DNA of 64,000 bases. Origin: an uncultured Chromatiaceae bacterium. GTDB lineage: Bacteria > Pseudomonadota > Gammaproteobacteria > DRLM01. A model generated the notes under the pieces. The model saw only the letters and a list, made by a program, of their open reading frames with translations. It was not told where the DNA came from and ran no database searches. The stretch is taken from contig CALZJG010000122.1 in NCBI GenBank assembly GCA_945787555.1, positions 5,674 through 69,673 of the forward strand. Reading direction: 5' to 3'. Each line of letters starts with the position of its first letter. Positions within the stretch are counted from its first letter, which is position 1. Made by a program: the position numbers and the translations under genes. Shown here piece by piece: positions 1-64,000 of this stretch.

Positions 1-260
1 GGTATCCTGTAATAACTGGCCAAGGCGGTGATGGCCTGGCCACTGCGATTCATGTAGGTGGTGGGCTTGAGCAACCAGCATTCCTGCCCGGCCAACTCGA
101 TTTTGCACACCTCGCCGTGATAACGCACCTGAGCTTTGAACTGCCCGCCCGCGCCATGTGCGAGCGCATCGACAAACCAAAAACCGGCGTTGTGCCGCGT
201 CTCGGCGTAACGGGCGCCGGGATTGCCCAGCCCCACGATCAACGCGCTACGCGAACTCAA
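1..260 (-). CDS. pth: peptidyl-tRNA hydrolase, N-terminal part; gene runs off the window start
   Basis: Minus-strand translation from TTG at 260 gives MSSRSALIVGLGNPGARYAETRHNAGFWFVDALA...LLKPTTYMNRSG, the Pth N-terminal signature. It lies downstream of rplY as in the Pseudomonas pth-rplY-prs cluster. Confidence 0.8.
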   Translation of the reverse strand, partial: MSSRSALIVGLGNPGARYAETRHNAGFWFVDALAHGAGGQFKAQVRYHGEVCKIELAGQECWLLKPTTYMNRSGQAITALASYYRI

Positions 261-302
261 CGCCGGTGTCTCGATTAACGACCAGCCGCTGCCGGCCGAT
301 CG

Positions 303-956
303 TTACTCGGCCGCTTCGGCCCCACCCTCGGGAGCCTCCTCGACGGCGGGAGCCGCTTCCTCGACCTCGACCGCCGCGCGCGGCAACACGATGCTCGCCA
401 CCGGCAGATCGTGCTCGGGGCCCTGCGCCAATTCAGGAATAACCACACCCGCCGGCAGCTTGAGTTCGGACAAATGCACCGACTCGCCGACCTGCAGTGG
501 CGACATGTCCACTTCGATGAATTCGGGTAAATCCTTGGGCAAGCATTCGACGTCCACCGAGTTCATCAAGTGGTTAACAATGCCATGCCCCAGCTTCACG
601 CCCGGTGCCACATCCTCACCCACGAAATGCAGCGGCACGTGGACGCGAATTTCCTCGTTCTCGAGGATACGTTGCAGGTCCATGTGCATGACGATGGGCT
701 TGTAGGGGTGACGCTGCACGTCCTTGAGCACGGCGCGCTCGGCCTTGCCGTCGACGTTAATGGTCAGAATATGGGAATAGAACCCCTCGTTTTCCAAGCT
801 CTTCATCACATCTTTGTGCGTCAAGGTAATCGAGGTGGGGGTCTGGTCGCCGCCATACAGGATGGCGGGGACTTGTGCCGCGCGACGCAGGCGGCGGCTC
901 GCACCTTTGCCCATGTCGTTGCGCAGCGTGGCATTCAACGAATAATCAGCACTCAT
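303..956 (-). CDS. rplY: 50S ribosomal protein L25 / general stress protein Ctc (long form)
   Basis: 217-aa ORF with [10 protein letters not shown]...PAILYGG...VQRHPYKP motifs typical of L25/Ctc; acidic Ala/Glu-rich C-terminal tail. Confidence 0.9.
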
Positions 957-1200
957 ATCTGCTCTCCAACTTCACAAGACCACCGAACTCGGTGGCCTCT
1001 CACATGCTCCCTTGCGGGAGCGGCCTCGTGACAGCGCGCGACCACACCGTCACCTAAACAACTTACTGAAGAACCCTCGGGCAGCACCATGCGACGTCAT
1101 AAAACGGCTCAATGTTCATTTACTGCTAGGCAAACTGCACATATTCGTCGTACTACCCCTTGCCCGGCATTCCACCGGAGAGCTTTTCAGCAAGCTGTCA

Positions 1201-2154
1201 TCAATCAATAAACAAAGTACTCACCGACTCTTCCGTATTGATACGGCGGATGGTCTCGGCAAGTAGGCCGGCGATGCTGAGTTGACGTATGCGCTTGCAG
1301 GCTTGGGCTTCAGGCCGCAGCGGAATCGAGTCCGTCACCACCAGCTCGTCGAGCTGCGAATTCTCCAAGTTTTTCACCGCCGGACCGGACAACACCGCAT
1401 GGGTGCTGTAGGCCACTACCTTGGCGGCGCCGTGTTCCTTGAGCGCGCGCGCCGCCTCGCACAAGGTACCGGCGGTATCGACCATGTCATCGACCAGAAC
1501 GCAGGTACGGTCCTCGACCTCGCCGATGATGTGCATCACCTTGGCTTCGTTGGCGCGCGGACGACGTTTGTCGATGATGGCCAAATCGGCATCACCCAAG
1601 CGCTTGGCCAAGGCCCGCGCCCGCACCACGCCACCGACATCCGGTGACACCACGATCTGCTGCGGATGCTTCTGGCGCCAGATATCGCCCAACAGAATCG
1701 GCGAGGCGTAAACGTTATCCACCGGGATATCGAAAAAGCCTTGAATTTGATCGGCGTGCAAATCCACGGTCAGCACCCGGTCGGTTCCCACGCTGGCGAT
1801 CATGTTGGCCACCACTTTGGCGGTGATCGGGACACGCGCCGAGCGCGGTCGGCGATCCTGGCGCGAATAGCCGAAATACGGAATCACCGTGGTGACGCGC
1901 CCCGCCGAGGAGCGTTTGATCGCGTCCACCATGACCATCAATTCCATAATATGATCGTTGGTAGGCGCACACGTGGGCTGCACGATGAAAACGTCCTTAC
2001 CGCGGACGTTTTCCATTATTTCCACCATTACCTCGCCGTCGCTGAAACGGCCCACCACCGCCTTACCCAAAGGCAAGTGCAGATAGCTCGCCATGTCTTC
2101 CGCCAATTGCCGATTCGCATTACCGCAGAAGACGATCATGGAGCTGTCAGGCAC
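1201..2154 (-). CDS. prs: ribose-phosphate pyrophosphokinase
   Basis: 317-aa ORF; VFCGNAN N-terminus, [17 protein letters not shown] and [16 protein letters not shown]-binding motifs. Confidence 0.92.
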
Positions 2155-2220
2155 GGGGACCCCTTCTACGTGTCCAGCTGGAGTGGCGGCGACGGTCTAG
2201 TTCAAAAAAATTAACAAATA

Positions 2221-2295
2221 TGGCTGGGGTGCCAGGATTCGAACCTGGGAATGCTGGAATCAAAATCCAGTGCCTTACCGCTTGGCGACACCCCA
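2221..2295 (-). tRNA. tRNA-Gln (anticodon TTG)
   Basis: Reverse complement reads TGGGGTGTCGCCAAGCGGTAAGGCACTGGATTTTGATTCCAGCATTCCCAGGTTCGAATCCTGGCACCCCAGCCA. Cloverleaf with anticodon loop CTGGA-TTTTGAT-TCCAG, near-identical to E. coli tRNA-Gln(UUG); CCA encoded. Confidence 0.9.
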
Positions 2296-2325
2296 ATGTA
2301 ACTGTCAACGAGGCGAGTACGCGCC

Positions 2326-3198
2326 TCAAGACGCCGCTCCGGATCCCGCCCATGTCAACCTTTCCTGCAAGGGCGAGGTATTGCGACCTCGCGCGACCAA
2401 GACGCGCCACACCCGCGGCACCTCACTGGCGACAGCCCGCGCCTGGGCCTCATCCGGAAAGGCGGCAAACACCGCCGCACCGGTCCCGCTCATCCTGGCC
2501 GGCGCATAGCGCGCCAACCAATCCAGCGCCGCACCCACCTCGGGATAGTGTCGCCGCACCACGGGCTCACAGACGTTGACACCCGCCCCCGTCAGAAAGG
2601 CGGCTATTGTGATGGGACGGGCGTTGCGTGTCAATTCCGGAGCGCGGAAAATCTCCGCCGTAGACACATGACAGGGCGGCACCAGCACCACATACCAAGG
2701 TTGGGGCAAGTCCAACGGCGTCAATTGCTCTCCCACACCCTCGGCCCAAGCCGCATGGCCGCGCACGAACACCGGCACATCGGCGCCTAAACGCAGGCCC
2801 AAGGCAGCGAGACAATCCACGGAGAGCTGTAGATTCCACAAATGATTCAAGGCCACCAACGTGGTGGCGGCATCGGAGCTACCGCCGCCCAATCCCGCCC
2901 CCATCGGCAGGCGTTTTTCTATAGTGATATCGACCCCCCAATCGGTGCCGCTTTCCGTCTGCAGCAGCCGCGCGGCGCGCACCAACAAATCCTGCTCCGC
3001 GGTAACACCCGGCACCTCGCCGAGGCGCCGCACCACGCCGTCGCGACGCACGCAAAACTGCAGGCCGTCGCTGACATCCAAGAATTGAAACACGCTTTGC
3101 AGTAGGTGGTAGCCATCCTCACGCCGGCCCACCACATGTAAAAACAAGTTGATCTTGGCCGGTGCCGGCCAGCTCGGCGACGTCACAGCAGCTCCCAA
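2326..3198 (-). CDS. ispE: 4-diphosphocytidyl-2-C-methyl-D-erythritol kinase
   Basis: PAKINLFLHVVGRREDGYHLLQSVFQFLD N-terminus and GHMP-kinase Gly-rich loop PMGAGLGGGSSDAA. The 5-prime end overlaps lolB by 16 nt. Confidence 0.9.
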   Translation of the reverse strand: MGAAVTSPSWPAPAKINLFLHVVGRREDGYHLLQSVFQFLDVSDGLQFCVRRDGVVRRLGEVPGVTAEQDLLVRAARLLQTESGTDWGVDITIEKRLPMGAGLGGGSSDAATTLVALNHLWNLQLSVDCLAALGLRLGADVPVFVRGHAAWAEGVGEQLTPLDLPQPWYVVLVPPCHVSTAEIFRAPELTRNARPITIAAFLTGAGVNVCEPVVRRHYPEVGAALDWLARYAPARMSGTGAAVFAAFPDEAQARAVASEVPRVWRVLVARGRNTSPLQERLTWAGSGAAS

Positions 3199-3806
3199 CG
3201 CTCGATCACCAAACGCACCTTGAAATGGCCGCTGTCGAGGAAAATCTTACCGGGCAGCGCCGTGCCGGCCGCGTCGTCGTAACGCCGATAGCGGATATGC
3301 CAACCGCCCTGCGTCAGCCAACTCAAGCGCCCCAGCTCATCCAGTTCGCGGCCCTCAACCACACCGGGCGCAGGCAAGCCGCGCACCCAATAGCGCAAGC
3401 CACTCAACGGCACCGACCACCCCAGGCGAGCACGCAGCAGACTCTCAGCATCGGCGGCCTCATAGACCTCCTGCTCGGAAAGATGCAATACGACACGCTG
3501 ACCATCACCGTGCAATTGCGCAGCCCCCTGACCCAGCGGACCGCTCAAGGCCAAGTCATAAATGTCGTGATGCTGCTTCCAGCGCAGCGTGGCGTGCCAT
3601 CCTTCGCTTTCGGTTTGGATGCCGATACGCCCGTTGATCGACCATTCCTCGATAGTGGCGACGGCAAGTTGATGGACCTGCCACAAACGCTCCGCCTCGG
3701 GACCGACCACCAGCGGCGGGCGCGTGGCGCAAGCACTCAACAGCGCCACTACCATCAGCACTCCCAAGGCGCGCCAAGGCGCACAGGGTGGGGCTACATT
3801 CATCAT
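3183..3806 (-). CDS. lolB: outer-membrane lipoprotein LolB
   Basis: 207 aa; signal peptide with lipobox LLSAC; placed between ispE and the TPR protein as in Pseudomonas. Confidence 0.85.
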   Translation of the reverse strand: MMNVAPPCAPWRALGVLMVVALLSACATRPPLVVGPEAERLWQVHQLAVATIEEWSINGRIGIQTESEGWHATLRWKQHHDIYDLALSGPLGQGAAQLHGDGQRVVLHLSEQEVYEAADAESLLRARLGWSVPLSGLRYWVRGLPAPGVVEGRELDELGRLSWLTQGGWHIRYRRYDDAAGTALPGKIFLDSGHFKVRLVIERWELL

Positions 3807-3871
3807 ATGCCTACTCTTTAGAAATGACGGCGCCGCGCCGTGGTCACGACGCGGCGCAATGGCAGGTTATT

Positions 3872-5632
3872 TTATTTGAGATTAAAGCGCTGTGATACGT
3901 CGAGCAGGAACTGATTTTCCGGCGAGGCATCCACAGCCTGTTCCCAGACTTGCCGCGCCGCCTGCTGATCGCCCATCACCCATAACACCTCAATTAGATG
4001 CGCGGCGATTTCCGCGTCCGGACTCGCCTCCAAAGCGCGGCGCAGATAATGCACCGCCTCTTGGTGATTGCCCAGGCGGTATTGCGCCCAACCCATGCTG
4101 TCCAATATATAGTGACTGTCGGGCTCCAACTCCAAAGCGCGCTTGATATAGCCGATGGCCTCCTCGTAGCGCCGCGTGCGATCGACCAAAGTGTAGCCCA
4201 AGGCGTTCAACGCCTCGGCATTCTCCGGCTCGCGCCGCACGATGTGCTTCAGGTCGGCCTCCATGATGTCGAGCCTATCCATCTTCTCGGCCACCATGGC
4301 ACGAGAGTAGAGCAAGTCGGTATTGTCGGGCATTTCCTCCAACCCGGCACTGAAAATGTCGAAGGCCTCTTGGAGACGGTCGGCGTCACGCAGTATCTGG
4401 CCTTCCACCAGAAAGAGGCGCAACACTTGCGCCGCGCCGCGCGTCTCGATAGTGCGCAAATGACCCCGCGCCAACTCCACATCACCCTCCACCGCCATCA
4501 ACGCCGCCGCGCGCAGCTGGGCCTCCAAATAGTTCTCACCACGGTCGACATTGCCGTACCACTTGATGGCGGCGGCATTGTCGTGGCGCTGCTCCTCAGC
4601 GATGCGTCCCAAGTAATAGCTACTCTCGGCGGTATAGCCCCGTCCGCCGCGATTGAGCCGCAAGAGATACTGCTCCGCCGCATCGACCTTCTCTAACTGC
4701 AGAGACAACACACCCAGCGCGAACAACACATCGGGCTCATCGGGCGTGCGTTTGTTGACCGTATTGAACTGTTCGTAGGCCTGCTCATACTGCTTGTTGT
4801 CTACCAACAAGCGCGCGTAGGCGACGCGCAATGCATTATCCTTGGGCAATTGCTTGACCCCGCCCGCGAGGTAGCCCATCGCGTCCACCGATTTGCCGCG
4901 CATGGTCATGATCCTGGCGCGCTGAATGATGGCGTCGCCACGCTTGGGCTGTAGCGTCGTAACCTGGGTGATGGCGCGCTCGGCTTCCTCCATGTCACCG
5001 GCACGCAGCGCCAAATGGCTATAGGCGAATAACGCCCCGGGATCGCCAGCGCGGCTAGCGATCAACTTCTGCATCACTTGTAAAGCAGCCTGCTTGTCTT
5101 GTTGCCGGCCCAACAGACCGGCGATCAGCATGAAGCCGTCTTCGCCCACGCCACCGCTCTGTTCCAGCAAGGTCTCCAGCTCATGCTGGGCGGCGTCAAG
5201 TTCGCCATTGCGTATATACAGCGCCGAGACGACCTGACGAGCCTCCATGTTGGAAGGCGCTAATTCCACCCACAACTTGGCCGCCTCCAGGGCCTTCTTA
5301 TTGTCATGGGCATAGACGGCCACGCGCGCCGCACGCTCTACCAAGCGCACGTCGCGAGTTTCGCGACCCAATTGCAGGTATTGTTGCACCGCCAAATCAT
5401 ATTGGCCGCGCTGCAGGGCCACCTCGCCCACCAGCACGCCGTAAAGGATATCGGGGGTCAACTCCAGCGCGGGCAGATCCAACGGCGCCGGCGGCTCGGC
5501 CCCGTGAGGCTGGGCCTCGGCCAAATCCAAGCGCTGCGCCGGCGGCGTCGCACACGCCCCCAACAGAACCGCCGCAATCAACATCCCATAGCGCAGGGGC
5601 GATCTATTCATAAGTGTGCTCTCCAGCAACAA
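3872..5632 (-). CDS. TPR-repeat lipoprotein (PA4667-like)
   Basis: 586 aa; lipobox LLGAC; many 34-residue Ala/Leu/Tyr-rich tetratricopeptide repeats; conserved position upstream of lolB. Confidence 0.8.
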   Translation of the reverse strand: MLLESTLMNRSPLRYGMLIAAVLLGACATPPAQRLDLAEAQPHGAEPPAPLDLPALELTPDILYGVLVGEVALQRGQYDLAVQQYLQLGRETRDVRLVERAARVAVYAHDNKKALEAAKLWVELAPSNMEARQVVSALYIRNGELDAAQHELETLLEQSGGVGEDGFMLIAGLLGRQQDKQAALQVMQKLIASRAGDPGALFAYSHLALRAGDMEEAERAITQVTTLQPKRGDAIIQRARIMTMRGKSVDAMGYLAGGVKQLPKDNALRVAYARLLVDNKQYEQAYEQFNTVNKRTPDEPDVLFALGVLSLQLEKVDAAEQYLLRLNRGGRGYTAESSYYLGRIAEEQRHDNAAAIKWYGNVDRGENYLEAQLRAAALMAVEGDVELARGHLRTIETRGAAQVLRLFLVEGQILRDADRLQEAFDIFSAGLEEMPDNTDLLYSRAMVAEKMDRLDIMEADLKHIVRREPENAEALNALGYTLVDRTRRYEEAIGYIKRALELEPDSHYILDSMGWAQYRLGNHQEAVHYLRRALEASPDAEIAAHLIEVLWVMGDQQAARQVWEQAVDASPENQFLLDVSQRFNLK

Positions 5633-5775
5633 CGTTCACACAAGGTATAAGTCCCTCATGCTATTGACAAGATTTTTCCACAAGTTTCTGCAGCCACCGT
5701 CGACGCCTCTTTTCTAAACTTGCCAGGGCGTCGATAATCAAACAGAATTGATGTGTTCTGTGTCGGCTGAAACCT

Positions 5776-7038
5776 ATGCCTCTTTTAGCATTTGGCATCA
5801 ATCATAAAACGGCCCCCGTCACCATCCGGGAACGGGTTTCCTTTGCGCCCGAGACAATTTCCATTGCGCTCAAGGAGTTAACCTCCCAGCCCGGGATCAA
5901 CGAGGCGGCCATCCTATCCACCTGCAATCGCACGGAAATCGTCTGTTGCGTGGAAGACACGCAGAATTCCAGCGTGGTGGATTGGTTCCAGCACTATCAC
6001 GATCTCAAGCCCGACGAGGTCGAACCCTATATTTATTTCCACCCCGACCAATTCGCCGTGCGCCATCTGCTGCGCGTAGCCTCAGGCCTGGACTCGCTGA
6101 TCCTGGGCGAGCCCCAAATTCTCGGCCAGATGAAGGAAGCCTACACTAAGGCGCTCAATGCCGGCACCGTCGGCACCCTGCTGGGACGCTTGTTTCAGCA
6201 CACTTTCGCCGCCGCCAAGCAGGTCCGCACCGATACTGCCATCGGCTCCAGCCCGGTCTCGGTGGCCTTCGCCGCAGTCAGCCTGGCCAAGCAAATCTTC
6301 AGCAACTTCAGCGAACATACGGCACTGCTGATCGGCGCCGGCGAGACCGTCGAACTGGCTGCCCGCCACCTGCACGAGAACGGCATCGGCCGCATGATCA
6401 TCGCCAACCGCACCGTGGAAAAGGCGCATGCCGTGGCCGGCGAATTCAATGCCTACGCCATCGGCCTCCCGGAAATGCCCAACCATCTACCGGAGGCGGA
6501 TATTGTCATCTCCTCCACCGCCAGCCAGCTGCCCATCCTCGGCAAGGGTGCGATCGAACGCGCGATCAAGGCACGCAAACATCGCCCCATTTTAATGGTG
6601 GACATCGCTGTGCCGCGCGACATCGAGCCGGAAGCCGGCGAGCTGGAAGATGTCTACTTATACACGGTCGACGACTTGCAAGACATCATCCAAGAAGGGC
6701 TGCGCAGTCGCCAGGAGGCAGCCAAGCAAGCCGAGGAGCTCATCGACAACCAAGTCATCCACTTCATGGGTTGGCTGCGCTCACTGGATGCGGTAGCCAC
6801 CATCCGCGCCTACCGCGAGCAAGCCGAGCTGGTGCGCGATGCGGAGCTGGAGAAGGCCCGTCGACTGCTCAGCCGCGGCGCCTCCGCGGATGAGGTCATG
6901 GCCAAATTGGCGCGCGCGCTCACCAACAAATTGATCCACGCCCCCAGCACTCACATGCGTCAGGCGGGCTTCGAAGGCCGCAGCGACGCGCTGGAAATCG
7001 CCCGCGAATTGTTCGATCTTAAAGACCCCCATTCGTAA
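5776..7038 (+). CDS. hemA: glutamyl-tRNA reductase
   Basis: 420 aa; [17 protein letters not shown]-terminus, catalytic Cys in STCNRTE, NADPH-binding [13 protein letters not shown]. Confidence 0.92.
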
Positions 7039-7044
7039 CCATTC

Positions 7045-8127
7045 GTGAAAGCCTCACTGCGCAGTAAACTGGAGACACTCTCCGAAAGGCTGCAGGAGCT
7101 CAGTGCCCTGCTGGCCGACCCGCACACCATCGCCGATCAAACGCGCTTCCGCGAATTGTCCAAGGAGTACGCCCAAATCGAGCCGGTGGTGGCCTGCTAT
7201 TCCCGCTATCGAACGACGCTCGCGGACCTCAGCGCCGCCCAAGACATGCAACAAGATCCCGACCCGGAAGTGCGCGCGCTGGCGACGGAAGAACTCAAGT
7301 CCGCCAGCGCGTACGGCCAAGAATTGGAGCTGGAGCTGCAAACACTCCTGCTGCCCAGCGACCCACTGGACAGCAGCAACATCTTCCTCGAAATCCGCGC
7401 CGGCACCGGCGGCGACGAGGCGGCGATTTTCGCCGGCGACCTGTATCGCATGTACGCCCGTTATGCCGAGCAGCAAGCTTGGCGAGTGGAAGTGATGAAC
7501 GAACAGGAGGGCGAGCACGGCGGGTACCGCGAAATCATCGTGCGCCTCATCGGCCAGGGCGTTTATTCACGCCTCAAGTTCGAGTCCGGCGCCCATCGCG
7601 TGCAACGCGTACCGGCCACTGAATCGCAGGGCCGCATCCACACTTCAGCGTGCACGGTCGCGGTACTCCCCGAGATCGAAGGCGTCGAGCACATCGACAT
7701 CAATCCCGCCGATCTCAAGGTGGACACCTATCGCGCCTCAGGCGCCGGCGGCCAGCATGTCAACAAGACCGATTCGGCGATCCGCATCACGCATCTACCC
7801 AGCGGCATCGTGGTCGAGTGCCAGGATGAGCGTTCGCAACACAAGAACCGCGCCCGCGCCATGTCCTTGCTACAAGCCAAACTGCTGGCCGAGGAACGCG
7901 ACAAACAAGCCGCCCAACAGGCCGAGTCGCGGCGTTTGCAAGTCGGTAGCGGCGATCGGTCCGAACGCATTCGCACTTATAATTATCCGCAGGGTCGCCT
8001 CACCGATCATCGCATCAACCTCACGCTATACAAGCTGGAGGACGTGATGCAAGGCAATCTCGACCAAGTCATCGAGCCGCTAGTGCAGGAGCATCAAACC
8101 GAGCTGCTCGCCGCCATGGCTGACTAG
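7045..8127 (+). CDS. prfA: peptide chain release factor 1 (GTG start)
   Basis: 360 aa; GGQ motif in [19 protein letters not shown]; follows hemA as in hemA-prfA-prmC operons. Confidence 0.92.
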
Positions 8128-8130
8128 TGG

Positions 8131-8994
8131 ATGCCCGATTACGCCCATACACTCACCCTCGCCGAAGCCCTGACGTCAGCCGCGCAACGCTTGTCGCCGA
8201 TTTCGAGCTCGCCGCAATTGGACGCCGAGGTCTTGCTCGCCCAAGTTCTGGCCCAACCGCGCAGTCATGCGCACGCCTGGCCAGACAAACCGCTCACCAG
8301 CGCGCAACAGCAGCGCTATTTCGAGTTGATCGCACGCCGCGCCCGCGGTGAGCCCGTGGCCTATCTGCTGGGGCGACGCGAATTCTGGTCGCTGGACTTG
8401 ACGGTCACACCCGACACACTGATCCCGCGCCCGGACACCGAGTTGTTGGTGGAACAGGCATTACGATTGATTTCCAGCACACACCCCGCCACCGTCGCCG
8501 ACATCGGCACCGGCTCGGGCGCCATCGCCTTGGCCATCGCCGGCGAACGACCGCACTGGCGCCTCCTCGCCAGCGACATTTCACCCGCCGCACTCGCGGT
8601 GGCGCGCAGCAATGCCGCGCGCTTACGCCTGCACAATGTCGAGTTCCGCCTCGGCAACGGCTGCGCACCTTACGCCGACGTAAAACTGGATATGGTGATC
8701 TCCAATCCACCCTATGTGCGCGCCGACGATCCGCATTTAAAGGAGGGCGACTTGCCCTACGAGCCGCATGGCGCCCTGGTCGCGGGGCCGCGCGGATTGG
8801 AGATATTGGAAACCCTCGCCGAGCAAGCGCGCCGGCATTTAAACCCCGGCGGCTGGCTGTTGCTCGAGCATGGTTATGATCAAGGGCCCGCGGTAGCGGC
8901 GCTGCTCACCGAGCTGGGCTACCACCATGTGGTCACGCAACTCGACATGGAGCAGCGCGATCGCGCTACCATGGCACAATGGAAAACAGCTTGA
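8131..8994 (+). CDS. prmC: release factor glutamine N5-methyltransferase (HemK)
   Basis: 287 aa; SAM-binding DIGTGSGAIALA and catalytic NPPY motif. Confidence 0.9.
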   Translation: MPDYAHTLTLAEALTSAAQRLSPISSSPQLDAEVLLAQVLAQPRSHAHAWPDKPLTSAQQQRYFELIARRARGEPVAYLLGRREFWSLDLTVTPDTLIPRPDTELLVEQALRLISSTHPATVADIGTGSGAIALAIAGERPHWRLLASDISPAALAVARSNAARLRLHNVEFRLGNGCAPYADVKLDMVISNPPYVRADDPHLKEGDLPYEPHGALVAGPRGLEILETLAEQARRHLNPGGWLLLEHGYDQGPAVAALLTELGYHHVVTQLDMEQRDRATMAQWKTA

Positions 8995-9407
8995 TGCGCG
9001 CCCGGCTCCCCCGCACCCTCATCAATCAGCTGCTGGCGCATGCTCAACAAACCCCGGAGCGCGAAGTGTGCGGCCTCATCGGCGCCAAACAAGGCGAGCC
9101 GCAGCACTGCTACCCTATCGCCAACGCCGCCGCCGATCCCGCCACTCTATTCACCATGGATCCCACGGCGCAAATCGCCGCCATGCGTACCATGCGCGAA
9201 CGCGGCGAGGCGCTGTACGGGATTTATCACTCCCATCCCCACAGCCCGCCGCAACCCTCCCGCACCGATTTGGAGCAAGCCGCCTACCCTGAGACGCTAT
9301 ATCTCATCATTTCCCTGCAAACCCAAGGTGTTCTGGAAATGCGTGGCTTTCGTTTACGTGACCAACGGGTCAGCGAAGTCACCTTGGAAATCAGCGAGTC
9401 CCGATAA
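8994..9407 (+). CDS. Mov34/MPN/PAD-1 (JAMM) family metalloprotease-like protein
   Basis: JAMM zinc motif E...HSHPHSPPQPSRTD (HxHx7Sx2D). ATG at 8994 overlaps the prmC stop as TGATG (translational coupling); an alternative in-frame ATG lies at 8979. Confidence 0.75.
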   Translation: MRARLPRTLINQLLAHAQQTPEREVCGLIGAKQGEPQHCYPIANAAADPATLFTMDPTAQIAAMRTMRERGEALYGIYHSHPHSPPQPSRTDLEQAAYPETLYLIISLQTQGVLEMRGFRLRDQRVSEVTLEISESR

Positions 9408-9510
9408 GACAGAGCAAGCCGTCTACCGCCGAGTGGTCTTCTAACATAGAAATATCACCCACTTAAACTATCGCTCCTAGCATCCGCTAACCTCTGAGAG
9501 CGTAACCATC

Positions 9511-9903
9511 ATGAGCACGACAAGCACATCAACCAAGGTCGCCACCCGCGCCCTCATCGTAGAAGACGACGCCAACATGGCGCGTGCGATTCAACGCGTG
9601 TTGCGCGGTGCCGGCTTCGACACCGCCGTTGCGGACTCGGGTTTCGAGGCCGGCGTGTTGCTGATGCAATACCAACCGCAGTTCATCACCTTGGATCTGC
9701 AAATGCCCGGCATGAACGGCCAGGAAGTGCTGGACTGTTTACGCAGCACCGAGTCACTCTGGGATATAAAAGTCTTAATCATTTCTGGCTTGCCGCTCGA
9801 TGAGCTGCGCGCGATGCTCGACCAGGGCGCCGATGACATCCTGCACAAGCCTTTCGATAATCGCACCTTATTGGAAAAGGTTACGCAACTCGCCGGGAAG
9901 TGA
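9511..9903 (+). CDS. single-domain response regulator (CheY-like receiver only)
   Basis: 130 aa; EDD acidic pocket, phospho-acceptor Asp in ITLDLQMPGMNG, conserved Lys in ILHKPF. Confidence 0.8.
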   Translation: MSTTSTSTKVATRALIVEDDANMARAIQRVLRGAGFDTAVADSGFEAGVLLMQYQPQFITLDLQMPGMNGQEVLDCLRSTESLWDIKVLIISGLPLDELRAMLDQGADDILHKPFDNRTLLEKVTQLAGK

Positions 9904-9960
9904 TCCCATGGAGGCGAGCATCCAACGTGCCTTTCCGCCGCATTTAATCCCCCGACTAAG

Positions 9961-10002
9961 GCACCGATAACACAATCATAAATGCATCGGCGCCTTTTCC
10001 AA
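9961..10002 (+). terminator. possible intrinsic terminator after the response-regulator gene
   Basis: GGCACCGAT-(17 nt loop)-ATCGGCGCC (8 of 9 bp pair) followed by TTTT; long loop and short U-tract make it weak. Confidence 0.3.
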
Positions 10003-10008
10003 GTTGCG

Positions 10009-10704
10009 CTAAACCGCCAAATATTTGTTGATTAGCGCGCTATCGAGGTCGGCCATGGCACCCGCCGCGACGCTGCGGCCTTTTTCCATCAGGCAATATC
10101 GATCACCGACGCGGCGTGCGAAGGGGAGTTTTTGCTCCACGAGCAACACCGTTAGCCCTTGCTCTTGATTGAGGCGGCGAATAACATCGCCGATTTGCTG
10201 CACGATATTGGGCTGGATACCTTCGGTAGGCTCGTCAAGAATGAGTAGCTTAGGGTCGAGCACCAAGGCGCGGCCGATGGCCAGCTGTTGTTGCTGTCCC
10301 CCGGAGAGATCGCCGCCGCGTCGCTGGCGCATGTCCTTGAGCACGGGAAACAACTCGTAGATCGATTCCGGGATGTGGCGTTGTTTGTCACGCCGCGAAC
10401 CCAACCCGATGCGCAGATTTTCTTCCACAGTGAGTTGCGGAAATATCTCGCGACCTTGCGGCACATAGCCGATACCCAAGCGAGCGCGTGCCGCCGCCGG
10501 CTTGCCCTGCAACACCCCGTCGGCGAAAGTGATGCCGCCGTCGGTGACGGGTAGCAAGCCCATGATGACTTTGAGCAGGGTCGTCTTGCCGACGCCGTTA
10601 CGCCCCATCAGTACGGTGCAGGATCCTTGCGGTACGCTGAGGTCGACGTCCCACAAGGTATGGCTCTCGCCGTAGTATTGATTGACGCCCTTGATATCCA
10701 ACAC
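10009..10704 (-). CDS. urtE: urea ABC transporter ATP-binding protein UrtE (LivF-like)
   Basis: 231 aa; Walker A GRNGVGKTT, ABC signature LSGGQQQQL, Walker B LLILDEP; last gene of the urtABCDE operon. Confidence 0.85.
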   Translation of the reverse strand: MLDIKGVNQYYGESHTLWDVDLSVPQGSCTVLMGRNGVGKTTLLKVIMGLLPVTDGGITFADGVLQGKPAAARARLGIGYVPQGREIFPQLTVEENLRIGLGSRRDKQRHIPESIYELFPVLKDMRQRRGGDLSGGQQQQLAIGRALVLDPKLLILDEPTEGIQPNIVQQIGDVIRRLNQEQGLTVLLVEQKLPFARRVGDRYCLMEKGRSVAAGAMADLDSALINKYLAV

Positions 10705-10710
10705 GGCGCC

Positions 10711-11553
10711 CTACTCCCCTAGATACACTTCAATGACCCGCGGATGATTCTGAACTTCATCCATGTCGCCTTCGGCGAGCACATGACCTTCATGCAGCAC
10801 CGTGACGGTGCGCGCGATGGAGCGCACGAATTCCATGTCGTGCTCCACCACCACCACCGAATGCTTACCCGCCAAACCATTGAGCAACTCAGCGGTACGT
10901 TCGATTTCCTGGTGCGTCATTCCCGCCACCGGTTCGTCCACCAATAACAAGCGCGGGTTCTGCATCAGCAGCATGCCGATCTCCAGCCATTGTTTCTGAC
11001 CATGCGAGAGTTGCGCCGCACGGGTGGGGCCGTGCTCCGTGAGCATGATGGTGTGCATAACCTCATCGATGCGATCACCTTGCTCACCGCTCAAGCGTGC
11101 GACCAGGGTCGGCCATACGCGCTTATCGGCCTGCATCGCCAGCTCCAGATTTTCAAACACGCTGTGTTCGGGAAACACTGTGGGCTTTTGGAATTTTCTA
11201 CCGATGCCGGCGCCGGCGATTTCATGTTCGCTCATGCGCGTCAAGTCCAGAGTCTGGCCGAAATACACTGTGCCGGTGTCGGGACGAGTCTTGCCGGTGA
11301 TAACATCCATCATGGTCGTCTTGCCGGCCCCGTTGGGCCCGATGATGCAACGCAGCTCACCATCGTCGATGTACAGCGTGAGATCGTTGAGCGCCTTGAA
11401 GCCGTCGAAACTGACCGTTACCTCTTCCAAGTACAGTATGGGTCCATGACGGGTGTCTAACTCGCCCGGCCGCACCGGACGGCGCCCGTGATTGACCACA
11501 TCGAACACACGATCACGGCGCATTGTTGCGCGCAAGCCGTCCAGCGCCTTCAT
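10711..11553 (-). CDS. urtD: urea ABC transporter ATP-binding protein UrtD (LivG-like)
   Basis: 280 aa; Walker A GPNGAGKTT, signature LSHGQKQWLEIG, Walker B LLLVDEP. Confidence 0.85.
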   Translation of the reverse strand: MKALDGLRATMRRDRVFDVVNHGRRPVRPGELDTRHGPILYLEEVTVSFDGFKALNDLTLYIDDGELRCIIGPNGAGKTTMMDVITGKTRPDTGTVYFGQTLDLTRMSEHEIAGAGIGRKFQKPTVFPEHSVFENLELAMQADKRVWPTLVARLSGEQGDRIDEVMHTIMLTEHGPTRAAQLSHGQKQWLEIGMLLMQNPRLLLVDEPVAGMTHQEIERTAELLNGLAGKHSVVVVEHDMEFVRSIARTVTVLHEGHVLAEGDMDEVQNHPRVIEVYLGE

Positions 11554-12674
11554 GCCGGCGCCTCGCGCCTACGTCCGCGCCGCTGCCGCCATAGCGTCAC
11601 CACCCCAGCCAAGCCCTTGGGTAAGAACAAGGTCACCACCACGAACAACGCACCCAACGCGAACAACCAGACTTCAGGCAGTGCGCCAGTGAAATAGGTC
11701 TTGGCATAATTGACTAACAGGGCGCCAACGACCGCACCGTACAAAGTGCCGCGCCCACCGATGGCCACCCACACTACCAATTCGATGGAATTGAGCGGCG
11801 AGAATTCGCTGGGATTAATGATGCCCACTTGCGGCACGTAGAGTGCGCCGGCGATACCGGCTAATACGGCTGAAAGCACGAACACCCACAACTTATAGTG
11901 CTCGACCTTGTAACCGACGAAGCGAGCACGTGCCTCGGCGTCGCGTATCGCGATGACCACGCGCCCGAGTTTCGAACGCACCACATAGCGCGCCAGTAGA
12001 TAGCCCAACACCAAGGCGATGGCGGAGGCCAAGAACAAACCTATGCGGGTAGCGTCTGATTGCAGATTATATCCAAGAATATCTTTGAAATCGGTCAACC
12101 CGTTGTTGCCGCCGAAACCCATTTCGTTACGGAAAAACGCCAACATCAACGCATAGGTGAGCGCTTGGGTGATAATGGATAGATATACACCAGTGACACG
12201 TGATCGAAATGCCAGCCAACCGAACACAAAGGCGAGCAAGCCCGGCACCACCATCACCATCAAGGCGGCAAACCAGAATTCGTCAAAGCCATACCAATAC
12301 CAAGGCAGCTCCTTCCAATCCAGGAACACCATGAAGTCCGGCAGATCAGCGTTACCGTATACACCACGATCGCCGATCTGGCGCATTAGATACATGCCCA
12401 TGGCATAACCGCCCAAGGCGAAAAATGCTCCGTGCCCCAGACTCAGGATGCCGCAATAGCCCCACACCAAATCCAAGGCAATGGCGAGCAAGGCGAAGCA
12501 TAGATACTTACCGAGCAGCGTGACGGTGTAGGTGGAAACATGCAGTGGCGAGTCGGCGGGCACCGCGAGGTTGCATATCGGCACCAACACCGCCGCCGCT
12601 AATACGAACAGCAATAGGAGATGTCCGCCGCGATCTTGCGCCAACCATTCGACGATTAGGCGCCTGGGTTGCAC
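11550..12674 (-). CDS. urtC: urea ABC transporter permease UrtC (LivM-like)
   Basis: 374 aa, multi-TM LivM-type permease; 4-nt overlap with urtD. Confidence 0.85.
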   Translation of the reverse strand: MQPRRLIVEWLAQDRGGHLLLLFVLAAAVLVPICNLAVPADSPLHVSTYTVTLLGKYLCFALLAIALDLVWGYCGILSLGHGAFFALGGYAMGMYLMRQIGDRGVYGNADLPDFMVFLDWKELPWYWYGFDEFWFAALMVMVVPGLLAFVFGWLAFRSRVTGVYLSIITQALTYALMLAFFRNEMGFGGNNGLTDFKDILGYNLQSDATRIGLFLASAIALVLGYLLARYVVRSKLGRVVIAIRDAEARARFVGYKVEHYKLWVFVLSAVLAGIAGALYVPQVGIINPSEFSPLNSIELVVWVAIGGRGTLYGAVVGALLVNYAKTYFTGALPEVWLFALGALFVVVTLFLPKGLAGVVTLWRQRRGRRREAPA

Positions 12675-12677
12675 AGT

Positions 12678-14360
12678 CTATCCCTCCACCGAACGACCCT
12701 TTTGCGCGAACAAACCGCGCGGGCGTTTTTGTATGAATAAAATGATCACGATCAGCACCAATATCTTGGCCAGCACCGCGCCGGCCCAGGGCTCAAGAAA
12801 TTTATTCACCACGCCCAGCGACATGGCGCCCACCAGCGTGCCCCACAGATTCCCCACGCCGCCGAACACCACCACCATGAAGGAGTCGATGATATAAGCC
12901 TGGCCGAGATTGGGCCCGACATTGGTGAGCTGGCTCAACGCCACGCCGGCGACACCGGCGATGCCCGAACCCAGCCCGAAAGTGAGTGCGTCCACCCATT
13001 CAGTCCTTACCCCCATGGCCTTGGCCATAGGGCGATTCTGCGTCACTGCTCGCACTTGCAAGCCCAGGCTGGTCTTCTTCAGAATCATCAACAGCGCGGC
13101 GAACACCAGCAAACTGAATAGGATGATATACAGTCGGTTATAAGTCAGTGACAGCGAGGCATTAAACTCCCAGGCGCCGCTCATCCACGCTGGCGTCTCC
13201 ACACTACGATTGAGCGGTGAGAAAATGCTCCGCACCGCTTGTTGCAGGATCAAACTGATGCCGAAAGTCGCCAGCAAGGTTTCCAACGTACGCCCGTAAA
13301 GAAACCGGATCACACCACGTTCGATGGCGACACCTACCAAGCCCGCGACCAGAAACGCCGCCGGGATGGCAACGAACAACGAATAGTCGATATGGTTAGG
13401 CATCATCAATTGCACCACATAGGTGGTATAGGCGCCCAGCATGATTAGCTCGCCATGCGCCATATTGATCACACCCATGACGCCGAAAGTAATGGCTAGG
13501 CCGATCGCCGCCAACAACAACACCGAACCCAGGCTCAAGCCGAAAAACAACGTATTGAGAAGCTCGTAGAGCTCTTGCCGCTCTTTAAAACGATTAAGGG
13601 ATTTTTGGGCGGCGCGGCGTAACTCGGCGTCTGCCTCAAGGTGTGCTCCATCATTATCTTGCGCCAACAATTGTTCCAATCGCACCTTGGCGATGGGATT
13701 CAGCGTCTCACCTAACTCAGTGATGGCACGCAAACGCGTGGATCTATCTTCGGCATTGATGTCCACCAACGCCAATCCCGTGCGGATGACGTCCAGCACG
13801 TTCTCGTCTGATTCTTTTCCCATCGCGCCACGAAACAACGCGGTCGTGTCGGCATCCATGTCTTTGATAAGCTCTTGCACCGAGGTCAGGCGCACTTTGG
13901 GATTTTTGTGCGACAGACTCAAGCGCGCGATAGCGCTACGCAACTGGCCGCGCAGTTGATTATTCACGGTAATCTTCTTTACGTTGCGCCTACCGGTGAC
14001 ACCCAGGTCAACGCCGCTTAGGACATCCGTGAGCTGATAGCCCTCTTCGACATCCTTGATGAACACGACGCGGTCATCATCCTTACGATACCGCAGGTCA
14101 CCGTTGAGCAAGGCTTTCAGTACCGACAGCACACGGTCATCGTCTATGCCTTCAAGCGCCTCTACCGCAGTAGCTTTGGTGGAGAAGTTTCCTGTTTGTA
14201 ATACCTGCAATTGCTCGACGAAGGAGTGACCGGTGTTTGACGATAGCGTGTCATCTGCTATGGCGGGCGTCAGCACGGCGAACCACCACAGGCATACGCA
14301 TACCGCGATGCAGCACCAACGCTTCGAACAGGCTTGCATGCATGTCATTATCATGAGCAT
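12678..14360 (-). CDS. urtB: urea ABC transporter permease UrtB with long N-terminal periplasmic extension
   Basis: LivH-type permease core in the C-terminal ~300 aa. The start is probably the Met cluster at 14360 that begins a signal peptide (MLMIMTCMQ...AIADD), not the upstream ORF start at 14543. Confidence 0.8.
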   Translation of the reverse strand: MLMIMTCMQACSKRWCCIAVCVCLWWFAVLTPAIADDTLSSNTGHSFVEQLQVLQTGNFSTKATAVEALEGIDDDRVLSVLKALLNGDLRYRKDDDRVVFIKDVEEGYQLTDVLSGVDLGVTGRRNVKKITVNNQLRGQLRSAIARLSLSHKNPKVRLTSVQELIKDMDADTTALFRGAMGKESDENVLDVIRTGLALVDINAEDRSTRLRAITELGETLNPIAKVRLEQLLAQDNDGAHLEADAELRRAAQKSLNRFKERQELYELLNTLFFGLSLGSVLLLAAIGLAITFGVMGVINMAHGELIMLGAYTTYVVQLMMPNHIDYSLFVAIPAAFLVAGLVGVAIERGVIRFLYGRTLETLLATFGISLILQQAVRSIFSPLNRSVETPAWMSGAWEFNASLSLTYNRLYIILFSLLVFAALLMILKKTSLGLQVRAVTQNRPMAKAMGVRTEWVDALTFGLGSGIAGVAGVALSQLTNVGPNLGQAYIIDSFMVVVFGGVGNLWGTLVGAMSLGVVNKFLEPWAGAVLAKILVLIVIILFIQKRPRGLFAQKGRSVEG

Positions 14361-14595
14361 CGGATACAGGTAAACTTCGCCCCTAGCGATGATCGTCTCC
14401 CGCATACCAATACGCTTGGAGTTATATAGAGTTGAGTTATCCCCGACCACACCCGGGAGAGGGTTAGGGCGGGTATTCAACCGCTGCTTTATAGCAGCTC
14501 TGCACGTCTTCCCCTGCGCTAAGCTACCACCCACTAGGGGCAAGGTGCAATCGGTTCAATGTACTGAGTCGCCACGCCGACATCATGCCTGGGAA

Positions 14596-14626
14596 TATGA
14601 AAACGGGCGCGGCATCTGCCGCGCCC
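14596..14626 (-). terminator. intrinsic terminator/attenuator between urtA and urtB
   Basis: On the minus strand, 10 nt after the urtA stop: a perfect 9-bp stem GGGCGCGGC-agat-GCCGCGCCC followed by GUUUUC. Confidence 0.55.
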
Positions 14627-14636
14627 GTATCGACAC

Positions 14637-15953
14637 TCAGAAATTTTGCCCCGAGCACTTCTTGGTCTTAGAATTGTAGTTACCGCATTTGAGCGCCACC
14701 CAATCGGCTTCGATGTCCTTACTGCCAGGCAAGAAGTCCGACCAGGCATCACCGGGCACCAAGTCAGCGGTTTCCCAGACAGTCTCGAATTGACCGTCAT
14801 CCTGGATCTCACCGATCAACACCGGCTTGGTGATGTGATGATTGGCCAGCATTTCTGATGTGCCCCCAGTGAGGTTGGGCACTTTTACGCCAATGATGGC
14901 ATCAACCACTTTGTCGGTGTCGGTGCTACCGGCTTTCTCCACCGCCTTCACCCACATGTTGAAGCCAATGTAATGGGCTTCCATGGGATCGGTGGTGACG
15001 CGCTTCTCATCCTTGATGAAGCGATGCCATTGATCGATGAATGTGTCGTTCACATCGGCATCCACGCTCATGAAGTAATTCCAGGCCGCAAGATGCCCGA
15101 CCAAGGGCTTGGTATCTATACCGGATAGCTCTTCCTCGCCGACAGAGAACGCAACCACCGGAATATCCTCGGCGGAGACACCTTGGTTGCCCAGCTCTTT
15201 ATAGAAAGGCACATTGGCATCACCGTTAATGGTGGACACCACGGCGGTCTTCTTACCCTGCGAGCCGAACTTCTTGATGTCGGAGACAATACTCTGCCAA
15301 TCGGAATGACCGAAGGGCGTGTAGTTGATCATGATGTCGCCGCTTTTCACACCCTTGGCCTTCAAATATGCCTCCAGGATCTTATTGGTGGTACGCGGAT
15401 AGACATAATCCGTACCCGCCAGCACCCAACGCTCGACCCCGATGTCGTTCATCAGGTAATCCACCGCCGGTATGGCCTGCTGATTGGGCGCGGCGCCGGT
15501 GTAAAACACGTTGCGCGATGACTCCTCGCCTTCGTACTGCACAGGATAGAACAGAATGCCGTTCAACTCCTCGACCACCGGCAACACCGACTTGCGTGAC
15601 ACGGAAGTCCAGCAGCCGAAGATCGCGGCGACTTTGTCCTTCTGCAGCAGCTCGCGCGTTTTCTCAGCGAACAACGGCCAGTTCGAAGCCGGGTCGACCA
15701 CCACCGCCTCCAGTTTTTTGCCGAGTATTCCCCCCTTCTTGTTCTGCTCTTCGATGAGCATCAGCATCGTGTCTTTGAGCGTGGTTTCGCTGATCGCCAT
15801 GGTGCCGGAGAGCGAATGGAGTATGCCCACCTTGATGGTGTCGGCGGCATAGGCGAGCGGCGTCGCCATGGCAAGCGCGCCCACACAAGCCGCCTGTAAC
15901 CAACGGGTGAGCGGCTTGCCGGGCCCGTTTCGATTAAATATTCTGTGATTCAT
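14637..15953 (-). CDS. urtA: urea ABC transporter substrate-binding protein UrtA
   Basis: Start at MNHRIF... with signal peptide ending AYA-ADT. LivJ/amide-binding family (KVGILHSLSGTMAISE). The upstream part of the listed ORF is non-coding leader. Confidence 0.85.
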   Translation of the reverse strand: MNHRIFNRNGPGKPLTRWLQAACVGALAMATPLAYAADTIKVGILHSLSGTMAISETTLKDTMLMLIEEQNKKGGILGKKLEAVVVDPASNWPLFAEKTRELLQKDKVAAIFGCWTSVSRKSVLPVVEELNGILFYPVQYEGEESSRNVFYTGAAPNQQAIPAVDYLMNDIGVERWVLAGTDYVYPRTTNKILEAYLKAKGVKSGDIMINYTPFGHSDWQSIVSDIKKFGSQGKKTAVVSTINGDANVPFYKELGNQGVSAEDIPVVAFSVGEEELSGIDTKPLVGHLAAWNYFMSVDADVNDTFIDQWHRFIKDEKRVTTDPMEAHYIGFNMWVKAVEKAGSTDTDKVVDAIIGVKVPNLTGGTSEMLANHHITKPVLIGEIQDDGQFETVWETADLVPGDAWSDFLPGSKDIEADWVALKCGNYNSKTKKCSGQNF

Positions 15954-15972
15954 GATCTCATCCCCCATCAAC

Positions 15973-17061
15973 TTAGATTTGAACTTGCAGCCCAACCTTA
16001 AACATCGAGAAATCACTGGCCGCGCCGCCCGGATCCTGGTTGGAATAGACAACGGAAACACGCGCGTCATGACCCTTGATCACGTAGTTAAAGCCCACGT
16101 CCATACGCTCCAATTCATCACCCCCATCGACATCGAAACTTTGGAAGCGCACCAATGGTTGGATTCGGCCGATGCCGAGCGGGGTCGGAAAGAGATAACT
16201 TCCCAACACCATATAACTGCTGCCTTGGGTCAGCGAGGCATCGGCAATGTCATCAGTGTCGTAGTCATAGTAGGCCGCTTCGAAAGTCGGCACACCGCCA
16301 TTGCCCAGCTTCTTCTCCGCCAACACATCGACGCTCCAGCCCGCAAAATCACCGGGCGTGGCCGCCGTGCCGACACCATCGGCTTGCGACATCATCACCA
16401 CGCCCACGGCCAACACATCTTTGGCGCCGTAATAGGTGCTGCTGTTGTAATAGCCGGGCTCGGGTTCCCAGAAGTTGTACGTCAAGCGACCGGCGGCGAG
16501 CATGTTATCCGAGTCGTTGGCGCCACCCTGGCGGCCCTCGAACAAACCGACTTGGTATTTGAATTTTCCACCGCCGGTTTGCCCCCACACCGCCACGCCA
16601 TCGTCGCGTCCGGCGAAGACCGCAGGAAAGGCTTGAGCCACTGGGAAATCCCAAGCATTGAGGTAATAGGGGCCACTCAGATTAGAACGATCGCTGGGCG
16701 GGAGGAAACGACCGGCCCACACGTTGAATCCATCGGAAAACTCCAAACGCGCGATAGCATCAAGCACATGCACCTCTTCAGCGCTGCGCTCGGTGTTGAA
16801 GGTGAAATAGACGTTTTCATAAGCTTGACCGCTGATGTACAAGCGCACACTTTCGACCTCAAAGTCCTTGCTGTAGTCATCCCCGCTGGGGGCAGCGTCT
16901 TCCACCATGGCGAAACTGGTACGCAGACCCGCCCCGACGCTGACCGATTGATTGGGACCAATCTGTATCGTCCCACCCGCCTGCACCGATGGCGCAACGG
17001 TGGCCGCAAGGGAGCTCAACGCCAGCGGGAAGATATATGCGTGCTTCCATGAAGGGTTCAT
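15973..17061 (-). CDS. outer-membrane porin (OprO/P-like or FmdC-like short-chain amide/urea porin candidate)
   Basis: Start MNPSWKHAYIFPLALSSLAATVAPSVQA (signal peptide); amphipathic beta-strand pattern rich in Tyr/Gly. The stop is 17 nt upstream of the urtA start, so likely co-transcribed. Confidence 0.6.
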   Translation of the reverse strand: MNPSWKHAYIFPLALSSLAATVAPSVQAGGTIQIGPNQSVSVGAGLRTSFAMVEDAAPSGDDYSKDFEVESVRLYISGQAYENVYFTFNTERSAEEVHVLDAIARLEFSDGFNVWAGRFLPPSDRSNLSGPYYLNAWDFPVAQAFPAVFAGRDDGVAVWGQTGGGKFKYQVGLFEGRQGGANDSDNMLAAGRLTYNFWEPEPGYYNSSTYYGAKDVLAVGVVMMSQADGVGTAATPGDFAGWSVDVLAEKKLGNGGVPTFEAAYYDYDTDDIADASLTQGSSYMVLGSYLFPTPLGIGRIQPLVRFQSFDVDGGDELERMDVGFNYVIKGHDARVSVVYSNQDPGGAASDFSMFKVGLQVQI

Positions 17062-17681
17062 TATTTCAATTCTCCTGTCTCTTGTTTTGATCAAAGACCG
17101 CCACGACGGCTGAAGCCTCACTAAATGTGTGCTGCATGGACTACTAAGTTGCGGTGTCGCCAACCCAGCACTTTGCCTGCAAAAGCGACGCCAACAAGCC
17201 AACCCTCACTTCAGCGTGATGCAAAACAAGTGGATAGCAAATACTCTTTACCAACGATTAAGAATTCGCACTATCGGGCGCGCGCCACGTTGGTGCGAGC
17301 GCGACATGCTGAGCGCAAAAATGGTGCGCCGACATTCGCATTACGAATGACACCCCACCATTATGTGGATATACCCACAACAGATTCTGCGAGTCGCCCT
17401 CAGCCCATATCCACACAACGTTTGCACTCATCAACAAGCGAGGCTGCATATTCACCCAACCCAGCAAAAAACTTCGACCTCCTAGAGGCATACGTTTCGC
17501 GTCATGGAGTGCACTCAGCCAACCTCAAACTCGACACAGCACATGTAACGATGCTCCAGAACATTCCTTACGCTTCGACAATCCCCATCATCTTGGGCAC
17601 TTTCTACCCTGTAATCCGATTCGTGAAGACGAAGAGACGGGCGTCACGCATCCTTGCGCGCCACCGGCCACTATCACGTGC

Positions 17682-18461
17682 CTAGATGTCGAACCCATAG
17701 CTCACGCCTAGGACCACAGTGTCTTCCTGATCGTTATCTTGCCTATCCTTGCCGCCGATCACGTAGGTGATGCTCATATCGGCGCCGGTCTGCGCGATGG
17801 GATGCGAAAGGGTCAGGTTAAAATGGCGAAATGCGGAGTCCTTGGCCGAAGAGGGGATGAAATCACCTTCTTCCTCGTAGGTGTAGTAACCCAGGCTGGC
17901 GTTGAAAGCGAAATCCTTGGGCAGAGCGGCATCGTAATCCAAGGTCCAATAAATATCGCCGGTATTGCCCCAAGCTGCGTCCTCGGTGAGATACTTGAAT
18001 CCCGCGGTAACAGGGCCGTAGCCTAGACTTCCCACCACCTCCAAGGCGTCTGAATCTTCCACTTCGATGTAGTAGTACTGTATCAAGCCGATGTCATAGC
18101 TCAAGCCAGCGGCCTCGCCGGCATAGCCAACGTAGAAATTATTCTCGAAGCCGGTGGCGCTGGTTGCATTGCCGTAATCCAAATTGGAGCCCCAATATCC
18201 GGCGTAAACTCCACTTTCATGACTCCAGTCCAACCCTCCTTGCACGGTTGTGCCGTCGTTCTCGGTGTCGGCCGTGATGCCGCGCAAGACATACTTGGAA
18301 AACACGCCGATGTTGCCGGACAGTTCCGCGCTGGCCAGCGCCGGCGCCATGACCGCGGTGCCCGCCAAAACCGTGGCCAAACCGAATTTAGTTAGCTTGT
18401 GTGAATTGCGTGTTGTCACTGGAATGATCTCCTCGTTGTTCGTTGATACTGATTTCCCCAC
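17682..18461 (-). CDS. TorF-family / TIGR02001 outer-membrane beta-barrel protein
   Basis: LSGNIGVFSKYVLRGITADTENDGTTVQGGLDWSHESGVYAGYWGSNL matches the TorF/gcw_chp family signature; C-terminus VLGVSYGFDI. The true start may be later than M1, since the unusual MGKSVSTNNEE leader precedes the signal peptide. Confidence 0.65.
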   Translation of the reverse strand: MGKSVSTNNEEIIPVTTRNSHKLTKFGLATVLAGTAVMAPALASAELSGNIGVFSKYVLRGITADTENDGTTVQGGLDWSHESGVYAGYWGSNLDYGNATSATGFENNFYVGYAGEAAGLSYDIGLIQYYYIEVEDSDALEVVGSLGYGPVTAGFKYLTEDAAWGNTGDIYWTLDYDAALPKDFAFNASLGYYTYEEEGDFIPSSAKDSAFRHFNLTLSHPIAQTGADMSITYVIGGKDRQDNDQEDTVVLGVSYGFDI

Positions 18462-18640
18462 GGCGGACTAAGCCGCCCTATCCAAAATCATTGCAACAAA
18501 CTAGGAGGCACCAACCATGCCAATTCATATTTCACGCCGTCGTACGGCGACTTAGCTCGATTCTTCTGATTTGCGCCCGAATAAAATGCACTTAAATGAG
18601 GCGCAAAGCAACACATCCACAATAGAATGGTGCGCTTGAA

Positions 18641-19255
18641 TCAGGCGCTCGCCAACAGTCCTTCACGTTCTATAAACCTGATCACCCCATCAACCCCCAC
18701 ACCGCGCTTAAGATCGGTGAAGATAAATGGCCGGTCATCACGCATACGGCGCGCGTCCTGATCCATGACGTCCAACGAAGCACCGACATGAGGCGCGAGA
18801 TCAATTTTATTGATTACTAATAGATCAGACTTGGTAATACCTGGCCCGCCCTTGCGCGGTATCTTTTCGCCAGCCGCCACGTCAATCACATAGATCGTCA
18901 AATCGGATAGCTCGGGACTGAATGTCGCGCTGAGATTGTCACCGCCACTCTCGATCAACACCAAATCCAAATCGGGAAAGCGGCGACACAGCTCTTCCAC
19001 GGCGGCAAGATTCGCCGAGGCATCCTCACGGATAGCGGTGTGCGGACAACCACCGGTCTCCACACCAATAATGCGCTCCGGCGTCAGCGCATCGTGACGA
19101 ACTAGAAACTGCGCATCCTCCTTGGTGTAGATATCATTGGTCACCGCCGCGATTTGATAGCGCTCACGCAGGGTGCGGCACAGCGCCAACATCAAGGCGG
19201 TCTTGCCCGATCCCACCGGCCCGCCGACACCGATACGCAATACGGATTGAGCCAT
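18641..19255 (-). CDS. ureG: urease accessory GTPase UreG
   Basis: 204 aa; P-loop GPVGSGKT and conserved ETGGCPH motif. Confidence 0.92.
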
Positions 19256-19278
19256 GCTGAAACTCCAGATGTATTGAT

Positions 19279-19404
19279 AAGCACGGAGGACACGGACATC
19301 ACGAAGATAGAATTGAATAGGAAGCTATTGGGCGAGCACGCTGTACCAGTGTCGTATCAACGATCCAATGACTCCGCTGTCTTCTCCGTGTTCTCCGTGG
19401 TTAA
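19279..19404. repeat. intercistronic inverted-repeat element, copy A (ureF|ureG)
   Basis: Arms AAGCACGGAGGACACGGA ... TCTTCTCCGTGTTCTCCGTGGTTAA are mutually complementary (14 of 15) and flank an ~85-nt core. Both arms are repeated at 20534-20610. Confidence 0.6.
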
Positions 19405-19408
19405 CTCT

Positions 19409-20098
19409 TCAAGAACGAAACAAACGCGAATACTGCGTCTCGTGCAGGGCGCTACCTATAGCCAGGCGCGGCGCGGCATAGCCTATCTCATCATCGGCTA
19501 GCGCCAGACCTTCATCGACGACCGTAGGAATTTCCATTACGACGCGCGACAGGATGCGCTGACCTGCGGTCTGCCCCAACGGCACCAACTTGATCGCCGC
19601 CGCCACTTGCGCTTCACACCACGCCCAAAGATAACCGCTCACCGCCTCGGGCAAGGCGATGCGCCACTCCGCCGCCGCCAGCGCGAACAGTACAGCGTAA
19701 CCGGTGTGCGCATGCGGCACCCAAGGCGCCGCCTGCGGCAACTCCAAGTCGCGCAGCAAGCGCGCCAAGGCCGCGCCCAAATGACCATCCTCTTCCTGCA
19801 ACTCGCGCGCCTCACGACTGGCGTGCAGCATGGCGCTCCAATATTCCAACGCCTCCTCATCGTAGCTTGACCAGGCAGCATAGAGCCGCGCCAATACCGG
19901 CGCATCCAAACGCGCCAAGCCATTACACAATAAACCGCAGATCCAATCGCGCGCGGTGGCCTCATCATGTACCCAGCGCGCATTCACCGCATACTCTAAT
20001 CCCTGCGAATAGGCGAACGCACCCACCGGCAAGGCCGGACTGGTCAATTGCAGCAAACGCAATAACGCCGCTCGCTTGGCATTGCTGTCAGTGTTCAT
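19409..20098 (-). CDS. ureF: urease accessory protein UreF
   Basis: Start MNTDSNAKRAALLRLLQLTSPALPVGAFAYSQGLE is the canonical UreF N-terminus. The listed ORF carries a spurious 45-aa extension. Overlaps ureE by 11 nt. Confidence 0.85.
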   Translation of the reverse strand: MNTDSNAKRAALLRLLQLTSPALPVGAFAYSQGLEYAVNARWVHDEATARDWICGLLCNGLARLDAPVLARLYAAWSSYDEEALEYWSAMLHASREARELQEEDGHLGAALARLLRDLELPQAAPWVPHAHTGYAVLFALAAAEWRIALPEAVSGYLWAWCEAQVAAAIKLVPLGQTAGQRILSRVVMEIPTVVDEGLALADDEIGYAAPRLAIGSALHETQYSRLFRS

Positions 20099-20516
20099 GA
20101 CGATAAGCTCCGGCTTCGGGCTCGAAGGACGTGTCTTCGCAATCGATGTGCAAACCCAAACCACGCACCATGTCATCCAAGACATGGTCACGCCCGTAAC
20201 GCAGCCAGCCCGCGCCAACTTGCACCGGCACATGACGATTACCTAAGTGATAGGCCGCGCGCGCCAACACCAGGGCGTCATCGCTGCGCGCTGTGGACAC
20301 CGCCTCCGCTGCGGCGCGCACGGCAATCAACTCGCCGTTCTCGGCGCGCAACACATCACCGCCGCGCAACACCGTGCCGCGCACCAGCAGCAGCGCCGCC
20401 TCCCGCCCATCATCGAGGCGCACGCGCTGACGGCTCTTCTGGCGTTGCTCGAAGGGCAATGTCAACACCGCCTCACATTCGGCACTTTCAGCGACGCGCT
20501 CGACGATCTCCAGCAT
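20088..20516 (-). CDS. ureE: urease accessory protein UreE (no His-rich tail)
   Basis: 142 aa; LTLPFEQRQKSRQRVRLDDG motif of the UreE N-domain. Confidence 0.85.
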   Translation of the reverse strand: MLEIVERVAESAECEAVLTLPFEQRQKSRQRVRLDDGREAALLLVRGTVLRGGDVLRAENGELIAVRAAAEAVSTARSDDALVLARAAYHLGNRHVPVQVGAGWLRYGRDHVLDDMVRGLGLHIDCEDTSFEPEAGAYRHEH

Positions 20517-20533
20517 TCAATGGCCCCTAACTA

Positions 20534-20610
20534 AGCAGGGAGGACACAGAGGAGCAATGCTCGCGTTCAATAGCACTCCAAATAATCTTCTCCGTGTTCT
20601 CGGTGGTTAA
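20534..20610. repeat. intercistronic inverted-repeat element, copy B (ureC|ureE)
   Basis: AAGCAGGGAGGACACAGA ... TCTTCTCCGTGTTCTCGGTGGTTAA; same arms as copy A with a shorter core. Begins 6 nt after the ureC stop. Confidence 0.6.
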
Positions 20611-20616
20611 TCATGT

Positions 20617-22320
20617 TCAAAACAAGAAATACCGCTGCGCCAGTGGCAACTCACTGGCCGGCTCGCATTGCAACAACACGCCGTCGGCGCGCACTTCATA
20701 AGTTTGGGCATCGACTTCCATCCGCGGCTGGTAATGATTATGAATCAAATCGGCCTTGCGTACCGCGCGCGTGCCGCGCACTTCGACCAGACGTTTTTGC
20801 AAACCCAGCGCCTCGCCCACACCGGCCTGCAGGGCGGCTTGCGAAACAAAGGTCACGCTGGTCGCCGTGAGCGCTGCACCATAGGCGCCGAACATATTGC
20901 GATAGTGTACCGGCTGTGGTGTGGGTATCGAGGCATTCGGATCACCCATGGGAGCGGCGGCGATCATGCCACCCTTGATGATCAGACTGGGCTTGGCGCC
21001 AAAGAAGGCCGGCTTCCACAACACGATGTCGGCCAACTTGCCCGCTTCGATCGAGCCTACTTCGTGGGCGATGCCGTGAGTAATGGCGGGATTGATGGTG
21101 TACTTGGCCACATAACGCTTGGCGCGATAATTATCGTGCTGCGCAGTGTCTTCCGCCAATGCGCCGCGTTGCGTTTTCATTTTATGCGCGGTTTGCCAGG
21201 TGCGTGTGATGACCTCACCGACGCGCCCCATGGCCTGTGAATCAGAAGCAATCATACTGAAGGCACCGAGATCGTGGAGAAGGTCCTCGGCGGCAATGGT
21301 CTCGCGACGGATGCGCGATTCGGCGAAGGCCACGTCCTCGGCGATGTTGGGATCGAGATGATGACAGACCATCAACATGTCGAGGTGCTCATCGACCGTG
21401 TTGATGGTGTAAGGCCGCGTGGGATTGGTGGACGAGGGCAGCACATTGGCCTCGCCACAGGCCTTAATAATATCCGGCGCGTGACCGCCGCCGGCGCCCT
21501 CAGTGTGATAAGTGTGAATGGCGCGCCCCTTGAACGCGGCAAGCGTATCTTCGACGAAGCCCGATTCGTTGAGCGTGTCGGTATGGATGGCCACTTGCAC
21601 GTCGTATTGCTCGGCGACGTTCAAGCAATTGTCAATGGCCGCCGGCGTGGTACCCCAATCCTCGTGTAATTTTAAACCCATCGCCCCCGCGACGACTTGC
21701 TCCTCCAACGAGGCGGGCAGACTGGCGTTGCCTTTGCCGAGAAAACCCAGATTCATGGGCAAGCCTTCCGCCGCCTGCAGCATGCGCTGGATATGCCATG
21801 GCCCCGGCGTGCAGGTGGTGGCGTTGGTGCCCGCCGCCGGCCCGGTGCCGCCGCCCAACATGGTGGTGACGCCGCTCATCAGCGCCTCCTCCACTTGTTG
21901 CGGGCAGATGAAATGGATATGCGCGTCGAGACCGCCGGCAGTGGCGATCAAGCCTTCACCGGCGATCACCTCGGTGCCCGCGCCGATGACGATGTTCACA
22001 CCCGGCTGGATATCGGGGTTGCCCGCCTTGCCGATGGCGGCGATGCGCCCATGCTTGATGCCGATGTCGGCTTTAACCACACCCCAGTGATCGAGGATCA
22101 GCGCATTGGTGATCACCGTATCTGCGACCTCTTGTGAGGCGCGCTGACTCTGCCCCATGCCATCGCGGATGACCTTGCCACCACCGAATTTCACCTCTTC
22201 ACCATAAACGGTGTGATCTTGTTCCACCGCGATCCATAAGGCAGTATCGCCGAGCCTAATCCGATCACCCACCGTCGGTCCGTACATTTCCGCATAAGCA
22301 CGCCGCGTGATCTTGCTCAT
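20617..22320 (-). CDS. ureC: urease alpha subunit
   Basis: 567 aa; active-site MVCHHLD, Ni-ligand histidines, HEDWG motif. Confidence 0.95.
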
Positions 22321-22634
22321 GATTTTTTCTCCACCGTGCCCATCACCCGGCCTTGAAAACCGTATACGCGTCGCTCGCCCGCATACGCCACCAACTCCAC
22401 CGCACGACGCTGACCGGGCTCGAAACGCACTGCCGTGCCAGCGGCGATGTTGAGGCGCATGCCACGCGCTTGCTCGCGATCGAAATGCAAAGCGTTGTTA
22501 GTTTCGTAGAAGTGATAATGCGACCCGACTTGGATCGGCCGGTCGCCGCTATTGGTGACGCTAAGGCGTAAAGTCACGCGCCCTGTGTTCAACTCGATGT
22601 CGCCGTCGGCGGTTTGGATTTCGCCTGGAATCAT
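22317..22634 (-). CDS. ureB: urease beta subunit
   Basis: Start MIPGEIQ preceded by AAGGAGAG SD. The longer ORF start at 22655 would place the SD inside the coding region. ATGA overlap with ureC. Confidence 0.88.
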
Positions 22635-22857
22635 GTGGCTCTCCTTGGATGTCATATCCCACGCAAAGCTGCAAAGATAGCTCCGATTAAGATCGCCCGC
22701 TCATCTTTTCCCACATTGCGCCTTTGCGGTAAATGACCATGAAGCATATGTAGCCTGGATGGAACGAAATGGAACCCGGGTATTGCCGCGCGACGCCCAG
22801 GCGACACGCCTGGCGCAAGAAGCCATTGGGCGGCGCCCCATTCCCGGCCTTGCCTCC

Positions 22858-23160
22858 TCACACAATGGGATTGTGCACCGTCACCAGTTTGGTGCCATCG
22901 GGAAATGTCGCTTCCACTTGCACTTCGGGAATCATTTCCGCCACGCCGTCCATCACCTCCTCGCGGCTGAGCAAGGTCGCTCCGTGACTCATCAATTCCG
23001 CCACGGTTCGGCCATCGCGCGCACCTTCCAATATCGCGGCGGAGATGTACGCAACAGCCTCGGGATAATTCAACTTCACGCCGCGCGCCTTGCGCCGTTC
23101 GGCCAGCAAAGCGGCGGTGAACAGCAACAGCTTGTCTTTCTCTCGCGGTGTCAGCTCCAT
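22858..23160 (-). CDS. ureA: urease gamma subunit
   Basis: 100 aa [35 protein letters not shown]..., near-canonical UreA. Confidence 0.92.
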
Positions 23161-23418
23161 ACCTGCTCCAAAAATACGCCGTTGATCCGGCCATGGCCTA
23201 TGCGACCTGACCTCTTCACTCGCTCTCCCGCGGGCGGGGGCAAGGTCACCGAATGAATCTCAACCTTGTCGAGCAACATGGCTCCCTCCTTCGCCACGTC
23301 GCACCCGCCCGCGGACCAGGGGATCTTGATGACGCACAGTTAAGCCATGAGATTCTGCCAAGGTAGCTTGTAGACACGTTAGCGACGGGCCACCCCCACA
23401 TCCTTGTCATTAATCATC

Positions 23419-24273
23419 TCATGTCGCCCATATACGCGGCGCGCAGACGGGCCGTTGCAACACCGCGGGCCGCAGCACAGACCACGCCTTTTCGAAACAC
23501 TGCCGCGCCTCTTCGGCATGATCCCCCAGATAGCGGCACACCACCACACCGTCCAACAGCGTGACGCTGAACAAGCCCACCTCGAACCGCGCCGCCTCGC
23601 GCACTAGCTCAATGCACTCGGCTTCATTCGTGACGCAAAGCAGGGTACCGCTTACCGAGTGACCCGCCAACCCCCACGGCGCCGTGAGCACGGCGCCATT
23701 CTGCTCATAACGTGCACGCTCAATATAAAGCGGCAAACCGTCCCGCCATAACTCGAATCGCTGGCGCACGCCGCCTTGCTGAAATTTCTCGCCTGAACCC
23801 GGTCTGCCCAAGCACATTATTTCCCAGCCTAAGAAACCTGCCCCGGGCGCCAGCTCAACCAGTGTATTCAATTCAGCGCGCGCGCCGTCATAGACGATGG
23901 TTTCTTGCGGCAGCCACTCCAGCGCCGCGCCCGACGCCACGCGCAAGTGCTGCGTCTGCCGTGCACCCGCCCCCCCACTGCGATAAAACTTTCCGGCCGC
24001 CGGTGTCGTGAGCAGGGCGTGCGCGCCTTGAGCCACCTCGATATCGATCGACAATTCATCGCCGCCCACCACGCCGCCGGGCGGATGTAGCACATATACA
24101 TGACAGACGTTTTCGCCTTCGGGATAGAACGGCCGCTGCACCCGCAGTGGTCCATGATGGGAGCGATGCGCCAACACAGAACGGCTGGCGCGCGCTGCAA
24201 AGACCAGGCTCAAGCCGGCCTGCCATCCTGCGGCATGTGGGTGTTCACTTGCTTTTGCATGGGCGTGCAGCAT
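23419..24273 (-). CDS. ureD: urease accessory protein UreD/UreH
   Basis: 284 aa; UreD family (LHPPGGVVGGDELSIDIEV, GWEIMCLGR). Confidence 0.85.
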   Translation of the reverse strand: MLHAHAKASEHPHAAGWQAGLSLVFAARASRSVLAHRSHHGPLRVQRPFYPEGENVCHVYVLHPPGGVVGGDELSIDIEVAQGAHALLTTPAAGKFYRSGGAGARQTQHLRVASGAALEWLPQETIVYDGARAELNTLVELAPGAGFLGWEIMCLGRPGSGEKFQQGGVRQRFELWRDGLPLYIERARYEQNGAVLTAPWGLAGHSVSGTLLCVTNEAECIELVREAARFEVGLFSVTLLDGVVVCRYLGDHAEEARQCFEKAWSVLRPAVLQRPVCAPRIWAT

Positions 24274-24698
24274 GTCCCGTCCCCACCTTGAAAGCTATGG
24301 CATTTCGCGCAAGCCATGCGCCAACGACAAATGATTTTTCGCTCTATCTTGAGACGCGGCGGCTAGGTTACGGCACCAGCATGGTCTATCCCATAGCAGA
24401 CATTTCCGCGAGCGGGCCATGCACAACACCAATAAAGCACGGTGTTGCACCAAGAACGATCTCAACCAGGACACTTTCATCACCACCATGCGCATGTAAT
24501 AAATGAACGGGGAGGAAGCGCCTGCCTAGTCACATCCATACCGCGCTCGCCTTAAACGTCGTGGCAAAGCGCACGATTGCATCAATGGGATCACGGCATC
24601 ATGCCCCGGCAGCGAAACAGGCGGGACATACTGTCTTTGTCCTCCACAACCCGCAATCATCTCACTTGAAGCAGTGAGCCATGCGATTTGACCGGTAA

Positions 24699-25064
24699 CT
24701 AGGTGTTGTCCTTGATAGTGGTAGTCGCGCCATTGGTCATAACTGACTTAATGCCATCGTCACGGGATTGCGCCGTTGCGTACATTTGACCAGTGCCTAT
24801 GATCTGATGGTTTGCCGCTTTCAAATTAAAATAGTGCTTACCATTTGAAGACTCCTTTTTGTCGTAGCGATCATCCGCGGCACAGTTTTTCTGCACAGAG
24901 GCGATACCGTTCTCGGCAGATCCTTTAGACTTATAGAGTTCACTCTTTAAGATGGTCTCCGCATTGCCAGCCTTGAGAACGAACCGGAACTGACCATCAC
25001 TGCTATTACTCAACTCGTACCAACCTGCCATATCTTTCTCCTTGGTTGTGAAGGTGATTGACAC
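24699..25064 (-). CDS. YegP/DUF1508 (UPF0339) family protein, two tandem ~50-aa repeats
   Basis: Internal duplication GQFRFVLKAGNAETILKSELYKSKGSAENGIASV / GKHYFNLKAANHQIIGTGQMYATAQSRDDGIKSV typical of YegP. Lies in a ~48% GC block within a ~63% GC genome. Confidence 0.65.
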   Translation of the reverse strand: MSITFTTKEKDMAGWYELSNSSDGQFRFVLKAGNAETILKSELYKSKGSAENGIASVQKNCAADDRYDKKESSNGKHYFNLKAANHQIIGTGQMYATAQSRDDGIKSVMTNGATTTIKDNT

Positions 25065-25920
25065 TCAACGGCCCGAATAGCGGACCGTGCGCGACTGACG
25101 TCTACTTACCACGCGGCGTTGTTCGCGTCGGACGAACATGATAACTACCTGCCGATTTCAAGCAACCCTCCCAGCAAGAACGACCCGCACTCAACCTCGA
25201 GACACGCGCCATCAATACGGGTCATAACGATATTGATCCAGAGAAATTCATGGGTCACCTGGCAATTCTCCGAACTCAACTGATTCAGATGCCCCCCCTT
25301 GGCAACAAGAGGCCGGTAAGACAACGAGTCACAGCATATCACTAGATGCCCGGGGTCGGGCCACGCCCTGCGGACGCGCTTAGGCAGCATCGCGAAATCA
25401 CCCCGAACAGCATACTCCCGCCCGCTTGCGACGGCGGCGGCGGGAAACTACCCGCCGCCGCAGACAACATCTTGCACGCGAACCTTGCGCGCACGCAAAG
25501 CGAAGTCGATTATCCGATCAGCCGTTAAGAGAATTGATTTCCGGCTTATCCATGACGCCCACCCTCTGCATTGTCTCGCGCAGATCCTTGGACTCGACAA
25601 ACGCTGGCGCGCGAGCCATATCTCCCGCCGCGAACAAGAGCACGACGTCGCTGGGGCCATGAGCCTGGACAAGCGGGTCCGGCTATCACGGCAGCGCCGC
25701 TCTAAACGGGCCAAGCACGTCCAAACCGGCGTTGGGTAATGGCGCGTCGACCAGCTTCCGGCTCCGCCACCTCGTGATCATTCAATCGGGAAAATTGCTA
25801 AGCGGCTCCATTCCCTAGGGAGCAGGCCGAGATACGGGGACATGAGTCACACCCTTGTTACTCTCATCCAAACACTCGCCCTGTGAGGCGGCGAGTTTTC
25901 TGCAGACATCTGCAGGCTCA

Positions 25921-26292
25921 TCAAAACGTCCCTGTCTGCAACATCACCAAGGTGCACCCCTCCACCACCTCGACGCCCGCCTGCCGCAAACGCGCCTGCA
26001 GCGTAGGCGCTTCCGCGCCGGGGTTGAAGATCGCCCGCCGCGGACGCAGCTTCAAAACCGCTTGCGCCAGCGCTGCGCTGCGCGCGGGATTAACATAGAC
26101 AGTGAGCGTATCGACCGGTGCGACGATGTCGCCGAGGACCGGAACGGCAGGCAGGGATTCGATGAGCGCCTCGCGAGGGTGCACCGGGATAACGTGATGA
26201 CCCTGCTCCTTGAGCCGCCGCACCGCCAGGTTGGAATAGCGCTCTGGCTTGGGACTGGCGCCCAGCACGACGACGGTTTGCGAATTGCTCAT
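25921..26292 (-). CDS. CoA-binding domain protein (YccU-like)
   Basis: Start MSNSQTVVVLGASPKPERYSNLAVRRLKEQGHHVIPVHP, the Rossmann-type CoA-binding fold signature. The upstream part of the listed ORF is not coding. Confidence 0.7.
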   Translation of the reverse strand: MSNSQTVVVLGASPKPERYSNLAVRRLKEQGHHVIPVHPREALIESLPAVPVLGDIVAPVDTLTVYVNPARSAALAQAVLKLRPRRAIFNPGAEAPTLQARLRQAGVEVVEGCTLVMLQTGTF

Positions 26293-26657
26293 GAATGACT
26301 CCTCTGCAAAATGCGCTAGGGCCCACTGGATCCCGGCATCCGCACCCACATATACCAACCAATTCTGGCGCTGTGGCGGGAATATCAGATGACGGCGTTC
26401 ATGGCCACCCATGACATGCAAGAGGCCGTCACCCTGAGCACGCGGGCACTCGTATTCGACAAAGTGCGCCGAGACAACCAAAGCACCCGCCGCCTACGTC
26501 GCCACCCTAACCCACGAGATGCCCTTGCACAAAAACCCCAGCCACTTTCGAGGCGGTGCGCAGCGCGCAATACGCCACCGAGTGCTGGTCGTAGACCACC
26601 GCCTCGGCATGAATCCGGCGATGTACAATACCCGCCCCAGTCAGTTCGGACGTTCGC

Positions 26658-27860
26658 ATGATAGAAACCACGCGCTTGCCCAACGGTTTGACCGTCGTCT
26701 CCCGCCATCTCCCCGGCCGCCGCAGCACTGCCCTCGGCGTGTGGTTGCTCAACGGCGTGCGCCATGAAGCGGCTGACGCATCGGGTTACGCTCATCTGCT
26801 CGAACATATGCTATTCAAGGGGACCGCGGAGCTAGACGCCGCGGCGCTGGCGGCGCGCTTCGATACCATGGGCGGCCAAATCAACGCCTACACTGGCCGC
26901 GAATTGACCGCCCTGCACGGACTGGTACCGACGGCGGAGACCTTACCCCTGCTGGCGTTGTTCAGCGCCATGCTGCGCCAGCCGCGCTTCGAGGATCACG
27001 ACCTCGACATGGAAAAACAGGTGGTGCTGCAGGAAATGGCCATGGTGCAGGACAATCCCGAGGAGGCGCTGGAGGAACTGGCCACGGCGCGGGCCTGGGC
27101 CGGCCATCCATTGGGGAACCCGATCCTCGGCGCACGCGCCAACCTGATGGCGGTTTCGGCGGCGGACTTACGTGCCTACCTCAGCGCGCAACTGTGCGGC
27201 ACGCGGCTGTGGGTAGTTGCGGCGGGCGAGATCGAGCACGCGGACCTAATCGCCGCATGCGCCGACTTGGGGGCACTTCCCAGCGGCGCTCGCCCAACCC
27301 ACCGCCCGCCCCGTTTTCATCCCGGCCGGCACGAGCAACGCGCCGATTGGGAGCAAAGTCACCTGCTGTGGCTGCTGCCCACTGCCGGCTTGCAGGATCC
27401 CGATTATTACCGCCAACTGCTGGCCAACCAGCTGCTGGGCGGCGGCAGCGCCTCGCGACTGTTCCAGGAACTGCGCGAGCGCCGCGGTTTAGTGTATGGC
27501 ATACACAGCCGCCTGGAGCTGTACAGCGACGCCGGCCTGTGGCTGATTCAAACCGCCTGTGACCCCGCCCAACGCGAACTATGCATCGGCACGGTGAACG
27601 CCACCGTCACCCACTTGAGTACGGCGACGATCGCTCTCGAAGATCTGGAAATCGCCCGTCGTCATCTGCTCGCCGGCTTGGCCTTGGAGGAGGATGATCT
27701 AGAAGGCAGCATGGAACGCCTGGCGCGCGAATCCATCTATCTGGGTCGTCATCCCGGCTACGAGGAACGGGCTGCTGCCTTGAGCGCGGTGACTGCCGGC
27801 GACGTGGCGAACGCGCTGACCCGCTGCTGGTCTAGCGCCCTCACCCTCACAAGCGCCTGA
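26658..27860 (+). CDS. M16-family zinc peptidase (pitrilysin-like)
   Basis: 400 aa; inverted zinc motif HLLEH followed by downstream Glu; LPNGLTVV N-terminus typical of M16. Confidence 0.8.
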   Translation: MIETTRLPNGLTVVSRHLPGRRSTALGVWLLNGVRHEAADASGYAHLLEHMLFKGTAELDAAALAARFDTMGGQINAYTGRELTALHGLVPTAETLPLLALFSAMLRQPRFEDHDLDMEKQVVLQEMAMVQDNPEEALEELATARAWAGHPLGNPILGARANLMAVSAADLRAYLSAQLCGTRLWVVAAGEIEHADLIAACADLGALPSGARPTHRPPRFHPGRHEQRADWEQSHLLWLLPTAGLQDPDYYRQLLANQLLGGGSASRLFQELRERRGLVYGIHSRLELYSDAGLWLIQTACDPAQRELCIGTVNATVTHLSTATIALEDLEIARRHLLAGLALEEDDLEGSMERLARESIYLGRHPGYEERAAALSAVTAGDVANALTRCWSSALTLTSA

Positions 27861-27959
27861 CCCATATATGGACGGACCCCGCCCCAAGCAGGTATCCTGG
27901 ACCACCTTTTGGATCGGCCCGACGTAAGCACGGCGGGCGCCGACTCAAACATTCTTTAC

Positions 27960-28036
27960 GCGCCCGTAGCTCAGCTGGATAGAGTGCTGCCCTCCGAAGG
28001 CAGAGGTCGTGGGTTCGAATCCCGCCGGGCGCGCCA
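27960..28036 (+). tRNA. tRNA-Arg (anticodon CCG)
   Basis: GCGCCCGTAGCTCAGCTGGATAGAGTGCTGCCCTCCGAAGGCAGAGGTCGTGGGTTCGAATCCCGCCGGGCGCGCCA; anticodon loop CTGCC-CTCCGAA-GGCAG; near-identical to E. coli tRNA-Arg(CCG). Confidence 0.9.
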
Positions 28037-28658
28037 TCTCACATCACTATGCCGCCTCGGTGACACGCTTAAACGTACAGATCCACGCCGCGCGCCGATA
28101 TAGCCTCGTCCGTCGCACGGGCCCCGCGTCGTTCACTACGGCGCCGCTCACGCTGATTGCGGGTATCGAGCAGCACCGATGCGGCGCCCAGACGGCGCTC
28201 GTCGCAACGCCGCCGATCACCGCGCCGGCGCTCGGCCGCGGCCGAGTGCTCGGTTCGAGAGGGTGGTGACTGCGGGCGACGACCCGGCCCGATCTCGGGG
28301 TAAGGCGTCAGCGGCGCGACCGCATCGGTGACGCCGACGGCTCGGTTGGCATTGTGCAAACTGCGCACGCCCGCATCGTCACGGGCGAGAGGGTAGATGC
28401 TCATGGACGACATCACTCGCGAAAAAACGGCCCGGCCGCGACGACGACCGGATAAGCCATGGTAGACCAAGGTCCCGTCCCGCGGCAACGCCACGTCCAA
28501 GCCGGGCCGGGCTCGGCTCGGCTCGGCGGACAGAGCCAGGCAGAACTGCGTACAATGACTGACTTTTGCCGGCGCGCCCTTCAAGGGCGCACGCAACGAT
28601 CCGATAAACCTGATGGACCGATACCCGTCCGCTGAGAGACGACGCACGGAGACGCCTC

Positions 28659-29810
28659 ATGAAACGCCCCTCCTTTCTACGCCATGGCGCCCTGGCCCTG
28701 TGTTTGAGCGCCGGCTTGGTTGGCTGCGCGAGCATCGGCGGCGATCGTGACCCGCTCGACACCAGCGGCGGAAAATTCTACGCGCCGCTCTCTGCCGCTG
28801 ACTTTGCCCGTCTGACGGAACCGGAGCAGATTCGCTATTTCACTGACAACGTCTATCTAGCCGCCACCGGCAACACCAGCGTACGCGACCAGCGCGCCCA
28901 GGCTGCGCGCGAAGCATTGAAGCAATTGCGGGTCCAGCTTGACCAACCCAGTTTCGTGCGCTTTTGGAGCGGGGTGGACGGGGAATTTTTCGGCCGGGTG
29001 AATGCCGCCTTCGAAATACCGGACTACACCCGCCCGCAAGCGAAAGTCGACGGTCGCCGCGTGCGCACCGCCTATAATTTGGGCGCACGGCACTTGGCGG
29101 TGCTGGACAGCCAGCTCGGTGAGGCTCGCCGCCTCGCCATGCGACATTACATAGAACTGGCGGCCAAGAACGATCCCGGCGCCTGCTTCGGTTTTCACAA
29201 AGCCTATAAAGACTACCCCGATCCGCGGGTTGGCGACCCCACCCTGACCTGGGAGCTGGCGGAAGGCAAGCCGTTCCGCAAATCAATGTGGACCGGCTCG
29301 GCGGAGACTCTGCATCAAGGCCGACCGACCCAGATCGCCATTCCCGCCGAAGTCGTGATGGGTTGCCGGCGCATCCTGCATCCGCCCGCGGACATCAGCG
29401 CTGGATTGGTACACGAGATGGAGCAATTCTTTACGGATATCAATTTGATCGGCGGCTTCGACCTGGCCGGCTATAAACGACGCAAGACGCAGTGGCAGGA
29501 TGCATTGCGCGCTCAGGCACTGGAGGCGGCGCAACGCATGGGCCGCGACCGCATCATGATCATCAACGTGGTCAACGTTTATCAGGTCTTCCCGCCCGAA
29601 ATGGACTACGAATATGAGCTGGCCGTCACCGAGGGCACACTGCCGGAATTGGTGGCCTCGGGCATCCTCGAGGAAGAACAGGCCTTCAAGATCGAACAGC
29701 GGGTGATAGAGCGGCGTTTGATGCTCACCGGCATCCGTGTCACACCGGAACGCACCCCGCTGGCCTTTCTGCAACTGACCGCTGAAAAGGTCACCACCAG
29801 CGGCAAATAA
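28659..29810 (+). CDS. hypothetical lipoprotein, 383 aa, no recognisable domain
   Basis: Signal peptide with lipobox LVGC-AS; no catalytic motif recognised by eye. Candidate TACAAT -10 at ~28552 and GC hairpin in the 5-prime UTR. Confidence 0.6.
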   Translation: MKRPSFLRHGALALCLSAGLVGCASIGGDRDPLDTSGGKFYAPLSAADFARLTEPEQIRYFTDNVYLAATGNTSVRDQRAQAAREALKQLRVQLDQPSFVRFWSGVDGEFFGRVNAAFEIPDYTRPQAKVDGRRVRTAYNLGARHLAVLDSQLGEARRLAMRHYIELAAKNDPGACFGFHKAYKDYPDPRVGDPTLTWELAEGKPFRKSMWTGSAETLHQGRPTQIAIPAEVVMGCRRILHPPADISAGLVHEMEQFFTDINLIGGFDLAGYKRRKTQWQDALRAQALEAAQRMGRDRIMIINVVNVYQVFPPEMDYEYELAVTEGTLPELVASGILEEEQAFKIEQRVIERRLMLTGIRVTPERTPLAFLQLTAEKVTTSGK

Positions 29811-29887
29811 ATCCGGCGCGCGGCAGCGCTAAAAGATACTCGGCCCTCGACGATACTATTATTAAGTCATACGCCGAGGCTGCCATA

Positions 29888-30106
29888 TGAGTTTCGCCAT
29901 GCTAATTATGCTGCAAATCGCCGTTATAGGCGCCGTGGTGGGGTTGCTGGGCTTATTCGCCTACGACGACGCCTGCACCACCCAACAACGCGATGAGGAA
30001 GAGTTGGCGGAAGATTCCGACGACGCCATGCTGGCTTAACCAGCCGCTAGCGATCAGCCAGCGATCAGCCGTACATCCTTCGGCACACGCACATCCACCG
30101 CGATAG
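29888..30106 (+). CDS. small hypothetical membrane protein (72 aa); not in the supplied ORF track
   Basis: ATG at 29888 preceded by GAGG 9 nt upstream; N-terminal TM helix MLIMLQIAVIGAVVGLLGLFAY. The 3-prime end overlaps the convergent EEP gene by 52 nt. Confidence 0.3.
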
Positions 30107-30878
30107 GCAGGTGGTCTGACAGGGCGTGGTTCAAAACCTGCAAGTTATTCACATGGATACTGGGCGTGACCAGGATATGGTCAATATTGCGATAGGGACG
30201 CCAGCTAGGATAGGTGTGGAGGGTCTGCTCCGGCTCGCACAAGTCGGTGCTTTTGAGCAGCGCATCCATCTCACGGCTTTGCGGCTGGCAATTGAAATCC
30301 CCCATCACCACCGCGTGCCGATAATCGGCGATCAGCTCACCCAGGAAATCGAATTGGCGCTGACGCGCGCGCCGCCCCAGCGCCAAGTGCACCAGCAACA
30401 ACACCAGCGGTTGTTCATGGTGTCCATAGCGGACCATCATAGCGCCACGCCCTGGAATCAAGCCCGGCAAGCGATGTTGCGAAATCATGGTAGGTCGCAC
30501 ACGACTCAGTAGACCATTGCTGTGTTGCGCGAGCTTGCCCAGATCACGATTGGTTTGGTGATACCAAAAAGGGAAATGGCCGCGTCGCGCCAAGTATTCC
30601 ACTTGATTGACATAGTAACTACGCAAACTGCCTGCATCGGCCTCTTGTACGGCGACGATGTCGTAGTGCGAGGCCAGCCGCCCGATACGATCGAGGTTAT
30701 CGAAGCTCGATGGATGCGGCAGCACATGCTTCCAACTTCGTGTGAAGTAGTGGTGCGGTCGCACCGACGCCACCCCCGCCTGGATATTGTAACTGAGCAA
30801 GCGCAGTCGGGTCTTGATGCTGCCACCCTCACTGGGATGATCATCGCCCGCCACAGTCGCCTGGGTTAATGCGCTCAT
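30054..30878 (-). CDS. endonuclease/exonuclease/phosphatase (EEP) family protein
   Basis: 274 aa; EEP signatures LLSYNIQ, VAVQEAD, VVMGDFN, SDHLPI; start overlaps the alsS stop (ATGA). Confidence 0.75.
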   Translation of the reverse strand: MSALTQATVAGDDHPSEGGSIKTRLRLLSYNIQAGVASVRPHHYFTRSWKHVLPHPSSFDNLDRIGRLASHYDIVAVQEADAGSLRSYYVNQVEYLARRGHFPFWYHQTNRDLGKLAQHSNGLLSRVRPTMISQHRLPGLIPGRGAMMVRYGHHEQPLVLLLVHLALGRRARQRQFDFLGELIADYRHAVVMGDFNCQPQSREMDALLKSTDLCEPEQTLHTYPSWRPYRNIDHILVTPSIHVNNLQVLNHALSDHLPIAVDVRVPKDVRLIAG

Positions 30879-32506
30879 AGTTGGAATATGGTTTCGCCGA
30901 GCTTGGCTGTCAATTTAAGATTTTCTGTGTAATCGACCGGGCAGTCGATAACATTAACCCGGTCGTTCGCCAAAGCCTCGCTAAGTATAGGCAACAATTG
31001 AGGCGCCTGCTCCACGCGATAGCCCTTGGCGCCGAACGATTCGGCGTATTGTACAAAATCGGGATTATTGAAGCGCACATGGCTGGCACGGCCGTAGGTC
31101 GCCATTTGCTTCCATTCGATCAGGCCGTAGCCGCCGTCGTTCCAAATCAACACCACCATAGGGACACCAAGGCGCACCGCCGTTTCCAACTCCTGGGAAT
31201 TCATCAAGAAACCGGCGTCGCCGGTCACCGCCACCACGCGCCGCGCCGGATAGGCCAACCGCGCGGCGATGGCGCCCGGCACGGCGATGCCCATGCTGGC
31301 GAAACCGTTGGAAATCAGACAGGTGTTGGGATGCTCGCAACGGAACATGCGCGCCATCCACATTTTGTGTGCGCCCACGTCGCACACCACGATGTCCTCC
31401 AATCCCATCGCCGTGCGTAAATCCCAGATGATTTTCTGCGGCTTGAGCGGCACGGCGCTGTCGTCCTTGTGCTGATCCATGTCCTGGATCAAGGCGTCGC
31501 GCAGCGGCCGCAGTGTATGGCCTTGCTGCGGCGTGGCCAGCGCGGCAATACGGGTCAAGCTATGACGAATGTGCCCCACGACGCTCACTGCCTCTGTGTA
31601 GTACGCATCCACTTCAGCGGGCGCCGAGTCGATGTGAATGATGGTACGGTCGCGGGTAGGGTGCCAACGCCGCGGATGGTACTCGACCAAATCGTAACCC
31701 ACGCAAATAATGATATCGGCTCGATCGAAGCCCACGTTGACATAATCATGCGACTGCAAACCCACACTACCCAGCGTCATGGGATGCTTGAAGGGCACCA
31801 CGCCCTTGGCCATGAAAGTGTTGGCCACCGGTATGTGCAAGCGATCGGCGAAGGCTGCCAGTTCGCGCCAGGCCTGGGCGCGGATCACACCGTTGCCGGC
31901 GAGGATGATGGGATGACGCGCCTGGGAAATCAGCCGCGCGGCCTCCTCGACCTGCTCCGTCGCCGGTTCCGGCATGGTCGGCTGCTGGGCAGGCAACGCC
32001 ACAGCATCGATCTCCATGTCGGCGATGTTTTCGGGAAATTCGACGAAACAGGCGCCAGTCTTTTCGGTTTGCGCCAATTTGAACGCCTTGCGCACCACCT
32101 CGGGCACGATATTGGGCGTGAGCAGGCGCGAGGTATATTTGGTGACCGGCGCGAAGATGTTCTGCAAATCGAGAACTTGATGCGACTCCTTGTGTAGTCG
32201 ATTGGTGTCGGCTTGACCGGCGATGGCCACGAGCGGCGCATGGTCCATGTTAGCATCGGCCACGCCGGTGAGCAGATTGGTGGCGCCGGGTCCCAAAGTC
32301 GCAAGACACACGCCGGCGCGACCGGTCAGCCGCCCGTACACATCGGCCATGAAAGCCGCGCCCTGCTCATGACGGGTGGTGACGAAACGGATATGTGAAT
32401 CCAGCAAGGCATCCATCACGGCGAGGTTTTCCTCGCCGGGGATGCCGAATACGTATTCGACGCCTTCATTCTCGAGGCATCTGACGAATAGCTCGGCGCT
32501 CTTCAT
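30875..32506 (-). CDS. alsS: catabolic-type acetolactate synthase (TPP enzyme)
   Basis: 543 aa; strong colinearity with Bacillus/Klebsiella AlsS (HEQGAAFMA, ITKY, GDRTIIHIDS, WMARMF, ISNG, ELETAVRLG, WNDGGYG, YAESFGA, DCPVDY). Confidence 0.8.
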   Translation of the reverse strand: MKSAELFVRCLENEGVEYVFGIPGEENLAVMDALLDSHIRFVTTRHEQGAAFMADVYGRLTGRAGVCLATLGPGATNLLTGVADANMDHAPLVAIAGQADTNRLHKESHQVLDLQNIFAPVTKYTSRLLTPNIVPEVVRKAFKLAQTEKTGACFVEFPENIADMEIDAVALPAQQPTMPEPATEQVEEAARLISQARHPIILAGNGVIRAQAWRELAAFADRLHIPVANTFMAKGVVPFKHPMTLGSVGLQSHDYVNVGFDRADIIICVGYDLVEYHPRRWHPTRDRTIIHIDSAPAEVDAYYTEAVSVVGHIRHSLTRIAALATPQQGHTLRPLRDALIQDMDQHKDDSAVPLKPQKIIWDLRTAMGLEDIVVCDVGAHKMWMARMFRCEHPNTCLISNGFASMGIAVPGAIAARLAYPARRVVAVTGDAGFLMNSQELETAVRLGVPMVVLIWNDGGYGLIEWKQMATYGRASHVRFNNPDFVQYAESFGAKGYRVEQAPQLLPILSEALANDRVNVIDCPVDYTENLKLTAKLGETIFQL

Positions 32507-32524
32507 CCCGAAGGCCCAGCGAGC

Positions 32525-33166
32525 TCAGGAGGATCCGGCTAGCCGCTCCTGTTCTATCAAAGCATCGATGATGCGTATCATCGTATTGAAGTTGCCGTTG
32601 GCGTTATCGGTGCTGAAGATATATTTGCCATTGACCACCACTGACGGCGTGGCGCGCGTTTCGTAGCGGCGGCTCATCTCACGGGCCCGGCGCAGCTTGG
32701 CGTCGACTGCGAAAGACTTGAAGGCCTTGCTGAAATCTTCTTTGCTCACGCCGTGCCCGGCAAAGAAATCGGCGAGACGTTCTTCGGTGTCGAGGCGACG
32801 CTTCTCGGAATGGATGGCGTTGAACAAGGGTTGATGAATTTCCTCTAATACTCCCAAGGCCTCGGCGGCGTAAAAGGCGCGAGCGTGGATGGCCCAGTGT
32901 TGAGCGAGCACGGCGGGCATACGGCGATATTCCACATCGGCCGGCAGCTTTTTGGCCCAGCGTTCCATATAGGGTTGGAAGCGATGACAATGTGGGCAGC
33001 CGTACCAGAACAACTCCACCACTTCGATCTTACCCTTAGTCTCGGTCGGTTGAGCGGGCACGATGCGCTGATAATTGGTCCCTTCGACGAAATCAGCCGC
33101 CTGCGCCATGACGGGCAAGCACAGGACTATTAATAAGCCACGCCAGAATGTGTTCATCCGTTTCAT
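32525..33166 (-). CDS. dsbA: thiol:disulfide interchange protein DsbA
   Basis: Signal peptide then thioredoxin-fold FWYGCPHCHRF (CPHC) active site; cis-Pro region ATPSVVVNGKY. Confidence 0.88.
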   Translation of the reverse strand: MKRMNTFWRGLLIVLCLPVMAQAADFVEGTNYQRIVPAQPTETKGKIEVVELFWYGCPHCHRFQPYMERWAKKLPADVEYRRMPAVLAQHWAIHARAFYAAEALGVLEEIHQPLFNAIHSEKRRLDTEERLADFFAGHGVSKEDFSKAFKSFAVDAKLRRAREMSRRYETRATPSVVVNGKYIFSTDNANGNFNTMIRIIDALIEQERLAGSS

Positions 33167-33391
33167 CGTTCGCTCTCTCATGTGTCTGATGATCCAAGTA
33201 ACCGGCTACTGTTGCCGAGCCACCCATGCAGCGCCGATAATAGCGCCCGTTAGGTTCCCCCGTAGGATCCGGCCGCGGCATGCGGATGGGAGCCTTAGCC
33301 TATGCAACTCACCACGGTAGTGCAACTCTAACAAGCACCTACAATTTTTGCCTACACCTATCCCACCGCTGCAGCGCTAGGAGTCACATAC

Positions 33392-33886
33392 ATGGCCCAG
33401 GATCAAGACAAACTCATACAATTTCTCAATCAAACCTATCTATGCGAATCACTGACGGTCAAGGAAGTCGAGACTCTGTTGGAGTACACCGAAGTGGTGG
33501 AGTTCAGCAAGGGGGATGTCATCGCCGAAATTGGCGAAGTCGGTGAAGCGCTGTTTTTCGTCATCACCGGCGAGGCGGCGTTATATCACGAAGACAGCGG
33601 CCGCGCGGTCGAGATCGGTCGCATGCGGGAAGGCCAATTGATGGGCGAAATGTCGTTTTTCGACCGCCAGCCCCGCTCGCTGCGTATGCGCTCCATGGCT
33701 ACGCCGACACAGCTGCTGCGCCTCTCGCGTCCCATGTACAAACGCCTGCGCGTGGAACAGCCCTACATCGCGGTGAACCTACTCGAGCATGCCATCATCA
33801 GCCTCGACCGCTTGGTGCGCAGCGTCAGTGAAGACGAAGCCGCGCTCTCGCGTTACATTTCCAGCTCCGGCAAGAAAGGGCCTTAA
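33392..33886 (+). CDS. stand-alone cyclic-nucleotide-binding (cNMP/CAP-effector) domain protein
   Basis: 164 aa; beta-roll with GEVGEALFF ... GEMSFFD ... R motifs typical of cNMP-binding domains; no DNA-binding or output domain. Confidence 0.65.
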
Positions 33887-33896
33887 GCCCAACCTC

Positions 33897-34499
33897 ATGA
33901 CTGACCACTACCGCAGCACCCGCTTTCTGACCGGGGCGGTGGCGCCCGCCCATTTTCCACCGGATGAAGGCTGGGAGGTGGCAATTGTCGGCCGTTCCAA
34001 CTCCGGCAAATCCAGCGCCATCAACACCCTAACCGGCATCCGCGCGCTGGCCCGCGTCAGCAAGACGCCAGGCCGCACCCGCGAAATCAACTTCTTTGCC
34101 ATCGACCCGCAGCGCCGCCTGGTGGATTTGCCCGGCTACGGTTATGCAAAGGTGCCCCAGGCCATGAAGGCGCAGTGGCAGACCATGTTGAATCGCTATT
34201 TGAGCGGCCGTGACACCCTGCGCGGCCTGTTGATCGTGATGGACGTGCGTCATCCGCTCACTGACTTCGATCAGCAAATGCTCGCTTGGTGCCGCCACGC
34301 CGAACTGCCCGTGCACATCCTGCTCACCAAGGCCGACAAACTGAGTCGGGGCGCCGCGCACAACATCTTGCATCAAGTCCGCCGCGCCCTGGCGACGGAC
34401 CCCCTCTGCACGGTGCAACTCTTCTCGGCCCTAAAGCGCAGCGGAGTGGAGGAAGTCCAGGGCGTGTTGGATACCTGGCTGGAAATATTAAGTGACTGA
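33897..34499 (+). CDS. engB: ribosome-biogenesis GTPase EngB/YihA
   Basis: Start [10 protein letters not shown]; G1 [10 protein letters not shown]3 DLPGYG, G4 TKADK. The ORF-track start at 33789 is an upstream extension. Confidence 0.88.
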
Positions 34500-34527
34500 T
34501 AATTAAATTGTTTTTATTATAATGGGC

Positions 34528-34571
34528 AAAAAAAAAGCCCCGGTCAGGAAAGAGGGAGGAGGTACCGGGGC
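34528..34571 (-). terminator. Rho-independent terminator (sRNA 3-prime end, downstream of polA)
   Basis: 8-bp GC stem GCCCCGGT/ACCGGGGC followed by nine U on the minus strand. Confidence 0.7.
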
Positions 34572-34667
34572 TAGAATAAACCTGACTTGGGGAAGCCAGG
34601 TTTAGAGGGGTTCCCACTCAGGGAGGGAGAGTGGGAGAGCACGGGCCAGAAACCTAAGAAACCGCAC
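34528..34667 (-). ncRNA. candidate Spot42/ErsA-like small RNA
   Basis: Lies between polA and engB, the conserved spf/ErsA locus. AlgU/sigmaE-type promoter GAACTT-N16-TCTTAT (34702-34675, minus strand). Internal hairpin CCCACUC-UCCCUCCCU-GAGUGGG. Terminator GCCCCGGU-(19 nt CU-rich loop)-ACCGGGGC plus U9. Predicted length ~140 nt; 5-prime end approximate. Confidence 0.5.
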
Positions 34668-34674
34668 TCACCCG

Positions 34675-34702
34675 ATAAGAGTGCCGCGCGATGCAGAAGT
34701 TC
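34675..34702 (-). promoter_or_regulatory. sigmaE/AlgU-type promoter candidate for the sRNA
   Basis: Minus strand GAACTT (34702-34697), 16-nt spacer, TCTTAT (34680-34675); upstream A-tract. Confidence 0.45.
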
Positions 34703-34761
34703 ACGACCCGTCCCAACTTTTTTTGGCGACGAAGAAAAGTTAGCACCCTCAGAGCGTTACG

Positions 34762-37482
34762 TCAGTGCGCCTGATCCCAATTGGCGCCGACCCCCACATC
34801 GACCACCAATGGCACGGCTAGCGAGGCCACCTCCGACATACACCGCTCTATCACAGGCACGGCCGCCTCCACTTCCTCGGCTGCCACTTCGAACACCAGT
34901 TCGTCGTGGACCTGCATGATCATTTTAGCACCGGTCCCGCTGTCCTGAAGCCATTCATCGACACGCAGCATGGCCAATTTCATGATGTCAGCCGCCGTGC
35001 CCTGCATCGGTGCATTGATGGCAGCCCGTTCCGCGTACTGGCGACGTTGCGCCTGGCGCGAGCGAATCTCCGGCAAATACAAGCGCCTACCGAACAGGGT
35101 GGCGACATAACCTTGCTCCCGCGCCTGCTCGCGCATGCGGTCCATGAAGGTCTTGGCGCCGGGATAGCGGGCGAAGTACAAATCCATGTATTCCTGCGCC
35201 GCACCGCGCTCCAGCCCCAGTTGGCGCGCCAGGCCGAAGGCGGACATGCCGTAAATCAGCCCGAAATTAATGGCCTTGGCATGACGGCGTTGTTCCGCCG
35301 TCACGTGCTCGGGCGGCACGGCGAAAATCTCCGCCGCGGTGGCGCGATGTATGTCGGCGCCGCTGGCAAAGGCCTGCAGCAAGCGCTCGTCACCCGATAA
35401 ATGCGCCATGATGCGCAGCTCGATCTGCGAATAATCCGCCGCCACGATACGGCACCCCGGTGGAGCGACGAAGGCCTGGCGGATGCGACGCCCCTGCGGA
35501 CTGCGGATGGGAATATTCTGCAGATTGGGCTCGCTGGAAGAAAGGCGCCCGGTGGCCGCCACCGCCTGATGATAGGAGGTATGCACCCGTCCGCTACGCG
35601 GATTGACCTGCTCCGGCAAGCGGTCGGTATAGGTGGACTTGAGCTTGGCCAAGGCGCGGTAGTCGAGTATCAACTGCGGCAAAGCATGCTCAGCGGCCAA
35701 CTCCTGCAAAGCGCTTTCACTGGTCGAGGGTTGGCCTTTCGGGGTTTTTTGCGTGACCGGCAAGTTGAGCTGGGTATAGAGAATTTCTTGTATTTGCTTG
35801 GGCGAGCTGAGATTGAACGGCCCGTGCGCGGCGGCGTGCGCGCGCGCCTCCAAAGTCGCCATTTCCGCCGTCAGCTCTTGGCTCTGCTGGCGCAGCATCT
35901 CCACGTCCACCAACACGCCGCGGCGCTCGATGCGTGACAGCACCGGCACCAAGGGCATTTCGATCTCTTCGAACAAACGCGTTAAATCGGCCTCGGCATT
36001 GAGCTGCGGCCACAAGACCTGATGCAAGCGCAGGGTCACGTCGGCGTCTTCCGCCGCGTAGGGCGCCGCCTGTGCTAGCGGCACTTGATTGAAGGTGAGC
36101 TGCTTGGCGCCCTTGCCAGCGACATCTTCATAGGTGATGGTGGGGTGACCAAGGTACTTCAGCGCCAGGCTGTCCATGTCATGACGGCTGGCGGTGCTGT
36201 TGAGCACATAGGACTCGAGCATGGTGTCGAAACGAAGACCGCGCAGCGTGATGTCGTAATTGGCCAGCACGTTCATGTCGTATTTGAGGTGGTGACCGAC
36301 CTTGGGCTTAGCCTCGTCTTCGAGCAGCGGACGCAGTGCGGCCAACACCGCCTCACGTGACAACTGGGCGGGCGCGTCGAGATAGTCGTGCGCCACGGGA
36401 ACATACGCCCCCTGACCGGGCGCCACGGCAAAGGACACGCCGACGATTTCCGCCTGCATGTAATCGAGGCTGGTGGTCTCGGTGTCGAAGGCGACCAGCT
36501 CCGCCTCACGCAATCGCGCCAGCCAGGTATCGAAAGCTTCCTGCGTCAGCACGGTCTCGTAACCGGCGCGATCCACAACGGGCGGCTCAGGTAAGGCTTG
36601 ATTGACCGTCTCGGCCTCCCCTGACTCCGACAGCTGCCTCAGCCAGGTCTTGAATTCCAGGCGCTGATAAAGCGCCTTGAGGTGTGCCACATCGGGTGCG
36701 CGGCGCTGCAAGTCGGTGGGACCCACATCCAAAGGGACCGCGCAATGGATGGTGGCGAGACGGCGCGCCAAGGGCAGTTGCTCCAGGTGGGCGCGTAGAT
36801 TCTCACCCACCTTACCGGTGATGGCTTCTGCATGGGCGATGATCTCATCGAGGGTGCCGTAGGCCTGCAGCCATTTCACCGCCGTCTTGGGCCCTACCTT
36901 GGGGATGCCGGGAATGTTGTCGGAACTGTCTCCCACTAAGGCCAGATAGTCGACGATGCGTTCGGGCGGGATGCCGAATTTGTCCACCACGCCCTGGCGA
37001 TCCAACAGCGTCCCGGACATAGTGTTTATGAGTGTCACGCGCTCATCGACCAGTTGCGCCATGTCCTTGTCGCCGGTGGAGATCAACACCGGCATGCCCA
37101 ACGCGGCGGCCTGCCGTGCCAAGGTGCCGATGACATCGTCGGCCTCCACGCCGTCCACGATGAGATGGGGCAGACCGCTGGCGGCCACCGCCTCGTGCAG
37201 CGGCTCGATCTGACTCTGTAGGTCATCGGGCATGGGCGGGCGCTGGGCTTTGTACTGCTCGAACAACTCATCGCGGAACGTCTTGCCCTTGGCGTCGAAC
37301 ACCACCGCCAGGTAATCGGGATCGGTGTCGGCCAGCAACTTGCGCAGCATGTTGAGCACGCCGTACACCGCGCCGGTCGGCTCTCCGCGGGTATTGGTCA
37401 GCGGCGGCAAGGCATAGAAAGCCCGGTAAAGATAGGAAGATCCATCTACCAGCACTAAGGGTTTAGAATAGCTATCGGCCAT
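34762..37482 (-). CDS. polA: DNA polymerase I
   Basis: 5-prime nuclease N-terminus LVLVDGSSYLYRAFYALPPLTNTRGEPTGAVYGVLNM, 3-5 exonuclease and polymerase motifs (RRxAKAINFGLIYG, HDELVFE). Start probably at MADSYSKP (37482) or five codons upstream (37497). Confidence 0.93.
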   Translation of the reverse strand: MADSYSKPLVLVDGSSYLYRAFYALPPLTNTRGEPTGAVYGVLNMLRKLLADTDPDYLAVVFDAKGKTFRDELFEQYKAQRPPMPDDLQSQIEPLHEAVAASGLPHLIVDGVEADDVIGTLARQAAALGMPVLISTGDKDMAQLVDERVTLINTMSGTLLDRQGVVDKFGIPPERIVDYLALVGDSSDNIPGIPKVGPKTAVKWLQAYGTLDEIIAHAEAITGKVGENLRAHLEQLPLARRLATIHCAVPLDVGPTDLQRRAPDVAHLKALYQRLEFKTWLRQLSESGEAETVNQALPEPPVVDRAGYETVLTQEAFDTWLARLREAELVAFDTETTSLDYMQAEIVGVSFAVAPGQGAYVPVAHDYLDAPAQLSREAVLAALRPLLEDEAKPKVGHHLKYDMNVLANYDITLRGLRFDTMLESYVLNSTASRHDMDSLALKYLGHPTITYEDVAGKGAKQLTFNQVPLAQAAPYAAEDADVTLRLHQVLWPQLNAEADLTRLFEEIEMPLVPVLSRIERRGVLVDVEMLRQQSQELTAEMATLEARAHAAAHGPFNLSSPKQIQEILYTQLNLPVTQKTPKGQPSTSESALQELAAEHALPQLILDYRALAKLKSTYTDRLPEQVNPRSGRVHTSYHQAVAATGRLSSSEPNLQNIPIRSPQGRRIRQAFVAPPGCRIVAADYSQIELRIMAHLSGDERLLQAFASGADIHRATAAEIFAVPPEHVTAEQRRHAKAINFGLIYGMSAFGLARQLGLERGAAQEYMDLYFARYPGAKTFMDRMREQAREQGYVATLFGRRLYLPEIRSRQAQRRQYAERAAINAPMQGTAADIMKLAMLRVDEWLQDSGTGAKMIMQVHDELVFEVAAEEVEAAVPVIERCMSEVASLAVPLVVDVGVGANWDQAH

Positions 37483-37579
37483 CGCAGGGCAGCGCATCCA
37501 GGCGTAACGAGCCCCGGATTGTACTAAAAATCACCACTCCCCATGCCGCTATGATTACTACACGGAGCACTCAAAGGTT

Positions 37580-38311
37580 ATGACTATGGACGACAAAGTA
37601 CGCGCCACCCATCCCAGCATGATGCCGATCGACGATTCCATGTTGAGCCGCGAATCGTGGAAGATATTTCAGATCATGGCCGAGTTCGTCGAGGGCTTCG
37701 AGCGCCTGGCGCACATCAAACCCTCGGTGAGCATCTTCGGTTCAGCCCGTACCCCGGTCGATCACCCCTACTACAAACTCACCGAGGAAATCGCCCTGGC
37801 CCTGTCCGATGCCGGCTTCAGCGTGGTCAGCGGCGGCGGCCCCGGCCTCATGGAAGCCGCCAACAAGGGAGCCTATGCGGGCAAATCTCCCAGCATCGGC
37901 TTGAACATCTCCCTGCCGCAAGAACAATCGGCCAATGCTTACCAGGACATCTCCCTGCACTTCCGCCATTTCTTCTCGCGCAAAGTGATGTTTGTCAAAT
38001 ACGCCTCAGCTTATGTGGTCTGTCCGGGCGGCTTCGGCACCTTGGACGAACTGGCGGAAATACTTACCCTGGTGCAAACCAATAAGACCCGCCGCATCCC
38101 CATCATTCTCGTGCACCGTCCGTTCTGGGAGGGCCTGCTGAGCTGGTTCAAGCACACGTTGGCCGCAGAAGGCACCATCGACCCTGGCGATCTCGATTTG
38201 ATTCAAGTGCTGGACAACCCAAAAGAGGTCGTTGATGCTATCTTTAACCATTATGAGGAACGAGGATTCGAGCCTTCAGCCGAGGAACGGGAAGTCCTGC
38301 TCGACCTCTAG
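37580..38311 (+). CDS. LOG-family protein (TIGR00730; cytokinin-riboside 5-prime-monophosphate phosphoribohydrolase-like)
   Basis: GGGPGLMEA and PGGFGTLDE motifs of the LOG/Rossmann family. Confidence 0.75.
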   Translation: MTMDDKVRATHPSMMPIDDSMLSRESWKIFQIMAEFVEGFERLAHIKPSVSIFGSARTPVDHPYYKLTEEIALALSDAGFSVVSGGGPGLMEAANKGAYAGKSPSIGLNISLPQEQSANAYQDISLHFRHFFSRKVMFVKYASAYVVCPGGFGTLDELAEILTLVQTNKTRRIPIILVHRPFWEGLLSWFKHTLAAEGTIDPGDLDLIQVLDNPKEVVDAIFNHYEERGFEPSAEEREVLLDL

Positions 38312-38337
38312 GGTCACCCAGCAACACGGAATACATC

Positions 38338-38634
38338 ATGTCGCGATATTTGCCACTATTGGCGCTGCTGGCCTCGCCCCTCGCCTGGAGCGCGGACAGC
38401 ACGGCGGGCGGCGAACCGCTCAGCGAGCCCGAAGTCACCATTATCCAGCGCGACGCAGACTCGATAGAGGAATTCCGCGTCAACAACCAGTTGTTCATGA
38501 TCAAGGTCACGCCGCGCAAGGGCTACCCTTACTATCTGATCGATAGCGACGGCGACGGCCAACTGGACACGCGACGCAACGACTTGGACCCCGAGGTCAC
38601 GGTCCCGCAATGGGTGCTGTTCCGCTGGAGGTGA
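38338..38634 (+). CDS. small periplasmic protein, DUF2782-like
   Basis: 98 aa; signal peptide LALLASPLAWSADS, then a conserved IIQRDADSIEEFRVNNQLFMIKVTPRKGYPYYLIDSDGDG core. Sits next to polA as the homologous PA5494-type gene does. Family assignment is from memory. Confidence 0.5.
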   Translation: MSRYLPLLALLASPLAWSADSTAGGEPLSEPEVTIIQRDADSIEEFRVNNQLFMIKVTPRKGYPYYLIDSDGDGQLDTRRNDLDPEVTVPQWVLFRWR

Positions 38635-38934
38635 GGACGCGGTACCGAGTGAGTTAAGCGCAAACATTGGCCGGAGAACTCACCAACACACGCTAAACCC
38701 ATAACCCTAAATAGCTTTTGCAGCTACCCACAAATCCTGTGGATAACTCTGTGGAAACATTGCGACCAAATGTCACAAATGCTCGCCAGCATTGGAGATG
38801 CGCTAACCTGACGGCATTTTGATCATTTGGTCATTCCTATAAAAAACAATGCCTTATGAAAACATCAAGCAAACATGCTGAAACGCACGCCGCAACGGAG
38901 CCAGATGTTTGAACAACTACGCTTTTGTGCATAA

Positions 38935-39675
38935 ATGTCCTTGACAACGCCCACGACGACTCCCCTGCACACTCGCTACGCCGCGCTAGACGTGAGCCGC
39001 GGCATCGCCATCGCGCTCATGGTGATTTATCACTTCAGCTTCGATCTCAATTACTTTCAGCTGGTGAACATCGACTTCTCTCACGACCCTTTCTGGTTGG
39101 GCTCGCGCACGCTCATCCTCAGCCTGTTCCTGGCGCTGATGGGCACGAGCCTGTACCTGGCGGCGGCGCGGCGCTTATCGCTACGGCGCTATCTGCGGCG
39201 TCTCGCCTTACTGGTGCTGTGCGCCGTCCTGGTCAGCGCCGGCAGTTATGCGATATTCCCCGAACGCATGATTTTCTTCGGCGTGCTGCACTTCATCGCC
39301 GTGGCCAGCGTCTTAGGATTGGCCTTCGTGCGCGCCGGCTGGCTCAACGCCGGGCTGGGCGTCGCGCTCATCGGCCTGGGTATCACGGTGCAACATCCCT
39401 GGTTCGACCGGTCCGCCCTGCAATGGCTAGGGCTGATGACCCACAAGCCCGCCACCGAGGATTATGTGCCGCTGCTGCCGTGGTTCGGTGTGGTGCTGCT
39501 CGGCATGTTCTTGGGGAGTCGCCTGTCCGACCGGACTGTACCCCTGCGCCTCATGCGCTGGCAAGCGCACGCACCACTGGCACGCGCCCTCGCCTTCAGC
39601 GGTCGCCATAGCCTGCTCATTTATATGCTGCATCAGCCGATGTTGTTGGCAGGACTGTGGCTGGCGACGGCATGA
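38935..39675 (+). CDS. DUF1624 / heparan-alpha-glucosaminide N-acetyltransferase-like membrane protein
   Basis: 246 aa; 7-8 TM helices; N-terminal RYAALDVSRGIAIALMVIYHFSFDL resembles the DUF1624 acyltransferase-3-like family. Confidence 0.55.
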   Translation: MSLTTPTTTPLHTRYAALDVSRGIAIALMVIYHFSFDLNYFQLVNIDFSHDPFWLGSRTLILSLFLALMGTSLYLAAARRLSLRRYLRRLALLVLCAVLVSAGSYAIFPERMIFFGVLHFIAVASVLGLAFVRAGWLNAGLGVALIGLGITVQHPWFDRSALQWLGLMTHKPATEDYVPLLPWFGVVLLGMFLGSRLSDRTVPLRLMRWQAHAPLARALAFSGRHSLLIYMLHQPMLLAGLWLATA

Positions 39676-39755
39676 ACATGCACGCCTGGCGTTTGTGGGC
39701 CACGGTGGGAAACGCGTATGATCGAAATGTGGATTAGCAATGCAGTGGAAGCGGC

Positions 39756-40676
39756 ATGTTGACTATTGCCAACAACTGGAAACAACCTCTGAACGCCTTG
39801 TTGACCGGCGCCGCGATGAACCGCGCCGCGCCGTGGGTCACGCTCGTGCTCCTGGCACTGGTATGCTGGCAAGCCGCCGTGCTGACTTGGTGGCTGCTGC
39901 CGGCGCCGGAACAAACGCCCCCTCCCGCCATCGCCTCGACCACGACACCGGCCGCTGGCGCGGACCCGCTGGCACTCAGCCGCGCCATCGCCGCCCGCCA
40001 TTTATTCGGCTCAACCGTGAGAGAAAGCGTACGCACGGCACCCACCGCCATCCCTGAAACGCGGCTGCAACTGACCTTGCGGGGCGTGATGGCGGCCAGC
40101 CATCCCGACGACGCCACCGCCATCATCGCCGACCCGGCCGGCCAAGAGAATTACTACAACGTGGGCGCCGAACTGCCCGGCGGCGCAACACTCAAGGAGG
40201 TTTATCCCGAACATGTCGTGCTGTCACGCAGCGGGCGTTTCGAAACCTTGAGCCTACCCAAGAATGCCCTGGATATCGTCGGCTCCAACGCGACCCCACC
40301 CCGAACCCGATCGCCCGCCCCGCCGCGCACCTCCTTGCCGCCGCGACCCTCGCCCAACGCCGGCAGGATATTGAGCGACATGCGTGATCGCGTCGCCCAA
40401 AACCCCGCTGCGCTGGGTGAATTGTTTCAAGGCCAACCGGTCAGCGAGGGCGGGCGCATGATCGGCTTCCGCCTGACGGGTAGGTCGAACGTCTCGACGC
40501 TCCGTCAATTCGGCCTGCAGCCTGGCGATGTGGTCACCGCCATCAACGGCGTCGGCCTCAACGATCCCAGCGGGCGCATGGAGTTACTGCGCAACATCGG
40601 CGACGCCGCGCAAGTCACGGTGGAGATTGAGCGCAACGGCACACCTTATGCGTTCACCATCAACGCCGCGCGGTGA
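39756..40676 (+). CDS. gspC: type II secretion system protein C
   Basis: N-terminal TM helix, HR domain (IIADPAGQENYYNVGAELPGGATLKEVYPEHVVLSRSGRFETLSL), Pro-rich linker, C-terminal PDZ. Confidence 0.8.
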   Translation: MLTIANNWKQPLNALLTGAAMNRAAPWVTLVLLALVCWQAAVLTWWLLPAPEQTPPPAIASTTTPAAGADPLALSRAIAARHLFGSTVRESVRTAPTAIPETRLQLTLRGVMAASHPDDATAIIADPAGQENYYNVGAELPGGATLKEVYPEHVVLSRSGRFETLSLPKNALDIVGSNATPPRTRSPAPPRTSLPPRPSPNAGRILSDMRDRVAQNPAALGELFQGQPVSEGGRMIGFRLTGRSNVSTLRQFGLQPGDVVTAINGVGLNDPSGRMELLRNIGDAAQVTVEIERNGTPYAFTINAAR

Positions 40677-40816
40677 GCCCGGCTTACACACGCAATACAG
40701 TTTTAAGATAAACAAGGTACAATCGACTCTTCCCGATGAGTCGAGGATTCTTGGCGCCGGTCGATAGTAAGCTCACAAGGATCGGCAGGCCGGGAAGTCT
40801 GTAAAGGCAGGAGTGC

Positions 40817-42880
40817 ATGCAAATAACGCAAAAGAATAACGTCGGTCGCCGCGCTGCGCATCGATGGTGGTTGGCACCGCTACTGGCCGTGGCACTGACC
40901 GCGACGACACTTAATATCCACGCGGAAAGCTTCACCCTCAATTTCAAAGATGCGGACCTCGAATCGCTGATCGGCTGGGTCGCGGAGCGCACCGGTAAGA
41001 ATTTCGTGGTCGACCCGCGCGTCAAGGGCAAGGTCACCATCATTTCCGGCAAGCCGCTGGACAAGACCGAAATCTATCAAGTTTTCCTGTCGGTGATGCA
41101 AGTCCACGGCTTCGCTGCCGTCCCTAGCGGCGAGCTGACCAAGATCATGCCCGACGTCAACGCCAAACAATCCGGTACGGACATTGCCAGCGCCAGACGC
41201 CCCGGCCGCGGCGATGAAGTCGTCACCCGCGTCATCGCCGTGGATAACGTGCCCGCCGCTCAACTGGTGCCGATTTTGCGACCTTTGGTGCCGCAACAAG
41301 GCCATATGGTGGCCTATCCACCCAGCAATATGCTGATCATCTCCGACCGTGCCAGCAATATCGAGCGCCTGATGGAAATCATCAGCCGCATCGACATTCC
41401 CAGCGCCGAGGATGAAATCGAACTCGTGCCGCTGCAATACGCCTCGGCGGCGGAAGTGGTGCGCATCCTCACCGCCCTGCAACAACAAAGCCGCCAAGGC
41501 GCGCAACAACAAGGCACACCGCTGGAAGGTCGTCCTACCTTGATCGCCGACGTGCGCAGCAATAGCGTGCTCATCGGCGGCGGCAAAAGCCGTCGTCTAC
41601 GCCTGCGCGCGCTGATCTCGCACTTGGACGTTCCCCTGGAGCGTGAAGGCGACATCCATGTAATCTACCTACGCTACGCTAATGCCAAGGAGTTGGTGCC
41701 GGTGCTCACCGGCATCGGCCAAAGCGTCGCGCAGGAAGAGGCCCAACGCGGCGGCGCCGGGGGCCAACCCGGAGCCGCGCCAGCAGCCCAGGCCAGAGGC
41801 GCGCGCAGCGGTCAAAACTTCGACATTCAAGCCGACGAGAGCACCAATGCCCTGGTCATCACCGCCCCTATGTCGGTGTTCCAGTCGCTGCAAGCCGTCA
41901 TACGCCAGCTGGACGTGCGCCGCGCCCAAGTGTTGGTGGAAGCGATCATCGCCGAAGTCCAAATGAACAAGGTTGCCGAGCTGGGCATTCAATGGTTCGC
42001 GGACGGCACGCCGGGCGGCAACGGTCCGGTAGGCTTTACCAACTTCGCCCCCGGCGGCGGCAGCAGCCTGGGCGAAATCGGCGCCCAAGTGCTGGCGGGG
42101 GCCGTCTCCAGCGTGCCCGAAGGCCTCACCCTGGGACTGGGCCGCTTCAACAGTAGCGACGTCAATTTCGGTGCGGTACTGCGCGCCCTGCAAGGCGACG
42201 GCGCCACCAATGTCTTGTCCACCCCGAGCCTCATGACGCTGGACAATCAAGAAGCGGAAATCGTCGTCGGCCAAAACGTCCCCTTCATCACCGGCTCCTT
42301 CAGCGGTGCCAGTGGCACGGCCACCCCCACCAACCCCTTCCAGACCATCGAGCGCCAAAACGTGGGCCTGACCCTGAAGGTCAAACCGCAGATCAACGAG
42401 GGCAACACCATCAAGCTCGAAGTGCTGCAGAAAGTCGACAGCCTGGCCGCGACCCCCACCGGCGCCGCGGACATCACCACCAACACCCGCTCCATCACCA
42501 CTACGGTGCTGGTAGACGACGGCGAGGTAATCGTGTTGGGCGGCCTGATCACCGATAACTTGCGCGAAAGCGTGTCGAAAGTCCCGCTGTTGGGCGATCT
42601 ACCGTTGCTGGGAGCGCTGTTCCGCCACAAGTCCACCACCAAGGAAAAGACTAACCTGATGGTGTTCCTGCACCCGGTCATCATGCGAGACTCAGGCTTG
42701 ATGGCCCATGTCTCCGGCAGTAAATACAATTTCATGCGCGCCGAGCAACTCGATTTGCGCCGACAAGGCGTCGCCTTGTTGCCGGAGGAGGAAACACCGC
42801 TGATGCCCGCGCTGGAAGAATTGCTGGAATTACCGCCGCCTTTTGGCGAGAACGCCGGGTCGGCCCAGCCCGCCAAATAA
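40817..42880 (+). CDS. gspD: type II secretion system secretin
   Basis: 687 aa; N0-N3 domains then secretin domain (VPLLGDLPLLGALFRHKSTTKEKTNLMVFLHP). Confidence 0.92.
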   Translation: MQITQKNNVGRRAAHRWWLAPLLAVALTATTLNIHAESFTLNFKDADLESLIGWVAERTGKNFVVDPRVKGKVTIISGKPLDKTEIYQVFLSVMQVHGFAAVPSGELTKIMPDVNAKQSGTDIASARRPGRGDEVVTRVIAVDNVPAAQLVPILRPLVPQQGHMVAYPPSNMLIISDRASNIERLMEIISRIDIPSAEDEIELVPLQYASAAEVVRILTALQQQSRQGAQQQGTPLEGRPTLIADVRSNSVLIGGGKSRRLRLRALISHLDVPLEREGDIHVIYLRYANAKELVPVLTGIGQSVAQEEAQRGGAGGQPGAAPAAQARGARSGQNFDIQADESTNALVITAPMSVFQSLQAVIRQLDVRRAQVLVEAIIAEVQMNKVAELGIQWFADGTPGGNGPVGFTNFAPGGGSSLGEIGAQVLAGAVSSVPEGLTLGLGRFNSSDVNFGAVLRALQGDGATNVLSTPSLMTLDNQEAEIVVGQNVPFITGSFSGASGTATPTNPFQTIERQNVGLTLKVKPQINEGNTIKLEVLQKVDSLAATPTGAADITTNTRSITTTVLVDDGEVIVLGGLITDNLRESVSKVPLLGDLPLLGALFRHKSTTKEKTNLMVFLHPVIMRDSGLMAHVSGSKYNFMRAEQLDLRRQGVALLPEEETPLMPALEELLELPPPFGENAGSAQPAK

Positions 42881-42886
42881 CCGACC

Positions 42887-44404
42887 ATGAGCACGCTACC
42901 GCCCGCATCCCCCGTAGAGGCTCCTGCCGCCGCGACGGCCAGGCGCTTACCCTTCGCCTACGCCAAGCGGCATGGCGTGTTGGTGGATCGTTACGAGCAA
43001 GGCCGCGCCGTAACACTGTGCCGTCCCGACGTGGCGAGCAGCGCACTGGCCGAAGTGCGCCGTTATACCGGACTACCGCTGCATCTCGAAATCATCCCCC
43101 CCGAACAATTCGACCGCCTGTTGCAGCAAGCCTACGAGCAAGGCTCTACCGAGGCGATGGAGACGATGGGCGACTTCGGCGACGACATGGATTTGACGCG
43201 CATCGCCCAGCAACTACCCGAACCCGAGGACTTGCTGGAGAGCGAGGACGACGCACCCATCATCCGTTTGCTCAATGCCTTACTCACCCAGGCGGTGAAG
43301 GAGAATGCCTCCGACATCCACGTCGAGCCCTACGAGAATCGCATGGTGGTGCGTTTTCGCGTCGACGGCGTGTTGCGCGAAGTGCTGGAACCGCGCCGCG
43401 TGTTGGCGCCGCTGATCGTCTCGCGCATCAAGGTCATGGCGAAACTCGACATCGCCGAAAAACGTTTGCCGCAAGACGGCCGCATTTCACTGCGTATCGC
43501 CGGACGCCCGGTGGACGTGCGCGTCTCCACCATCCCCTCCGGGCATGGTGAGCGCGTGGTGCTGCGCTTGCTCGACAAACAAGCCGGGCGCCTGGATCTG
43601 GAACACTTGGGCATGGCATCAGAATCGATGACGCTGATCGACAAGGTCATCCACCGTCCCCACGGCATCATGCTGGTCACCGGTCCCACCGGCTCGGGCA
43701 AGACCACCACGCTGTATGCGGCGCTGACACGCCTCAACAATCGTCGCCGCAACATCATGACCGTGGAAGACCCGATCGAGTACTACCTCGACGGCATCAG
43801 CCAAACCCATGTCAACACCAAGGTGGAAATGACCTTCGCGCGCGGCTTGCGCGCCATCCTGCGCCAAGACCCGGACGTGGTGATGGTGGGTGAAATCCGC
43901 GACCTGGAAACGGCGGAAATCGCCGTGCAGGCCAGCCTCACCGGCCACTTGGTGCTGTCCACGCTGCACACCAACAGCGCAGTGGGCGCGGTGACGCGCT
44001 TGCGCGACATGGGCGTGGAACCATTTCTATTGTCATCGAGCTTGATCGGCGTACTGGCACAGCGCTTGGTACGCTTGCTCTGCCAACAGTGCAAACGCCC
44101 CTATCAGCCCAGCGCCGCCGAGTGCGAGCGTTATCATATGAGCTGCGAGCCGCCGCCCACCTTGTATCAACCGGCCGGGTGCCCGGCCTGCAATCAGTTG
44201 GGCTACAGCGGCCGCACCGGCATCTACGAACTCGTCGAAGTGGATGAGAAGATGCGCAGTATGATCCACGACGGCAGCGGCGAGCAGGCCCTGGAGGCTT
44301 ACGCCCACAGCCGCCATCGCAATCTGTTCCAAGACGGCCTGCGACGGGTGGTGGCCGGGGACACTTCGCTGGAAGAAGTGCTGCGCGTCACCCACGAGGA
44401 TTAA
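42887..44404 (+). CDS. gspE: type II secretion ATPase
   Basis: 505 aa; Walker [14 protein letters not shown], Asp/His boxes, tetracysteine zinc motif CQQC...CPAC. Confidence 0.93.
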
Positions 44405-44521
44405 GAGCTTATCAATGAACAAGACACGCTCGTTCGGCAGCAACAAATCACGCACTGCGCGCCTGGCCCGGGAGCTAGGCGTGCAGCACCGTACGCGTGG
44501 TTCATGCCTTGCTAAGCGCTA

Positions 44522-45739
44522 ATGGGCGCCTATGAATACACCGCCCTAGATGACGGCGGCCGCGAACGTAAGGGCGTGCTGGAAGCCGACACGCCGCGCC
44601 AGATTCGCCAACAATTGCGCGAACAAGGTTGGGCACCGCTCAGTGTGGTGGAGGTGCAGCAAAAAGAAGCGCGCGCTCAACGCCACCGCGGTCTGTTCCG
44701 ACGCGGCATCAGCACCACCGACCTGGCACTAGTCACGCGCCAATTCGCCACCCTGGAACGCTCCGGCTTGCCGATCGAAGAAGCCTTGCAGGCGCTATCG
44801 CGCCAGACCGAGAAACCGCGCCTGAAAAGCATGCTGATGGCGGTGCGCGCACGGGTCATGGAAGGGCATCCGCTGGCTACGGCGCTGGGCGATTTTCCGC
44901 ACGTGTTTCCCGATCTGTATCGCGCCACGGTGTCGGCGGGTGAACAATCGGGCCATCTCGATGCGGTGTTGGAACGCCTGGCCGAGTACACCGAGAGCCG
45001 CCAGACGCTGCGCCAAAAGACCACTCTGGCACTGATTTACCCGGTGCTGGTGATTGTGGTCTCGCTGGCGGTGGTGGCACTGCTGATGGTGTACGTGGTG
45101 CCAGAGATCGTGCAGGTGTTCGAGGGTATCGGCCAACAATTGCCGTGGATCACGCGCAGCTTGATCGCCGCCAGTGATTACACGCGCGACTACGGCTGGC
45201 TGTTGTTGATCATCGCCGTGGTCGTGGTGGGCGGCGCGCGCCTACTATTGAAACGACCGGCGGTACGCCGCCGCGTCGACGCCTTACTGCTGCGCCTGCC
45301 CATGGCGGGCCGCTTGGTGCGCGGCCTGAACACGGCGCGCTTCGCTCGCACGCTTAGCATCCTCAGCGCCAGCGGCGTGCCGGTGCTCGACTCGCTACGC
45401 ATCGCCGCCACTGTGGTTAGCAACTTACCGATGCGTGCCGCGGTCGAAGAAGCGGCACGACGGGTGCGCGAGGGCGCCGCCCTGCATCGCGCCTTGGAAC
45501 AAAGCGGCTACTTCCCGCCCATGACCATCCATCTCATCGCCAGCGGCGAGACCAGCGGCAAACTGGAAGAGATGCTGGAGCGGGCGGCCACCAGCCAGGA
45601 GCGGGAGATGGACGTGCTGATCAGCACTATCAGCGAATTGTTCGGGCCGCTGCTCATCCTCGTGATGGGAGGCATCGTGCTGGTCATCGTGCTGGCGATA
45701 CTGTTGCCCATTTTCGATCTCAATCAATTGGTCAAGTAA
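44522..45739 (+). CDS. gspF: type II secretion inner-membrane platform protein
   Basis: 405 aa; two GspF repeats, 3 TM. Confidence 0.9.
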   Translation: MGAYEYTALDDGGRERKGVLEADTPRQIRQQLREQGWAPLSVVEVQQKEARAQRHRGLFRRGISTTDLALVTRQFATLERSGLPIEEALQALSRQTEKPRLKSMLMAVRARVMEGHPLATALGDFPHVFPDLYRATVSAGEQSGHLDAVLERLAEYTESRQTLRQKTTLALIYPVLVIVVSLAVVALLMVYVVPEIVQVFEGIGQQLPWITRSLIAASDYTRDYGWLLLIIAVVVVGGARLLLKRPAVRRRVDALLLRLPMAGRLVRGLNTARFARTLSILSASGVPVLDSLRIAATVVSNLPMRAAVEEAARRVREGAALHRALEQSGYFPPMTIHLIASGETSGKLEEMLERAATSQEREMDVLISTISELFGPLLILVMGGIVLVIVLAILLPIFDLNQLVK

Positions 45740-45753
45740 ACGGGGGAACCGTC

Positions 45754-46206
45754 GTGTATCCGACAAACTCTTTTCACAAATTGGGCGCGCTGCGCCATGG
45801 CACACGCGGCTTCACGCTCATCGAAGTGATGGTGGTGGTGGTGATTCTCAGCATCTTGGCGGCCATCGTGGTGCCCCGCATCATGGATCGGCCCGATACG
45901 GCGCGCATCACCAAAGCCCAGGCCGACATCCGTGCCCTGGAAAGCGCCCTCAATCTCTATAAACTCGACACTCACAGCTACCCGGGCACCGACGAGGGAT
46001 TGGAAGCACTGATCACCAAGCCCGCCAACGCCCCCACCTGGAAGGACGGCGGTTACATGGACCGCCTGCCCAAGGACCCCTGGGGCAATCCCTATCAATT
46101 TCTCAGTCCCGGCAGCCGCGGCAATATCGATATCTTCAGCCTCGGCGCCGACGGCCAACCGGGCGGCGAAGGTATCAACGCGGACATCGGCAACTGGGAT
46201 TTTTGA
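45754..46206 (+). CDS. gspG: type II secretion major pseudopilin
   Basis: Prepilin motif G/FTLIEVMVVVVIL with Glu+5; the GGGGGAA SD favours GTG 45754, but the leader would be unusually long; a TTG at 45781 gives a shorter leader. Confidence 0.85.
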   Translation: MYPTNSFHKLGALRHGTRGFTLIEVMVVVVILSILAAIVVPRIMDRPDTARITKAQADIRALESALNLYKLDTHSYPGTDEGLEALITKPANAPTWKDGGYMDRLPKDPWGNPYQFLSPGSRGNIDIFSLGADGQPGGEGINADIGNWDF

Positions 46207-46248
46207 TCGGTGCACGCACACCGCCTCGGGCTAGTTGCCAGGACCAAG

Positions 46249-46758
46249 ATGCGGGGTTTCACCTTGCTCGAAGTGCTGGTGGTGATGCTCGTCATCGGCG
46301 TCCTGGTCAGCTTCGCCATGCTGTCGCTGCGCCAGGGCGACAACCGACTCGAGGAAGAGGCGCAACGCCTAGCGGAGCTGATCAAACTGGCGGCGGAAGA
46401 GGCCATCTTCGAAGGTCGCGAGCATGCGGTGGAGTTCAGTGACGAGGGCTATACTTTTCTCGCTTTCGACGGCGAGAAATGGCAGCCGCTGCCTGACGAG
46501 CCCATCTTGCGGCCGCGCACGCTGCCCGACGATGCCAGCCTGAGCGTGGATGTGGAAGGCGACTATGTCACGCTGGGCGCGGACCCGGACGAAGAAGACC
46601 AAGACGAGCGTGCAACGCCCTCGCGCATCTATCTGCTCTCCAGCGGCGAAGTCACCCCCTTCCATATCACGCTGCGCCGCACTGGCGAAGTGGGTGGTTT
46701 TCGCATCAGCGGCGATCCACGTGGCCGCTTGAGCTTCGAGGACACCCGCCGTGAATAG
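46249..46758 (+). CDS. gspH: type II secretion minor pseudopilin
   Basis: MRGFTLLEVLVVMLVIGVL prepilin N-terminus. Confidence 0.85.
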   Translation: MRGFTLLEVLVVMLVIGVLVSFAMLSLRQGDNRLEEEAQRLAELIKLAAEEAIFEGREHAVEFSDEGYTFLAFDGEKWQPLPDEPILRPRTLPDDASLSVDVEGDYVTLGADPDEEDQDERATPSRIYLLSSGEVTPFHITLRRTGEVGGFRISGDPRGRLSFEDTRRE

Positions 46759-47137
46759 GCGCCGGCGCGGCTTCACTTTGATAGAGATTCTAGTCGCGCT
46801 GGCGGTCATCGCCACCGCCGTGGCGGCGGTGGTCACCAGCGTCAGCGCGCATGTCAACAACGCCGCTTATTTGCGCGAACGCACCTTGGCGCATTGGGTA
46901 GCCATGAACAAGATCACCGAAATACAGGTCAGCCGCGCCTGGCCTGGCGCCGGCAACCAACGCGGCGAGGCGCTGATGGCCGGCGGAAACTGGGCCTGGG
47001 AAGTGGCGGTCTCGACCACCGACGACGCCGACGTGCGTCGCCTCGACGTGAAGGTCTACGCGGGCACCAAGACCAAGGGCGAACCGCTCACCAACATGGT
47101 GGCCTATCTGGGCCGGCCGCAGGCAGGAAAACGCTGA
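46751..47137 (+). CDS. gspI: type II secretion minor pseudopilin
   Basis: MNRRRRGFTLIEILVALAVIA prepilin N-terminus. Confidence 0.85.
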   Translation: MNRRRRGFTLIEILVALAVIATAVAAVVTSVSAHVNNAAYLRERTLAHWVAMNKITEIQVSRAWPGAGNQRGEALMAGGNWAWEVAVSTTDDADVRRLDVKVYAGTKTKGEPLTNMVAYLGRPQAGKR

Positions 47138-47754
47138 TGCGGCGCGGCGGCGGCTTCACCTTGATCGAATTGCTGGTGGCGCTGGCCATCTTCGCCATGC
47201 TGGCCAGTGTGGCCTACACGGCACTCAGTACAGTGATGCGCGCCCGCGACCATACTGCGCAGCGCACTGAACGGCTGATCGAACTGCAAACCGCCTTCAC
47301 CTTTCTAATGCGTGACTTAGAACAGGCCGTGCAACGCCCGGTGCGCGACGATTTCGGTGACACCGAGGCGGCCTTGAGCGGCGGTAATCTGGTCGGCTCG
47401 CAACTGCTGGCCGTCACTCACACCGGCTGGCGCAACCCGCTGGGCTTGGCGCGCAGCCATCTGCAACGCGTCGCCTACGCACTCGAACATGAGGAACTGA
47501 TCCGGCGCAGCTGGAGCACGCTGGATCGCACGAGCGGCAGTGAACCTTACGACGATGTCTTGCTCAGCGGCGTCAAGAGCATGGAGCTGCGCTTTTTGGG
47601 CGCCGACACGCAATGGCTGAATTTCTGGCCGCCGCCCGCTACCAACGACAGCGAAACCGACGCCAACGCGGCGAGCTTGCCGCGGGCGGTGGAGATCACC
47701 GTGGACACCGCCGACTACGGTCGGCTCACGCGGCTATTGCGGGTGACAGGATGA
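47137..47754 (+). CDS. gspJ: type II secretion minor pseudopilin
   Basis: MRRGGGFTLIELLVALAIFAML; ATG overlaps the gspI stop (TGATG). The listed ORF start at 46894 is a spurious extension. Confidence 0.85.
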   Translation: MRRGGGFTLIELLVALAIFAMLASVAYTALSTVMRARDHTAQRTERLIELQTAFTFLMRDLEQAVQRPVRDDFGDTEAALSGGNLVGSQLLAVTHTGWRNPLGLARSHLQRVAYALEHEELIRRSWSTLDRTSGSEPYDDVLLSGVKSMELRFLGADTQWLNFWPPPATNDSETDANAASLPRAVEITVDTADYGRLTRLLRVTG

Positions 47755-48701
47755 ATGCCATACGACGCCACTACCGGCTTGCAGCGCGACCCTCACGCGG
47801 CGTGGCGTTGATCACCGCCGTGCTGATCACCGCCGCGATCAGCATCGCCGCAGTGAGCATGGCCGCGCAACAGGCACTAGACGTGCGCCGCACGGCCAAT
47901 CTCATCGACGGCGACCGCGCCTATATCTTCGCCCTCGGCGTTGAGAGCTGGGTGCGGCAGATTTTGATCCGCGACAAGCGCGACAACAAGACGGATCATC
48001 TCGGTGAGGATTGGGCCGTGCAGTTGCCACCGATTACCGTCGAAGGCGCCACTCTGGCCGGTCAGCTGGACGACTTGCAAGGCCGCTACAATCTGAACAA
48101 TCTGATTAAGGACGGCCAAGCCAGCCCGCTCGACGTGGCGCGCTTCCAACGCCTGCTCGGCAATCTCGGCCTCAATCCCAACTTGACCAATGCCATCGTA
48201 GATTGGCTCGACGCCGACGGCGACCCCACTTTTCCCGACGGCGCGGAGGATGGCGAGTACTTGCGCCGCGACCCGCCCTATCGCGCCGCCAACCGCCAGT
48301 TCACCAGTCCCAGCGAACTGCTATTGGTCAACGGCATAACGTCCGATATCTATCAGACGCTAGCGCCCTTGGTGGCGACCTTGCCAAACCGCACCGCCAT
48401 CAACATCAACACCGCGCCCGAGCAGGTTTTAATGGCGTTAGGTGATAACATCACCCAAGCTGACGCCGAGGCATTGCTCAGTGAGCGCGAAGACGAGGGC
48501 TTCGAAAACGTAGCGACTTTCTTGCAACATGAGACCTTGGCGGGGCGTGAGCTCACCGAAGAAGGGCTGAGTGTGGCCAGTGATTATTTTCTACTCGACG
48601 CCGCCACCCGCTTCGGACGTGGCCACACGCGGCTGTTCAGCGTGTTGGTGCGCCGCGACAACGACGTGCAAGCGGTGATGCGCGGATTGGGAAGCTATTA
48701 A
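47751..48701 (+). CDS. gspK: type II secretion minor pseudopilin
   Basis: MNAIRRHYRLAARPSRGVALITAVLITAAIS; ATGA overlap with gspJ. Confidence 0.85.
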   Translation: MNAIRRHYRLAARPSRGVALITAVLITAAISIAAVSMAAQQALDVRRTANLIDGDRAYIFALGVESWVRQILIRDKRDNKTDHLGEDWAVQLPPITVEGATLAGQLDDLQGRYNLNNLIKDGQASPLDVARFQRLLGNLGLNPNLTNAIVDWLDADGDPTFPDGAEDGEYLRRDPPYRAANRQFTSPSELLLVNGITSDIYQTLAPLVATLPNRTAININTAPEQVLMALGDNITQADAEALLSEREDEGFENVATFLQHETLAGRELTEEGLSVASDYFLLDAATRFGRGHTRLFSVLVRRDNDVQAVMRGLGSY

Positions 48702-48724
48702 ACTTAGGAAAGCCGAAAGTCGCC

Positions 48725-49918
48725 ATGAAGCATCGAATCTTCATCCAACTGACCAGCGCAGTCGCAGACCAGGTGCGCTGGTTGTGCGACGATGAACCGA
48801 ACAGCGTGCACAGCGGCTCGCTCACCGACGCCGCCGTCGCGGCGGTCGGGCGTCGGGTCATTGTCTTCGTCCCCGCCACCGAGGTGGTGCTCACCCAAGC
48901 GGATGTACCCACGCGCAATCGCCAGCGGATGGCCGCCGCCGTACCGTTTCTACTCGAAGAACAGTTGACCGAGGATGTCGAGGACTTGCACTTCGCACTC
49001 GGCGAACGCAGCGTCGAGGGTCGGGTGAACGTGGCGGTGGTGGCCCATGCCCATATGCGAGCTTGGGTGGAGGCGCTGAAAAACGCCGCCCTACAACCCG
49101 ACATCATGATCCCCGAAATCTTGTCCTTGCCGCTGGCCGCCGACAACTGGACGTTGGCCAGCGAGGAGAATCGCGCGCTGCTGCGTACCGGCACCGCCAG
49201 CGGCTTAACCATCGACAGCGACGCACTACCATGGCTGTTACCGCGCCTCGTCGCCGAGGCTGACCCCAAGCCCCAACAGGTGACCGTCCTGGGCGCGGTG
49301 ACGCTACCCGAGTTGGAGGTGCCGATCGCGCGTGCGACCCTCGCCGACCCGCTGCTCACGGTGTTGGGGAGCGCTTATCAAGAAACCGGCGCGCTCAATC
49401 TGCTGCAAGGCGCTTACAGCCGCCGCGAACAAATTGGCCGCTTATGGCGCCCGTGGCGCGCCGCCGCCGTGCTGCTCGGCATTTTGGTGTTGGGTCAATT
49501 CATCGTCAAGGGGATACAGGTTCACCAGCTGGAAGGCGAGAACGATCGCTTGCGTACGGCCATCAACCAGATTTATCTCGACGCTTTCCCTGACGCCAAA
49601 CGCGTGGTGGATGCCCAGGCGCAGATGAAGCAACGCCTCGCTGCACTCCGCGGCGGCGGCGGAGACAGCACCAGCCTCATTACGCTGATGGCATCGGTGA
49701 GTGGCCCCCTGAGCAGCGCCGGTAATGTGGAAATCCAACGCGTCAGCTACAAGGACGGCGAACTGAATGTCGCGCTGACCATCAACGATCTGCAACGCCT
49801 CGAACAACTCAAGGATCAATTGAGCGACCAGGGCAAGTTGCAGGTCGAAATACAATCCGCCAGCGCCCGCAACAACCGTGTGGAAGCGCGCTTGCATATC
49901 AAGGGGAGCCGGTCGTGA
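48725..49918 (+). CDS. gspL: type II secretion inner-membrane protein L
   Basis: 397 aa; cytoplasmic actin-like domain, single TM (WRAAAVLLGILVLGQFIV), periplasmic domain. Confidence 0.85.
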   Translation: MKHRIFIQLTSAVADQVRWLCDDEPNSVHSGSLTDAAVAAVGRRVIVFVPATEVVLTQADVPTRNRQRMAAAVPFLLEEQLTEDVEDLHFALGERSVEGRVNVAVVAHAHMRAWVEALKNAALQPDIMIPEILSLPLAADNWTLASEENRALLRTGTASGLTIDSDALPWLLPRLVAEADPKPQQVTVLGAVTLPELEVPIARATLADPLLTVLGSAYQETGALNLLQGAYSRREQIGRLWRPWRAAAVLLGILVLGQFIVKGIQVHQLEGENDRLRTAINQIYLDAFPDAKRVVDAQAQMKQRLAALRGGGGDSTSLITLMASVSGPLSSAGNVEIQRVSYKDGELNVALTINDLQRLEQLKDQLSDQGKLQVEIQSASARNNRVEARLHIKGSRS

Positions 49919-50400
49919 AAGAGTGGTACGCCGGGCTCGCGCAACGCGAAAAACTCATAGTGACTGTCGGCGCCGCGCTGGTGGCGCTGTTGCTGATATA
50001 CGCGCTGCTGTGGGATCCGCTGGCGAGTCGTGCGACTAGCCTGCAGCAAAGCGTAACGGAGCAAAGCGCGCTGCACGCCTGGATGCAAGATGCCGCTGCC
50101 GAGGCCCAGCGCCTGCGCGCAGTGGGCGGTGGTACAGGCGTCAACGGCGGACGCTCCATGCTGTCTGTCGTCGACCAAACCGCGAAAAGTGCCAAGCTGA
50201 TGGGCGCGGTAAAGCGCATCCAACCGGAGGGCGCGGAGTTGGTGCGCGTCACCCTCGAACAAGCCGCTTTCGATGACTTGATGCTCTGGCTGGGCACGCT
50301 GCAACGCAGCTACGCGATCGACGTCGCCGATTTGAGTATCGATCGCCTGGATGCGGGCCGCGTCAGCGCCCGTCTCGCCTTACGGCGGAGCGGCACATGA
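49915..50400 (+). CDS. gspM: type II secretion protein M
   Basis: 161 aa bitopic; ATGA overlap with gspL. Confidence 0.8.
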   Translation: MKEWYAGLAQREKLIVTVGAALVALLLIYALLWDPLASRATSLQQSVTEQSALHAWMQDAAAEAQRLRAVGGGTGVNGGRSMLSVVDQTAKSAKLMGAVKRIQPEGAELVRVTLEQAAFDDLMLWLGTLQRSYAIDVADLSIDRLDAGRVSARLALRRSGT

Positions 50401-51158
50401 AACCGGTGTTGCGCTGGGGCGCGCTAGGACTGGGTCTGTATGCGATATTTCTCGTCGCCACCTTGCCCGCGGCCTGGGTCTACAGTTGGAATCAGGACAA
50501 ACTCGGCAACCTAGCGCTGTACGGTATCCGAGGTAGTCTGTGGTCGGGCCAAGCGGCGCTGGCGCAAGTCGGTAGCGCGCGCCTCGAACACCTCGACTGG
50601 GCGTTCCAGCCCTGGGCCTTACTGCTCGGTCGCGCGCAAGCCGCGCTGGAGTTCGACTATCAAGACACGCCCGGGACGACCGTCATGGGTCGGAGCCTGG
50701 GCGGCCAGCTGCGTCTACGCGATGTCACACTGACTCTCCCAGCAACCCAATTGGACGCCCTGCTCAAGCTACCCGGCGTGACGCTGGGCGGCCAAGTGGA
50801 GGTGGCCTTGGACGCCGTGGACATCACGGCAGGCCGGATCACCTACGCCGCCGGTCTGCTGACATGGCAAAACGCGGCCGTACAACAGCCGGTGCCGACT
50901 GCGCTGGGTACCTTCGTCGCCCACCTGGACACCAACGACGAGAGCGTCACCGCCACCCTTACCGACGACGGCGGCGCGGTGCAAACAGAAGGCTTGTTCG
51001 CCCTCAAGCCGGATGGCAACTACCAATTCAACGGCAGCTTCGCACCGCGCGGCGGCGATCAGTCCGCGGCCATTGCGCAAGGGCTGCGCTTGTTCGGCAA
51101 CGCGGGCCCGGACGGGAAGGTGCATCTCACCCGCAGCGGTGTGTTGCCGCCGCTGTAA
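50397..51158 (+). CDS. gspN: type II secretion protein N
   Basis: 253 aa; N-terminal TM, GspN-family periplasmic region. Confidence 0.7.
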   Translation: MKPVLRWGALGLGLYAIFLVATLPAAWVYSWNQDKLGNLALYGIRGSLWSGQAALAQVGSARLEHLDWAFQPWALLLGRAQAALEFDYQDTPGTTVMGRSLGGQLRLRDVTLTLPATQLDALLKLPGVTLGGQVEVALDAVDITAGRITYAAGLLTWQNAAVQQPVPTALGTFVAHLDTNDESVTATLTDDGGAVQTEGLFALKPDGNYQFNGSFAPRGGDQSAAIAQGLRLFGNAGPDGKVHLTRSGVLPPL

Positions 51159-51225
51159 TCGGCACTGCTTACACGAAATCGAGTGCTGAGATATACTGCG
51201 CGCCGTCTTCCGTGCGGAATCCGCC

Positions 51226-52227
51226 ATGACCATCCTATTTATGTTCGCGATGCTGGTCATCATCGTGATTGCGGCCGAAATCTTCGTCAATGCGTTGGAA
51301 CACATCGGCGAGCGCCTGCGCATTTCCGAGGGTGTCACCGGCTCACTATTCGCCGCCGTGGGCACCGCTTTGCCCGAAACGATGGTGCCCATCCTGGCCA
51401 TTTTCGCCGGCACCGACAATCAAACCGTCAATGAAGAAATCGGCGTCGGCGCCATCCTCGGCGCGCCCTTGATGTTATCCACGCTCGCCATGGGACTGTT
51501 GGCGATTGCCGCCTTTCGTCAGCGCGGCCTGCGCGGCTCATTCACGCCCGAGCGCAGCGGCATGCGCCGCGACTTGAATGTGTTTTTGCTGGCCTTCGGC
51601 CTCGCCGCCGTGGCCTTGTTCGTGCCTCACGACTACATGCTCGTACGGGTGGCCATCGGCTTGGGCTTGGTGCTGCTGTATTTCATTTACGTGATGATGA
51701 CCTTGCGCGCCTCGGCGCAATTGGTCGAAGACGGTCACGCCACCGAAGCGGACCGTCCACTGCTGATCTCCCGCCTCGGCCTACCCACCAACATGGTGAC
51801 CATCTTGGTGCAAATCGCCCTCGGGCTCGCCTTGTTGGTGGCGGGCGCGAAAGGCTTCATCCATGGCGTGGAAGAGATGGCGACCTGGCTAGGCATCTCG
51901 GCCTTGTTGCTGTCGTTGGTGATCGTGCCCATCGCCACCGAGTTGCCGGAGAAAGTGAACAGCTTCCTTTGGGTGCGACGCGGCAAGGACACCTTGGCCT
52001 TCGGCAATCTGACCGGTGCCATGGTGTTTCAAGGCACGCTGCTACCCGCCATCGGCATCTTGCTCACACCGTGGGATCCGCGCACCGAAGTGCTCGCCGG
52101 CGTACTGATCACTCTTGTGGGCGCACTGTGGTTGCGTTTTCTGCTCGCCCGGGGCGGCATCAAGGTTTGGCATGTGATCGTAAATGGCGGCTTGTACGTG
52201 CTCTATCTGAGCATCGCACTGGGTTGA
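51226..52227 (+). CDS. CaCA-family sodium/calcium exchanger membrane protein (YrbG-like)
   Basis: 333 aa; two alpha-repeat regions (GSLFAAVGTALPET..., GNLTGAMVFQGTLLPAIG). Confidence 0.7.
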   Translation: MTILFMFAMLVIIVIAAEIFVNALEHIGERLRISEGVTGSLFAAVGTALPETMVPILAIFAGTDNQTVNEEIGVGAILGAPLMLSTLAMGLLAIAAFRQRGLRGSFTPERSGMRRDLNVFLLAFGLAAVALFVPHDYMLVRVAIGLGLVLLYFIYVMMTLRASAQLVEDGHATEADRPLLISRLGLPTNMVTILVQIALGLALLVAGAKGFIHGVEEMATWLGISALLLSLVIVPIATELPEKVNSFLWVRRGKDTLAFGNLTGAMVFQGTLLPAIGILLTPWDPRTEVLAGVLITLVGALWLRFLLARGGIKVWHVIVNGGLYVLYLSIALG

Positions 52228-52243
52228 CGGCGGCTGGCGGTGC

Positions 52244-52801
52244 TTATTGAATGACGACGCGGGTGCCGATGTTGACCCATTTGGCCAACTGTTCGACTTG
52301 CTCGTCGGTAAGTGCGATGCAGCCATCGGTCCAATTGGCCACGGCATGGAGGCTCCGATCTCCATCGCCAACGCCGTGGATACCGATGTGCCCTCCCAAG
52401 GCGGTGTCCTGCGGCGGCACTTCGCCACGATAAAGCGCACGACGAATCGCGAAATAGGTGTCGAAATCGATCGCCTTGGCGCGGAAGGCGCGCTCAGCCT
52501 GTTCATGACTGGGGTAATCGAGGCCGAAAAACAGATGAAAGCGACTGCGGGCATTGATCCAGGCGACTCGGAATGTCCCCAGTGGCGTGCGCCCGTCCCC
52601 TTCGTGACGATCCTCGGCGGGTCCGTTACGGCCGAAGGAGATATTCTGAAACAACTGTTTGGTTTCGTCGTCCTGCACCACTGCCAGGGTTTGGCGCGCA
52701 GTGTCGATGCGTATCCACGATTCGGCCCCGGCCTGGACGGCGCCAACGGGTAAGCCGCAGACTAATAACAGTACTATAGTGCGCGCCCAATATTGTTGCA
52801 T
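52244..52801 (-). CDS. L,D-transpeptidase (YkuD domain)
   Basis: Signal peptide; catalytic motif HGVGDGDRSLHAVANWTDGCIALT (His...Cys). Confidence 0.8.
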   Translation of the reverse strand: MQQYWARTIVLLLVCGLPVGAVQAGAESWIRIDTARQTLAVVQDDETKQLFQNISFGRNGPAEDRHEGDGRTPLGTFRVAWINARSRFHLFFGLDYPSHEQAERAFRAKAIDFDTYFAIRRALYRGEVPPQDTALGGHIGIHGVGDGDRSLHAVANWTDGCIALTDEQVEQLAKWVNIGTRVVIQ

Positions 52802-53036
52802 ACGAACTTGCTCTTTACTCCACTGTCATTTCCGTTAACAGAATCCGGCGAAGGCCGCGGCCCCCTCACCCTGCCGGCTCGGCTGGCCCATTTGCGCCCC
52901 AAGATCGCGACAGCCTCGTCATTCTTAACGCCCGACCCTAGAAAACCTTGATCACATATGGTATGACACGCGCCACGATACACGCTAGAGTTATAGCATT
53001 CGGCCGCTATATTATCGAACCGGTAAAGGAATCTCT

Positions 53037-54293
53037 GTGACCGCCACTCGCCTCTCTCGCCCTATCCTGCGCTGCGCCCTGTTCTGCTACGCCCTCTTCA
53101 TATGGGCTAATATCAGTCTCGCCGCCGTCTATCCGCTGCCCCCCGAGGGAGCAAGCGTCATCGGCGAACTCCAGGCCTCCGCTGTCCGCCAAGGCGAAAC
53201 GCTGCTGGATATCGCCCGCCGCCATGATTTGGGCTACGAGGAAATCATGGCCGCCAATCCAGGTCTGGATCCGTGGCTGCCCGCAGTCGGCGCGCGCGTA
53301 CTGCTACCCACGCAATACATACTGCCGGACGGCCCGCGCGAGGGCATCGTCGTTAATCTGCCGGAACTACGCTTGTACTACTATCCACCGGCGCAAGCGG
53401 GCAAGCCGCGCGAGGTCATCACCTATCCGGTCGGGATTGGCGCGGAGGGCAAATCCATACCCTTGGCCACCACCAAGATCATCGAAAAGAAAGAGCAGCC
53501 CTCTTGGGTGGTGCCCGAATCCATACTCGCCGAACATGCCGCCGAGGGCGAGATACTGCCACGCGTGGTGCCGCCTGGCCCGGACAATCCGCTAGGCGAT
53601 TTTGCGTTGCGCCTGGGCCTGCCCAGTTATTTGATCCACGGCACTAATCGGCCCTTCAGTGTCGGCATGCGCGTCAGCCACGGCTGCCTACGCATGTATC
53701 CGGAAGACATCAAGACTCTCTTCCCACTCGTGGCGATGAACAGCACGGTGCGCATCGTCGATCAACCCTACAAGGCCGGTTGGCACAACAACATCCTCTA
53801 CTTGGAGGCCCATCACCCCTTGGTGGAGAACAATCCCAACCCGCTCAACAACACCACCCCTGTAGTGCGCGTAGTGGCGGCCTCCTCCAGCGAATATTTG
53901 CATGACGCGGCCTGGCAAGCCGCCAAGCTCGTGGCAAGCCACCACAACGGCATGCCCAGCCCCATCTTCGGGCGCGGCCAGGCCACGCTGGCGGGCACCA
54001 ACACATTACCCCCCCAGGCACCCAAAGTCTCCGCGACCCATCCCTGGTTGGTGCAGGTCGGTGTGTTTCAAGATCCGCGTAGCGTCGCACGCGTGGCGCA
54101 AATGATGCGCCGCCTCGACTTGCCGGTGATGGCCAGCGCCTCGGATGCCCATTGCCGGCTCCTGGTCGGCCCCTTCGCCAGTCGCGAAGAAGCGATGAAC
54201 AGCGGCGCGCGCATCAAACAAGACGCCGGCATCGAGAATTTCCTGGTACCCGCGGCGCGCGTGAATACCAATGCGGGCTGCGATCTGAACTAG
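53037..54293 (+). CDS. L,D-transpeptidase with N-terminal LysM and C-terminal SPOR domain (GTG start)
   Basis: LysM (GETLLDIARRHDLGYEEIMAANPGL), YkuD catalytic SHGCLRM, C-terminal SPOR-like WLVQVGVFQDPRSVARVAQMMRRLDL...LLVGPFASREEAMNSGARIK. Confidence 0.8.
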   Translation: MTATRLSRPILRCALFCYALFIWANISLAAVYPLPPEGASVIGELQASAVRQGETLLDIARRHDLGYEEIMAANPGLDPWLPAVGARVLLPTQYILPDGPREGIVVNLPELRLYYYPPAQAGKPREVITYPVGIGAEGKSIPLATTKIIEKKEQPSWVVPESILAEHAAEGEILPRVVPPGPDNPLGDFALRLGLPSYLIHGTNRPFSVGMRVSHGCLRMYPEDIKTLFPLVAMNSTVRIVDQPYKAGWHNNILYLEAHHPLVENNPNPLNNTTPVVRVVAASSSEYLHDAAWQAAKLVASHHNGMPSPIFGRGQATLAGTNTLPPQAPKVSATHPWLVQVGVFQDPRSVARVAQMMRRLDLPVMASASDAHCRLLVGPFASREEAMNSGARIKQDAGIENFLVPAARVNTNAGCDLN

Positions 54294-54389
54294 GCTCCCA
54301 CCCAAGAAAAACCGGGCGGGTCTGACGACACCGCCCGGTTTGATTGATCGCGCGATGGGCGGGCGTAGCCCGCCCATCGATTACCGCAC

Positions 54390-54725
54390 TTACTTGCTCA
54401 TCGCCTTCTTAAACATGCGATCAGCCTTTTCGTTGGCCGCATCGGCGGCCGCCTTGGCGGCTGCCGCATCACGCGAGGCCTGCTCGGCCATGCGCATGGC
54501 ATCGGAAGCATCGGAAGCATTGGCATTGGCCTGCGCCTGGTTGGCGGTCCCCAGAGCCTTGTCGGCCGTGCTCGTGGCGTCGGCCGCCATGCGCTTGGCT
54601 TCGTCGGCAGTGGCCTGAGCCCTGGCGATGCCGTCATTCAACTCCTTGACGTTAACCTTAGGCGCGCAACCCCCAATCAGCAACGCAGCCACGGGCAGGG
54701 CCACAAGTATCGTCCTTTTCAACAT
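54390..54725 (-). CDS. OprI/Lpp-like major outer-membrane lipoprotein
   Basis: Lipobox LLIGGC; Ala-rich coiled coil; C-terminus ANEKADRMFKKAMSK parallels P. aeruginosa OprI ANERALRMLEKASRK with a terminal Lys. Confidence 0.7.
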   Translation of the reverse strand: MLKRTILVALPVAALLIGGCAPKVNVKELNDGIARAQATADEAKRMAADATSTADKALGTANQAQANANASDASDAMRMAEQASRDAAAAKAAADAANEKADRMFKKAMSK

Positions 54726-55083
54726 GATCGTATCCTCTCTTATTGGATTAAGTTTGCAATGTAAAAAACCAGAAAGCTCTCAGCCGGCTTCCAACCACCT
54801 CACCGGCTCTCATCCCCATCACCGGCATGCTCCTTGGAAGACTAAATATGGCCGGCCAAAATGGCAACGGAATGTAAAACGAAGTTCCATGAAACGCAAA
54901 CAAATCGCTTGGATATTTTCGCGCCGAACTATACACCCCAACACAGCAATATGCACGCACGCCCGGACATGATAGGCGGTCTGCCTCGATGATGCCACTT
55001 GCGCGGGTGCACACGCCGCCCCGGCACGTTACAATGGCGCCCCTAAAAAGACCCCGACGCAACTAGAACTTCCTATCCGCACG

Positions 55084-55638
55084 ATGTCCACATTTGCTCG
55101 TTTCGTCGATGGACTCGCTCGCCGCATCGAATGCGTCAGCGAGTGGGTAGGTCGTCTGTCCGCCTGGCTGGTACTGGCAATGGTAATGTTGGTCTGCTAC
55201 GACGTGGCCATGCGTTATCTCTTCCAGCAAGGCTCAGTGGCACTGCAGGAGCTGGAATGGCACTTGTTCGCGCTGATTTTTTTGTTCGCCGCCGCCTATA
55301 CCTTGAAACACGACGAACATGTCCGCGTGGACCTACTTTATCAGGGTCGCTGGATGACACCGCGGCGACGGGCCTGGGTCAATGTATTCGGCACGGCGTT
55401 TTTTCTGCTGCCCTTCTGCGCGCTGATTATCAGCGGATCGCTCCCTTTCGTACAGAGCGCCTATCAATTCAATGAAGGCTCGCCCGATCCCGGCGGCCTG
55501 CCCTATCGTTGGCTGCTGAAGGCGGCCATCCCGGCCGCCTTCGCCTTGCTGGCCTTGCAAGGCGTGGCCACCCTGATACGAAATCTACAATTACTGGCGT
55601 CCAACTGCCATGCCGCATCCCAGGATCGCGCCGACTGA
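55084..55638 (+). CDS. dctQ: TRAP transporter small permease
   Basis: 184 aa, 4 TM DctQ family. Confidence 0.8.
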   Translation: MSTFARFVDGLARRIECVSEWVGRLSAWLVLAMVMLVCYDVAMRYLFQQGSVALQELEWHLFALIFLFAAAYTLKHDEHVRVDLLYQGRWMTPRRRAWVNVFGTAFFLLPFCALIISGSLPFVQSAYQFNEGSPDPGGLPYRWLLKAAIPAAFALLALQGVATLIRNLQLLASNCHAASQDRAD

Positions 55639-56960
55639 TGGAAATCGAAGCCTGGGCGCTGGTCATGTTTGCGGTGGCCGTGGGGGCCTTACTCCTCGGC
55701 TATCCAGTGGCCTTCACGCTGGGCGCGGTATCACTTGTGTTCGGCTCGATCTTTCTTGGGCTGGGTTTCTTCGATCTGCTCCCCATGCGTATCTGGGGCA
55801 TCATGACCAACTTCACGCTGTTGGCGGTGCCGCTGTTCGTGTTCATGGGGGTGGCGCTGGAAAAGTCCGGCATCGCCGAGGAGCTGCTGGAGACCATGGC
55901 CCGCTTGTTCGGCCGCGTGCGCGGCGGCTTGGCGGTATCCATCGTTTTGGTGGGCACCTTGCTCGCCGCGACCACCGGCGTCGTCGGCGCAACGGTGGTA
56001 ACCATGACCGTCATCGCGCTACCCGCCTTGCTCAAACATGGCTACCGCACGGAGCTGGCCACCGGCACCATCGCCGCCTCAGGCACGCTGGGCCAGATCA
56101 TCCCTCCCAGCGTCATCCTCATTTTGCTAGGGGATGTGATCGGCGTGCCGGTGGGCCAATTGTTTATGAGTGCCATGGTGCCGGGCTTGATGCTCGTCGC
56201 CTTATTCATCGTTTACATCTTGGCGGTGGCCTGGCTCCGCCCCCGCAACGCGCCGGCGATACGTGCAGAGCAGTATGCCGCCCCCTTGGGGGGGCAAGTC
56301 TTGAAGGGCTTGTTGCCACCTTTGGCTCTGGTCATGGCGGTGCTGGGATCGATCTTCTTCGGCATCGCCTCGCCCACCGAATCGGCGGCGGTCGGCGCAC
56401 TGGGCGCCATCGTGTTGGCCGCGCTGCGCCGTCGCATGACGGTGAAGAATCTCAATGAGGCCCTGAGTCAGACTGCGCGGATGACCAGCATGGTATTCCT
56501 GATTCTGATCGGCGCCACCGCCTTCGGCCTGGTGTTCCGCGGCATGGGCGGCGATTTTCTGGTCGAGGAGATCATGACCGAGCTGCCCGGCGGAGAATGG
56601 GGCTTCCTGGCCGCGAGTATGCTGCTGATATTCGTGCTGGGTTTTTTTCTAGATTTCTTGGAAATCTGCTTCATCGTAGTACCGATACTGGCGCCCATCG
56701 CCGAACTGATGGGCATCGACCTGCTGTGGTTTGCAATCCTCATTGCGATGAATCTGCAGACTTCGTTCTTGACCCCCCCGTTCGGCTTTTCGCTGTTCTA
56801 TCTCAAGGCGGCCGCGCCACCTGAAGTGCGCATCGCGCAAATTTACCGCGGCATCATGCCCTTCGTACTGATCCAGCTCGTCGCGCTGGCACTGTTGATC
56901 GTGTACCCCGAAATCACCACCTGGCTGCCGACCTTGATGGATGAGATGCAGGGGCTGTGA
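55638..56960 (+). CDS. dctM: TRAP transporter large permease
   Basis: Start MEIEAWALVMFAVAVG overlaps the dctQ stop (TGATG); 440-aa DctM-family 12-TM permease. The listed ORF start at 55509 is an extension. Confidence 0.85.
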   Translation: MEIEAWALVMFAVAVGALLLGYPVAFTLGAVSLVFGSIFLGLGFFDLLPMRIWGIMTNFTLLAVPLFVFMGVALEKSGIAEELLETMARLFGRVRGGLAVSIVLVGTLLAATTGVVGATVVTMTVIALPALLKHGYRTELATGTIAASGTLGQIIPPSVILILLGDVIGVPVGQLFMSAMVPGLMLVALFIVYILAVAWLRPRNAPAIRAEQYAAPLGGQVLKGLLPPLALVMAVLGSIFFGIASPTESAAVGALGAIVLAALRRRMTVKNLNEALSQTARMTSMVFLILIGATAFGLVFRGMGGDFLVEEIMTELPGGEWGFLAASMLLIFVLGFFLDFLEICFIVVPILAPIAELMGIDLLWFAILIAMNLQTSFLTPPFGFSLFYLKAAAPPEVRIAQIYRGIMPFVLIQLVALALLIVYPEITTWLPTLMDEMQGL

Positions 56961-56970
56961 CCTCCCCCGC

Positions 56971-58056
56971 TCAGCCCTTCAAGGCCCTGGCGTAGGCCGC
57001 TTCGGAGACGGCGTTCCACGCGTCGTTACCAGCACGAAATGCGTCATAGGCCTCGTGTACTTTTTTGAACACCGCATCCTTGGCGCCCAGCTCGGCCAAG
57101 GTTTCGTTCGTCAACACACGCAGCTCGCGTAACATTTCGGCCGGGAATTCCAGCACTTCGACGCCATGCTTGTCACGCAGCTCGCGCAGCGCCTCGACAT
57201 TGCGCGCCTCGAACTCGGACAACATCCACAAATTGCTAGCGGCGGCAGCGGTCTTGACGATGAGCTGCAATCCGCGCGGCAGCCCCTCCCAGGCCTTCTT
57301 GTTGATAGTGATTTCCAAGGTCGGGCCCGGCTCCTGCCAACCGGGGTAATAGTAAAACTTGGCGGCGCGATGCAAACCCAAGCGCAGATCGTGATAGGGC
57401 CCGACCCACTCGGTGGCGTCGATGGTCCCGCGCTCCAAGGCGGTGTAAATCTCACCGCCGGCCATCAGCACCGGATTCACGCCAGCCTTGGCGATGACCT
57501 TGCCACCCAGTCCGGGGATACGCATCTTCAAGCCCTTGAGATCGGCGAGACCGGCGATCTTCTTACGAAACCATCCGCCCATTTGCACGCCCGTATTGCC
57601 CATAGGGAAAGCCACGACGTTATAGGGCGCATAGACCTCATGCCACAAGTCCAAGCCCCCGCCGCCGTACAGCCAAGCGTTCATGCCTTGCGCGGTCATA
57701 CCGAAAGGCACGGCCGTAAAGAACTGCGCGGCGGGAATCTTGCCCGCCCAGTAATAAGCGGCACCGTGACCCATCTCCACGGTACCTTGCGAAACGGCAT
57801 CGAAAGTTTGTAAAGGGGGGATCAATTCGCCGCCGGCGAACACGTTTATGCTCAGCTGACCCCCGCTCATCACCCGCACTTCCTTGGCGAAACGCTCCAC
57901 ACCTTGCTGAAAAATAGGGAAATTAGGCGGCCAAGTGGTGACCATTTTCCAGTTGAGACGCTTGCGGGCCGCTACCGCGCTGCCGGCGCTGGTCAACAAG
58001 CCCGCGCCCAGCGCCGCACCCGCCCCCATTTTTTTCATGAAATCACGCCGTTGCAT
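56971..58056 (-). CDS. dctP: TRAP transporter substrate-binding protein (DctP family) with Tat signal
   Basis: Twin-arginine motif RRDFMKK; DctP-type fold; convergent to dctQM. Confidence 0.8.
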   Translation of the reverse strand: MQRRDFMKKMGAGAALGAGLLTSAGSAVAARKRLNWKMVTTWPPNFPIFQQGVERFAKEVRVMSGGQLSINVFAGGELIPPLQTFDAVSQGTVEMGHGAAYYWAGKIPAAQFFTAVPFGMTAQGMNAWLYGGGGLDLWHEVYAPYNVVAFPMGNTGVQMGGWFRKKIAGLADLKGLKMRIPGLGGKVIAKAGVNPVLMAGGEIYTALERGTIDATEWVGPYHDLRLGLHRAAKFYYYPGWQEPGPTLEITINKKAWEGLPRGLQLIVKTAAAASNLWMLSEFEARNVEALRELRDKHGVEVLEFPAEMLRELRVLTNETLAELGAKDAVFKKVHEAYDAFRAGNDAWNAVSEAAYARALKG

Positions 58057-58266
58057 GCTTATCTCCCCTTTCGCAAGCTGTGTCGGAAGGCATTATACCG
58101 ACAGACTCGGCGAGGTGTTTTTCCAAGAAAACTGGTCAGGCACTGAGATTTTTGTCATTATCAGTCTTGCTAACAACTAATGTGACTGCAACGATAAGGC
58201 TGGCCCTGTAGCATGGAGCGCCCTGCCTGCCGCAATGGCGCGGTCCAGAAAATATTGTGATTTTAT

Positions 58267-61098
58267 ATGGTGCCATCCGACTTAACTGCCCTGCGCCGGC
58301 GCTTCGTGTTCACGGTGGCGGTCTCGCTACCGCTCATTGCTGTCGCAGGCGGTGCGCTCGCCATTTGGGTGCACGGCATCGCGACTCGCGATTTGACTGG
58401 CACGTCCACCTTCTGGCAATGGACTATACTGGTCGCAAGTTGGTGGCTAGCTAGCCTGACGCATTTCTTGCGCACCACGCGGCGTGCCACCGAGAACCTA
58501 GATAGCGAGGCCACGGCCGATCTGCGCGAGCAAGCCGCCCAACGCCTATCGAGGCTACCTAGGCATTATGGGGGGTGGCTGTTAGCCTACATCCTGGTCG
58601 CGCCGGCGCTAGCCAGTCTCACTATCACGACTGACCCGGGCGCACTCGCCGGCATCGCCCTGGCCCACCTGTTGAGTGCTGGATTATTGGGTGTCGCACC
58701 CTATCTTTATCTCTCCAGCCTCAGCGGCCGCATGCTCGCCTCCTCCACGCTGACGCGCATTTATCTGTCGGTCGAAAATAAACTCATGCTGTTCGGCGTC
58801 ATGATACCTCTCCTGACCGGCCTCACGCTGATGTACTACTACTGGTGGCGCACGGCCGTGCTCAACCCTGAAGTATTGCTGGTATGGAGCGGATTGGGCT
58901 TTATCAGCGTCATCACCGCCGCGGTCGGCATCCGCGACATCACGCTCGCCCTCAAGCCGGTGCGAAACCTCACTGAACTGCATCGTGAAACACTCGATCA
59001 CAAGACCCTCGCGGCACTGCGCCCCGCTTCCGGCGACGAGATCGGCTATCTGACGCAAACCGCCGCTGATCTGGGCCGCTGGTTGATCGCCCAGGAGCAG
59101 CAAGTACGCGCCCTGGTGGATACCGCCGCGGAAGGCATCGTGGTGGTCGATGAGCTCGGCCAAATCATCACCTTCAACCCCGCCGCGGAACAGTTGTTCG
59201 GCTACTCCGCCGACAGCGTAAGCGGGCAGCCCATCGCCACCCTGTTACCCGGCTTGGTGACTCTCTCCGGCGAAGTCATGCACAGCAGCGACGAACAGGA
59301 AACGCTGGGCCTGCATCGCAGCGGCCGCCAGATCGCCATGGCGGTACGCGTCAGCGTCATGACGATCGGCGGCAAGACGCTACACACTTTGCTCATCGCC
59401 GACATCTCGCCGCGCAAGCAAGCGCAGGAGCAATTGCGCGAGGCCGAGGCGCGTTATCGCGAATTGGTGGAAAGCGCCCATGATGTCGTGTGGAGCATGG
59501 ATGAACACTTGCACTGGACCTACCTCAATCCCGCCGCCGCGAATATCTACGCCGTGCCGCCCGCCGAAATGCTGGGCCGCAGCGTGCAGGAATTCCAAGC
59601 GCCGAAGCAGATCGAACACGAGCGCGGCGCGCTGGCACGCGCGCTCGCTGGCGAGACGCAAGTCGCCTACGAAACCACCCATCTCGATCACCATGAGCAG
59701 CCCAAGCACCTGAGCATTATCGCCAAGCCGCGCCGCGACAGTGAAGGCCGCATTATCGGAGTAAGCGGCATCACCCGCGACATTACCGCGCGCAAAGATT
59801 ACGAAGAGAAGCTGTCGCACCAAGCCACCCACGACGCACTCACCAGCCTGTTCAATCGCCGCTATTTTCTCCAAGAGCTGGAGCGCATGCTGGCCCGCGT
59901 CACCCGTGGCGGCGCCGGCGCGGCCTTGATGTATGTCGACCTCGATCAACTAAAATTCATCAACGACGCGCTCGGCCATGCGGCCGGCGACCGCCTACTC
60001 GTCGAATCGGCGCAAGTGATGAAAACACATATTCGCGAAGGCGATTTACTAGCGCGTTACGGCGGCGATGAATTCACCGTGCTGCTCTATAATGTCGATC
60101 TCGACGGTGCGCGCCGCGTCGCTGAGAACCTGCGGGCGCGCTTCTTCGAACATAAGTTCATCGAAGAAGGCAACATCTACGATCTGACTTTGAGTGTCGG
60201 TCTGTGCATGATCAATGCCTCAACCACCTCATCCAAGGCATGTCTTGAGCAGGCCGAACGCGCCTGCGGCCGCGCCAAAACGCTGGGTCGCAACCAGGTT
60301 GCCTCGGACGAAGGGGACGAAGTACATACCCAAGTGAGCGACGCGGCATGGAGCGAGCGCGTCCGCCGCTTGATCGATGCAGAGCGTGTGGAGCTGGTCT
60401 ATCAACCCATCGTCGCCGTGACTTCCGGCGGAGTATATGACTACGAGGTGTTGGCGCGTCTGATCGACGAGCAAGGCGAAATGGTCGCGCCAGGCGCCTT
60501 CATGCCCACGGCCGAGCGCTTGGGCCTGGCCTCACAACTCGATCGCATCATCACCACCAAAGCCATCAACCATTTGGCGGAATTACGGGAAGCCGGCTTG
60601 CCGTTACGTTTTTCAATCAATCTCACCGTACATGCGCTCAAGGATGATGAGTTGCTGCCGCTGATCCGCGATCGCTTGCGCCATCATCAGCTCAACGCCG
60701 CCGCGCTCACTTTCGAGATCAAGGAAACCGCCGCTATTACCGATCTCGCCGCTGCTTCGGCGTTCGTGTTGGCGATCAAGGGCATGGGTGCCAATGTCGC
60801 GCTGGATCAATTCGGTTTCGGCTTCAGCTCATTTACTTATCTGCGTCACTTGCCCGTCGACAAATTGAAGATCGACGGCTCCTACATCCAAAGCCTGCCG
60901 CAGTCGGTAGTCAACCAAACCGTAGTACGTTCCATGAACCAAGTCGCGCACGCGCTGGGCAAACTCACCGTCGCTGAGCATGTAGAGAACAAAGAAGTAA
61001 TGTCACTGCTGCGTGAATTAGGCGTGGACTATGCGCAAGGCTATCTGGTTGGAAAACCCGAAGCCGACATCAGCAAGGAGCGTTTCCTGATGCATTGA
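58267..61098 (+). CDS. membrane sensor PAS-PAS-GGDEF-EAL cyclic-di-GMP protein
   Basis: N-terminal multi-TM domain, two PAS segments, intact GGDEF (RYGGDEF), EAL domain (EVLARL..., DQFGFG, KIDGS). Confidence 0.88.
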   Translation: MVPSDLTALRRRFVFTVAVSLPLIAVAGGALAIWVHGIATRDLTGTSTFWQWTILVASWWLASLTHFLRTTRRATENLDSEATADLREQAAQRLSRLPRHYGGWLLAYILVAPALASLTITTDPGALAGIALAHLLSAGLLGVAPYLYLSSLSGRMLASSTLTRIYLSVENKLMLFGVMIPLLTGLTLMYYYWWRTAVLNPEVLLVWSGLGFISVITAAVGIRDITLALKPVRNLTELHRETLDHKTLAALRPASGDEIGYLTQTAADLGRWLIAQEQQVRALVDTAAEGIVVVDELGQIITFNPAAEQLFGYSADSVSGQPIATLLPGLVTLSGEVMHSSDEQETLGLHRSGRQIAMAVRVSVMTIGGKTLHTLLIADISPRKQAQEQLREAEARYRELVESAHDVVWSMDEHLHWTYLNPAAANIYAVPPAEMLGRSVQEFQAPKQIEHERGALARALAGETQVAYETTHLDHHEQPKHLSIIAKPRRDSEGRIIGVSGITRDITARKDYEEKLSHQATHDALTSLFNRRYFLQELERMLARVTRGGAGAALMYVDLDQLKFINDALGHAAGDRLLVESAQVMKTHIREGDLLARYGGDEFTVLLYNVDLDGARRVAENLRARFFEHKFIEEGNIYDLTLSVGLCMINASTTSSKACLEQAERACGRAKTLGRNQVASDEGDEVHTQVSDAAWSERVRRLIDAERVELVYQPIVAVTSGGVYDYEVLARLIDEQGEMVAPGAFMPTAERLGLASQLDRIITTKAINHLAELREAGLPLRFSINLTVHALKDDELLPLIRDRLRHHQLNAAALTFEIKETAAITDLAAASAFVLAIKGMGANVALDQFGFGFSSFTYLRHLPVDKLKIDGSYIQSLPQSVVNQTVVRSMNQVAHALGKLTVAEHVENKEVMSLLRELGVDYAQGYLVGKPEADISKERFLMH

Positions 61099-61207
61099 GC
61101 TGGCCGGCGTTAGCCTCATCGGTCCGAATTTGCTCTGACCCAGATCACTGTTGGCTTACTCACATCAGCTGGGCATGCGCAGAGAACCCCCCCTCCGTCG
61201 CGCGGCG

Positions 61208-62401
61208 TCAGCGCGGTAGCACACGACAAGTGAACGCTTTGAGATATTCCGTTTCCGGCACGACAGGCAGTATCGGATGATCGGGACCTTGATGGCCTTG
61301 TTCGAGTATGGTGAGGTGACGGTCGAGATGGCGGCTGCCTAGCGCCAGCAGGCGCAGCAATGCATCGCGCGCAAGATGGTAGGAACATGAGGCCGAGATC
61401 AGCACACCATCTTTGGCCAGCACTTGCATAGCCGCTTGATTGAGCCGCTGATAGGCGCTTTCCCCTGCACGCTGGTCTTTCTTTCGCTTGATGAAGGCCG
61501 GCGGATCGAGGATGACCACATCGTAGTGCTCACGCCCGGCGCGCAGATTCTTCAGCATCTCGAAGGCATCGCCTTGCAGGCCGCGCACACACTCATTGAC
61601 GCTATTTAACGCGGCATTTTCTTTCAGTTGTGCGAGCGCGCCGGCGGAACTGTCCACGCACACCACTTCATTTGCACCGGCGACGGCGGCTTGCACACCC
61701 CAGCCGCCGATGTAACTGAACACATCCAACACGCGCTTGCCGGGCACGTAGTGTTGCATCCGCGCACGGTTCATTCGGTGATCGTAGAACCAACCGGTTT
61801 TCTGGCCGCTGAGGATGGGCGCTTGGAAGCGCACGCCGTTTTCTTCCAAGTGGACGAGTTCGGGCGCCTCACCCAGCGTGACTTCGACATAGCTCTCCAG
61901 GCCTTCCAGGGCGCGGGCGCCAGTGTCGTTACGCAACACGATGCAGGTGGGTTTGATGACTTGCTGCAACGCGGCATTAATGTCGTCGCGCACCCGCTCC
62001 ATGCCGGCGGTGTTGACTTGCACTACCAGCACATCACCGTAACGATCGACGATCAAGCCGGGCAGGCCATCGCTGTCGCCATAGACCAAGCGATAGTAGG
62101 GACGGTCGAACAAACGCTCGCGCAGCGCCAACGCGACATTGAGACGATGCACCAATAGTGATTTGTTCAGCTGATATTGCGGATCGCGGCTCACCAGGCG
62201 CGCACAGATCAGCGTATGCGGATTCACATAGCCGCTGCCCAGCGCTTTACCCTGGTGGTCCTCAAGCAATACCGGTTGACCGGCTTCATATTGGGTGAGC
62301 GGCGTGCGCGCCACGTCGATTTCGTTGGAGTACACCCACACATGGCCGGCGCGCAGACGACGGTCTTCATTCTTTTTCAGGCGCAGGGGCGCAAGGGTCA
62401 T
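61208..62401 (-). CDS. rlmI: 23S rRNA m5C1962 methyltransferase RlmI (class I SAM MTase with PUA)
   Basis: 397 aa; N-terminal PUA (LKKNEDRRLRAGHVWVYSNEI), SAM-binding VLDVFSYIGGWG. Confidence 0.8.
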   Translation of the reverse strand: MTLAPLRLKKNEDRRLRAGHVWVYSNEIDVARTPLTQYEAGQPVLLEDHQGKALGSGYVNPHTLICARLVSRDPQYQLNKSLLVHRLNVALALRERLFDRPYYRLVYGDSDGLPGLIVDRYGDVLVVQVNTAGMERVRDDINAALQQVIKPTCIVLRNDTGARALEGLESYVEVTLGEAPELVHLEENGVRFQAPILSGQKTGWFYDHRMNRARMQHYVPGKRVLDVFSYIGGWGVQAAVAGANEVVCVDSSAGALAQLKENAALNSVNECVRGLQGDAFEMLKNLRAGREHYDVVILDPPAFIKRKKDQRAGESAYQRLNQAAMQVLAKDGVLISASCSYHLARDALLRLLALGSRHLDRHLTILEQGHQGPDHPILPVVPETEYLKAFTCRVLPR

Positions 62402-62471
62402 GGTCAGTCCTCGAGGTCAGGGCAGCGTGAAGCTTATGCCATAGCCGTTATGGCCGGCAACGCCGCCACCA

Positions 62472-63776
62472 TTAGTTCGCTGTAGTGAGCGGCAAACGCA
62501 GACTCACCCGCATCCCGCCATCGGACCGATCCACTAGATCAACGTCGCCGCCGTGATGATGAGCGATACCGCGCGCGATGCTCAAACCCAAGCCGACGCC
62601 GCCGGTCTCGCGACTACGCGAGCTTTCGAGTCGAAAGAAGGGAGCGAACACACGTTCGCGGAGTTCGGCTGGGATGCCAGGACCGCGATCGTCGATATGG
62701 ACGAGCGCGTGCCCGTCGCGCACTTCGATACTCACCGCCGCTTCGTTACCATAACGCACGGCATTGTCGATGAGATTGGCGAGCGCGCGCCGTAACGCGC
62801 TGGGTCGGCCGCGTATCACTAGATGATCAGGGCCGTGATAGCTTACGGGCTGGCGGGTATCGGCCAGGTCAGCGCACAGGCTTTGCAGCAACGCCGCCAA
62901 GTCCAACTTGGTCGTGGTCTCATGCTCGCTTTCGTCACGGGCATAGGCTAAGGCGCTTTCCACCATGGTCTGCATCTCGTCCAGATCCGCCAAGGCTTTA
63001 GTGCGCTGCTGTTCGTCGGCGATGTGCTCGGCACGCAAGCGCAAACGAGTGAGGGCAGTGCGCAAATCATGCGACATGGCGGCCAACATCAAGGTGCGAT
63101 CGGACAAATAGCGCCGGATGCGTGTTTGCATGACGTTGAAGGCGTGCGCGGTACGGCGCAGCTCGCGCGGCCCACGTTCCTCTAACGGTGGGGCGTTGAC
63201 GTCGGTGCCAAGACGCTCAGCGGCGGCGGTGAATTGCGTCAGGGGTCGCGTGACGCGGCGGGCAGCCCATAATGCCAGTACGACGACACCGCCGATGAAA
63301 ACCAGCAACGCCAGCAACCAACGCAGTTCACGACCTACACTGTGTGCCTCCGTAGTGGATAGCGCGTGCAGCCAGGTGTCGTCTTGTAGCCCTATCCAGA
63401 CATCGAGCGGCCGCAGATCGCGCACCAGGACGGTCATGCCCAGCCGGTCCAGTTGGCGCGACAGATCCTTGTGCAAATGTTGCGCAAAACGGCTCTCGGT
63501 GTTACTCGCTGCGCTGGGCGGGGTCGCCATCCAGCGATATTCATAGGGGGATTGCGAGGCGGCCAGCAACAAGCTGTCGCGCGTGACGGGCGGGGCGCCA
63601 TTGATCACCTGCGCGAGGGTGACCAAGCGCGTAATCAATTGCGGATAGCGCTCGCCGCGCTCATCGGCGCTCCAACCCGACGCCAGCACGATCGCCGTCG
63701 CGATGGCGGTCGCCAGCAGGCCAAATAACAACACAGCCATCAAGCGACCAGTGATGGTATCGGGAAACCCTCGCAT
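62472..63776 (-). CDS. two-component sensor histidine kinase
   Basis: Two TM helices flanking a periplasmic segment, H-box MSHDLRTALTRL, HATPase G-boxes (DRGPGIP, GGVGLGLSI). Confidence 0.85.
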   Translation of the reverse strand: MRGFPDTITGRLMAVLLFGLLATAIATAIVLASGWSADERGERYPQLITRLVTLAQVINGAPPVTRDSLLLAASQSPYEYRWMATPPSAASNTESRFAQHLHKDLSRQLDRLGMTVLVRDLRPLDVWIGLQDDTWLHALSTTEAHSVGRELRWLLALLVFIGGVVVLALWAARRVTRPLTQFTAAAERLGTDVNAPPLEERGPRELRRTAHAFNVMQTRIRRYLSDRTLMLAAMSHDLRTALTRLRLRAEHIADEQQRTKALADLDEMQTMVESALAYARDESEHETTTKLDLAALLQSLCADLADTRQPVSYHGPDHLVIRGRPSALRRALANLIDNAVRYGNEAAVSIEVRDGHALVHIDDRGPGIPAELRERVFAPFFRLESSRSRETGGVGLGLSIARGIAHHHGGDVDLVDRSDGGMRVSLRLPLTTAN

Positions 63777-64000
63777 CAGACATACTCCACATTTTGTGTA
63801 AACAAGTATCCGCCGCCGCGCACGGTTTTGATCAATGCGGGGGATTTGGGATCGGGCTCGATCTTGCGGCGCAGCCGACTGAGCTGTACGTCGATACTGC
63901 GATCGAACGCACCCGCCTCGCGGCCTTTGCTGATATCCAGCAATTGATCGCGGTTCAACACCCGTTGCGGATGAGTGACGAAGGCCGCCAGCAAATCGAA
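63776..64000 (-). CDS. OmpR-family response regulator, C-terminal winged-helix part; gene continues past the window end
   Basis: VRGGGYLF wing and DVQLSRLRRKI recognition helix; stop overlaps the kinase start (TGATG). Confidence 0.8.
   Translation of the reverse strand, partial: FDLLAAFVTHPQRVLNRDQLLDISKGREAGAFDRSIDVQLSRLRRKIEPDPKSPALIKTVRGGGYLFTQNVEYV

Follow-up and report, generated by a model that had tools for sequence, protein, structure and literature searches.

Hairpin elements in a urease operon belong to a repeat family found across bacterial phyla and associated with GxxExxY nuclease genes

The window analysed here, a stretch of 64,000 nucleotides (64 kb) from an uncultured proteobacterium, carries a urease operon on its minus strand with the genes in the order ureD, ureA, ureB, ureC, ureE, ureF and ureG (Table 1). 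UreG, UreE, UreC and UreB were assigned with NCBIfam models, and UreF and UreD with Pfam models, the last two also on the related contig L121. The gap between ureF and ureG measures 153 nt (19256-19408) and the gap between ureC and ureE 100 nt. A reading of the window made from its letters alone (hereafter the sequence-only reading) had described the ureF/ureG gap as nearly filled by an inverted-repeat element with complementary ends, whose two arms recur near 20534-20610, and all three observations hold. On the plus strand, AAGCACGGAGGACACGGA is found at 19279 and TCTTCTCCGTGTTCTCCGTGGTTAA at 19380-19404. A re-count on the arms of this element, copy A, gives 14 of 15 positions paired between the 15-mer CACGGAGGACACGGA and the reverse complement CACGGAGAACACGGA, and by manual count the complementarity reaches about 17 of 20. 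The recurring arms form a second, shorter element, copy B, in the ureC/ureE gap.

Table 1. Hairpin elements and neighbouring urease genes in the window.
Feature	Coordinates	Strand	Description	Basis
Copy A	19278..19404	minus	complete hairpin repeat, 127 nt, in the ureF/ureG intercistronic gap	sequence and recurring arms
Copy A, 5' arm (mRNA sense) TTAACCACGGAGAACACGGAGAAGA	19380..19404	minus	two CACGGAG heptamers, AA spacers	
Copy A, loop (core)	19299..19379	minus	81 nt, non-conserved	loop comparison with copy B, L122, L123 and L124
Copy A, 3' arm (mRNA sense) TGTCCGTGTCCTCCGTGCTTA	19278..19298	minus	inverted CTCCGTG-type units	
Copy B	20532..20610	minus	79 nt, shorter paralogue of copy A, in the ureC/ureE gap	
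Copy B, arms	5' arm 20586-20610; 3' arm 20532-20553	minus		sequence
ureF	19409..20098	minus	229 aa; stop codon 19411-19409, 4 nt before copy A	PF01730 UreF (Pfam)
ureG	18641..19255	minus	204 aa; Shine-Dalgarno GGAG 19266-19263	TIGR00101 UreG, E 1.4e-104
ureC	20617..22320	minus	urease alpha subunit; stop codon 6 nt before copy B	NF009686/TIGR01792
ureE	20088..20516	minus	start codon 15 nt past copy B	NF009751 UreE
Third, weaker hairpin	22659..22730	minus	ureA/ureB gap; CGCAAAG, 2-nt spacer and GCAA; inverted CTTTGCG	

In mRNA sense, copy A is laid out as 5'-TTAACCACGGAGAACACGGAGAAGA - 81-nt loop - TGTCCGTGTCCTCCGTGCTTA-3' and copy B as 5'-TTAACCACCGAGAACACGGAGAAGA - loop of about 30 nt - TCCTCTGTGTCCTCCCTGCTTA-3'. 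The arms are built of heptamers separated by short spacers. More specifically, the 5' arm reads CACGGAG-AA-CACGGAG-AAG in copy A, where it includes the exact 19-mer CCACNGAGAACACGGAGAAG, and CACCGAG-AA-CACGGAG-AAG in copy B; the 3' arm reads GTCCGTG-TC-CTCCGTG-CTTA in copy A and CTCTGTG-TC-CTCCCTG-CTTA in copy B, whose arms pair clearly less well than those of copy A. The two 5' arms are identical at 24 of 25 positions (96%), and both copies carry the same deviant 3' arm, GTGTCCTCC(G/C)TGCTTA. The 3' arm of copy A ends in GCTTA, as opposed to GGTTA in the wider family described below, and this ending is common to copy B and to the remnant on contig L121. The outer GTGG of the family is replaced by GTGC or CTGC in this genome, the canonical GTGGTTA being found in the related operons L123 and L124. 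Both copies are flanked by TTA; in other family members, TNA belongs to the inverted repeat.

Within the window, these arms are far from random expectation. A search with the 25-nt arm, allowing at most 3 mismatches, returned two matches compared to 0.00 in shuffled sequence, and a search with the 15-mer core CACGGAGRACACGGA at no more than 2 mismatches returned four, which are exactly the four arms of copies A and B, compared to 0.28 expected. A generic scan for hairpins of tandem heptamers found 5 sites, with about 0.5 in shuffles. Neither copy was among the top 25 of a generic inverted-repeat search. The case for non-randomness rests on the recurrence of both arms and on membership of a large family, rather than on the strength of the stem. 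The third hairpin, in the ureA/ureB gap, is probably a further member of the family. CGC-type units such as those of this third hairpin flank GxxExxY genes in Bacteroidota loci. Two or three copies are thus seen in the 64-kb window, all of them within the ure operon.

The extent of the family was explored by scanning one genome per GTDB species for the exact arm 19-mer CCACNGAGAACACGGAGAAG. At least 119 loci were found compared to about 4 expected by chance (2 x 5.96e11 x 4^-19, our own calculation), and, as read from record titles, they fall in at least 15 phyla. Apart from about 10 coding matches, for example in a conserved Streptomyces gene, these are intergenic hairpins. Their hosts include Acidobacteriota, Planctomycetota, Chloroflexota, Bacteroidota, Gamma-, Beta- and Alphaproteobacteria, Desulfobacterota, Myxococcota, Armatimonadota, Verrucomicrobiota, Lentisphaerae, Kiritimatiellae, Fibrobacterota, Cloacimonadota, Nitrospirota, Synergistota and others, and among the isolates are Pseudoalteromonas atlantica, Botrimarina and Thioalkalivibrio. 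Because the scan used a single exact 19-mer, the at least 119 loci underestimate both the size and the diversity of the family.

Most of the matches are hairpins of CAC-R-GAG heptamers with inverted CTC-Y-GTG partners, and we define the CAC-R-GAG heptamer hairpin family from loci L002-L120 and L142-L154. An inverted partner (at least 17 of 24 positions) accompanies 51 of the 113 non-coding matches, giving elements of 57-626 nt, 42 of the 51 within 57-210 nt. In the partner arms, the heptamer positions are kept at 92-100%, and the fourth position of the unit (A/G) and the spacers vary. A family element comprises a 5' arm of CAC-R-GAG units with 2-3 purines between them, a loop whose variability accounts for a length of mostly 57-210 nt, and a 3' arm of inverted CTC-Y-GTG units, with outer ends of the form (T)NACCAC...GTGGTN(A). 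Copies A and B have the features by which the family is recognised: at least two CAC[A/G]GAG units with 2-3-purine spacers in the 5' arm, inverted CTC[C/T]GTG units 20-200 nt downstream, and outer ends of the CCAC...GTGG type flanked by TNA. They belong to this large, sequence-conserved hairpin-repeat family, which apparently has not been described so far; our literature search found no paper with the arm sequence, or with the heptamers as a repeat or intergenic element.

According to a crude open reading frame heuristic, the elements lie between tandem, convergent and divergent genes, and many have a stop codon at most about 35 nt from their start. Several genomes are multi-copy, and some sub-families have longer ends in common; in the multi-copy sub-family of MAG JBFWSI01, no target-site duplication is visible. 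Two possibilities were considered and rejected. A phage or plasmid vehicle is not indicated, given that viral contigs yielded one coding-like 19-mer match (0 for the reversed control) and a blastn search of plasmids with copy A no match. A classical insertion sequence partner is likewise not indicated by the widely spaced arm pairs: those 570-1100 nt apart enclose no transposase, and one pair encloses a frameshifted GxxExxY gene.

Clustering of all open reading frames within 400 nt of the elements yielded GxxExxY as the sole recurrent neighbour family, which matches TIGR04256 and PF13366 (PDDEXK_3); no RAYT gene was among the recurrent neighbours. The pattern-matched loci hold five GxxExxY genes. 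Four of them (L027, L037, L095 and L098) adjoin or sit inside pattern-type hairpins, and the fifth (L096) lies 2 kb from the pattern match with CGC-type variants on its flanks. In the opposite direction, the test set comprised six GxxExxY proteins picked regardless of repeats, from Colwellia piezophila, Kangiella, Tenuifilaceae and three metagenomic contigs. All six genes lie between hairpins or tandem arrays of the same architecture, or inside one hairpin. Furthermore, unit density reaches 19.2 per kb within 400 nt of GxxExxY genes compared to 2.4 per kb elsewhere in the loci. In Pseudoalteromonas atlantica, 7 hairpins surround a GxxExxY gene, and near-identical copies without an open reading frame are present on another contig. 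At locus L154, a pair of tandem ABC-transporter genes has a single hairpin between them, with a GxxExxY gene in its loop; this intercistronic cassette is the gene-bearing counterpart of the elements in the window. Taken together, these results show that in other genomes the hairpin family is tightly associated with GxxExxY genes. The type of unit (CAC or CGC) follows the GxxExxY clade, a relationship confounded with host phylum. The 64-kb window itself holds no GxxExxY gene or detectable remnant, and loci L121-L141 no such gene.

A structural model of a GxxExxY protein (pLDDT 91.6) has its best matches in Cas4 SSO0001 and in PD-(D/E)XK nucleases of the lambda-exonuclease type, and the D, E and K residues are invariant in GxxExxY proteins. 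At 50% identity, the family comprises about 34,000 clusters; a search by sequence found no solved GxxExxY structure. PF13366 (PDDEXK_3) has been described as a family of unknown function with multiple transfers between divisions (PMC3424549); elsewhere in the literature that we searched, GxxExxY, PDDEXK_3 and PF13366 are mentioned in passing only. From the association across other genomes, GxxExxY is the candidate for the trans-acting enzyme that recognises the arms.

To follow the elements within urease operons, contigs of relatives were obtained through UreF homologues. Arms of the same type are present in the ureF/ureG gap of L122 (UreF identity 82%, gap 149 nt), L123 (70%, 163 nt) and L124 (69%, 149 nt), and the ureC/ureE gap of the same three contigs measures 28, 26 and 26 nt, respectively, with the element absent. 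On L121 (UreF 79%), the ureF/ureG gap is 54 nt long and only its two ends align, including the GCTTA tail, which is most simply read as an internal deletion of the element; its ureC/ureE gap, of 138 nt, has a different insert. A metagenome scan for near ure orthologues returned 16 relatives with UreF identities of 50-54% alone, which serve solely as element-free outgroups, with ureF/ureG junctions of 10-25 nt.

The arms of L123 read TGAACCACGGAAGACACGGAG ... CTCCGTGTCCTCCGTGGTTAT. Compared to copy A, they are 80% (5' arm) and 91% (3' arm) identical, which amounts to 41 of 48 positions, and the four-fold degenerate sites of ureE, ureF and ureG are 0.45-0.62 identical between the window and L123. 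Measured against p of about 0.55, 41 of 48 has P of about 1e-5 (normal approximation). The loop of copy A matches the loops of copy B, L122, L123 and L124 at the level of shuffled loops. On these alignments, it is the arms that are maintained, and the loops are randomised. Two candidate explanations, a conserved loop and an origin of copy B by simple internal deletion of copy A, were rejected because loop identity is at the shuffled level. The slower evolution of the arms relative to synonymous sites would fit just as well with a host function at this site or with homogenisation by other copies.

Copy A is old at the ureF/ureG junction and copy B is recent. Copy A would have entered the gap in an ancestor common to the relatives with at least 69% UreF identity. 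Because the two copies have the deviant 3' arm in common and 5' arms that agree at 24 of 25 positions, we infer that copy B derives from an A-like copy in this lineage, where it would have originated later. Removal of the 79-nt element from the 100-nt gap leaves 21 nt, near the 26-28 nt of L122-L124; at the corresponding site in the relatives, the flanks are too diverged to place an insertion point or a duplication. Persistence at ureF/ureG through such deep divergence is unusual for a purely selfish insertion.

We propose, with a probability of about 0.6, that copies A and B are members of the hairpin-repeat family that lack an open reading frame, resemble REP or MITE elements, and are co-transcribed with the ure genes. 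Because the arms recur in hairpins of at least 15 phyla, around nuclease genes, miniature selfish DNA seems a better description than a urease-specific switch. Such selfish or near-neutral elements would multiply in the spaces between genes and between cistrons, in many cases a few nucleotides past a stop codon. Their trans-acting partner may be GxxExxY, a Cas4-like PD-(D/E)XK nuclease of about 125 aa, whose genes are embedded in or flanked by the hairpins; the occurrence of these genes with hairpins in many phyla parallels that of RAYT genes flanked by REP sequences. Once co-transcribed, the elements could fold as imperfect hairpins of 17-20 bp between cistrons. By analogy with other repeats, the hairpins would most likely uncouple the translation of neighbouring cistrons and may serve as a 3' barrier or processing site, and the downstream ribosome-binding site would be left unsequestered.

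We further hypothesize, more tentatively, that CAC-R-GAG hairpins in general are the cis partners of GxxExxY nucleases in a cross-phylum selfish system that has not been described before. The system would be comparable to REP/RAYT, with a Cas4-like PD-(D/E)XK enzyme at its core, and would comprise both cassettes with the gene in a hairpin and hairpins without an open reading frame that settle in intergenic and intercistronic gaps; the ure elements would be non-autonomous members maintained by the enzyme. This broader proposal may well turn out to be wrong. Of the three roles that the sequence-only reading had offered (a tiny MITE, an RNA processing or stability element, a translational-coupling device), the tiny MITE comes nearest and is partly supported: terminal inverted repeats, a paralogue 1.2 kb away and orthologues in relatives were all found, and neither a target-site duplication nor a transposase was. 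Because the linked gene encodes a small PD-(D/E)XK nuclease, a REP/RAYT-like label is at least as apt as MITE. A part in RNA processing or stability would be a plausible by-product of co-transcription.

The main rival explanation is a role in ure expression, which would be compatible with a domesticated repeat. Under it, the elements are selected by the host as parts of the mRNA, either as processing or 3'-protection sites that set the amounts of UreABC relative to UreEFG, or as hairpins that delay ribosomes terminating at the stops of ureF and ureC. This would resemble the roles in mRNA stability, termination and processing proposed for REP and Correia repeats. We consider it unlikely, although several observations are in its favour. 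Conservation of the arms at the orthologous ureF/ureG sites greatly exceeds that of four-fold sites or loops, and hairpins are present in four intercistronic gaps of the ure operon. The position of the stems is also suggestive, as they begin 10-16 nt past the stops and finish before the next ribosome-binding site. Moreover, binding by RNase III has been reported for Correia elements, with cleavage or protection as the outcome (PMC2649163).

As RNA, the arms of both copies do pair in the minimum-free-energy folds. In copy A, the solid stem begins about 10 nt past the upstream stop codon and ends 22 nt before the next ATG; the corresponding distances in copy B are about 16 nt and 15 nt. The earlier suggestion that the stem brackets the stop is thereby refuted. 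Because the pairing of copy A stops short of the ureG ATG, the ureG Shine-Dalgarno sequence (GGAG, 19263-19266), which lies outside the hairpin, stays free. A CCUCC-containing arm is present as had been noted, with the strand corrected: in the mRNA it is the 3' arm (UGUCCGUGUCCUCCGUGCUUA), and the 5' arm is TTAACCACGGAGAACACGGAGAAGA. The idea of a translational-coupling device is not supported, as the element separates cistrons that are 10-25 nt apart in distant relatives and leaves the ureG ribosome-binding site outside the hairpin.

A selected structure on the sense strand was rejected for three reasons. The whole gaps are no more stable as RNA than shuffled sequences (z of -1.1 for A and -0.6 for B). 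For copy A, the antisense strand gives the more stable fold (-50.7 kcal/mol, compared to -40.2 kcal/mol for the sense strand). Across the family, sense-strand mismatches show no bias towards G.U (24 G.U and 39 A.C). These weak z-scores, the stabler antisense strand and the missing G.U preference give no sign of a selected sense-strand structure, and all three count against a host mRNA element. So do the conservation of sequence beyond mere pairing, the presence of the same arms in unrelated contexts including divergent promoters, the loss of most of the element on L121 and the absence of copy B from the other relatives. A curated RNA family was also considered and rejected: Rfam 15 covariance models, run over 17000-25500 with E up to 1, matched only 5_ureB_sRNA inside ureC, and canonical family members returned sub-threshold miRNA-precursor noise alone, which leaves a host mRNA element with no Rfam family match. 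Promoter or terminator identity was rejected as well, as copies A and B contain no sigma-70-like promoter and are overlapped by no intrinsic (Rho-independent) terminator, the sequences after the 3' arms being AUCAAUAC and GUUAGGGG.

Less probable still is that the elements are scars or empty shells of a GxxExxY cassette from whose loop the gene was deleted, leaving a form without an open reading frame that does not spread by itself. Cassettes with the gene in one hairpin exist (L154 and L037), one of them between two cistrons of an operon, and the loops of the ure elements are mutually unrelated, as would be seen after independent decay. Against this, hairpins of 57-210 nt without an open reading frame far outnumber cassettes in the sampled loci and form near-identical multi-copy families, copy B looks copied from an A-like element that already lacked the gene, with its arm peculiarities in common, and no GxxExxY remnant is detectable in the window.

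A DNA operator (recognised by DnaA or by a urease or nickel regulator) or a coincidence is very improbable: the dyad symmetry is suggestive and TTAACCAC(A/G) agrees at 7 of 9 positions with the DnaA box TTATCCACA, but the sites lie between cistrons inside a transcribed operon and contain no promoter-like site, the same arms are found near unrelated genes in many phyla, the DnaA-box reading of the TTAACCAC end is rejected by the poor conservation of the T-rich outer box positions (45-65%, compared to at least 92% for the GAG outside the box), and chance is excluded by the arm counts in the window and by the family scan.

Within the urease operon itself, the elements are of modest consequence: hairpins here come between cistrons whose coupling is tight in other bacteria, and they may alter how the ure transcript is processed and in what ratio the Ure proteins are made. 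Of wider interest is that one non-coding 19-mer is found in intergenic hairpins of at least 15 phyla, where these wrap genes of a nuclease family whose function is unknown. A functional link would give GxxExxY proteins a testable role, would add a second partnership of the REP/RAYT kind on a different enzyme fold, and would explain a common, unannotated class of repeats in environmental genomes and MAGs. Repeats of this class can fragment assemblies and lead gene prediction astray.

Several known repeat systems resemble the family in part. The STRR of heterocystous cyanobacteria are tandem 7-nt intergenic units, sometimes in inverted blocks able to form hairpins; the units (for example CCCCAGT) are contiguous and lineage-restricted, and they have no known nuclease partner. 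The hairpin family is like STRR in its tandem 7-nt units in intergenic DNA and unlike them in having spacers and another sequence. For the layout of a gene in a hairpin, as in the L154 and L037 cassettes, the nearest system is the intervening sequences (IVS) of 23S rRNA in Leptospira, Coxiella, Salmonella and others. IVS are long stem-loops inserted in the transcript, sometimes with a small open reading frame in the loop, and their stems are removed by RNase III; they lie in rRNA, and their open reading frame belongs to the four-helix-bundle S23p family, which is distinct from GxxExxY. The elements in the window, in contrast, lie in mRNA and contain no open reading frame.

For behaviour inside mRNAs, the nearest analogues are the Correia elements of Neisseria (CREE/NEMIS) and the ERIC/IRU elements of enterobacteria, both MITE-like repeats that are transcribed as parts of mRNAs. 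Correia elements occur only in Neisseria and have a TA duplication, promoter halves and IHF sites, and neither Correia nor ERIC elements are known to be linked to GxxExxY. Like Correia elements, copies A and B have terminal inverted repeats, lie between genes, are co-transcribed and fall in or near a size range of about 100-150 bp; the two families have a ...GTGG(A)TTAA-like end motif in common and otherwise no known homology. Unlike them, the elements described here have no promoter-like site and no clear duplication, and their host is an uncultured proteobacterium. As reported for Correia elements, RNase III can bind the RNA hairpin, and the ensuing cleavage or protection alters the expression of neighbouring genes (PMC2649163).

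At the level of the whole system, the nearest analogue is REP/REPIN-RAYT. REPs are not known to have a target-site duplication, and their families are largely lineage-specific. The hairpin family, by contrast, has near-identical arm sequences across at least 15 phyla; its arms are runs of spaced 7-nt units that are not self-palindromic, and its ends are TNACCAC, with no GTAG or CGTC. The protein differs as well, RAYT being a tyrosine HUH transposase of the IS200/IS605 type and GxxExxY a Cas4-like PD-(D/E)XK protein. According to one account, most REP families are tagged by GTAG or CGTC on an imperfect palindrome of 20-40 nt, and REPs lie inside operons, where an effect on mRNA stability has been hypothesised (PMC3733652). 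As in Pseudomonas, E. coli and others (PMC3116915, PMC3337134), the repeats are short, intergenic and hairpin-forming, are present in many copies in some genomes, and go together with a single small nuclease-type gene that is itself flanked by them. The long persistence of the element at ureF/ureG is also REPIN-RAYT-like, as long vertical persistence has been reported for those systems (bioRxiv 10.1101/2021.07.10.451892).

Because an inverted repeat is also found in the ureD|ureA gap, hairpins are present in four intercistronic gaps of the ure operon in the window. This gap spans 258 nt in the window (23161-23418) versus 24 nt in L121, a relative with 79% UreF identity, and its inverted repeat is of a different sequence type. 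The arms of the ureA|ureB hairpin read ACCGCAAAGGCGCAA ... TTGCAGCTTTGCGTGG, and the likely ureB start lies 25 nt downstream; at the equivalent position, L121 carries CCTTTCGCGCCTTTGCG.

Repeat features and a DnaA-box-like site in the window
Feature	Position	Strand	Location and description
Near-perfect palindrome CTTTGCGCCTCATTTAAGTG/CATTTTATTCGGGCGCAAATCA	18567-18610		Directly past the ureG stop
Third hairpin	22659-22730	minus	ureA|ureB gap; tandem-heptamer layout as in copies A (ureF|ureG gap) and B (ureC|ureE gap), units CGCAAAG
Inverted repeat	23228-23246 / 23296-23314		ureD|ureA gap; 19 nt, 84% complementary, G+C-rich
DnaA-box-like CTGTGGATAA (reverse complement TTATCCACAG) with the hairpin after it	38740-38832		Intergenic; ORF start near 38935 lies downstream

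In L121, the ureC|ureE gap (9445-9582) that houses copy B in the window is occupied by a 138-nt insert of unlike sequence, AAGCCTAAGGAGGCGCGGAGGC ... CTTCGTGCGCCTAAGC. The presence of different inserts in the same gap suggests that the ureC|ureE junction has been colonised repeatedly and independently.

Downstream of ureG, the palindrome is not accompanied by a U run; the ure operon may have its 3' end there. Inside ureC, the Rfam model 5_ureB_sRNA (RF02514) matches antisense to the coding sequence (94.8 bits, 21885-22171, plus strand). This match probably reflects coding conservation of the urease alpha subunit against a model built from Helicobacter rather than giving evidence of an sRNA in the window. 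Outside the operon, the DnaA-box-like site adjoins CTCTGTGGAAA and is followed by a hairpin of 9-nt-periodic units, GACCAAATGTCACAAATGC / GCATTTTGATCATTTGGTC.

The repeat family also takes other forms. Long one-directional arrays of 10-14 CAC-R-GAG heptamers are found in Rikenellaceae (L025) and Binatia (L045) with no inverted partner nearby, indicating that the units are also able to expand into simple tandem arrays. In the gammaproteobacterial MAG JBFWSI01 (L015, L017, L018, L030, L055, L102 and L120), multiple copies of about 170 nt form a sub-family whose terminal inverted repeat is longer (TTGCGCTGCGCGCG-CCACGG...) and includes the CCACGGAGAACACGGAGAAG module; these seven loci show no target-site duplication.

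Genes for GxxExxY, a small Cas4-like nuclease, are often found together with their hairpin arrays within loci for polysaccharide or nucleotide-sugar functions, with ManC, Epimerase_2, Poly_export and GDP-mannose dehydratase-like neighbours (L142, L144, L146, L152). A PhdYeFM antitoxin adjoins the GxxExxY gene in L143-L145. The best-scoring GxxExxY representatives (P0241-P0254) measure 240-295 aa and match over two stretches; either they are fused in tandem, or neighbouring GxxExxY genes were called as one by read-through. In Bacteroidota loci, GxxExxY genes are also flanked by CGC-type units, comparable to the CGCAAAG units of the ureA|ureB hairpin.

Follow-up and report, generated by a model that had tools for sequence, protein, structure and literature searches.

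In a 64-kb stretch of DNA (the window), the urease (ure) operon carries an imperfect inverted repeat, copy B, in the spacer between ureC and ureE, and the arms of this repeat recur in a second copy, copy A, between ureF and ureG. What kind of element is copy B, how did it come to lie between two cistrons, and does it do anything for the operon today? The comparisons described below indicate that copy B is probably a decayed, gene-less and non-autonomous selfish element, REP- or MITE-like in kind, which belongs to a widespread family of inverted repeats.

Anatomy of copy B

The features of the ureC–ureE junction, with the extent of copy B taken from its sequence and its alignment to copy A, are as follows.

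20617–22320, minus strand: ureC, urease alpha subunit (NCBIfam NF009686, 1068 bits), stop codon TGA at 20617–20619
20532–20610, minus strand: copy B, the whole imperfect inverted repeat in the ureC–ureE spacer, 79 nt
20586–20610, minus strand: 5′ (left) arm of copy B, consisting of TTAAC (20610–20606), unit 1 CACCGAGAA (20605–20597), unit 2 CACGGAGAA (20596–20588) and GA
20553–20585, minus strand: core (loop) of copy B, 33 nt, unlike the core of copy A by alignment
20532–20552, minus strand: 3′ (right) arm of copy B, a degenerate complement of the left arm, TC-CTCTGTG-TC-CTCCCTG-CTTA
20088–20516, minus strand: ureE (NCBIfam NF009751, 189.8 bits), start codon ATG at 20516–20514

On the coding strand, the 100-nt spacer reads, after the TGA of ureC, ACATGA, left arm, core, right arm, GTTAGGGGCCATTGA and the ATG of ureE. 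Copy B begins 6 nt past the ureC stop codon and copy A 4 nt past its own, within the 3–6 nt given by the initial annotation. Copy B ends 15 nt before the ureE ATG, and the candidate ureE ribosome-binding site, AGGGG, sits outside the right arm. The arms belong neither to coding sequence nor to the ribosome-binding context of ureE.

Terminal inverted repeats are present, with 15 of the 21 right-arm positions complementary to the left arm. The earlier description of this repeat needs small corrections. It had placed copy B at 20534–20610, of which the end at 20610 stands and the other moves to 20532, and it had credited each arm with a single substitution relative to copy A, which is true of the left arm but not of the right, where there are two. 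The right arm corresponds to CAGGGAGGACACAGA on the plus strand, with two mismatches. The tandem 9-mer noticed within the arm is indeed there, but is imperfect in copy B (CACCGAGAA-CACGGAGAA). The short, unrelated core, put at ~35 nt, measures 33 nt.

The recurrence of the arms within the window is far beyond chance. The 25-nt left arm occurs twice in the 64 kb, with one base differing between copies A and B, against 0.00 occurrences expected from shuffles, and the tandem 18-mer has three matches with at most three mismatches, against 0.02 expected. When the window was searched with a profile of 203 arms taken from other genomes, only three arms were detected: for copy A the left (E 1.3e-5) and the right (E 0.11), and for copy B the left alone (E 3.9e-4), its right arm being too degenerate to score. 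A generic regular expression for period-9 arm pairs, which was too strict a pattern, had no match in the window. Copy B is near-identical, with two substitutions, in a related metagenome-assembled genome (MAG), L002 (L numbers denote the retrieved loci).

Other elements in the ure operon

The operon lies on the minus strand. UreC, UreE and UreG (18641–19255) were identified by NCBIfam, UreF was assigned from a Pfam label on the source contig, and the gene calls of that contig also give UreD, UreA and UreB. Two further elements occupy spacers of this operon.

19278–19404, minus strand: copy A, in the ureF–ureG spacer, TTAAC-CACGGAGAA-CACGGAGAA-GA ... TCCGTGTCCTCCGTGCTTA, with a core of ~88 nt
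22658–22733, minus strand: variant element, in the ureA–ureB spacer (223 nt, 22635–22857), with arms TTTACCGCAAAGGCGCAATGTGG and CTTTGCAGCTTTGCGTGGGAT and CGCAAAG units of period 8

Both arms are common to copies A and B, and their cores are unrelated. The ureA–ureB element is a variant of the same superfamily and forms the third intercistronic hairpin of the ure operon. Exact matches to its 14-mer ACCGCAAAGGCGCA are found in L093 and in L255, where a hairpin next to a GxxExxY gene has it in each arm; the ureA–ureB junction of L234 is only 23 nt long. These two copies and one variant, all inside the ure operon, are the elements seen in the window.

The window also contains a match to the Rfam family 5_ureB_sRNA (RF02514) at 21885–22171 on the plus strand, antisense to ureC, with 94.8 bits against a gathering score of 40. 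This match most likely reflects the coding conservation of urease alpha shared with Helicobacter ureB, and not a conserved antisense RNA.

Occupied, decayed and empty junctions in related operons

The initial annotation had proposed comparing the ure operons of close relatives for presence or absence of the element, and the polymorphism that it anticipated is found. The relatives, identified through UreE, bear Competibacteraceae or Gammaproteobacteria names, and in most of them the ureC–ureE spacer is 3–60 nt long and the element is absent. The junctions that bear most directly on copy B are these.

L190 (UreE 67% identical) and L196 (64%): full, near-consensus hairpin at ureC–ureE
L229 (UreE 82%): ureC–ureE spacer with a 138-nt decayed version
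L230 (UreE 80%), L232 (77%), L234 (75%) and L189 (73%): ureC–ureE spacer of 26–28 nt, element absent

The decayed form of the ureC–ureE element is shared by the window, L002 and L229. An element with recognizably orthologous flanks is found between ureF and ureG in the window, L002, L230, L232, L234, L190 and L196, and is mostly deleted in L229. Taken together, the occupied, decayed and empty junctions argue for an insertable unit that is old in the clade and is decaying. The same two junctions are occupied down to 64–67% UreE identity, and the arms of L190 are near-consensus. Such persistence may mean that a preferred site was invaded repeatedly, that other copies acted as donors in gene conversion, or that the sequence of the arms is under selection; the last of these, if it applies, would point to a function.

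Over 18 kb, L002 and the source agree at 99.3% of positions, yet in the 200-nt bin with copy A the identity drops to 68%. Within this region (19256–19408 against L002 9021–9169) there are 58 substitutions (33 transitions and 25 transversions), in addition to gaps. Recombination over a short tract could have introduced a divergent allele here, the element could have turned over locally, or the assembly could mix strains; the divergence may be a further sign of turnover.

Other repeats are found at the same places. In L190 and L234, other palindromic repeats are nested in the loop of the ureF–ureG element. Palindromic repeats of other, unrelated types lie at urease junctions in L190 (1560–1690), at ureC–ureE in L199 and L203, and at ureF–ureG in L198 and L203. 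They are of the GTCATTCCGG...CCGGAATGAC type or are hairpins of GCTATCA heptamers, and one of them sits inside a CACGGAG element, within its loop. Small repeats of various kinds seem to settle in urease spacers and hairpin loops.

A family of arms shared across phyla

A 19-nt degenerate arm pattern, TAASCACSGAGRACACGGA, matched 66 stretches of viral contigs and, in a collection with one genome per species, at least 120 stretches spread over many phyla. Nearly all matches run on into additional 9-nt units, and an inverted partner is common. The family arm motif is TTAAC(CACRGAG+2 nt)x2-3, in which the ~2 variable bases are mostly purines, and the profile of 203 arms reads (T)TTAAC-CACGGAG-RA-CACGGAG-RR-CACGGAG. 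Sister variants keep the head and the period and have CACAGAG, CACCAAG, CACGAAG, CACAAAG, CGCGGAG or CGCAAAG as the unit, with the change made in both arms together. A clean example is the hairpin of L148, TTAACCACGGAGAACACGGAGAA-aacaaaaatta-TTCTCCGTGTTCTCCGTGGTTAA.

A census of the fetched loci gave 441 arms, among them 180 in 90 hairpin pairs, with loops of 7–236 nt, and 257 solo arms; the detector used is biased to CACRGAG units. Loops are unrelated across the 90 hairpins. The dispersed family thus shows the conserved ends and variable middle that had led the initial annotation to suggest a terminal-inverted-repeat or REP-like insertable module. The number of units ranges from two to nine (L126, with up to nine, and L133). 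Tandem arrays of hairpins occur in L084 and L107, and direct tandem arrays of arms also exist. Among the matches listed, 48 of the 120 genome loci, each up to 8 kb long, contain at least two elements. One Bdellovibrionales MAG has at least four near-identical copies with differing flanks, each inside a larger palindromic repeat of ~200 nt.

Carriers include Gamma- and Betaproteobacteria, Bdellovibrionales, Desulfobacterota, Bacteroidota, Verrucomicrobiota, Planctomycetota, Acidobacteriota, Nitrospirota, Gemmatimonadota, spirochaetes, cyanobacteria, Chloroflexi, Actinobacteria (Acidimicrobiia) and Bacillota, as well as at least one archaeal (Methanocellaceae) MAG. Many of these carriers are themselves MAGs, in which mis-binned contigs are possible; the isolates include Colwellia piezophila, Desulfobacter curvatus and Ereboglobus. 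Matches on plasmids were confined to the megaplasmids of Gemmatirosa kalamazoonensis, which are without annotation, and there were none in the GenBank phage set. A motif of ~30 nt is kept almost to the letter across many phyla, in numerous viral contigs and in the archaeal MAG. Rfam has no family for the window element or for the clean hairpins of eight other loci, which gave only spurious, sub-threshold miRNA-like matches, and full-text literature searches with arm 14- and 16-mers returned nothing relevant, only unrelated eukaryotic primers. The family is without description in Rfam or in the literature searched.

Several known motifs show what we take to be passing likenesses to the arms: the DnaA box (TTATNCACA compared with TTAACCACA), boxA (UUUAAC), the sarcin-ricin loop, the GGA sites of CsrA and the GAAC of ECF −35 elements. 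None of them accounts for the periodic units.

Gene context

By their flanking genes, called with a crude ORF caller, 34 hairpins are co-directional, 15 convergent and 6 divergent. Hairpins often lie 0–15 nt from both neighbors, and in some cases the TAA of TTAAC itself ends the preceding gene. The placement of the ure copies 4–6 nt past stop codons fits this general habit of the family. In a group of related viral contigs (L014, L017, L036 and L043), three or four solo arms each are oriented with the neighboring genes and flip where the gene direction flips. Arms as portable ribosome-binding sites were considered and rejected: a start codon with an ORF of 60 aa or more comes after 15 of 120 viral solo arms, a control offset gives the same 15 of 120, and the corresponding counts for the genome set are 5 and 7 of 120.

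The arms also disturb gene prediction. When genes are called, GxxExxY ORFs come out too long, since they take in the upstream arm (L115 6200–6613; P0123–P0131, 155 aa) and so gain artificial N-termini such as MLTTEDTESTEE, and arms yield spurious ORFs with repeats of the SVSSVV or HGGHGE type. Such elements can be expected to produce false ORF extensions (with peptides such as TTEDTE or SVSSVV) and to act as hotspots of structural variation inside operons.

RNA structure

The mRNA strand of copy B folds at −23.5 kcal/mol, with a z-score of −0.32 against shuffles, compared to −41.2 (z −1.35) for copy A and z −1.10 for the ureA–ureB element. The antisense (plus) strand is predicted to fold more strongly in each case (z −3.65 for copy A at 19262–19408, −1.06 for copy B at 20517–20616 and −3.07 for the ureA–ureB element at 22650–22745); three cases do not suffice for significance, and the family as a whole shows no strand bias.

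Across the family, opposite arms have complementary 2-nt spacers in 26 of 145 comparisons (18%), where chance alone would give 16.8%, and no compensatory variation was found at spacer positions in the 90 hairpins, where the conserved 7-mers pair trivially. Transition mismatches in the same hairpins comprise 124 G.U and 129 A.C, mixed within elements. Strand-specific RNA selection was rejected on these counts, which show no G.U strand bias. The conserved feature is the sequence of each arm, not the helix. A fold of copy B close to that of shuffled sequence, spacers without covariation and the even G.U counts together argue against a selected RNA structure, at least one selected through its pairing.

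Association with GxxExxY proteins

A protein of ~125 aa encoded beside the arms belongs to PF13366 (PDDEXK_3) and TIGR04256 (GxxExxY), and is the only protein family that recurs near arms in the 120 genome loci, in various taxa, among the matches listed. All seven GxxExxY genes in the loci selected by their arms are directly flanked by arms or hairpins. In the reverse test, GxxExxY genes were fetched by protein identity alone, and all eight loci (L236, L240, L246, L253, L254, L255, L256/L257 and L258) proved to be bracketed by inverted arms, with the same architecture. The bracket takes the form arm-gene-arm or hairpin-gene-hairpin, with variants of the unit. Over both sets, 15 of 15 GxxExxY genes examined are bracketed by such arms. 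The D, E and K triad is invariant in the family, for which no solved structure was found. Its function is listed as unknown, and many transfers between divisions have been described (PMC3424549). The 64-kb window contains no GxxExxY gene, and no GxxExxY relative was confirmed in the viral contigs.

As regards arm variant and GxxExxY clade, the CGC-type loci L246, L255 and L256 cluster, but the proteins of L143 and L236 are 78% identical and have different arms. A gene for a 23S-IVS protein (PF05635) adjoins hairpins in a single case, L254. L236–L245 are population variants of one locus that have, downstream of GxxExxY, three or two arm units and whose sequences part company ~10 nt outside the arm, signs that the arm has slipped and that the DNA beside it varies in structure. 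The structural variation in L236, L240 and L245 was set aside as evidence on the element itself, since its breakpoint lies ~10 nt outside the arm and is uninformative.

GxxExxY is the only candidate seen for a mobilizer of the hairpins, but the gene could instead be cargo. Tentatively, and with some doubt, we raise the reading that the period-9 hairpins and GxxExxY (PF13366, TIGR04256) might together make up one pan-bacterial mobile system, by analogy with REP/RAYT. In such a system, a minimal, Cas4-like PD-(D/E)XK nuclease encoded between inverted arms would recognize the arms, or the hairpin or cruciform that they form, and would copy, move or maintain the gene-less hairpins as they spread into intergenic DNA, between the genes of operons and into loops of other palindromes. 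The elements of the ure operon, all three, would then be its relics. The pairing of arms and GxxExxY offers a first testable lead on a very common and uncharacterized nuclease family, and touches on an old puzzle, the means by which small palindromic repeats, as well as IVS-like cassettes with small ORFs, pass from genome to genome.

Origin of copy B and alternative explanations

We infer that the element is mobile and that an enzyme acting in trans copies or moves its copies. It would have entered the ureC–ureE spacer in an ancestor of the gammaproteobacterium-like lineage, immediately behind the stop codon of ureC and ahead of the site where ribosomes bind for ureE, and would since have been inherited vertically while decaying. 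Copy B would then be selfish, non-autonomous DNA rather than a control element of urease. As it lies inside the operon, it should be co-transcribed with the ure mRNA, in which it would form only a weak, interrupted hairpin, and any effect on the decay or processing of the ureC–ureE mRNA would be a side effect. Most likely, copy B has no role in the ure operon today beyond this co-transcription, and is probably a harmless relic. The search for a conventional mobilizer was negative: no transposase was found between inverted arms 250–4000 nt apart, no transposase or recombinase shares the arm ends, and no transposase family recurs near arms. Neither a target-site duplication nor a near-identical empty site was found among the relatives compared. 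TA or TTAA is present at both ends of the element but falls within the palindrome, and TTAAC is 75–95% conserved per position in the 203 arms.

The occupation of three intercistronic spacers in one operon could also suggest functional RNA hairpins, processed by RNase III or RNase E or acting as a barrier to 3′ exonucleases, which would set the ratio of ureABC to ureEFG products. Such roles have been reported for certain REP, ERIC and Correia elements and for the stems of intervening sequences (IVSs) in 23S rRNA, which RNase III excises. The same two junctions remain occupied down to 64% UreE identity, in each case a few nt past a stop codon and ahead of the ribosome-binding site that follows, and RNase III cuts IVSs whose terminal stems are comparable (PMC4990558). 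However, the mRNA-strand folds are poor for copy B and weak for copy A, all three elements fold better in antisense, and the 90 hairpins show neither compensatory spacer variation nor a G.U strand bias. Moreover, L230, L232, L234 and L189 have lost, or never had, the ureC–ureE element, L229 has deleted most of its ureF–ureG copy, and the same arms are found in unrelated gene contexts in many phyla. We therefore regard a regulatory hairpin as unlikely, but do not dismiss it, given that elements occupy three spacers of the operon and that their positions are kept even in distant relatives. The absence of pairing covariation in the spacers, together with the conserved 7-mer and TTAAC head, would sit well with arms that are iteron-like DNA sites, a 7-mer every 9 bp, for a widespread DNA-binding protein, the inversion being incidental. 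Solo arms, direct tandem arrays and a unit number that varies from two to nine (L126 and L133) are consistent with this. Against it, no DNA-binding regulator recurs near the arms, inverted pairs are common and take in 180 of the 441 arms, a 9-bp period does not correspond to a helical repeat, and the variants change the 4-mer in both arms together (CACAAAG, CGCAGAG and CACGAAG), so that complementarity is kept. Protein-binding sites of this kind are thus a highly improbable account of copy B.

The consensus ends of the family, (A/G)TTTAAC...GTTAAA, loosely resemble the R″ and R′ boxes of integron attC sites, RYYYAAC and GTTRRRY. This resemblance, the variable center, the position immediately after stop codons and the bracketing of small (GxxExxY) genes by arms raise the idea of attC-like recombination sites that delimit small gene cassettes. 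The idea is largely refuted and now scarcely credible: there is no integrase near arms at 186 loci and in the window, nor are there same-orientation cassette arrays beside an integrase; the window copies have only ure genes around them; the ends of copy B, GATTAAC ... CTTAGTT, do not fit these boxes, the left one departing from RYYYAAC; and the arm interior is conserved across phyla, unlike that of attC. A decayed selfish element is, in our judgment, the reading that best explains copy B.

Comparison with known repeat systems

A decayed selfish element of this kind has its closest parallels in REP/BIME sequences and their RAYT enzymes. Each is a short palindromic repeat of extragenic DNA, scattered and often present in many copies, that follows stop codons, lies within operons and is co-transcribed, and each occurs as single, inverted-pair and clustered copies. 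Copy B is itself extragenic, at the 3′ end of a gene inside an operon, and copy number is high in other carriers of the family, against two copies and one variant in the 64 kb of the window. REPtrons have a small nuclease-type gene between inverted repeats, RAYT in their case and GxxExxY here. However, the head is TTAAC, not GTAG or GTGG with a short GC-rich palindrome, and the arms consist of ~9-nt periodic units. No Y1 (HUH) RAYT was found here, the associated gene encoding instead the ~125-aa PD-(D/E)XK protein, and the arm sequence is shared across phyla, whereas REPs are specific to a species or genus.

With MITEs (Correia/NEMIS, ERIC, RUP and Nezha), the elements share terminal inverted repeats, a non-coding length of 50–300 bp, intergenic insertion polymorphism between relatives, TA or TTAA at each end and the capacity to fold in mRNA. 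They differ in that no parent insertion sequence has a transposase and the same ends, that a target-site duplication is inseparable from the palindrome, and that the internal sequence is unrelated between copies, even within one genome, which is unusual for MITEs. Copy B is thus set apart from both classes, from MITEs by the absence of a parent transposase and of a shared core, and from REPs by its head and the absence of a RAYT.

The stem of 23S rRNA IVSs is excised by RNase III, and small ORFs occur inside IVSs bounded by inverted repeats (PMC4990558). Like the present elements, IVSs are selfish and sporadic, with complementary termini (a stem of ~28 bp) and an optional small ORF of unknown function, and are apparently transferred horizontally. 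They are inserted in helices 25 or 45 of 23S rRNA, whereas the elements described here lie in mRNA spacers or intergenic DNA, and the window contains no rRNA.

The STRRs of heterocystous cyanobacteria are likewise short tandem intergenic units that can face an inverted array and extend hairpins. In contrast to the ~9-nt units found here, STRR units are 7 nt long, are confined to one lineage and are without the conserved TTAAC head. Heptamer arrays of the STRR kind are present inside some of the hairpin loops (L099 and L198).

What the first reader, a model, noticed from the sequence alone, without database searches (positions are those of the whole stretch)
28659..29810. Orphan 383-aa lipoprotein with no recognisable domain, at a tRNA-adjacent locus
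Clear Lol-type lipobox and a long soluble domain that matched no catalytic motif I know (no HExxH, GxSxG, or nucleotide-binding loops). It is followed 77 nt later by a small TM-helix ORF. This could be an undescribed envelope system, or possibly a toxin or immunity-like or signalling lipoprotein. It is the best candidate here for something new at the protein level.
Basis: partly seen in the sequence, partly recalled or inferred. Interest (0 to 1): 0.55.

Follow-up and report, generated by a model that had tools for sequence, protein, structure and literature searches.

The report
Uncharacterised envelope lipoprotein, narrow new family
This is a real, selectively conserved gene for a lipid-anchored periplasmic protein from a small family with no detectable relative of known function or structure; its role is still unknown, and the only functional lead is that a distant cousin of its first domain is always encoded next to an outer-membrane channel and adaptor pair.

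Summary
It is not a singleton. About 40 clusters (43-58% identity) occur in uncultured Gammaproteobacteria, all with the lipobox, and dN/dS is 0.10-0.16.

Three things are new:
- The 50-aa membrane ORF downstream is present in only some lineages, so it is not an obligate partner.
- The tRNA adjacency is incidental. A conserved, divergently transcribed Arg-rich gene of about 111 aa (28069-28404, minus strand) lies between the tRNA and the lipoprotein gene. It accompanies the lipoprotein gene even where the rest of the neighbourhood differs.
- The N-domain, with two invariant cysteines, also occurs as stand-alone secreted proteins. One source labels one of them Sulfuricellaceae. These genes always overlap the stop codon of a truncated RND-type adaptor gene that follows a TolC-like gene.

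Best reading: an outer-membrane-tethered, non-catalytic envelope accessory or binding protein. Its function is inferred, not shown. Interest is modest: a true new family, but lineage-restricted and without a phenotype.

The parts
28659..29810 (+). Lipoprotein gene, 383 aa including the stop codon. The product is the founding member seen here of an unannotated family.
   Evidence: ORF; 39 homologous clusters; purifying selection; no family hit.
28659..28727 (+). Type II signal peptide ending in lipobox LVG-C23. The Cys codon is at 28725-28727 and residue +2 is Ala.
   Evidence: Sequence. Lipobox present in 35/35 family members; +2 is A, S, T or G and never D.
28728..28778 (+). Poorly conserved tether, about aa 24-40, between the lipid anchor and the folded part.
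   Evidence: 26% mean identity against 57% for the N-domain. pLDDT is below 50 for residues 19-35.
28779..29444 (+). N-terminal helical domain, about aa 41-262. It has the only two cysteines of the mature protein: invariant C176 (29184-29186) and C236 (29364-29366). It also has conserved YFTDNVY and WxGVDxEFFGRVNA motifs. The domain is shared with stand-alone secreted paralogues.
   Evidence: Alignments A1-A3. AF2 model of aa 35-246 with pLDDT 91.5 and pTM 0.88. Paralogues P0044-P0053. Cysteine counts.
29445..29807 (+). C-terminal region, about aa 263-383. It is specific to the lipoprotein subfamily, conserved at 53% identity, and poorly modelled.
   Evidence: pLDDT 35-75 with three segments below 50. 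Absent from the paralogues.
28648..28652 (+). Shine-Dalgarno-like GGAGA, 6 nt upstream of the ATG.
   Evidence: Direct reading of the sequence.
28527..28556 (+). Sigma-70-like promoter match (CGGACA-18-TACAAT), about 100 nt upstream of the start codon. This is a weak consensus match only.
   Evidence: 2 sites found against 0.8 expected in shuffles.
28069..28404 (-). Divergently transcribed gene for an Arg-rich protein of about 111 aa, with no signal peptide. Conserved features are an N-terminal PRDDxG..RL...N motif, ERRRGDRR...VLLDTRxxxERR, and a C-terminal GVDLYV. It is a conserved neighbour of the lipoprotein gene.
   Evidence: tblastn and alignment across L002-L011, L026 and L028. No Pfam or PHROGs hit. 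The MAG annotation calls it as a 192-aa ORF.
29887..30039 (+). 50-aa ORF with a single TM helix and an acidic tail. It is conserved in only some lineages, so it is an optional neighbour.
27960..28036 (+). tRNA-Arg(CCG). It marks a synteny breakpoint and is not part of the conserved unit.
   Evidence: No tRNA in 10 related loci.

Best explanation
The gene encodes a genuine lipoprotein. It is exported by Sec, lipid-modified at Cys23 and, because residue +2 is never Asp, most likely sorted by Lol to the inner leaflet of the outer membrane. A short flexible tether holds a two-domain soluble part in the periplasm. The N-domain is a compact helical module, probably stabilised by a C176-C236 disulfide. 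It carries a set of invariant polar and aromatic residues (Y60, D63, Y66, W103, D107, N115, Y139, R157, Y183, W198) that I read as a binding surface rather than a known catalytic site. In a distant secreted subfamily the same domain is encoded with a 4-nt start/stop overlap after a truncated RND-type periplasmic adaptor gene, which itself follows a TolC-like channel gene and a periplasmic thioredoxin-like gene. I therefore propose that the domain is a non-catalytic periplasmic accessory or binding component of the envelope. It would work at or near an outer-membrane channel and adaptor assembly. In the window's lineage it would be kept at the outer membrane by a lipid anchor rather than by operon-coupled assembly. 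Shown: the gene is real and under purifying selection; the lipobox is conserved; the domain architecture; the absence of known homologues; the neighbourhoods. Inferred: the lipidation, the sorting, the disulfide, the binding role and any link to TolC/adaptor machinery in this organism.
For: Gene and lipobox. Family of 39 clusters, and only 8 representatives at 50% identity among 1.84 billion proteins. Purifying selection with dN/dS 0.10-0.16. Exactly two cysteines in the mature protein, invariant in both subfamilies. Confident N-domain model (pLDDT 91.5). Paralogues consist of the N-domain only and carry signal-peptidase-I-type signals. Paralogue context is Trx-like, then OEP, then adaptor (passes the TIGR01730 cut-off but covers only model positions 16-244 of 322), then the paralogue with an ATGA overlap. 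This is seen in four full contexts (L017, L020, L023, L029), and an adaptor C-terminus also precedes P0044 in L015. No catalytic motif. No enzyme family hit.
Against: No TolC-like or adaptor gene related to those of the paralogue operon lies in the 64-kb window. The lipoprotein subfamily is never seen next to one. Paralogue identity is only 25-35%, so the function may have diverged. The C-terminal 120 aa, as conserved as the N-domain, is unexplained and poorly modelled. There are no expression or localisation data. The +2 sorting rule comes from E. coli and may not transfer. The conserved Asp/Tyr/Trp set could equally be an unrecognised active site.
Confidence: 0.4

Rival explanations
1. It is an envelope-signal or stress-sensing lipoprotein, working like RcsF or NlpE. 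The periplasmic lipoprotein would report to the cytoplasm through a small membrane protein. The divergently encoded Arg-rich basic protein would act as a nucleic-acid-binding regulator of the locus.
For: The Arg-rich gene is divergent from the lipoprotein gene in the window, L002-L010, L026 and L028. It is also there in L011, where the other neighbours are different: spermidine synthase, a CDGSH protein and AmtB/P-II. A 160-182-aa protein with two TM helices, a probably periplasmic C-domain and a Cys pair follows the Arg-rich gene in L002-L010 and L026.
Against: The Arg-rich protein has no recognisable DNA-binding or signalling domain. The 2-TM gene is absent from the window and from L011. The P0040 loci have DusA upstream on the same strand; no Arg-rich ORF was noticed in the 300-nt gap before the gene, but that gap was not searched by tblastn. 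There is no kinase or sigma/anti-sigma gene nearby. No sigma-E-like or sigma-54-like promoter motif occurs in the intergenic regions. There is no similarity to RcsF or NlpE.
Confidence: 0.2
2. It is a periplasmic enzyme of an unrecognised class acting on a glycan such as peptidoglycan, LPS or exopolysaccharide. It would use the invariant Asp, Tyr and Trp residues of a helical-hairpin fold.
Confidence: 0.15
3. It is cargo of a tRNA-associated island: a toxin, immunity or defence lipoprotein with the small TM ORF as its partner.
For: The tRNA-Arg lies 622 nt upstream. The family has a narrow distribution. The lipoprotein diverges faster (about 55% identity) than the neighbouring EEP gene (70-78%).
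Against: The same core-genome synteny is found in relatives that have no tRNA in the fetched loci. GC content is unremarkable. No integrase was seen among the ORFs read around the gene (24-35 kb). There are no PADLOC, PHROGs, plasmid or phage matches. The small ORF is dispensable. dN/dS is low.
Confidence: 0.03

Closest known systems
Tethered outer-membrane lipoproteins with a periplasmic globular or helical domain (LpoA, LpoB, RcsF, NlpE)
Small periplasmic accessory proteins encoded inside tripartite efflux operons, such as CusF of CusCFBA
   Same: In the paralogue subfamily, a secreted soluble protein is encoded within an operon for an outer-membrane factor and a periplasmic adaptor, and is translationally coupled to the adaptor.
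   Different: CusF is a small beta-barrel metallochaperone with Met, His and Trp ligands (established knowledge). The protein here is about 230 aa, helical and disulfide-containing, with no metal-binding motif. The paralogue operon shows no RND, ABC or MFS pump gene directly beside the adaptor. The window's lipoprotein is not in such an operon.
(alpha/alpha)6-barrel glycoside hydrolases (GH9 and others) and TPR-like helical repeats
   Same: These are the best structural matches of the N-domain. Helical hairpins superpose over roughly 90-110 residues.
Phage spanins (outer-membrane lipoprotein plus TM partner)
   Same: A lipoprotein gene lies adjacent to a small single-TM ORF.
   Different: The size is wrong (383 aa; o-spanins are much smaller, from general knowledge). 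The gene order is reversed. There is no PHROGs hit, no phage context, and the TM ORF is missing in most relatives.

Membership tests
Bacterial lipoproteins (Lgt/LspA/Lnt pathway) | N-terminal signal peptide with a positive n-region and hydrophobic h-region, ending in the lipobox [LVI][ASTVI][GAS]C | tested here: met
   MKRPSFLRHGALALCLSAGLVG-C23. A lipobox-like tetrapeptide aligned at the same column is found in 35/35 homologues, using a slightly relaxed pattern.
Bacterial lipoproteins (Lgt/LspA/Lnt pathway) | Outer-membrane sorting by Lol: no Asp at +2 (E. coli rule) | tested here: met
   Residue +2 is A (25), S (8), T (1) or G (1) in the family. That the rule transfers to this lineage is inferred.
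Bacterial lipoproteins (Lgt/LspA/Lnt pathway) | Actual diacylglyceryl modification and cleavage by signal peptidase II | not testable with these tools
   Needs globomycin or palmitate-labelling experiments.
Any Pfam, NCBIfam, PADLOC or PHROGs family | Profile match above the curated or significant threshold | tested here: not met
   The best Pfam hit is Nbs1_C at E 0.23. NCBIfam gave 0 hits, PADLOC 0 and PHROGs 0. No family recurs across the 43 members.
Any protein of solved structure | Sequence-profile or fold similarity to a PDB chain | tested here: not met
RND-type periplasmic adaptor (TIGR01730) / TolC family | The protein itself matches the adaptor or outer-membrane-factor profiles | tested here: not met
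   No hit for the lipoprotein or for paralogue P0049. Only the paralogue's neighbours match: the adaptor scores 133 bits against a cut-off of 94.9, and the OEP matches Pfam PF02321.
Efflux-operon periplasmic accessory (works-like claim) | Encoded in and co-translated with an OMF/adaptor operon | tested here: inconclusive
   Met for the paralogues in L015, L017, L020, L023 and L029. Not met for the window's lipoprotein subfamily.
(alpha/alpha)6-barrel glycoside hydrolases | Complete 12-helix barrel with a conserved catalytic acid pair | tested here: not met
Defence, toxin or immunity genes, or mobile island | Match to defence or phage models, a mobile context, or atypical composition | tested here: not met
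   Conserved core synteny is shown.

The most novel reading that the evidence does not exclude
The N-domain defines a previously undescribed periplasmic subunit class that partners with pump-less TolC-like channel and truncated-adaptor pairs. Separately, the lipoprotein form, the Arg-rich cytoplasmic protein and, in most relatives, a 2-TM protein would make up a new envelope module specific to a clade of uncultured Gammaproteobacteria whose members were recovered from biocathode, groundwater, soil and hydrothermal-vent samples.
Probability: 0.2. Interest if true: 0.55.

Novelty: new variant of a known kind. Interest (0 to 1): 0.33.

Why it matters
If the proposed role is right, this family would add a new soluble or lipid-anchored component to TolC/adaptor-type trans-envelope machines, and a new confidently predicted helical fold with no PDB neighbour. 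It would also point to a distinct gene pair (lipoprotein plus Arg-rich protein) in an uncultured clade recovered from biocathode and groundwater samples. Practically, it is a clean target for structural genomics and for a new Pfam or DUF entry. As it stands, it is one of many lineage-restricted hypothetical lipoproteins. It has no phenotype, so it does not open a long-standing question.

Tried and rejected
**Library and structure searches, all negative**
- Pfam, NCBIfam, PADLOC and PHROGs scans of the lipoprotein, the small ORF and the Arg-rich protein gave nothing.
- A member-by-member Pfam scan of 43 homologues for recurring weak hits gave only scattered noise such as CARD and DUF6894.
- PDB sequence-profile searches with A1 and A3 gave 0 hits at E<=10.
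- The AFDB50 Foldseek library was not available.

**Homologue and context searches**
- A word-indexed search with the Arg-rich protein found only itself.
- tblastn against plasmid and phage collections found nothing.
- The metagenome pattern scan added only 3 short loci with the same arrangement.
- The idea that the small TM ORF is an obligate partner was rejected on the grounds of patchy conservation.
- The tRNA-island idea was rejected.

**Regulatory and selection checks**
- A search for sigma-E, sigma-54 or sigma-70 consensus in the intergenic regions of 10 loci found none.
- dN/dS between the window and the 99%-identical MAG was uninformative, with only 4 differences. More distant pairs were used instead.

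**Literature and limits**
- The Tenderia and biocathode papers do not mention this protein.
- Model coordinates are not exposed, so the C176-C236 distance and the clustering of conserved residues could not be measured.

Full report

Window 28659-29810 (+) is an ATG-initiated ORF of 383 codons. GGAGA lies 6 nt upstream of the start codon.

The N-terminus, MKRPSFLRHGALALCLSAGLVG-C23-ASIGG, has a basic n-region, a hydrophobic core and a canonical lipobox with Ala at +2. A regex scan confirms there is no HExxH, GxSxG, P-loop or CxxC.

A 50-aa ORF with one strongly hydrophobic helix and an acidic tail starts 77 nt after the stop codon, at 29887-30039. tRNA-Arg(CCG) lies at 27960-28036.

The ORF is not a high-GC artefact:
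- 39 homologous clusters were found in 5.8 billion proteins.
- 63 columns are invariant in a 35-sequence alignment.
- A lipobox is present at the aligned position in 35/35 members.
- Nei-Gojobori dN/dS is 0.10-0.16 for pairs whose dS is unsaturated (0.40-0.44).

**2. How wide is the family?**

An exhaustive phmmer pass over 1.84 billion 50%-identity representatives found only 8 representatives. The family is therefore real but very narrow.

Members come from MAGs labelled uncultured Gammaproteobacteria or Chromatiaceae. Sources include biocathode, Hainich and New Zealand groundwater, soil and a hydrothermal vent. The window itself matches MAG GCA_947259805.1. No source gives any member a name other than 'hypothetical protein'. 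There are no matches on plasmids or phages.

**3. Anatomy**

The mature protein has these parts:
- A weakly conserved tether, aa 24-40 (26% identity).
- An N-domain, about aa 41-262 (57% identity).
- A C-terminal region, aa 263-383 (53% identity).

The mature protein contains exactly two cysteines, C176 and C236. Both are invariant across both subfamilies. In a periplasmic protein this most simply indicates a structural disulfide.

Residues conserved in both subfamilies include Y60, D63, Y66, W103, D107, F110, N115, Y139, R157, Y183 and W198.

AlphaFold2 on the full protein gave pLDDT 69, with a confident N-domain and a weak C-terminal half. A second run on aa 35-246 with a 43-sequence alignment gave pLDDT 91.5 and pTM 0.88. 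The fold is mostly helical with two small beta-hairpins.

**4. Comparison with everything known**

All of the following were negative:
- Pfam, best E 0.23.
- NCBIfam, PADLOC and PHROGs.
- A per-member Pfam scan of 43 homologues.
- PDB sequence profiles.
- Foldseek against PDB, best E 0.39.

**5. Neighbourhood of the lipoprotein subfamily**

Downstream synteny is constant within the clade: EEP-family protein, TPP enzyme, DsbA, a cNMP-binding protein, an EngB-like GTPase and PolA. These are unrelated housekeeping genes, so this looks like phylogenetic inertia.

The small TM ORF is found only in the window and L001, in L002/L006 and in L010. Four lineages have only 47-65 nt between the lipoprotein and EEP genes. 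It is not an obligate partner.

It is a divergently transcribed ORF of about 111 aa at 28069-28404 (minus strand), which the MAG annotation over-extends to 192 aa. It encodes an Arg-rich protein with three conserved features: an N-terminal PRDDxGxxRLxxxN motif, an ERRRGDRR...VLLDTRxxxERR core, and a GVDLYV-type C-terminus.

This gene is present, divergent and adjacent in the window, L002-L010, L026 and L028. It is also present in L011, whose lipoprotein is the most divergent member of alignment A1 (46% identity) and whose other neighbours are entirely different. That makes the pairing more than inertia. The P0040 loci (43% identity) have DusA upstream on the same strand. I noticed no Arg-rich ORF in the 300-nt gap printed, but did not search it by tblastn.

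A 160-182-aa protein with two TM helices and a Cys pair follows the Arg-rich gene in most relatives. It is absent from the window, where the synteny breaks at the tRNA-Arg and an M16 peptidase gene. None of 10 related loci has a tRNA in the fetched stretch, and GC content is unremarkable. The tRNA adjacency is therefore incidental.

**6. The paralogues give the only functional lead**

A profile search found secreted proteins of 253-317 aa (P0044-P0053, 25-35% identity). They consist of the N-domain only and have signal-peptidase-I-type signals. One source names one of them as Sulfuricellaceae.

In every informative locus (L017/L018/L019, L020, L023/L024, L029) the gene order is:
1. periplasmic thioredoxin-like protein (CPFC);
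2. TolC-like OEP;
3. a short periplasmic adaptor;
4. the paralogue.

The paralogue's ATG overlaps the adaptor's stop codon as ATGA. In L015 the fragment upstream of P0044 is the same adaptor C-terminus.

The adaptor passes the curated cut-off of TIGR01730, scoring 133 bits against 94.9, but covers only model positions 16-244 of 322. No pump gene sits directly beside it. An MlaE-STAS, ABC ATPase and PqiB-like set follows in two contexts but not in L017. Translational coupling suggests the domain works stoichiometrically with the adaptor and channel.

**7. Most likely mechanism**

I commit to this reading: an outer-membrane-tethered, disulfide-stabilised, non-catalytic periplasmic binding or accessory protein of the envelope, related to a subunit that accompanies TolC-like channel and adaptor pairs.

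My confidence is about 0.9 that it is a true lipoprotein of an undescribed family. It is about 0.4 for the accessory/binding role overall, and about 0.3 for a TolC/adaptor connection in this particular organism. The reasons for caution are that no such genes lie in the 64-kb window and that the lipoprotein-specific C-terminal region is unexplained.

Rivals:
- A sensing lipoprotein coupled to the Arg-rich protein and the 2-TM protein (0.2).
- An unrecognised glycan-active enzyme (0.15).
- Island-borne toxin, immunity or defence cargo (0.03; largely refuted).

**8. Novelty and interest**

The family, the N-domain fold (with respect to PDB) and both gene linkages appear undescribed in the libraries searched. 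But lineage-restricted hypothetical lipoproteins are common, the organisms are uncultured, and nothing here is mechanistically surprising yet. I rate interest at 0.33. I file it as a new variant of a known kind: a Lol-type lipoprotein carrying an undescribed domain.

Noticed in passing
window 28069-28404 (-); the MAG annotation calls 28069-28647: Conserved Arg-rich gene of about 111 aa, divergent from the lipoprotein gene. It matches no known family. The public annotation (P0054, 192 aa) seems over-extended at the 5' end compared with homologues that start at MxIxPIPRDD.
   Followed up: partly
window 28427-28452 (-): A terminator-like GC-rich hairpin followed by TTTTTT lies about 20 nt upstream of the Arg-rich gene's likely start codon. 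It could be a leader or attenuator, or a chance match (2 found against 1.4 expected in shuffles).
   Followed up: no
L002 6471-6953 (-), L003 6814-7362 (-), and equivalents in L004-L010 and L026: A 160-182-aa protein with two N-terminal TM helices and a C-domain with a conserved Cys pair follows the Arg-rich gene in relatives. It is missing from the window and from L011. In the window the synteny breaks at tRNA-Arg and the M16 peptidase gene.
   Followed up: partly
L017 3157-6909, L020 3429-6942, L023 3429-6858, L029 2521-5980: A conserved four-gene block: periplasmic thioredoxin-like protein (CPFC), TolC-like OEP, a truncated RND-type adaptor (about 250 aa), then the N-domain paralogue. No pump gene is adjacent. 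Upstream genes include BrkB/YihY and UPF0114 membrane proteins.
   Followed up: partly
window 28601-28614; aligned positions in L002, L004, L005, L007: A short conserved motif, CCGATAAGGAAAT (CCGATAAACCTGAT in the window), lies about 50-70 nt upstream of the lipoprotein start codon in five lineages. It could be a 5'-UTR or operator element.
   Followed up: no
window 21885-22171 (+): Rfam hit to 5_ureB_sRNA (94.8 bits), 1.2 kb from an ORF (23419-24273, -) that I read as UreD-like from its translation only. The match may reflect the antisense strand of a conserved urease coding sequence rather than a real sRNA.
   Followed up: no
window 29887-30039 (+) versus L005 6809-6925 and L007 4092-4187: The helix and juxtamembrane stretch of the small TM ORF (VGLLGLFAYDD) resembles TM2 of the 160-aa protein (VGIIAFFAWYQD). 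The E-values are not significant (4-5).
   Followed up: no
window 28659-29810 versus 30054-30878: The lipoprotein evolves faster than its neighbour: about 52-56% identity to relatives against 70-78% for the adjacent EEP-family protein in the same genomes.
   Followed up: partly
window 24699-25064 (-): A strong tandem DUF1508 protein (E 3.5e-43), 121 aa, lies in the variable region upstream of the tRNA.
   Followed up: no

Follow-up and report, generated by a model that had tools for sequence, protein, structure and literature searches.

Judged by comparative sequence analysis, the interval between engB and polA in the window (the whole 64-kb stretch of DNA that was analyzed) is a genuine, conserved, and independently transcribed gene for a small regulatory RNA. 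Its product is probably a trans-acting sRNA of approximately 144 nt, which is encoded by a free-standing gene and is a divergent gammaproteobacterial homologue of anti-hemB/ncS04; this RNA would be driven by a σE-type promoter and would block the ribosome-binding regions of target mRNAs with its C-rich loops. No gene is called between engB and polA in the public annotation of the contig, which belongs to the uncultured MAG GCA_947259805.1, and for the window the result is a solid annotation of a previously unannotated gene.

Genomic context of the sRNA gene

The predicted transcript is encoded on the minus strand at positions 34528–34671, and its 5′ end was placed from the start of conservation (GUGAGU) and the distance to the −10 element. 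The upstream neighbor on the same strand is the DNA polymerase I gene polA (34762–37497, minus strand), which was recognized by Pfam DNA_pol_A and exonuclease domains and ends 60 nt before the −35 element of the sRNA. On the other side lies engB/yihA (33897–34499, plus strand; Pfam MMR_HSR1), which encodes a ribosome-biogenesis GTPase and is convergent with the sRNA; in the window, 28 nt separate the engB stop at 34499 from the sRNA end at 34528 on the opposite strand. The annotated engB product (P0001, 200 aa) is identical, and the mechanical ORF is longer (236 aa) with a different start. The initial annotation had likened this site to those of spf and ErsA, and the arrangement polA → sRNA → ← engB indeed agrees in order and orientation with polA-spf-yihA of E. 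coli (MG1655 annotation). By contrast, its statement that no ORF of 60 aa or more is annotated in the interval did not hold, as two mechanical ORFs of at least 60 aa overlap it, at 34324–34617 (minus strand, 97 aa) and 34587–34919 (plus strand, 110 aa); neither has a Pfam match.

Predicted structure of the transcript

The 148-nt RNA folded with −57.6 kcal/mol (z = −5.8), and none of 200 shuffled sequences folded as well. Where two hairpins had been proposed, the fold contains four, the additional ones being a 5′ hairpin and a 12-bp middle hairpin. In the minimum-free-energy fold, the 5′ hairpin (SL0; 34637–34669, minus strand, as are all of the following elements) consists of an 8-bp stem, GAGUGCGG/CCGUGCUC, and a U-rich apical region of 17 nt; it is conserved in the relatives L043, L045, and L049 and is shorter in other family members. 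SL1 (34612–34636) is the family's signature hairpin, with an 8-bp stem, UCCCACUC/GAGUGGGA, that shows compensatory changes in seven of its eight pairs (28 distinct sequences), and a loop, UCCCUCCCU, at 34620–34628. No sequence of the family is better conserved than the loop CUCCCU with its following G, and the same is true of Rfam anti-hemB. A single-stranded linker of 7 nt, ACCCCUC (34605–34611), which is conserved in the closest relatives, leads to SL2 (34577–34604), whose 12-bp stem carries the loop CCCC (34589–34592) in the context CUUCCCCAAG. All nine SL2 pairs retained by the family model show compensatory changes; the SL2 loop is conserved as UUCCCCAA among gammaproteobacterial members and resembles the sX13 consensus UCCCCAaG.

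The strong terminator with a U9 run that had been noted initially was confirmed as SL3 (34536–34572), in which a 9-bp GC-rich stem, AGCCCCGGU/ACCGGGGCU (34572–34564 with 34544–34536), is followed by the U run at 34536–34528, where the transcript ends; the first U pairs with A34572. Seven of the nine SL3 pairs show compensatory changes and two are invariant. The SL3 loop, ACCUCCUCCCUCUUUCCUG (34545–34563), comprises 19 CU-rich nucleotides including CCUCCUCCC and is conserved in L043, L045, and L049. A simple terminator scan overlooked this terminator solely because the loop is longer than the 8-nt limit of the scan. Both loops described initially were found in place (UCCCUCCCU at 34628–34620 and the CU-rich 19 nt at 34563–34545), so that with SL2 the RNA displays three C-rich loops: UCCCUCCCU, CCCC, and the 19-nt loop with CCUCCUCCC. 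Conservation collapses immediately past the U9 run.

A conserved σE-type promoter

Upstream of the RNA on the minus strand, a −35 element of the σE/AlgU type, GAACTT (34697–34702; TGAACTT with the preceding base), was read from the sequence, and a −10 element, TCTTA (34676–34680), follows after 16 nt. The proposed GAACTT-N16-TCTTAT (34702–34697 and 34680–34675) was thus found as described, and no σ70-like site was found upstream of the RNA on this strand. The pattern GAACTT-N15–17-TCNNA occurs once on both strands of the window, at the sRNA; with an expected count of 0.54 the number of occurrences is by itself nonsignificant, but the position is significant. In the three closest relatives (L043, L045, and L049), the TGAACTT element is 100% identical, whereas the spacer is only 31–44% identical, and the −10 element is 80–100% conserved in close relatives. 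When the strict promoter motif was searched in 735 kb, 13 of its 15 occurrences lay directly 5′ of sRNA copies. Among metagenome copies, GGAACTT (with at most one mismatch)-N16/17-TC was present in 91 of 110 compared with 1% of control segments, the spacer being 16 nt in 61 copies and 17 nt in 30, which gives the family consensus GGAACTT-N16/17-TCTTA. This −35 sequence matches the consensus of E. coli σE (PMC1540707), and the published AlgU consensus is GAACTT-N16/17-TCtgA (PMC10651043). The σE/AlgU-type promoter claimed initially is therefore real by comparative standards, as the −35 and −10 elements are kept, the spacer is not, and the motif stands 5′ of nearly every homologue.

The conserved σE-type promoter suggests an envelope-stress response of the whole family, and we infer from the promoter that transcription of the window sRNA depends on, and is induced through, an envelope-stress sigma factor. 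In the Burkholderia-type metagenome copies the σE motif is absent and a different, σ70-like promoter is found instead; this promoter was read from the metagenome copies and not from ncS04 of B. cenocepacia itself. Burkholderia ncS04 showed no response to any stress tested (PMC5688073). Because of this unresponsiveness and the Burkholderia-type copies without the motif, σE control is not universal in the family.

Conservation, covariation, and the anchor gene engB

Two covariance models were used, one built from the window sequence alone (R1) and one representing the family (R2). R1 retrieved 24 matches from 17 sources, every one of which faces engB from the opposite strand and is hence convergent with it; in the nearest relatives, it scored 71–91 bits and the synteny was identical. 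R2 retrieved 29 matches. In an alignment with L043, L045, and L049, the RNA (from GTGAGT to the U run) was 74–79% identical and the flanks were 16–44% identical, and each homologue folds independently into the same plan. MAFFT alignments of the homologues were structurally out of register, and pair counts were taken from model-based alignments instead. In the family alignment, 92.7% of cells were paired, compared with 67.4% after shuffling and 30–54% with the partner slid, and double-sided (compensatory) changes occurred in 23 of 26 pairs; fitting the covariation alignments to the model, as was done here, favors pairing. For the gammaproteobacterial branch, 22 source loci were found, most of which score under the Rfam cut-off.

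A small protein gene, or a chance cluster of GC-rich hairpins without function, is extremely improbable as an account of this interval. The two overlapping mechanical ORFs would suit a coding function, but they run antisense into engB or polA and lack Pfam matches, and a G-rich ribosome-binding site is lacking in the RNA, whose first GUG meets a stop after five codons. Moreover, the stem substitutions are compensatory, and a chance origin is ruled out because the RNA is conserved at more than 140 loci.

We also retrieved 120 metagenome loci by the anti-hemB loop motif alone, and engB was convergent and adjacent in 94 of the 107 that could be judged. engB is thus the conserved anchor gene of the sRNA family. 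This rigid linkage to the engB 3′ end, which extends across beta- and gammaproteobacteria, would fit an element that acts mainly in cis, as a shared or bidirectional terminator, as a partner antisense to the 3′ end of engB, or as a processed polA 3′ UTR. In the same direction, the terminator overlaps the last engB codons in several loci, and a strong polA terminator is missing ahead of the sRNA in the window, so that read-through from polA is possible. Nevertheless, we regard mainly cis action as unlikely. Conservation is strongest in the promoter and the apical loops rather than in the segment that faces engB, and in the window 28 nt lie between the engB stop codon and the sRNA end. Read on the engB strand, the hairpin precedes UAGAAUAAACC, which makes a poor terminator tail. 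Finally, polA is adjacent to none of the 120 metagenome copies and is also missing beside seven gammaproteobacterial copies; an origin as polA 3′ UTR therefore cannot explain the family. The RNA is, moreover, served by a conserved promoter of its own. A purely trans-acting role, for its part, does not explain why the RNA is so tightly linked to the 3′ end of engB.

A possible second copy at 54302–54375 (R2, 20.9 bits with filters off) proved to be an ordinary terminator hairpin pair after a 111-aa ORF. A repeat element was rejected because the sRNA occupies just one syntenic site, with one copy.

Placement in the anti-hemB/ncS04 family

The best Rfam match of the window sRNA was anti-hemB/ncS04 (RF02837), which aligned over the full length with 44.9 bits (E ≈ 1e-9 in the local search), under the curated gathering cut-off of 49.5 but well removed from a chance score. 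The nearest relatives scored 48.7, 42.3, and 35.9 bits against the same model, and of 12 homologous loci, 11 had it as their best Rfam match. Panacagrimonas copies scored 28–42 bits with R1 and 50–63 bits with anti-hemB, which is above the Rfam cut-off; P. perspica DSM 26377 has three copies in tandem, and Thiohalomonas denitrificans is another cultured carrier. Homology to anti-hemB is therefore supported through a chain of sequences and not through the cut-off. The order of elements is also that of anti-hemB, namely, a 5′ hairpin, SL1 with the loop ..CCUCCCUG, a second hairpin, and the terminator. The anti-hemB signature hairpin, with a GC-rich stem and a loop ..C(C)UCCCUG, is present as UCCCACUC-UCCCUCCCU-GAGUGGGA (34636–34612) and aligns to model positions CCCGCuUCuCCUCCCUGaGCGGG. 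An intrinsic terminator, the feature for which Weinberg et al. chose the anti-hemB strand (PMC1950547), is present in the window as the 9-bp GC-rich stem with its U9 run, and the promoter GGAACTT-N16/17-TCTTA is common to most non-Burkholderia copies. ncS04 lies between hemB and EngB (BCAL0264 hemB ←, ncS04 →, ← BCAL0265 EngB; PMC5688073 supplement), so that ncS04 and the window sRNA both run toward the 3′ end of engB from the opposite strand.

The window sRNA nevertheless departs from typical anti-hemB RNAs in several respects besides its score. Its SL2 loop is C-rich (CUUCCCCAAG), whereas most of the motif-fetched metagenome copies have an AU-rich GCCUUAAU..AUUAAGGC hairpin; its C/U-rich terminator loop of 19 nt and its 5′ hairpin are both enlarged; and Burkholderia proper has the σ70-like promoter described above. 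In addition, hemB is absent beside the sRNA in the window, where the neighbor on the other side is polA. That the RNA regulates heme synthesis, acting on hemB in cis or as antisense, as the family name implies and a 2026 preprint repeats, seems very unlikely to us. The RNA is indeed encoded opposite to and upstream of hemB in Burkholderia and many betaproteobacteria (PMC1950547; bioRxiv 10.64898/2026.09.01.748597), but the constant neighbor is engB, the window sRNA is flanked by polA and engB without hemB, and Weinberg et al. judged the anti-hemB strand to be a noncoding RNA rather than a hemB leader (PMC1950547). Adjacency to hemB is inconstant in the family and unnecessary for homology.

The placement adds a gammaproteobacterial branch, which standard Rfam annotation misses, to an RNA family that has been known since 2007 and for which no function is reported in the literature searched. 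Relative to that literature, three points are new: the constant neighbor is engB rather than hemB, most copies carry a textbook σE promoter, and the gammaproteobacterial RNA occupies the slot of Spot 42 and ErsA.

Comparison with Spot 42 and ErsA

The initial annotation had assigned the RNA to the Spot 42/ErsA group, a reading that the covariance models did not support. The region was scanned twice without a Spot_42 (RF00021) match at E ≤ 10, and Pseudomon-1/ErsA (RF01719) reached 13.3 bits (E 2.7–6) against a gathering score of 50, the comparison with ErsA resting on the Rfam model. Both models were also absent at E ≤ 1 in 12 homologous loci and absent at the gathering score in 38 loci. The scan proposed at the outset was thus negative for both models, but the alternative that had been coupled to that outcome, a 3′ UTR of polA, is unlikely for the reasons given above.

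A local orthologue of ErsA or Spot 42, that is, a direct relative in sequence and structure with an ErsA-like single-stranded seed, is accordingly an improbable identity for this RNA, even though several features point toward it. The intergenic region and arrangement are those of E. coli polA-spf-yihA, and ersA likewise lies in the polA-engB region (PMC8575079). ErsA depends on σ22/AlgU, and the window sRNA carries a conserved motif that would match this dependence. Three stem-loops are common to both RNAs, and ErsA, too, represses its targets by covering ribosome-binding sites, with which it pairs via a CCU-containing stretch. R2 gave a weak match (18.9 bits) exactly on spf, but a terminator-bearing sRNA can attain such a score through architecture alone. 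The position of the seed differs as well: ErsA has its seed in a U-rich domain that joins SL1 to SL2 and is unstructured, whereas the equivalent linker here has 7 nt, the U-rich stretch is found in the 5′-hairpin loop, and hairpin loops are the candidate seeds. Spot 42 encodes SpfP, pairs through single-stranded seeds rich in U, and is transcribed from a σ70 promoter, in contrast to the sRNA strand here, on which a σE-type motif takes the place of a σ70-like site. According to the reference list of PMC3771888, Spot 42 is repressed by cAMP-CRP.

Comparison with sX13 and cuckoo-type RNAs

Anti-hemB/ncS04 is the closest family of the window sRNA, and sX13 is its closest functional model. sX13 of Xanthomonadaceae accumulates under stress (salt, 37 °C) and is located downstream of polA (PMC3771888). 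It has a short 5′ hairpin and three stem-loops with apical C-rich loops (PMC3771888), a plan to which the window sRNA conforms with UCCCUCCCU, CCCC, and ..CCUCCUCCC..; the SL2 loop, UCCCCAAG, is nearly identical. Nonetheless, the sX13 model (RF02232) scored the window sRNA at 17.3 bits over the full length, and L022 and L020 at 29.5 and 27.4 bits, respectively, against a cut-off of 50. sX13 differs further in not being adjacent to engB and in acting independently of Hfq.

Tandem hairpins whose loops carry anti-Shine-Dalgarno-like CCUCC are also found in cuckoo/alpha-r14 RNAs of Alphaproteobacteria (RF02344) and in the betaproteobacterial 'toxic' double-hairpin sRNAs (RF02278, ncS27). As in these RNAs, the stems vary freely and the loops are fixed, and the exact cuckoo motif CCUCCUCCC is present in the terminator loop of the window sRNA. 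The models scored 31.2 bits against a cut-off of 58.8 for cuckoo and 20.8 against 50 for RF02278. Cuckoo RNAs carry CCUCCUCCC in each of two to four adjacent loops, whereas here it occurs in the terminator loop only, with UCCCUCCCU in SL1 and CCCC in SL2. Moreover, the cuckoo and 'toxic' RNAs are multicopy, dispersed families, unlike the window sRNA, which is single-copy at a fixed locus.

A possible common origin of the separately named sRNAs

The resemblances to these separately named RNAs raise a tentative possibility, to which we give rather less than even credence, that the sRNA slot beside engB is one ancient beta-/gammaproteobacterial locus. Its ancestor would have been a σE-driven RNA with C-rich loops, of which anti-hemB/ncS04, sX13, ErsA, and Spot 42 would all be diverged descendants. 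The anti-hemB/ncS04 branch would then have kept engB and the sX13 branch polA; ErsA would have retained the σE promoter while its seed was relocated; and Spot 42 would perhaps be a further branch with a promoter rewired to CRP. Were this so, four separately named sRNAs would be evolutionarily linked, and 'anti-hemB' would be a misnomer for an RNA that is widespread, belongs to the envelope-stress regulon, and can be compared with MicA, RybB, and MicL of enterics.

Proposed mode of action

For the window sRNA as a divergent homologue of anti-hemB/ncS04, we propose that transcription would start from the σE-type promoter, after which the C-rich apical loops (UCCCUCCCU, CCCC, and CCUCCUCCC) would base-pair with target mRNAs at G-rich ribosome-binding regions and keep translation from being initiated. 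The loops hold the anti-Shine-Dalgarno core CCUCC. The initial annotation had interpreted them as anti-Shine-Dalgarno sequences used in the manner of ErsA; the CCUCC core bears out the first part of this interpretation, but the ErsA mode is not supported, as ErsA uses a U-rich single-stranded stretch. The C-rich loops of sX13 repress mRNAs that bear G-rich motifs near their start codons, which is experimentally supported (PMC3771888), and for Burkholderia sRNAs, CU-rich loops have been predicted to mask ribosome-binding sites (PMC5688073). By analogy with the structurally similar sX13 and with these Burkholderia sRNAs, action of the C-rich loops on ribosome-binding sites is likely. The family can thus be viewed, as a testable hypothesis, as an envelope-stress riboregulator with anti-Shine-Dalgarno loops. 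Assistance by Hfq is suggested by the long U tail together with the reported binding of ncS04 to Hfq (PMC5688073); as a counterpoint, sX13 needs no Hfq.

In the 64-kb window, which is a small part of the genome, no perfect match of at least 9 nt to a C-rich loop was found at a start codon. Three perfect matches of at least 9 nt occur in the window, to the U-rich loop of the 5′ hairpin, the linker, and the SL2 region, and all three lie away from start codons. An AGGGAGG at position 20537 precedes merely a 17-codon ORF.

An sRNA gene in the polA–engB gap

The convergent genes polA (34762-37497, minus strand) and engB (annotated product; 33897-34499, plus strand) are separated by a gap of 262 bp. 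The window is part of CAMYNH010000001.1 in the uncultured-bacterium assembly GCA_947259805.1, and the public annotation of this contig has no gene in the gap. On the minus strand of the gap, a -35 element, GAACTT (34702-34697), and a -10 element, TCTTAT (34680-34675), were read from the sequence with a 16-nt spacer between them. Folding gave four hairpins on the same strand, namely, SL0 with a U-rich apical loop (34669-34637), SL1 with the loop UCCCUCCCU (34636-34612), SL2 with the loop CCCC (34604-34577), and the terminator hairpin SL3 with a 9-bp GC-rich stem and the 19-nt loop ACCUCCUCCCUCUUUCCUG (34572-34536), 3' of which a run of nine U ends at 34528. At -57.6 kcal/mol (z = -5.8), the RNA folded more stably than each of 200 shuffled sequences. 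GAACTT-N15-17-TCNNA occurs only once in the 64-kb window, at this promoter site. The initial annotation had located the promoter, terminator, and loops exactly to the base on the minus strand; the two hairpins it described are present, but the fold gives four, and its remark that no ORF of 60 aa or more is annotated in the interval is correct for the public annotation but not for mechanical ORFs, which overlap. The sRNA gene is real and unannotated.

Relatives and transcript borders

An EngB scan of one genome per species yielded 41 loci, the best EngB match being only about 60% identical. In many of these loci, GGAACTT-N16/17-TCnnA stands immediately beyond the end of engB, on the strand opposite to it. 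Downstream come hairpins whose loops read CCUCCCU and UCCCCA, then a terminator with a C-rich loop; stem sequences vary between loci. R1, a covariance model whose only input was the window sequence, gave 24 matches from 17 sources, all on the strand opposite engB, and no second match across the window beyond the sRNA site. The gene order of the window (TPP enzyme, dsbA, cNMP-binding protein, engB, gap, and polA) was found exactly, via a protein database, in four contigs, where R1 scored 71-91 bits. When the window was aligned with three of them (L043, L045, and L049), identity to the window was 37-44% from the polA stop to the -35 element, 100% in the -35 element (TGAACTT), 31-44% in the spacer, 80-100% in the -10 element, 74-79% in the RNA from GUGAGU to the U-run, and 16-36% after it; the EngB proteins of these contigs are only about 60% identical to that of the window. 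This footprint places the borders of the predicted transcript at roughly 34671-34528.

Conserved structure of the family

A family model (R2) detected 29 copies from 23 sources, among them 18 of the 41 engB loci. In the R2 alignment, which was fitted to the model and so favours pairing, standard pairs filled 92.7% of cells versus 67.4% in column shuffles; no shuffle out of 500 matched the observed pairing, and a partner-slid control gave 30-54%. Both-sided changes occurred in 23 of 26 pairs, and each homologue folded singly gave the same hairpin plan. Conservation is highest in the loop letters (SL1, ..CUCCCU-G; SL2, UUCCCCAA). A coding or chance origin is excluded because of the compensatory substitutions and more than 140 conserved copies.

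Four loci carry tandem copies, three each in Panacagrimonas (L038:4716-5239 and L039:4648-5189) and two each in two MAGs (L036:4940-5237 and L020:3276-3623). These arrays resemble the sibling sRNAs of other bacteria, and the copies in Panacagrimonas and L036 each have their own GGAACTT-type promoter.

R1 also gave weak extra matches between the sRNA and engB in two loci (L001:4601-4702 and L004:4615-4725; 17.6 and 19 bits), which R2 does not recover and which may represent a second, unrelated hairpin RNA or a terminator. In the window, R2 also scored 20.9 bits at 54302-54375 (minus strand), where a 111-aa ORF is followed by two GC-rich terminator hairpins in a row; these lack C-rich loops and are unrelated to the sRNA.

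Family affiliation

Rfam at curated thresholds gave no match in the polA–engB gap. In a permissive scan, the best model was anti-hemB (RF02837), matched at full length with 44.9 bits (cut-off 49.5; E about 1e-9), followed by alpha-r14 (31.2; cut-off 58.8), ncS54 (28.4; cut-off 43), the betaproteobacterial toxic sRNA (20.8; cut-off 50), sX13 (17.3; cut-off 50), and Pseudomon-1/ErsA (13.3; cut-off 50; E 2.7-6), and Spot_42 was not matched at any E up to 10. The scores thus leave Spot 42 and ErsA, the two families named initially, without model support. Anti-hemB was the best family in 11 of 12 homologous loci (30-49 bits), and the Panacagrimonas copies reached 50-63 bits, above its cut-off. Strict membership in ErsA or Spot 42 fails in the covariance-model tests, those of homologous loci included, and the seed architecture of the window sRNA differs. 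Descent from a common locus is possible: the E. coli polA-spf-yihA arrangement is identical to that of the window, and the best R2 match in the polA-yihA region of E. coli MG1655 is spf itself in the right orientation (L170:616-709, plus strand), but its 18.9 bits are too weak for a homology call. The window sRNA is probably a sub-threshold anti-hemB/ncS04 member with sX13-like C-rich loops, in the Spot 42/ErsA slot.

Genomic neighbours

In Burkholderia cenocepacia, ncS04 (= anti-hemB) lies between hemB and EngB in the order '<- -> <-' (Sass et al. 2017 supplement, PMC5688073), convergent with engB as in the window. A metagenome scan with the anti-hemB SL1 consensus alone, CCCGCNTCNCCTCCCTGNGCGGG, returned 120 loci; engB was convergent and adjacent in 94 of the 107 with enough flanking DNA, and polA lay beside the sRNA in none. 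Of the gammaproteobacterial loci, 16 have polA next to the sRNA, and seven lack polA with the sRNA still beside engB, which makes engB the constant neighbour; hemB and polA are interchangeable. An origin as a polA 3' UTR was rejected, since most copies of the family lie without polA. The literature reading as a hemB antisense RNA (PMC1950547, bioRxiv 10.64898/2026.09.01.748597) does not fit the window locus, which lacks hemB. A role mainly in cis at engB is suggested by how rigidly the sRNA is linked to this gene and by its overlap, in some loci, with the 3' end of engB, but the conservation pattern argues against this being the main one.

In L043 (2198-2220) and several metagenome contigs (among L050-L169), the sRNA terminator extends into the last engB codons, the overlap reaching at most about 23 nt. 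Directly upstream of engB, the window has a cNMP-binding-domain gene (33392-33886, plus strand); the window clade carries this gene where Thiohalomonas (L048) and Burkholderia have cytochrome c genes.

Promoter across the family

In 735 kb of loci searched on both strands, 13 of 15 strict GAACTT-N15-17-TCNNA sites immediately precede an sRNA copy. The motif is identical to the -35 consensus of E. coli sigma-E, GGAACTT (PMC1540707), and to that of AlgU promoters, GAACTT-N16/17-TCtgA (PMC10651043). GGAACTT (<=1 mismatch)-N16/17-TC was present in 91 of 110 distinct metagenome upstream regions versus 1% of control segments, with the consensus GGAACTT-N16/N17-TCTTA (N16 in 61 cases, N17 in 30) and a -35 position peaking 51 nt before SL1. 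The Burkholderia-type metagenome copies (L053, L081, L095, L132, and L157) lack the sigma-E motif. Their common upstream sequence, TTCGAGACAATGGTATATCATA, resembles an extended -10 sigma-70 promoter, which suggests that the promoter was exchanged within the family. The reported lack of response of ncS04 to any stress tested (PMC5688073) fits these copies. A limited literature search, which is no proof of novelty, found neither the anchoring to engB nor a sigma-E promoter described for the anti-hemB family.

Proposed mechanism

The sRNA combines a conserved structure, its own conserved sigma-E-type promoter, and a terminator with three conserved C-rich loops, two of which contain the anti-Shine-Dalgarno core CCUCC. 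By comparison with sX13, the Burkholderia sRNAs, and ErsA, an RpoE/AlgU-type sigma factor would transcribe it under envelope stress, and its loops would pair with G-rich ribosome-binding regions and block translation. The hairpin plan of sX13 is the same, its SL2 loop is almost identical, and it lies downstream of polA; through its C-rich loops it represses mRNAs with G-rich motifs (PMC3771888). For the CU-rich sRNAs of Burkholderia, pairing across ribosome-binding sites is predicted, and ncS04 is reported to bind Hfq (PMC5688073); ErsA depends on sigma-22 and occludes ribosome-binding sites. In the literature searched, the anti-hemB family has no established function. The envelope-stress riboregulator proposed in the initial annotation appears to be largely right.

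A target search within the 64-kb window, a small sample that says little, found none. The loop core CCUCCCU has a single perfect complement in the window, AGGGAGG at 20537; it is followed by GAGGAG-N4-ATG, which opens a 17-codon ORF, MLAFNSTPNNLLRVLGG (20537-20610, plus strand), that may encode a leader peptide or have arisen by chance.

Other features of the window

Rfam 5_ureB_sRNA (RF02514) matched 21885-22171 (plus strand) with 94.8 bits, well above cut-off, antisense within a 567-aa minus-strand ORF (20617..22320); the match probably reflects urease gene conservation, not an sRNA. Rfam also identified tRNA genes at 27960-28033 (plus strand) and 2224-2295 (minus strand).
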